Of a stretch of DNA of 678 bases, positions 1 through 678 are shown piece by piece. The translations under genes were made by a program, and so were the position numbers. The notes under the pieces are model-generated. The model did no database searches, was not told where the DNA came from, and worked only from the letters and a program-made list of their open reading frames with translations. The number at the start of each line of letters is the position of its first letter. Position 1 is the stretch's first letter. Source of the stretch: Escherichia coli (GTDB taxonomy: Bacteria; Pseudomonadota; Gammaproteobacteria; Enterobacterales; Enterobacteriaceae); NCBI RefSeq assembly GCF_003334335.1, contig NZ_QOWQ01000160.1; one strand, written 5' to 3'.

Positions 1-43
1 TACTCCGTGACTGCTCTGCCACCCTTTTTAAAGTGAATTTTGT

Positions 44-70
44 GATGCGGTGAATGCGGCTATGCGCACG
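44..70. repeat. Three imperfect tandem ~9-bp repeats with an ATGCGG core
   Basis: GATGCGGTG (44-52), AATGCGGCT (53-61), ATGCGCACG (62-70). The first copy lies within the inner end of the left inverted-repeat arm. Confidence 0.4.
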
Positions 71-84
71 CGGAACAGTTAAAA

Positions 85-105
85 CCGTAAAGTGGTCTTT
101 TACGG
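85..105. other. Short hairpin-capable inverted repeat (CCGTAAA, 7-nt loop, TTTACGG); on the - strand it is followed by TTTT
   Basis: 85-91 CCGTAAA pairs with 99-105 TTTACGG. Reverse complement of 76-84 is TTTTAACTG, giving a weak intrinsic-terminator-like shape on the - strand only. Confidence 0.25.
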
Positions 106-135
106 GGCGTAACGGGCATCCTTCTGTATTCCGGC

Positions 136-157
136 GTTAATTGTTAACTGGTTAACG
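136..157. promoter_or_regulatory. Tandem GTTAAC palindromes / three GTTAA repeats (GTTAATT-GTTAACTG-GTTAACG); candidate operator for an unknown regulator
   Basis: GTTAA at 136-140, 143-147 and 151-155 with 7-8 bp period. Two full GTTAAC palindromes (143-148, 151-156) are separated by TG. Located about 55-75 nt upstream of ATG 212. Confidence 0.3.
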
Positions 158-199
158 TCACCTGGAGGCACCAGGCACCGCATCACAAAATTCATTGTT

Positions 200-204
200 G
201 AGGA
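200..204 (+). promoter_or_regulatory. Shine-Dalgarno-like motif (GAGGA) for the 212-400 ORF
   Basis: GAGGA with a 7-nt spacer to ATG 212. Confidence 0.5.
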
Positions 205-211
205 CGCGATA

Positions 212-400
212 ATGGAAACGTTATTACCAAACGTTAATACGTCTGAAGGTTGTTTTGATATTGGTGTTCTGCTCAGTAACCGGGAGTTTACGGAAGATGC
301 CATTAAGATGAGAAAATATGAACCTTATCTTCTCAATGATAATTCCATACTTTCCAGAATTGCCCTTCTTGAACTTGGTATTATCGGAGAACAGCAGTGA
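212..400 (+). CDS. Hypothetical small acidic protein, 62 aa (METLLPNVNTSEGCFDIGVLLSNREF...GIIGEQQ); function unknown
   Basis: ATG at 212-214 is the first start after an in-frame stop (TAA 110-112). GAGGA at 200-204 sits 7 nt upstream. ORF ends at TGA 398-400, overlapping the next start. Hand count: about 10 acidic vs 5 basic residues. No homolog recognised from memory. Confidence 0.55.
   Translation: METLLPNVNTSEGCFDIGVLLSNREFTEDAIKMRKYEPYLLNDNSILSRIALLELGIIGEQQ
386..390 (+). promoter_or_regulatory. Shine-Dalgarno-like motif (GGAGA) for the 397-585 ORF, lying inside the upstream ORF
   Basis: GGAGA with a 6-nt spacer to GTG 397. Confidence 0.4.
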
Positions 401-585
401 CTTCAGCATTTGCACTGGTGATGACCGTTTTTCTTATAACGGGTGAGCCACAAAATGTGATTACCGGAATTTATGACAGTAAGTCATCCTGCATTCAGGT
501 AAGGGACGAACAAAAAATCCCCGGTGAATGCCTCCCGTTAAAAAAAGTATCGCTGAACCTGAATAACGAAATACCGGCTGGATAA
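397..585 (+). CDS. Hypothetical small protein, 62 aa, with N-terminal hydrophobic segment (SAFALVMTVFLITG) and two Cys; candidate small membrane or exported peptide
   Basis: GTG start at 397-399 overlaps the upstream stop as GTGA, a classic translational-coupling arrangement. GGAGA at 386-390 sits 6 nt upstream. Alternative in-frame starts are GTG 418 and ATG 421, neither with an SD. Stop is TAA 583-585. Confidence 0.45.
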   Translation: MTSAFALVMTVFLITGEPQNVITGIYDSKSSCIQVRDEQKIPGECLPLKKVSLNLNNEIPAG

Positions 586-597
586 CCCGCCAGCCAT
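574..597 (+). terminator. Weak stem-loop over the stop codon of the second ORF (GGCTGG, 8-nt loop, CCAGCC); possible terminator or mRNA 3' stabiliser
   Basis: 576-581 GGCTGG pairs with 590-595 CCAGCC; the TAA stop (583-585) is in the loop. Followed by ATATTAA, not a clean U-tract, so intrinsic termination is uncertain. Confidence 0.2.
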
Positions 598-678
598 ATT
601 AACGCCATACCAACGGATTAAAAATGCCAGCAATGGCAGGGATTCGTTCACCCTGAAATCTGTAATGAGGTTAAAACA

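Follow-up and report, generated by a model that had tools for sequence, protein, structure and literature searches.

Genomic context of the inverted repeat

What does a long perfect inverted repeat do when it is placed directly in front of two small genes? An earlier note on this DNA had offered three non-exclusive readings, an invertible switch, a small mobile insertion, or an RNA helix that closes a structured 5' leader and gates ribosome access, and we followed these up computationally. The 678-nt stretch of E. coli DNA that was analyzed (the window) contains two arms, 34-52 (TGAATTTTGTGATGCGGTG) and 176-194 (CACCGCATCACAAAATTCA), which are exact reverse complements over 19 bp with 123 nt between them. 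As the note had described, the repeat can be extended to 32-52 / 176-196 with one mismatch, by the A32-T196 pair and a G33/T195 mismatch that becomes G·U as RNA. When the window was shuffled 1000 times with dinucleotides preserved, the longest perfect repeat of this kind measured 7-13 bp and 19 was never reached, in agreement with the view that such a repeat is unlikely to arise by chance. The right arm ends at 194, 5 nt before the Shine-Dalgarno sequence (SD) GAGGA (200-204) of the first ORF, which has its ATG at 212.

The window proved to come from a Qin-like lambdoid prophage in E. coli, where it covers the dicF-dicB spacer and adjoining genes of the dicBF (early-left) operon. The repeat is placed in this spacer by an Rfam match to the 3' half of the DicF sRNA, including its terminator stem, at 1-24 on the + strand (RF00039 model positions 29-52, the 5' side being cut off by the window edge), together with the annotation of dicB. 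At the equivalent place in a homologous locus (L004) the full DicF scored 76.7 bits. Several E. coli chromosomes are 100% identical to the window, and there the two ORFs, which the note had seen as a small cassette, are annotated as dicB and a DUF1482 protein. The first, at 212-400 on the + strand, was present in the ORF list and encodes the cell-division inhibitor DicB of 62 aa (RefSeq WP_000449172.1; phrog_1251, E = 2e-40), and the second, at 397-585 on the + strand and likewise supported by the ORF list and annotation, encodes a DUF1482 / ydfD-like small protein of 62 aa with a GTG start (phrog_1092, E = 1e-32). The two ORFs overlap in GTGA (397-400), and the K-12 gene in the place of the second carries the annotation lysis protein YdfD. 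A lambdoid prophage adjoining yccA makes up the surrounding 10.7 kb, with the order repressor region, DUF1391 (ydfA-like) gene, window, exonuclease, DUF4224 gene and integrase.

No sigma-70-like promoter was found on either strand of the whole window, which bears out the note's statement that the segment holds no convincing one and is consistent with co-transcription of both arms. A 1,608-nt ydfABC-dicFB-ydfD transcript has been detected by Northern blot, and the operon is described as having no internal promoter (PMC10448788). Since this transcript spans the operon and a promoter was not found inside it, both arms should be on one RNA and not be separated by a transcription start downstream of position 52, an outcome that the note had considered. 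Terminator-like matches on the minus strand (105-85, 575-596 and 625-638) are + strand hairpins read backwards; the hairpin at 85-105 (P3, see below), when read on the opposite strand, is then followed by TTTTAACTGT.

The arms pair as two strands of an RNA helix

When 25-215 was folded as RNA the minimum free energy (MFE) was -71.7 kcal/mol (z = -4.9), and the MFE structure consisted of an outer helix of 28 pairs, 25-52 with 176-204 and one bulge, that surrounds several hairpins. We refer to the helix formed by the arms as P1, its left arm at 34-52 and its right arm at 176-194 on the + strand. Its length is 19 perfect bp, 21 bp when the G·U is counted and 28 bp with one bulge. In the MFE fold the helix is extended outside P1 by 25-33, the U-tract of the DicF terminator plus AAAG on the + strand, which pairs with 195-204 (32-33 with 195-196, and 25-31 with 198-204).

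Homologues were collected from phage records, E. coli genomes, viral contigs with TCACCNGGAGGCACCNGGC and species-representative genomes, and 44 distinct homologues of the window's subtype were aligned for analysis of covariation. Over this alignment the 19 pairs of P1 were 94.7% paired and 10 of the 19 were changed on both sides, while the helix extension was 93.2% paired in its 2-pair part and 73.7% paired in its 7-pair part. The pairing and covariation of the whole structure were reached by none of 500 shuffles, and sliding the 3' partners as a control lowered pairing to 36-42%. The Klebsiella copies have a perfect 20-bp helix of wholly different sequence (ACAGACCTTGCAATGCAGTG / CACTGCATTGCAAGGTCTGT), and in Citrobacter and the locus L036 A-U pairs of the helix are exchanged for G-C, and U-A pairs for C-G. 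The K-12 spacer is 86% identical to that of the window and has its helix at L011 1510-1528 / 1639-1657; the DNA arms there are only 89% complementary, but as RNA the two mismatches are U·G or G·U pairs, and the predicted fold retains the helix.

The minus strand also folds well (z = -4.6), as a perfect repeat is symmetric. In P1 the strand bias (G·U 33 vs A·C 18) is weaker than in the inner hairpin P4, and counted as independent events the G·U and A·C variants of P1 are about equal, so that P1 favours the + strand by frequencies only. The + strand is fixed by the inner hairpins, where G·U outnumbers A·C by 48 to 1, and a minus-strand RNA was ruled out by this ratio in P4 and by the strand of the Rfam match described below. 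The arms are the two strands of a + strand RNA helix, P1.

P1 encloses a pseudoknotted RNA with STnc100/PasD architecture

Inside P1 the + strand folds into a series of hairpins. The first, P2 (56-71, GCGGC...GC.CGC), was seen in the MFE structure and has the conserved loop motif CUAUGCG, with columns that are near-invariant within the subfamily. It is followed in the MFE structure by P3 (85-105), a variable hairpin that differs in length and sequence among homologues. P4 (133-159) is supported by covariation, with its stem at 133-140/152-159 and a conserved loop, UUGUUAACUGG, at 141-151; it was 99.7% paired and five of its eight pairs were changed on both sides. P5 (161-175, CCUGG-AGGCA-CCAGG) is likewise supported by covariation and is the most conserved motif of the superfamily. 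Its stem (161-165 / 171-175) was 100% paired with one of five pairs changed on both sides (U-A to G-C), and its pattern, TCACCNGGAGGCACCNGGC, occurs in at least 120 viral loci.

The segment just 3' of P2, CAGUUAA (76-82), forms a pseudoknot with the P4 loop; it provides the 5' strand, and UUAACUG (145-151) in the loop is the complementary and covarying 3' strand. Among the matches listed (L014-L133) the two strands co-vary over 24 distinct loop types of the STnc100/PasD superfamily, with examples such as CCAGUC/GACUGG, AUCAGCA/UGCUGAU, ACUGGC/GCCAGU and UAUCAGUAC/GUACUGAUA. Complementarity of each segment to its own loop was on average 6.67 bp in the matches listed, as compared to 5.02 ± 0.21 bp with the loops permuted, and 0 of 5000 permutations gave as high a value. 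Of 5426 complete E. coli genomes, 4642 (about 85%) carry the pseudoknotted RNA. A 2026 preprint on STnc100/PasD predicts a consensus structure with RNAalifold, and the passages of the STnc100/PasD literature at hand make no mention of the junction-loop pseudoknot.

The relationship to this family was visible at Rfam level, where STnc100 (RF02076) matched 22-244 on the + strand over the full length of the model with 36.8 bits (E = 2.3e-6), which is below the gathering score of 47; relatives elsewhere scored 28-44 bits. STnc100 and DicF were the only Rfam families with a match at E <= 1 in the window. By cmscan the closing helix of the STnc100 consensus aligns onto both arms, and the window RNA has the STnc100 order of closing helix, 5' hairpin, middle hairpin and 3' hairpin CACCNGGAGGCACCNGG. 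It shares with STnc100 and PasD this architecture, GGUGAAU, the CUrUGCG loop, UCACCNGGAGGCACCNGGCACC, the closing helix and the junction-loop pseudoknot. The window RNA differs in that it scores below the threshold and is embedded in mRNA between DicF and dicB, bordered directly upstream by the DicF terminator and 5 nt downstream by the dicB SD, and, in contrast to a stand-alone gene, it lacks both its own promoter and its own terminator. Canonical STnc100, furthermore, has CCCC/GGGG in place of the P2 stem, with CUrUGCGG as the loop. Family membership holds at the level of architecture. The literature passages available to us describe STnc100 and PasD only as prophage sRNAs without an established role, PasD being Hfq-associated, and place both as Hfq-associated sRNAs in the late region, near Q and stx2.

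For the enclosed RNA we also considered known small ribozymes, a retron msr/msd, a tRNA-like element and an HK022 put-type antiterminator RNA, and set them aside, as no reverse transcriptase, matching motif or Rfam support was found. In several viral contigs, L046 (43-61 and 527-545), L063, L068 and L071, canonical STnc100-type copies form same-strand tandem pairs with a spacing of exactly 484 nt.

The repeat does not behave as a DNA switch or a mobile element

A perfect inverted repeat that flanks a short segment directly upstream of genes has the layout of an invertible DNA segment (inverton), which would here switch dicB expression. However, when 5426 complete E. coli genomes were searched with 53-175 inverted, no place covering at least 80% of the query was found, and thus no inverted allele at the places matched in 4634 genomes. 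Within 53-175 there is no promoter-like site on either strand, and the 10.7 kb around the window holds no dedicated invertase; its only recombinase is the prophage tyrosine integrase, which lies with the DUF4224 gene at the yccA end, that is the attachment end. An inverton is also at odds with the K-12 arms, which are imperfect as DNA yet pair as RNA, and with an interior that is a conserved strand-specific RNA structure. Lacking an inverted allele, an internal promoter and a dedicated invertase, this reading was rejected and its probability is in our opinion next to nil.

The second reading, a MITE-like mobile insertion with terminal inverted repeats, would agree with the finding that a genome holds 1-9 copies of the element and that different phage families carry it. 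The copies are, however, at syntenic prophage positions, and the flanks (...TTTTTAAAG and TTGTTGAGG...) are without direct repeat, i.e. there is no target-site duplication. A 54-nt query for the empty-site junction gave only 28-nt half matches and none with at least 80% coverage in the 5426 genomes, a test that is effectively limited to the 213 genomes with the window's DicF allele. Furthermore, the terminal arms differ by context in both sequence and length and yet covary, and two partial copies (L012 and L013) are broken inside the element and not at its ends. A MITE was therefore also rejected, on the absence of an empty site and a target duplication and on arms that vary between contexts while staying complementary, and we regard it as highly improbable.

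The two partial copies are natural left-arm deletion alleles. At L012 (1501-1582) only P4, P5 and the right arm are found before dicB, the deletion having taken DicF and the left arm, and at L013 (1501-1549) only P5 and the right arm are found, before a Rha-family gene.

Of the readings in the earlier note the two that act on DNA thus fell away, and what stood of the third was the RNA helix closing a structured 5' leader, which is backed by covariation, the G·U bias and the STnc100 helix. The inverted repeat is real and functional, and it is so as RNA and not as a DNA switch.

Length of the closing stem and its probable processing by RNase III

RNase III requires about two turns of regular duplex, its cuts leave a 2-nt 3' overhang, and a perfect duplex of ~20 bp in an E. 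coli RNA is expected to be cut. P1 offers such a duplex, ~20 bp or more and mostly regular. Among the matches listed, the closing stems of canonical STnc100-type copies have 1-10 uninterrupted bp (median 8) and at most 12 with one interruption, and a promoter-like site ends just before P1; one canonical copy (L019) also has a terminator ~30 nt after the closing stem. In copies embedded in early-left operons the closing stem is about 19-22 bp, with a median of 22 bp when one interruption is allowed, the exceptions among them being the P1-like phages P7 and D6 with 9 bp.

Two 3' ends are reported for DicF in PMC5069750 and PMC9438474: Rho-independent termination gives a form of 53 nt, and RNase III processes the full dicBF RNA to one of 72 nt (the latter after Faubladier, Cam and Bouche 1990). 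Since the DicF model ends at position 24 of the window, the 19 nt by which the two forms differ (72-53) lead to ~43, the centre of the left arm, and from these two reported lengths we infer that the 72-nt DicF ends within this arm. As a check on this length arithmetic we used the second RNase III site that has been published, namely the 5' end of a 190-nt DicF precursor; in K-12 it falls at about L011 1311. Another, local inverted repeat (1246-1258 / 1304-1316) is found there upstream of dicF, and the position is within its right arm. The duplex around the 72-nt end and the RNA that it encloses are undescribed in the passages of PMC5069750 and PMC9438474 available to us, and an RNase III cleavage atlas (PMC6212723) names dicF in its main text as background only. 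The processing known from K-12 concerns the same locus and the same helix in an orthologous prophage, and by its length the reported product would end within the left arm; compared to the K-12 allele, the window has a helix without mismatches, its P3 is longer and its dicB has diverged. In all likelihood the role of the repeat for RNase III in the dicBF operon is already in the literature, and the fold is that of a catalogued family.

It could be argued that P1 is an architectural closing stem only, that its extra length is incidental and that RNase III has no role. A closing stem is indeed common to all members of the superfamily, and the P1-like phage copies, of the same subfamily, manage with 9 bp, which also means that RNase III processing cannot be universal for the subfamily. 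Against this stands the difference in stem length, as stand-alone copies reach at most 12 bp among the matches listed, whereas the embedded copies of two diverged lineages, E. coli and Klebsiella, have 19-22 bp built from unrelated sequences. A perfect duplex of this length is by established knowledge an expected target in E. coli, and a 72-nt RNase III product that ends 19 nt past DicF has been reported (PMC5069750 and PMC9438474). We therefore find it unlikely that P1 serves architecture alone.

Taken together, the results lead us to conclude with good, though not full, confidence that the arms are P1 of an STnc100/PasD-class RNA in the dicBF transcript and that this helix is the RNase III substrate that yields the 72-nt DicF. 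P1 would form in the polycistronic early-left (dicBF) transcript when RNA polymerase reads through the DicF terminator, and it would close the ~123-nt multi-hairpin pseudoknotted RNA of this class. The helix, 6-10 bp in stand-alone genes of the class, is lengthened here to 19 perfect bp, and at 19-28 bp it would become a substrate of RNase III, which is specific for double strands. A cut at mid-helix would give the 3' end of the 72-nt DicF at ~43, and a 2-nt stagger would place the new 5' end at ~185-187; the putative cut in the left arm is based on the inverted repeat, covariation and the DicF lengths, and its partner in the right arm on the inverted repeat, covariation and the geometry of the 2-nt overhang. 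The products would be DicF with the upstream genes, an inner RNA of ~140 nt, and a dicB-ydfD mRNA whose leader measures ~26 nt. The inner RNA, if released, may keep a 9-bp stem much like that of its stand-alone relatives. The cut would probably also loosen the ribosome-binding site of dicB, as the GAGGA of this gene is paired in the helix extension with the U-tract of the terminator. The model thus predicts that the cut lies within P1, that the inner RNA is released and that dicB translation is affected.

Only tentatively do we suggest that the inner RNA is itself an RNase III-excised, operon-embedded member of STnc100/PasD and a third product of the early-left operon beside the division inhibitors. 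If so, a compact RNA of ~140 nt, with 9-bp P1 ends that mimic those of stand-alone sRNAs, would work together with DicB, KilR, lambda-type Kil and TciA, whose genes it precedes in lambdoid and P1-like phages.

There are parallels to known RNase III sites. In rRNA precursors RNase III cuts the long-range stalk formed by the flanks and thereby excises the enclosed structured RNA. The window RNA resembles these stalks by the long-range pairing of flanks around a structured RNA; it differs in that the enclosed RNA is ~125-140 nt and that its release would have to be assumed. The RNase III site of the lambda N leader is likewise an early-left duplex by a ribosome-binding site, and cleavage there raises downstream translation, but it is a local hairpin without sequence similarity, whereas the window has a long-range helix around a conserved RNA.

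Ribosome access at dicB

The proximity of P1 to dicB raises the question whether its main function could be that of a translational gate, in which the long helix, with its extension, would keep ribosomes off dicB until it is opened, independently of RNase III. Between the right arm and the SD there are 5 nt, as the earlier note had pointed out, and in the MFE fold U25-A31 pairs with U198-A204, so that the extension at 195-204 on the + strand includes GAGGA. In line with this, the mean unpaired probability predicted for the SD (199-205) was 0.25-0.42 in unprocessed RNA with the helix, as compared to 0.60-0.69 in RNA that starts at 176 or 186 and is without it. The genes downstream of the helix moreover encode toxic products, according to PMC5069750. 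However, most pairs that the SD takes part in are weak ones, U·G or U-A, and conservation of this pairing is only 73.7%. The distance from the start of the right arm to the start codon is 36 nt here as compared to 44-55 nt in the Klebsiella and P1-like relatives, and the helix can therefore not cover the ribosome site in these. In addition, the dicB AUG is buried in a separate local hairpin anyway. We therefore give little credence to a gate as the main function, and prefer P1 as an RNase III substrate, with SD gating as a secondary and lineage-specific consequence that is weakly suggested by a predicted effect of modest size.

The local hairpin at the dicB start is a feature in its own right. 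The AUG (212-214) lies inside a 7-bp stem-loop at 208-225 (GAUAAUG-GAAA-CGUUAUU), and the predicted unpaired probability of the start codon was 0.01-0.13 both with and without the long helix. A 12-nt direct repeat, AAACGTTATTAC / AAACGTTAATAC (216-227 / 229-240), is part of this start-codon hairpin.

Distribution of the RNA subtype upstream of host-takeover genes

The subtype of the window RNA was found directly upstream of genes for DicB (phrog_1251) and KilR (phrog_294), and also upstream of those for a lambda-Kil-like protein (phrog_3924, a weak match), of the TerB-like TciA (phrog_632) in phages P7 and D6, and of small ORFs for tiny membrane peptides in Klebsiella. Loci in which it precedes such unrelated host-takeover genes are L002, L003, L005, L006, L009 and L137. 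The RNA subtype thus behaves as an independent module at its position in the operon.

The inverted repeat itself is accordingly neither a phase-variation switch nor a mobile element, and is probably the RNA duplex behind a processing event that has been known for more than 30 years. What we consider worth carrying forward is the enclosed covarying pseudoknot RNA, placed directly before several unrelated toxic host-takeover genes. It may offer a handle on the coupling between RNA processing and the expression of DicB- and Kil-type toxins, and on the role of the STnc100 class.

The E. coli-type prophage segment was also seen in records of non-enterobacterial hosts, with 80-87% identity or as exact motif matches. 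These records are H17 (MT713136 Aeromonas phage AP1, 249969-250142), L010 (Actinobacillus phage vB_Apl-pPE4), and L138, L141 and L142, which are MAGs labelled Collinsella, Lachnospiraceae and Ruminococcus. They look like cases of contamination, mis-binning or mis-assigned hosts.

What the first reader, a model, noticed from the sequence alone, without database searches (positions are those of the whole stretch)
397..585. Second ORF product looks like a small membrane-anchored or exported peptide
Translated from GTG 397 the protein begins MTSAFALVMTVFLITG, a ~14-residue uncharged hydrophobic stretch, followed by a polar region with two cysteines (C32, C45 in ORF numbering) and a KK motif. There is no lipobox Cys after the hydrophobic stretch and no positively charged n-region, so it is not a classic lipoprotein or Sec signal. 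It could be a single-pass small membrane protein. If the real start is ATG 421, the hydrophobic stretch shrinks to about 6 residues and this reading fails.
Basis: inference. Interest (0 to 1): 0.45.

Follow-up and report, generated by a model that had tools for sequence, protein, structure and literature searches.

The report
Prophage ydfD-like small lysis-protein gene
The second ORF is a real, already annotated prophage gene, a relative of the E. coli K-12 lysis protein YdfD sitting just after the cell-division inhibitor gene dicB, and its oily N-terminus looks more like a buried beta-strand of a small soluble domain than a membrane anchor or export signal.

Summary
It is a genuine gene. RefSeq annotates the identical CDS as a "DUF1482 family protein" directly after dicB in a lambdoid prophage. 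It matches Pfam DUF1482 (3e-15) and phrog_1092 (1e-32), and is 48% identical to K-12 YdfD, the Qin-prophage "lysis protein".

The start is GTG 397, not ATG 421. In relatives this codon alternates between GTG and ATG. It always overlaps the upstream stop codon, and a GGAG Shine-Dalgarno lies 7 nt upstream. K-12 has CTG at codon 9. Database forms of 54-55 aa are cut by contig ends.

The membrane or export reading is not favoured:
- The apolar core is only 7-11 residues across the family.
- None of 45 members has K/R before it.
- It is the most conserved part of the protein.
- Positions 12 and 18 covary.
- AlphaFold2 places residues 5-12 as strand 1 of a confident beta-beta-alpha-beta domain.

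No localisation experiment exists for this allele. A published proposal of membrane association for K-12 YdfD could not be read here, so membrane association remains a live rival.

This is an ordinary, already known gene of low interest.

The parts
1..24 (+). 3' end of the dicF small RNA gene; the window starts inside it. A T-run follows at 25-30.
   Evidence: Rfam DicF matches model positions 29-52 and is cut at the 5' end (26.5 bits, E 0.0015). The stretch aligns with the last 24 nt of K-12 dicF (L002 4383-4435).
212..400 (+). dicB, the cell-division inhibitor gene (62 aa). Its TGA stop is at 398-400.
   Evidence: PGAP annotation. NCBIfam NF049927 scores 111 bits against a cutoff of 100.
386..389 (+). 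GGAG Shine-Dalgarno for the second ORF, 7 nt before GTG 397, inside the end of dicB.
   Evidence: The anti-SD duplex is -6.6 kcal/mol for the 20 nt before 397, against -2.8 before ATG 421 and a window background of -2.6 +/- 2.5. GGAG or GGGG is kept in all 26 distinct alleles.
397..400 (+). GTGA start/stop overlap (GTG start of the ORF, TGA stop of dicB), the arrangement typical of translational coupling.
   Evidence: Read directly from the sequence. Relatives have GTGA or ATGA at the same place. K-12 has ATGA. Distant homologs have TGATG or ATGA with a different upstream gene.
397..585 (+). ydfD-like gene: a 62-aa DUF1482 protein identical to RefSeq WP_000199480.1.
   Evidence: It is 48% identical to K-12 YdfD over 62 residues with no gaps.
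409..432 (+). Codons 5-12 (FALVMTVF). This is the conserved apolar core, predicted to be beta-strand 1.
   Evidence: AlphaFold2 gives E5-12. F5 and L7 are invariant, and A6 and T10 are nearly so.
421..423 (+). ATG of Met9. It is an internal codon, not the start.
   Evidence: K-12 has CTG (Leu) here. It has no Shine-Dalgarno. The 54-55-aa database forms lie 6-12 nt from contig ends.
490..531 (+). Codons 32-45, bounded by the two invariant cysteines. C32 is in the predicted helix 29-38 and C45 in strand 43-47.
   Evidence: C32 and C45 are invariant in 45 of 45 members.
575..596 (.). Inverted repeat (CGGCTGG ... CCAGCCA) that overlaps the ORF's stop codon.
   Evidence: One search lists it only as a minus-strand terminator-like site. 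On the + strand no T-run follows it, so its function is unknown.

Best explanation
Window 397-585 is the ydfD-like gene of a Qin-like lambdoid prophage of E. coli. It lies in the early operon dicF-dicB-ydfD-exonuclease-integrase.

Translation starts at GTG 397. This codon overlaps the dicB stop (GTGA) and follows a GGAG Shine-Dalgarno, so the protein is probably made by ribosomes coupled to dicB translation. The coupling is inferred, not shown.

The 62-aa product belongs to the DUF1482 / YdfD / YebW family. Its apolar N-terminus (FALVMTVF) is most likely the first strand of a compact beta-hairpin / helix / strand domain. It is probably not a membrane-spanning helix or a cleaved signal peptide.

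By homology with K-12 YdfD (48% identity), it probably acts in the cytoplasm as a small toxic protein. K-12 YdfD causes lysis of dividing cells when made without DicB, and it is reported to bind and block IspG of the MEP isoprenoid pathway. Gene identity and start site are shown here. The fold is predicted. The function is transferred by homology.
For: Identity and context:
- The window has 100% matches in E. coli chromosomes, with the same CDS annotated after dicB and before a 3'-5' exonuclease, DUF4224 and integrase.
- The order is the same in K-12 Qin: dicF, dicB, ydfD 'lysis protein', ydfE.
- It matches Pfam DUF1482 and phrog_1092, and is 48% identical to YdfD.

Start site:
- GTG and ATG alternate at 397 in 26 alleles, always overlapping the upstream stop. 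Codon 9 is CTG in K-12.
- The Shine-Dalgarno duplex is -6.6 kcal/mol for 397 against -2.8 for 421.
- Changes in codons 2-16 are mostly synonymous, for example 5 synonymous and 0 non-synonymous in L062.
- Distant homologs start at the equivalent M-x-x-x-F-A-L-V with overlapping stops.
- The short database forms are contig-end artefacts.

Fold:
- AlphaFold2 on 45 sequences gives mean pLDDT 82, with 83-93 for residues 1-50, and elements E5-12, E18-26, H29-38, E43-47.
- AFDB models of other DUF1482 members superpose with TM 0.7-0.86.
- Positions 12 and 18 covary as G/F, F/P and C/C, ranking second by corrected mutual information.
- The N-terminal block is the most conserved part of the protein.
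- None of 45 members has K/R before the apolar core, which is 7-11 residues long.

Function (literature on K-12 YdfD, PMC8835842):
- Expression causes lysis, which DicB or SulA blocks.
- It binds IspG, and ispG overexpression or HMBPP rescues the cells.
- Tagged protein was purified without detergent.
- Deleting 1-2 N-terminal residues weakens killing.
Against: - No experiment addresses this allele.
- The fold is a prediction. AFDB agreement comes from the same method, so it is not independent.
- The covariation rests on 45 related sequences. The four C/C members may be one clade.
- As I recall it, Masuda et al. 2016 called residues 1-22 of K-12 YdfD a hydrophobic domain and proposed association with the cytoplasmic membrane. 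The paper is not held, so I could not check this.
- A 15,000 x g supernatant does not exclude membrane vesicles, and large solubility tags were used.
- Two invariant cysteines, plus an extra co-occurring pair in some members, would suit an oxidising compartment.
- G16 at -1 and T/I/L/V at -3 resemble a signal-peptidase site, and some UniProt entries of the family are auto-named 'Secreted protein'.
- By my own count from the two sequences, the part after residue 28 has net charge +1 here and -3 in K-12. The electrostatic model proposed for IspG inhibition may therefore not carry over to this allele.
Confidence: 0.6

Rival explanations
1. The N-terminal apolar stretch anchors or attaches the protein to the cytoplasmic membrane, leaving the rest in the cytoplasm. 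This is the first reader's 'small membrane protein', and it matches the membrane-association proposal that I recall from Masuda et al. 2016 for K-12 YdfD.
For: - The protein has 16 uncharged residues at the very N-terminus.
- An 11-residue window has a mean Kyte-Doolittle score of 2.81. K-12 YdfD reaches 2.00 over 19 residues.
- A three-stranded sheet with one helix would leave an apolar face free to bind lipid or a partner (inference).
- The lysis phenotype concerns the envelope (PMC8835842).
Against: - The stretch is too short for a canonical helix. The 19-residue Kyte-Doolittle window scores 1.39, and a plain sum of the Hessa scale over 19 residues is about +7 kcal/mol.
- Family cores are 7-11 residues, and only 6 of 45 members pass 1.6.
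- Sequence conservation is high and residue-specific.
- The stretch is predicted as a beta-strand paired with 18-26.
- The flank after it is acidic, not positive.
- The K-12 protein was handled without detergent, and its reported target is a soluble enzyme.
Confidence: 0.25
2. The first 16 residues are an unusual Sec signal peptide, cleaved after G16. This would release a 46-residue periplasmic peptide stabilised by a C32-C45 disulfide.
For: - The apolar core length of 7-11 residues fits a signal h-region.
- G16 is invariant, position 14 is T/I/L/V, and position 17 is D/E.
- Two cysteines are invariant.
- Some family members are auto-annotated 'Secreted protein'.
Against: - No K/R occurs in the n-region of any of 45 members.
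- The supposed signal is the best-conserved block and covaries with the 'mature' part at positions 12-18.
- AlphaFold2 builds it into the fold with pLDDT above 83.
- N-terminally tagged K-12 YdfD still binds IspG through residues 1-28. Cys mutants keep binding.
- IspG is cytoplasmic.
Confidence: 0.07
3. Translation starts at ATG 421, giving a 54-aa protein without the apolar stretch.
For: - ATG is a stronger start codon than GTG.
- Databases hold 54-55-aa versions.
Against: - Those versions begin 6-12 nt from contig ends.
- K-12 has CTG at this codon.
- ATG 421 has no Shine-Dalgarno (-2.8 kcal/mol).
- Codons 2-8 are under purifying selection and hold invariant F5 and L7.
- 397 alternates GTG/ATG and is always a start codon.
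Confidence: 0.04

Closest known systems
YdfD (b1576), lysis protein of the Qin cryptic prophage of E. coli K-12
   Same: - It is nearly the same length (63 against 62 aa) and aligns without gaps at 48% identity.
- Both belong to Pfam DUF1482.
- The position is the same: 4-nt overlap with the dicB stop, and upstream of the ydfE-type exonuclease.
- Both have the same invariant F5, L7, G16, C32, C45 and P47.
   Different: - About half the residues differ.
- The start codon is GTG here and ATG in K-12.
- Codon 9 is Met here and Leu in K-12.
- The part after residue 28 has net charge +1 here (KK at 49-50, R36) and -3 in K-12.
- Lysis and IspG binding have been tested only for the K-12 protein (PMC8835842).
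YebW (b1837), a chromosomal DUF1482 protein of E. coli K-12 of unknown function
   Same: It shares the family and the core FALV...G...C...C-P pattern.
   Different: - It is only 26% identical.
- It lacks the first three residues.
- It carries an extra Cys pair at the positions equivalent to 12 and 18.
- It lies outside any annotated prophage, next to pphA.
Single-gene lysis proteins of small phages (phiX174 E, Q-beta A2, LysM)
   Same: They are small phage proteins that cause lysis by blocking a step in envelope precursor supply rather than by degrading the wall. PMC8835842 draws this comparison itself.
   Different: - There is no sequence or fold relationship.
- phiX174 E and LysM are membrane proteins with true transmembrane helices.
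- This gene sits in a prophage early operon, not in a lysis role for a small phage.
Phage holins and the late lysis cassette
   Same: They are small phage proteins linked to lysis.
   Different: - Holins have one to three full-length transmembrane helices and lie with endolysin and spanin genes in the late operon.
- This gene lies between the immunity region and the recombination/integration genes.
- No transmembrane helix is predicted here.

Membership tests
DUF1482 / YdfD family | Match to Pfam PF07358 over the full domain | tested here: met
   E 3e-15, residues 4-61 on model positions 1-57 of 57. Also phrog_1092 at 1e-32.
DUF1482 / YdfD family | Conserved core residues (F5, L7, G16, C32, C45, P47) | tested here: met
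   All are present in the window protein and invariant in 45 aligned members.
DUF1482 / YdfD family | Prophage early-operon position: after a small gene with overlapping stop/start, before a RecE/YdfE-type exonuclease | tested here: met
   Seen in the window locus, K-12 and distant homologs L084 and L085.
DUF1482 / YdfD family | Lysis on expression, prevented by DicB or SulA | not testable with these tools
   Reported only for K-12 YdfD (PMC8835842, citing Masuda 2016).
DUF1482 / YdfD family | Binding and inhibition of IspG | not testable with these tools
   Reported for K-12 YdfD. The differing charge of the C-terminal part in this allele makes transfer of this function uncertain.
Single-pass helical membrane protein | Apolar segment long enough to span the bilayer (about 18-21 residues) | tested here: not met
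   The longest uncharged run is 16 residues, and the 19-residue Kyte-Doolittle window scores 1.39, below 1.6. Family cores are 7-11 residues, and 6 of 45 pass 1.6. TMHMM and DeepTMHMM were not available.
Single-pass helical membrane protein | Segment predicted as a helix | tested here: not met
   AlphaFold2 gives strand 5-12 paired with 18-26, with pLDDT 83-91.
Sec signal peptide (signal peptidase I type) | Positively charged n-region | tested here: not met
   No K/R occurs before the first acidic residue in any of 45 members.
Sec signal peptide (signal peptidase I type) | Apolar h-region of 7-15 residues, with small or neutral residues at -3 and -1 | tested here: inconclusive
   The core is 7-11 residues. 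G16 is invariant and position 14 is T/I/L/V. This is compatible with a signal, but SignalP was not available.
Sec signal peptide (signal peptidase I type) | Signal evolves more freely than the mature part | tested here: not met
   Mean column entropy is 0.99 for residues 2-16, against 1.44 for 17-47 and 1.52 for 48-62.
Bacterial lipoprotein | Lipobox ending in Cys directly after the apolar stretch | tested here: not met
   The sequence reads ...FLITGEP, and the first Cys is residue 32.
Holin | One or more transmembrane helices and a place in the late lysis cassette | tested here: not met
   No transmembrane helix is predicted. The neighbours are dicB, an exonuclease and an integrase.

The most novel reading that the evidence does not exclude
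DUF1482 proteins might not be simple cytoplasmic enzyme inhibitors. They could be small beta-rich proteins that reach or cross the inner membrane without a canonical signal, for example by inserting the conserved apolar hairpin. Their invariant cysteines would then form a disulfide outside the cytoplasm. In that case lysis would come from action at the envelope rather than from IspG inhibition, and the charge-reversed allele in this window would have a different target from K-12 YdfD.
Probability: 0.07. Interest if true: 0.6.

Novelty: already known. Interest (0 to 1): 0.15.

Why it matters
The gene matters mainly for annotation. It confirms the GTG start and the coupling to dicB. It also shows that an apolar N-terminus on a small protein should not be read as a membrane anchor without checking length, family conservation and predicted fold.

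One smaller point could interest people who work on prophage toxins. The predicted fold puts the 'hydrophobic N-terminal domain' of YdfD-type lysis proteins inside a beta-sheet. That fits the report that residues 1-28 bind IspG, and it is at odds with the membrane-association idea as I recall it. In addition, the common allele seen here lacks the negative C-terminal charge that was invoked for IspG inhibition.

Tried and rejected
- Masuda et al. 2016 (PMC5975272), the paper most relevant to the membrane question, is not held. Its content is cited only from memory and through PMC8835842.
- Full-text searches for 'DUF1482' found nothing. Searches for 'YebW' and for 'ydfD' with 'transmembrane' gave nothing useful.
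- NCBIfam has no model for the ORF, and PADLOC has none for either protein.
- The PDB sequence search found no relative (best E 0.9).
- Foldseek against BFVD gave nothing below E 0.01. Foldseek against AFDB50 returned only the family itself at E below 0.001.
- In the representative search, large repeat proteins (P0103, P0107, P0108, P0124) matched through many short repeats. I set them aside as spurious.
- The promoter scan found no sigma-70-like site in the window.
- I rejected the idea that the 54-55-aa database entries support ATG 421. They are contig-end truncations.
- I rejected a chance ORF.

Full report
**1. What is in the window.**

The 678-base window contains, on the + strand, these features:
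- the last 24 nt of the small RNA gene dicF (Rfam partial match);
- a leader region;
- dicB at 212-400 (NCBIfam NF049927, 111 bits);
- the ORF of the finding at 397-585.

The whole window is 100% identical to chromosomal prophage regions of several E. coli strains. It matches over at least 80% of its length in 998 of 5,426 complete genomes. It is about 96% identical to 'PPompW' and Stx2a-associated prophage records.

In one identical genome, PGAP annotates dicB and, at exactly 397-585, a 'DUF1482 family protein' (WP_000199480.1). A 3'-5' exonuclease, a DUF4224 protein and an integrase follow it. A repressor-type immunity region and replication genes lie upstream. This is the early operon of a lambdoid prophage. 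K-12 Qin has the same order: dicF, dicB, ydfD ('lysis protein'), ydfE.

**2. The observation.**

- the GTG start and the product MTSAFALVMTVFLITGEP...;
- 16 uncharged residues before E17;
- C32, C45 and K49-K50;
- no lipobox and no basic residue at the N-terminus.

The ORF is a real gene:
- It matches Pfam PF07358 at 3e-15 over the full model and phrog_1092 at 1e-32.
- 102 close relatives and 599 profile matches exist in the protein collection.
- pN/pS between alleles is 0.23-0.39.
- It is 48% identical, without gaps, to K-12 YdfD.

**3. The start codon.**

I extracted the region from 80 viral-contig loci, K-12 and the window, which gave 26 distinct alleles.

- The codon aligned with 397 is always GTG or ATG.
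- It always overlaps the stop of the upstream gene (GTGA or ATGA).
- GGAG or GGGG always lies 7-8 nt upstream.
- The anti-Shine-Dalgarno duplex is -6.6 kcal/mol before 397 and -2.8 before 421. The window background is -2.6 +/- 2.5.
- K-12 ydfD has CTG at codon 9, so ATG 421 is not a conserved start.
- Changes in codons 2-16 are mostly synonymous, and F5 and L7 are invariant in the family.
- Distant homologs (34-40% identity) also start at M-x-x-x-F-A-L-V with TGATG or ATGA overlaps, although their upstream gene is unrelated to dicB.
- The 54-55-aa database entries that seem to start at Met8 or Met9 begin 6-12 nt from contig ends, so they are assembly truncations.

The start at 397 is therefore well supported. 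Translational coupling to dicB is a reasonable inference from the overlap, but it was not tested.

**4. Membrane anchor, signal peptide or beta-strand?**

*Hydropathy.* The best 11-residue window is strongly apolar (Kyte-Doolittle 2.81). The best 19-residue window scores only 1.39, below the usual 1.6 threshold. A plain sum of the Hessa scale over 19 residues is about +7 kcal/mol. Across 45 non-redundant family members:
- the apolar core is 7-11 residues;
- only 6 reach 1.6;
- none has K/R before the first acidic residue.

*Conservation.* Residues 2-16 are the most conserved block, with mean column entropy 0.99 against 1.44 and 1.52 for the rest. This is the opposite of what anchors and signal peptides usually show.

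*Covariation.* Positions 12 and 18 covary as G with F, F with P, and C with C. The pair ranks second of all pairs at least 4 residues apart by corrected mutual information. This is expected if they face each other across a hairpin turn.

*Structure prediction.* AlphaFold2 on this alignment gives mean pLDDT 82, with 83-93 for the first fifty residues. The elements are strands 5-12 and 18-26, helix 29-38 and strand 43-47. AFDB models of other family members superpose at TM 0.7-0.86.

*Literature on K-12 YdfD (PMC8835842).*
- His-, GST- and MBP-tagged protein was purified from a detergent-free supernatant.
- Residues 1-28 bind the cytoplasmic enzyme IspG.
- Removing one or two N-terminal residues already weakens killing.
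- Cys mutants still bind IspG.

Together these favour a soluble domain in which the apolar stretch is strand 1.

*Evidence on the other side.*
- I recall that Masuda et al. 2016 described a hydrophobic 22-residue N-terminal domain and proposed association with the cytoplasmic membrane. The paper could not be read here.
- A 15,000 x g supernatant still contains membrane vesicles.
- The G16 / position-14 pattern resembles a signal-peptidase site.
- The invariant cysteines would suit a disulfide.
- Some UniProt entries of the family are auto-named 'Secreted protein'.

My estimates are about 0.6-0.65 for the soluble beta-strand reading, 0.25 for some form of membrane association and 0.07 for export.

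**5. How it most likely works.**

*Shown here:* the gene, its start, its family and its operon position.

*Predicted:* the beta-beta-alpha-beta fold.

*Transferred from K-12 YdfD (PMC8835842):* when expressed, the protein lyses dividing cells. Co-expression of DicB or SulA prevents lysis. It binds IspG, and ispG overexpression or HMBPP rescues the cells. The proposed mechanism is a block of isoprenoid supply, and hence of undecaprenyl phosphate supply.

The overlap with dicB would ensure that the lysis-prone protein is made together with the division inhibitor that blocks its effect. This is my inference.

One caveat applies. By my own count from the two sequences, the part after residue 28 has net charge +1 in this allele and -3 in K-12. 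PMC8835842 suggested that a negatively charged C-terminal domain competes with substrate on IspG, and that detail may not hold for this allele.

**6. Comparison with known families, and novelty.**

The protein passes every sequence and context test for the DUF1482 / YdfD family. It fails the testable criteria for a helical single-pass membrane protein, a lipoprotein and a holin. It fails two of three criteria for a Sec signal peptide.

In action it resembles the single-gene lysis proteins of small phages, but it is unrelated to them. The identical protein is already in RefSeq, and a 48%-identical homolog has been characterised. The finding is therefore already known and of low interest.

The only mildly new points are:
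- the predicted fold places the 'hydrophobic domain' inside a sheet;
- this common allele has a differently charged C-terminal part.

**7. What would settle it.**

The decisive work would be signal and transmembrane predictors on the family, fractionation with carbonate extraction, PhoA and GFP fusions, thiol-state assays, start-codon mutagenesis, and lysis-rescue tests with DicB, IspG and HMBPP for this allele. Details are in the decisive next steps field.

Noticed in passing
window 1-30: The window begins inside dicF. Its first 24 nt are the 3' stem of the DicF sRNA, followed by a T-run (Rfam partial hit; K-12 alignment).
   Followed up: partly
window 22-244 (+): The dicB leader matches Rfam STnc100 (RF02076) over the full model, at 36.8 bits (below the gathering score of 47) and E 2.3e-6. 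The leader between dicF and dicB may be a conserved structured RNA.
   Followed up: no
window 575-596: A 7-bp GC-rich inverted repeat overlaps the stop codon of the ydfD-like ORF. It scores as terminator-like only on the minus strand, and no T-run follows it on the + strand.
   Followed up: no
window 667-678: The window ends 2 nt before the start of the next gene, a YdfE-type 3'-5' exonuclease of 823 aa at window position 681. GAGG at 668-671 is its likely Shine-Dalgarno.
   Followed up: partly
protein positions 12 and 18 (window 430-432 and 448-450); alignment A3: These two positions covary across the family as G/F, F/P and C/C. Four members, including chromosomal YebW, have an extra cysteine pair here, giving four cysteines in all. 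This could be a second disulfide or a metal site.
   Followed up: partly
protein residues 29-62 (window 481-582) compared with K-12 YdfD (L002 4879-4983): The net charge of the C-terminal part is +1 in this allele (R36, K49, K50) and -3 in K-12 YdfD. The family has two allele groups in E. coli: PLKKVSLNLNN-type and PVDKVIHQDN-type.
   Followed up: partly
L084 4798-5001 and L085 4879-5004: In distant DUF1482 loci the upstream overlapping gene is not dicB. It is an unrelated small ORF (phrog_3722, or phrog_22279/phrog_31129, all of unknown function). The stop/start overlap is kept whatever the partner.
   Followed up: partly
L087-L089, position 6-12: Database DUF1482 proteins of 54-55 aa (for example P0079, seen on more than 100 contigs) come from genes cut by contig ends. 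Assemblies apparently often break in this repeated prophage region.
   Followed up: yes
L083 7122-7313 (K-12 yebW): E. coli K-12 carries a second DUF1482 gene, yebW. It lies outside any annotated prophage, next to pphA and yebV, and its function is unknown.
   Followed up: no

Follow-up and report, generated by a model that had tools for sequence, protein, structure and literature searches.

The question raised by this locus is whether two small, AT-rich genes that follow a leader of ordinary composition were brought into the host from elsewhere, and whether the drop in G+C between leader and genes marks the point of entry. We analysed the window, a stretch of 678 nucleotides of Escherichia coli DNA, within its 40.7-kb parent locus in E. 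coli STEC2018-607 (L001), where it matches a chromosomal lambdoid prophage at 100%. Very probably the window belongs to a lambdoid prophage of the Qin/PPompW type and is the dicF-dicB-ydfD part of its early-left operon (dicBp, PL-like), a setting in which AT-rich genes are ordinary. A preliminary description had proposed an accessory or mobile, horizontally acquired origin for the two genes, and in this it was right; it had also set the leader apart as a reference distinct from the acquired cassette, which fails because the leader belongs to the same mobile element. The features of the window are the following.

1-24, plus strand: 3' half of the DicF small RNA (3' arm of the terminator stem), by a partial Rfam DicF match
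25-29, plus strand: T-run of the DicF intrinsic terminator, by sequence reading
32-196, plus strand: predicted structured leader RNA related to STnc100/PasD, a multi-stem junction with a long closing helix, by cmscan, fold and conservation
34-52, plus strand: 5' arm of the predicted closing helix (the 'repeat' of the preliminary description), a perfect 19-nt inverted repeat with compensatory changes
133-159, plus strand: predicted 10-bp leader hairpin, GGCGUUAAUU/GGUUAACGUC, present in the minimum free energy (MFE) fold
161-175, plus strand: predicted invariant leader hairpin CCUGG-AGGCA-CCAGG, by viral-contig scan
176-194, plus strand: 3' arm of the predicted closing helix, pairing with 34-52
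200-204, plus strand: Shine-Dalgarno sequence of dicB, GAGGA, by sequence reading; its last G lies 8 nt before the ATG at 212
212-400, plus strand: dicB, 62 aa, cell-division inhibitor family (Pfam DicB, NCBIfam NF049927, RefSeq WP_000449172.1, PHROG 1251)
386-389, plus strand: Shine-Dalgarno sequence of the second gene, GGAG, inside the 3' end of dicB, by sequence reading
397-585, plus strand: ydfD-type gene (DUF1482), 62 aa, GTG start (Pfam DUF1482, RefSeq WP_000199480.1, PHROG 1092)
575-596, no strand assigned: 7-bp G+C-rich inverted repeat across the stop codon of the second gene, found by a terminator-like scan on the minus strand only, with a weak T-run
624-678, plus strand: conserved lead-in to the exonuclease gene, 92.7% identical to K-12

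The first gene belongs to the dicB family. Its product matches Pfam DicB (PF05358) at 4e-38 over residues 1-62 of 62, scores 111 bits against NCBIfam NF049927 (cutoff 100) and is 61% identical to K-12 DicB, with the differences mostly in the C-terminal third. Its position is also that of the DicB family, downstream of dicF and under a dicA/dicC-type (cI/Cro-like) switch: in L001, Cro lies at 18210-18437, an HTH repressor at 18514-18921, DicF at 19973-20024 and dicB at 20212-20400. A longer dicB, with an in-frame upstream extension, is annotated in some phages; here a 13-nt difference in leader length breaks that extension, which speaks for the ATG at 212 being the real start.

The product of the second gene matches Pfam DUF1482 (PF07358) at 3e-15, residues 4-61 aligning with model positions 1-57 of 57, as well as PHROG 1092 at 1e-32, and BLASTP aligns it with the K-12 lysis protein YdfD at 48% identity over the full length and without gaps. 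No NCBIfam name model matched it at E ≤ 0.01, and RefSeq names it only 'DUF1482 family protein'. Its start overlaps the stop of dicB by 4 nt (GTGA at 397-400; ATGA in the K-12 equivalent), which suggests that the two genes are translationally coupled. When two 90%-identical alleles were compared, the dicB and ydfD-type frames were intact and of the same lengths in both, and third codon positions accounted for about half of the substitutions. The minus-strand or alternative-frame ORFs at 100-303, 224-415, 318-446 and 54-140 were set aside as mechanical, being unannotated in every record examined.

In K-12, DicB binds MinC and brings it to the septum through ZipA, blocking Z-ring formation, and it also stops ManYZ-dependent phage DNA entry (PMC6832061). 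YdfD causes lysis of dividing cells, reportedly through inhibition of IspG, and lysis is prevented by co-expression of DicB, which blocks division (PMC8835842). From the identities of 61% and 48% and from the conservation of both gene order and overlap, we infer K-12-like activities for both window alleles. The window DicB would block division through MinC and ZipA and would block phage entry like its K-12 orthologue, the MinC/ZipA activity being projected across 61% identity to the studied protein, and the ydfD-type protein would be expected to cause division-dependent lysis via IspG.

How unusual, then, is the composition of these genes? Exact counting bore out the hand counts of about 49, 38 and 43% G+C made earlier, with 48.8% for 1-211 (103/211), 37.6% for 212-400 (71/189), 42.9% for 397-585 (81/189) and 40.1% for 212-585 as a whole. 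By Fisher test, the leader compared with ORF1 yields p = 0.026, with ORF2 p = 0.27 and with the two combined p = 0.046; without the G+C-rich DicF tail (1-24) the leader has 47.1% G+C and differs from the cassette at p = 0.12. A single change-point search placed the best break near 181, which was not significant (permutation p = 0.32). When percentiles were taken from 40 kb of context (prophage plus host flank in L001), dicB fell in the lowest 2.8% of prophage 189-nt windows and the lowest 1.4% of host-flank ones, and the cassette in the lowest 2.8% (prophage) and 1.2% (host flank) of 374-nt windows; ORF2 was unremarkable (lowest 11% and 6%, respectively). The cassette is thus more AT-rich than its leader by simple counts, and dicB is low for its 40-kb surroundings, but as a step inside the window the difference is weak. 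With 49.9% G+C overall, the prophage part would not have stood out by composition alone: the atypical values are those of particular small genes, dicB among them, and not of the prophage as a whole. The host flank has 50.5%, and the claim of foreign origin, against which a host value of around 40% would have spoken, stands.

The first ORF does use AT-rich codons, as had been remarked. By codon position its G+C is 0.49/0.32/0.32, against 0.49/0.37/0.43 in ORF2, giving GC3 values of 31.7% for dicB and 42.9% for the ydfD-type gene. With host-flank codon usage the same proteins would be expected at 45.6% and 46.7% G+C, against 37.7% and 43.2% observed; roughly half of the dicB deficit is due to amino-acid composition and half to AT-rich synonymous codons. 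Codon adaptation index (CAI) values, calculated with Sharp and Li weights that were checked only by the sensible values they gave for ompA (0.77) and fabA (0.52), came to about 0.18 (dicB) and 0.24 (ydfD-type gene), against medians of 0.27 for the prophage and 0.31 for the host flank, and dicB had the third-lowest CAI among 37 prophage genes. Across the alleles of K-12 Qin, Tritos, mEp460 and HannyBb, the leader has 46.5-48% G+C, dicB 35-36.5% and ydfD about 43.5%. Because the pattern recurs in such divergent alleles, it is a stable property of these genes rather than noise.

Evidence on mobility comes from the surroundings of the window and from its distribution. By RefSeq annotation, the prophage takes up about 24 kb of L001 (1-24459) in a lambda-like gene order, with terminase, a lysis cassette, RusA and the Q region, O/P-type replication genes and a Cro/repressor pair. 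Its early-left operon runs from a ydfA-like gene through DicF, dicB and the ydfD-type gene to an exonuclease, an excisionase-like gene and the integrase. These last three lie 0.1-4 kb downstream, the exonuclease ATG only 3 nt past the window end (CDS start L001 20681) and the integrase 3 kb away, where it adjoins host yccA (start L001 24867). A look for integrase, phage or tRNA genes nearby, which had been suggested, therefore succeeded for the first two; ARAGORN found no tRNA gene at the integration site, nor anywhere else along L001, a 40.7-kb locus that does not extend to the other end of the prophage. In O157:H7, a sister prophage does abut a tRNA-Ser, beside mtfA.

Some version of the window region is present in 4,634 of the 5,426 complete E. 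coli genomes, at a median of 2 and a maximum of 9 places per genome, and the allele-specific part (324-623) in 794 of them, with no more than 4 copies in any one. The module was seen at at least four chromosomal sites (yccA, ompW, tRNA-Ser by mtfA and the K-12 Qin site), with the window allele adjoining ompW in strain E2865, and in deposited free phage genomes as well. Taken together, the several sites, the free phages, the polymorphic presence and the nearby integrase indicate a mobile, accessory origin; the polymorphism and the multiple sites also answer the suggestion that the cassette might hold a conserved syntenic core position. Among the window's matching places in E. coli assemblies, 143 are plasmid-borne. 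For Qin-type prophages it is textbook knowledge that dicB and ydfD are toxic, are carried on the prophage and spread horizontally. The dicB-ydfD module is therefore already known biology, and its mobile origin is real but ordinary; what is useful here is a clean annotation of the window, together with a correction of how the leader's mobility and the 'repeat' are to be understood.

The leader deserves closer attention than its composition would suggest. In cmscan, window 22-244 aligned to the entire STnc100 (RF02076) model at 36.8 bits (E 2e-6), and five related loci scored 33.5-40.1 bits; since the leader does not reach the family's gathering score of 47, we term it related to STnc100 rather than a member. 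Its MFE is -81.9 kcal/mol (z -4.1), with a closing helix formed by the perfect 19-nt inverted repeat 34-52/176-194. Among 28 distinct dicF-type leaders, 98.2% of the cells in three helices are paired and 6 of 24 pairs have changed on both sides, values that none of 500 shuffles reached; two of the pairs with changes on both sides in this alignment lie in the hairpin at 133-159. The arms of the closing helix suit each other better within a leader than between leaders (mean duplex energy -30.0 kcal/mol for own arms, -25.3 for arms of different leaders). At 161-175, the STnc100-type copies carry CCGGG-AGGCA-CCCGG, and a viral-contig scan that let the two variable hairpin positions take any base gave just two combinations, both Watson-Crick: 32 T..A and 98 G..C. 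Window 25-197 is nearly invariant across phages even where the flanking genes differ.

These results bear directly on the 'repeat-bounded element' of the preliminary description. We considered whether the 19-nt inverted repeat could be transposon- or MITE-like and rejected this, as the arms co-vary in the manner of an RNA helix and enclose conserved hairpins. The repeat is, judged by its compensatory substitutions, the closing helix of a predicted RNA and not the ends of a mobile element, and the idea of a mobile-element boundary falls with it. By sequence comparison, the leader is the best-conserved part of the mobile element, as mobile as the genes behind it. One part of the leader does vary: window 85-125 is 13 nt longer than in K-12 and has a hairpin of its own at 85-105.

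The conserved junction and hairpin motifs of STnc100 are present in the leader along with covariation-backed helices. Shared with STnc100 (RF02076) and PasD are the GGUGAAU junction, the UCACC-NGG-AGGCA-CCN-GGCACC hairpin and a closing helix. The leader differs in its second helix, GCGGCUAUGCGCACGC, where STnc100/PasD have CCCCC-UGUGCGG-AGGGG; in its closing helix, which at 19-21 bp is much longer; and in its place, which is within the early-left operon, after dicF and before dicB or kil, whereas STnc100/PasD have been published near late-region Q and esterase genes. In literature covering STnc100 and PasD, we found no description of the dicF-dicB leader as a relative of either.

Phages that share the leader stay similar up to about window 197, where the closing helix has its 3' end. 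What follows the leader varies from phage to phage: dicB-ydfD, kil, an ORF of some 280 aa (49-50% G+C) or other genes. At the level of phage mosaicism, 'cassette' is thus an apt term. Comparison with K-12 Qin places mosaic breakpoints elsewhere, at 323/324 (inside dicB, at about codon 38) and at 623/624; the leader and the 5' third of dicB move together, and the C-terminal third of DicB together with the entire ydfD-type gene forms the divergent allele.

What accounts for the G+C step? The ordinary G+C of the leader (47-49%) probably follows from its being conserved, heavily base-paired RNA, namely the DicF terminator and an STnc100-like fold, and the two small toxic genes are AT-rich in the same way as their divergent alleles and the analogous kil genes. 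Small early genes of lambdoid phages are usually AT-rich and poorly adapted, and we infer that the low G+C represents this usual AT bias and the weak codon adaptation of non-essential lambdoid early genes; possibly it also helps to hold toxic products low. Because leader and cassette belong to one mobile element, the step between them marks no acquisition boundary in the host and does not establish that the cassette entered it apart from the leader. A donor of lower G+C might nonetheless have supplied the cassette separately, behind an existing leader, so that the step would be a recombination junction. Phages do swap at the leader junction, as the end of similarity near 197 and the almost unchanged leader ahead of kil, the ~280-aa ORF or the other genes that replace dicB attest, but the K-12 Qin breakpoints are not at 211/212, and the 5' third of dicB goes with the leader. 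Moreover, tblastn found relatives of DicB in Escherichia phages only and of DUF1482 in Escherichia and Klebsiella phages only, with no low-GC donor lineage for either. We therefore regard a separate acquisition of this kind as unlikely.

Sampling noise in short segments, without biological meaning, would agree with the permutation result and with the weak contrasts of the trimmed leader with the cassette and of ORF2 with the leader, but it would have to produce both a dicB in the lowest 1.4-2.8% of 189-nt windows over 40 kb and a ranking of leader over ydfD over dicB that is kept in alleles with only 61% and 48% protein identity; it is the least credible of the explanations considered, and we give it very little weight. 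Selection for low G+C and rare codons, whether for poor translation of toxic proteins or as a target of H-NS/Rho silencing in the lysogen, has more to recommend it. Both K-12 products are toxic on expression (PMC5069750; PMC8835842), the CAI of dicB is near the bottom of the prophage range, half of its G+C deficit is synonymous, and the functionally analogous kil genes are equally AT-rich. The same observations are, however, compatible with simple mutation bias, and small prophage ORFs that are not toxic are just as AT-rich (a hypothetical gene at L001 19293-19667, 37.3%; a DUF7167 gene, 37.2%), which leaves selection a doubtful, if conceivable, addition to the AT bias of lambdoid early genes that we favour.

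A gene behind the DicF terminator raises the matter of how it is transcribed. The full DicF gene lies at L001 19973-20024 (Rfam RF00039, 70.1 bits against a gathering score of 48), and only its last 24 nt are inside the window. As the terminator T-run at 25-29 precedes dicB, dicB transcripts must read through it. In K-12, DicA represses dicBp, and the polycistronic RNA is cut by RNases III and E to yield DicF; transcripts of 1,146 nt (ydfABC-dicF) and, by read-through, of 1,608 nt (ydfABC-dicFB-ydfD) have been described, with no internal promoter (PMC10448788). Consistent with that report, a scan found no sigma-70-like promoter inside the window. At position 21, in the DicF terminator stem, the window carries an A in place of the G of K-12 and most phages (GCCACCC instead of GCCGCCC); cmscan marks a non-standard pair there, and one viral contig (L126) has the same change. 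This A might weaken termination and allow more read-through into dicB.

Downstream, an intrinsic terminator after ORF2 was considered and rejected, the plus strand offering only a hairpin without a proper T-run. A second small G+C-rich hairpin, at 625-638 in the exonuclease lead-in, likewise comes without a convincing plus-strand T-run.

The conservation and covariation of the leader and the exchange of what lies behind it are the basis of a further reading, which we put forward tentatively and consider less likely than not. The dicF-dicB leader may be an undescribed early-operon branch of STnc100/PasD that serves as a cis gate for the toxic small genes behind it, with the AT-rich cassette as its exchangeable payload. 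The dicB ribosome-binding site begins a few bases past the closing helix, and possible modes for such a putative gate are read-through of the DicF terminator, RNA processing or stability, and access to that ribosome-binding site. One conserved structured leader ahead of different division-inhibitor cassettes could guide work on how the expression of toxic genes is controlled, and the leader as a shared front end of toxic small-gene cassettes is a thread that might repay experiments.

Known relatives help to place the locus. The K-12 Qin dicBF operon (ydfABC-dicF-dicB-ydfD-ydfE) has in common with it the order of DicF, leader, dicB, ydfD with a 4-nt overlap and exonuclease, the dicA/dicC-like switch upstream and the same G+C ranking, with 87% identity over 1-323 and 93% over 624-678. 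It differs in the start codon of the second gene (ATG in K-12 Qin, GTG here) and in being cryptic and located at the Qin site, whereas the window prophage looks complete and adjoins yccA. The PPompW-type STEC phages and prophages (LC5678xx) match the whole window at 96.2%, at protein identities of 100% for DicB and 98.4% for the DUF1482 protein. Tritos and mEp460 are functional phage genomes with the K-12-type allele and the gene order of the window. In this group, the integration site and neighbouring early genes are unlike those of the window prophage, which is normal mosaic variation. In Stx-/Evi-type lambdoid phages, kil occupies the same slot between the same leader and the exonuclease gene; like dicB it is a small AT-rich ORF (38-42% G+C), but it encodes an unrelated 77-aa protein annotated as Kil and is followed by no ydfD-type partner.

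Related RNA elements occur elsewhere too. In the late region of the window prophage itself, canonical STnc100-type motifs (TCACCGGGAGGCACCCGGCACC) occur twice on the minus strand, at L001 8601-8622 and 9085-9106, about 480 nt apart and between a hypothetical gene (9387-9584) and a SASA esterase gene; counted with the leader, this makes three copies of the predicted RNA fold in one prophage. A 51-nt core of the leader (window 132-182) is found at 96% identity on a 90.5-kb plasmid, possibly a phage-plasmid. The T4-like Aeromonas phage AP1 has the 3' end of DicF followed by the leader at 87.8% identity (MT713136.1 249945-250152; L131 2501-2708), in a stretch without annotation close to the record's end, and this copy could represent transfer, contamination or an assembly chimera.

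Follow-up and report, generated by a model that had tools for sequence, protein, structure and literature searches.

Results

Genes and features of the window

The DNA analysed here, a 678-nt stretch referred to as the window, comes from a Qin-like lambdoid prophage of E. coli and covers the dicF-dicB-ydfD segment of its early-left 'dicB operon' (Table 1). Identical sequence (100%) is present in E. coli chromosomes, where dicB and a gene for a 'DUF1482 family protein' are annotated. The product of the latter gene, ORF2 of the window, shares 48% identity with YdfD, the lysis protein of K-12. The ATG of an exonuclease gene lies just beyond the window, at position 681, 95 nt 3' of the DUF1482 stop codon and in the same orientation; the further gene on which a first-pass annotation of this DNA had made a partial attenuator depend is therefore present. 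This exonuclease gene (2,472 nt) is followed by a DUF4224 (xis-like) gene and then by an integrase gene. In L002, a 12.7-kb prophage locus that is 100% identical to the window, genes for a DicA-like repressor, DUF1391 (ydfA), dicB, DUF1482, the exonuclease, DUF4224 and the integrase all lie on the + strand.

Table 1. Positions of genes, RNA features and sequence elements in the 678-nt window
Feature	Positions	Strand	Details
DicF sRNA, 3' part	1-24	+	Truncated by the window edge; Rfam model positions 29-52
Structured spacer between dicF and dicB	34-194	+	Closed by a perfect 19-bp inverted repeat, arms 34-52 and 176-194
dicB CDS	212-400	+	Cell division inhibitor, 62 aa
DUF1482 (PF07358)/YdfD-like CDS (ORF2)	397-585	+	62 aa; GTG start overlaps the dicB stop (GTGA)
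Codons CCG GCT GGA (Pro-Ala-Gly)	574-582	+	Conserved DUF1482 C-terminus; fix the left arm of the stem
Stem-loop	576-595	+	Left arm GGCTGG (576-581), loop ATAACCCG (582-589), right arm CCAGCC (590-595)
TAA stop codon of the DUF1482/YdfD-like ORF	583-585	+	Within the loop of the stem-loop
Untranslated spacer, DUF1482 stop to exonuclease start	586-678	+	C-rich and G-poor at 586-624
Second small hairpin, TGCCA-GCAA-TGGCA	625-638	+	Left edge of the widely conserved exonuclease leader
GAGG Shine-Dalgarno of the downstream exonuclease gene	667-670	+	

A scan for promoter-like sites detected no sigma-70-like promoter on either strand, in positions 5600-7400 of L002 or in the window. As the exonuclease, xis and integrase genes thus have no promoter of their own, the operon would have to be read through past the stem-loop that surrounds the DUF1482 stop codon, and we infer that this stem-loop is intercistronic, inside a read-through operon.

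Upstream, the 180-nt spacer between dicF and dicB (25-205) folds at -71.7 kcal/mol with a z-score of -5.6, and the duplex that closes it is a probable RNase III substrate. The RNase III cut giving the 72-nt DicF species has been placed by the literature where the left arm of this repeat lies (~10-28 nt past the DicF 3' end). Positions 22-244 match the full Rfam STnc100 model at 36.8 bits, below its gathering score of 47. This and the partial DicF match, both upstream, were the only Rfam 15 matches; at 574-600 there was none up to E = 1.

Downstream, the second hairpin together with the exonuclease leader (624-678) shows 90-96% conservation, both across more than 3000 E. coli genomes, K-12 Qin among them, and in phages mEp460, Tritos, Evi and HannyBb. 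These genomes come in addition to those that carry the stem-bearing allele and match the window over 624-678 only. Because this segment is shared despite a ydfD allele that is only ~50% identical, a mosaic junction can be placed at ~600-624, and the hairpin at 625-638 appears from these alignments to mark the left edge of the exonuclease module.

Two side observations concern the window. Positions 611-616 differ between alleles by an exact 6-nt inversion (CAACGG vs CCGTTG), and the CCGTTG form creates a new spacer hairpin, ATTAACG-N6-CGTTGAT. In addition, the window holds three matches to a terminator-like consensus (85-105, 575-596 and 625-638; 0.8 expected), and all three are on the minus strand, despite every annotated gene being on the + strand.

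A stem-loop around the DUF1482 stop codon

The first-pass annotation had described arms GGCTGG and CCAGCC flanking the TAA stop codon of ORF2, and both the pairing and the coordinates are exact: the arms form six perfect pairs and the TAA ends the ORF at 397-585. By sequence inspection, the pairs are all Watson-Crick (five G-C and one U-A) and enclose an 8-nt loop (A582 T583 A584 A585 C586 C587 C588 G589), the surrounding sequence being ATACC GGCTGG ATAACCCG CCAGCC ATATTAAC. The 8 nt immediately 3' of the stem, ATATTAAC, include three Ts with a longest run of two, so the + strand has no U-tract.

The bare stem-loop has a folding energy of -10.0 kcal/mol, or -11.5 kcal/mol with two flanking bases on each side (RNAfold). 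Every stem pair has a probability of at least 0.99 whether 61, 159, 282, 479 or 678 nt are folded, and thus no competing structure is predicted. Compared with the upstream spacer, however, the fold is only marginally unusual: a 61-nt segment gives z = -1.88, with 9 of 200 shuffles folding equally well, against z = -5.6 for 25-205. We defined a comparable hairpin as a perfect 6-bp stem with at least five G/C and a loop of 3-10 nt. At least one such hairpin is found in 6% of dinucleotide shuffles of the window. Comparable hairpins are commoner in real prophage DNA than in shuffles, with three distinct examples in L002 (0.24 per kb) and 0.55 hits per kb across all long prophage loci (943 kb), the latter figure counting nested hits and redundant loci. 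From natural prophage DNA, 0.16-0.37 comparable hairpins are expected per 678 nt, and the stem therefore exceeds chance only modestly.

The two arms differ in what constrains them. Among 13 diverse homologues of the DUF1482 protein, G62 never changes and P60 and A61 hardly do; the left arm is dictated by conserved Pro-Ala-Gly codons, and the right arm alone is free, non-coding sequence.

Variation within the stem-bearing allele

We sampled the allele from 80 + 120 viral-contig loci, annotated genomes and E. albertii, which yielded 16 core variants and 34 haplotypes of positions 556-645. None of the 16 core variants or 34 haplotypes has lost the stem (-8.7 to -13.0 kcal/mol), and every haplotype retains at least six pairs when G-U is counted. 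The left arm shows zero variation across the 34 haplotypes. In the right arm, C595T and C590T each yield a G-U pair, and the sole pair-breaking change, C590G (L064), occurs on a haplotype with A596G, which has gained an outer C575-G596 pair. The common variants G589T and A596G extend the stem to 7 bp.

Counted by pair over the 34 haplotypes, four of the six are invariant and two vary on one side, to G-U only, with no double change; no compensatory pair change was found in this alignment. Forced-variant pattern scans for changes at 579, a synonymous site of the left arm, or at its partner 592 found no such allele in viral contigs, and in metagenomes gave 20 hits, each an unrelated match by chance. 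The right arm has undergone at least three substitution events in six sites (~0.5 per site) and the rest of the spacer (597-623) at least 10 in 27 sites (0.37 per site). The right arm is thus no less variable than the rest of the spacer, and purifying selection on the pairing is not demonstrated, although the outer pair gained on the C590G haplotype and the common variants that lengthen the stem hint in the opposite direction.

Two further features of this allele were noted. The non-coding loop bases 586-589 are hypervariable, with changes in each of the four columns, at least seven substitution events in the 34 haplotypes, a minimum of 1.75 events per site and ~5 times the rate of the rest of the spacer. 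Increased mutability upon hairpin extrusion is one candidate cause of this hypervariability. Separately, several contigs (L016 and L038; protein P0001) carry a stop-loss change, TAA to TAC at 583-585, which lengthens the DUF1482 protein by 12 residues, to 74 aa, reading through the right arm.

Sister alleles and distribution

The gene order dicB-ydfD-exonuclease is kept in K-12 Qin, in phage mEp460, in locus L083 and in E. albertii locus L088. No comparable stem was found near the stop codon of the ydfD alleles of these four, which end ...PAGL* or ...PAGLKTAP* and use the codons CCG GCA GGN. Since these sister alleles have no stem, the operon works without it, and the stem lies outside the operon's conserved design.

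The stem-bearing allele is present in ~1,097 of 5,426 complete E. coli genomes, O157:H7 included, and the O157:H7 copy has an identical stem, GGCTGGATAACCCGCCAGCC. An alignment search of genome contigs for DUF1482 returned three loci, two from E. albertii and one from a metagenome-assembled genome (MAG) contig that is probably Escherichia contamination; the family thus appears, on these alignments, to be essentially confined to Escherichia. The MAG contig (L087; SFGN01000167.1) is labelled Lachnospiraceae and carries the same Escherichia prophage segment with 84% protein identity, which is probably a case of binning contamination.

Discussion

The stem-loop at the end of the DUF1482 gene is ordinary: a small stem-loop in one allele of a known prophage locus, and nothing shows that it has been maintained by evolution. 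It does not belong to the conserved regulatory equipment of the operon. Our preferred reading, held with roughly even confidence, is that it is a passive, allele-specific stem-loop that is read through by RNA polymerase and that can slow 3'-to-5' exonucleases once the RNA around it is no longer translated. The left arm is supplied by the conserved Pro-Ala-Gly codons, and the right arm would be six spacer nucleotides that happen to complement them.

A ribosome paused at a stop codon covers roughly a dozen nucleotides downstream. A ribosome terminating at the TAA would therefore cover both arms, so that the stem should form only after translation of the RNA has ceased at this point. Such masking speaks against any co-transcriptional function as long as translation is coupled, and fits a role in decay, if the stem has any role. 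Stable stem-loops impede PNPase and RNase II, for example at the REP sequences of malE-malF, and the stem could similarly slow these enzymes when they enter from downstream ends, so that the dicF-dicB-DUF1482 segment of the transcript might survive modestly better than exo-xis-int. By analogy with such cases, a generic slowing of decay is likely to be the only effect of the stem, and this effect could be nil. Of the first-pass proposal of a 3' mRNA-stabilising hairpin, the physical possibility survives; signs of selection do not accompany it, given zero compensatory changes, a right arm that behaves like spacer and sister alleles that have no stem.

Transcript data from K-12 bear on these points. 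Northern blots of K-12 have been read as showing a ydfABC-dicFB-ydfD species and no longer ydfDE species, and the former accumulates upon RNase E inactivation (2023 J. Bacteriol., PMC10448788). We take the '1,608-nt' size given for this species as a qualitative inference of its authors, and not as an end mapped at nucleotide level (PMC10448788). As the species arises even though K-12 has no stem, the stem is not required for 3' ends near the spacer. For O157:H7 Sakai, Term-seq data have been deposited (GEO GSE143631, cited in PMC7547250).

A possible alternative, which we regard as less probable than the preferred reading, is that the stem is pure coincidence with no measurable consequence, in which coding-constrained CCGGCTGG chances on a complementary sequence 8 nt further downstream, the allele being young and little diverged. 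The modest statistics (z = -1.88 and 0.16-0.37 hairpins of this kind expected per 678 nt of prophage DNA) are in keeping with this, as are the stemless sister alleles, the lack of covariation, a right arm that varies as spacer does and the existence of stop-loss variants that are translated straight across that arm. However, a stem of -10 kcal/mol with pair probabilities above 0.99 will form on untranslated RNA, where such stems generally impede 3' exonucleases, and at least six pairs counting G-U persist in 34 of 34 haplotypes.

It is unlikely that the stem acts on the + strand as a weak non-canonical or factor-dependent terminator, or as a pause site, after the ydfD-like gene, to be overridden at prophage induction. 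The K-12 transcript that was read as ending after ydfD, with none longer (PMC10448788), would suit such an element, and the spacer past the stem is rut-like in being rich in C (33%) and poor in G (13%) at 586-624. However, there is no U-tract, the K-12 locus yields its ydfD-ending species with no stem, a terminating ribosome would be expected to mask the left arm during coupled transcription and translation, and the exonuclease, xis and integrase genes have no promoter of their own. It is also unlikely that the U-less stem is an allele-specific determinant of RNA 3' ends of any kind, whether by factor-dependent termination, by pausing or as a processing barrier. If it were, the dose of toxic DicB and YdfD-like protein would be uncoupled from exo-xis-int in about one-fifth of E. 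coli genomes, and the variable loop at 586-589 would reflect hairpin formation in vivo.

We consider it very unlikely that the element is a minus-strand intrinsic terminator that blocks antisense transcription into the dicB-ydfD module: the scan flags 596-575 (seven pairs counting one G-T, tail GTATTTCGTT) and 638-625 (tail TTTTTAAT), and the three matches in the window are all on this strand where 0.8 were expected, but no minus-strand gene or promoter-like site lies within 800 nt downstream, the U-tract of 575-596 is interrupted and 2 nt off the stem, the minus-strand fold has a z-score of -1.58, and the T-rich tail is the complement of conserved Asn-Asn-Glu-Ile codons and hence no independent feature. 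Scarcely any weight attaches to a DNA-level palindrome (6-N8-6) that would bind a protein or form a junction at which phage modules recombine, since, even with a mosaic junction nearby (624-678 being common to more than 3000 genomes with a ydfD allele ~50% identical), that junction lies at ~600-624, off the stem, the palindrome is unique in the 12.7-kb L002 segment even at two mismatches, and one half of it is coding sequence.

In lysogens the operon is repressed. During induction, the passive stem-loop that we favour would, if it slows decay, tip the balance slightly between the toxic DicB and YdfD-like lysis protein and the recombination genes. The case also carries a more general caution. 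G+C-rich stems at stop codons that have no U-tract are common in prophage DNA, and half of this one is explained by conserved codons; a regulatory reading of such a stem is unwarranted without transcript-end data.

Comparison with known systems

Overlap between a terminator stem and a stop codon is common in bacteria, and the stem at 576-595 shares several properties with canonical intrinsic terminators, which have a G+C-rich stem of at least 5 bp and a loop of 3-8 nt; here the stem is 6 bp with five G-C pairs, the loop is 8 nt and the position is the end of a CDS. However, a canonical terminator has a U-tract 3' of its stem, where this one has ATATTAAC, and it ends a transcription unit, whereas this stem precedes a co-oriented, promoterless exonuclease gene. 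A consensus scan of the window found no terminator-like site on the + strand. The first-pass argument that the missing T-run speaks against a canonical intrinsic terminator is thus upheld, by the lack of a + strand U-tract and by the exonuclease gene 95 nt past the stop codon.

Two other functions that the first-pass annotation had put forward are not supported. A transcription attenuator, partial or otherwise, is rejected because there is no terminator, no alternative pairing (stem probability at least 0.99) and no Rfam match to a leader or riboswitch. RNase III sites need ~20 bp or more of double-stranded RNA, and a stem of 6-7 bp is far too short to be an RNase III processing site; the 19-bp duplex of 34-52 with 176-194 does qualify. 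We also rejected a REP or BIME element, as there is no REP consensus and the stem is confined to one DUF1482 allele and unique in L002.

Lambdoid nut sites resemble the stem in being small hairpins in the transcript of a phage early-left operon. The boxB of such sites is a 5-bp stem with a 5-nt GNRA-like loop, and lies beside a boxA (CGCTCTTA) near the operon promoter. The stem described here has an 8-nt loop, lies downstream of dicF, dicB and the ydfD-like gene and has no boxA, the best boxA-like string, CGCTGAAC at 551-558, matching at five of eight positions; a nut site was rejected on these grounds.

Within the dicB operon itself, the stem shares its transcript with the terminator of DicF and with an RNase III duplex, structures that shape which parts of the RNA accumulate (Faubladier et al., 1990, summarised in PMC9438474 and PMC10448788). 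These structures lie upstream (1-194) and are long and highly significant, whereas the stem at 576-595 is short, marginally significant and undocumented.

Finally, stem-loops that stabilise mRNA in intercistronic or 3' positions include the REP hairpins of malE-malF and the intercistronic hairpins of the Rhodobacter puf operon. Unlike these, the stem at 576-595 belongs to a single locus, has only 6-7 bp, is half coding with a stop codon in its loop, and is unconserved across alleles of the operon. Like them, it is a stable, G+C-rich stem-loop between cistrons, with no U-tract, and is placed where it could shield the upstream cistrons from 3'-to-5' exonucleases. By analogy, therefore, generic intercistronic stabiliser hairpins would seem to be the known elements that it most resembles.
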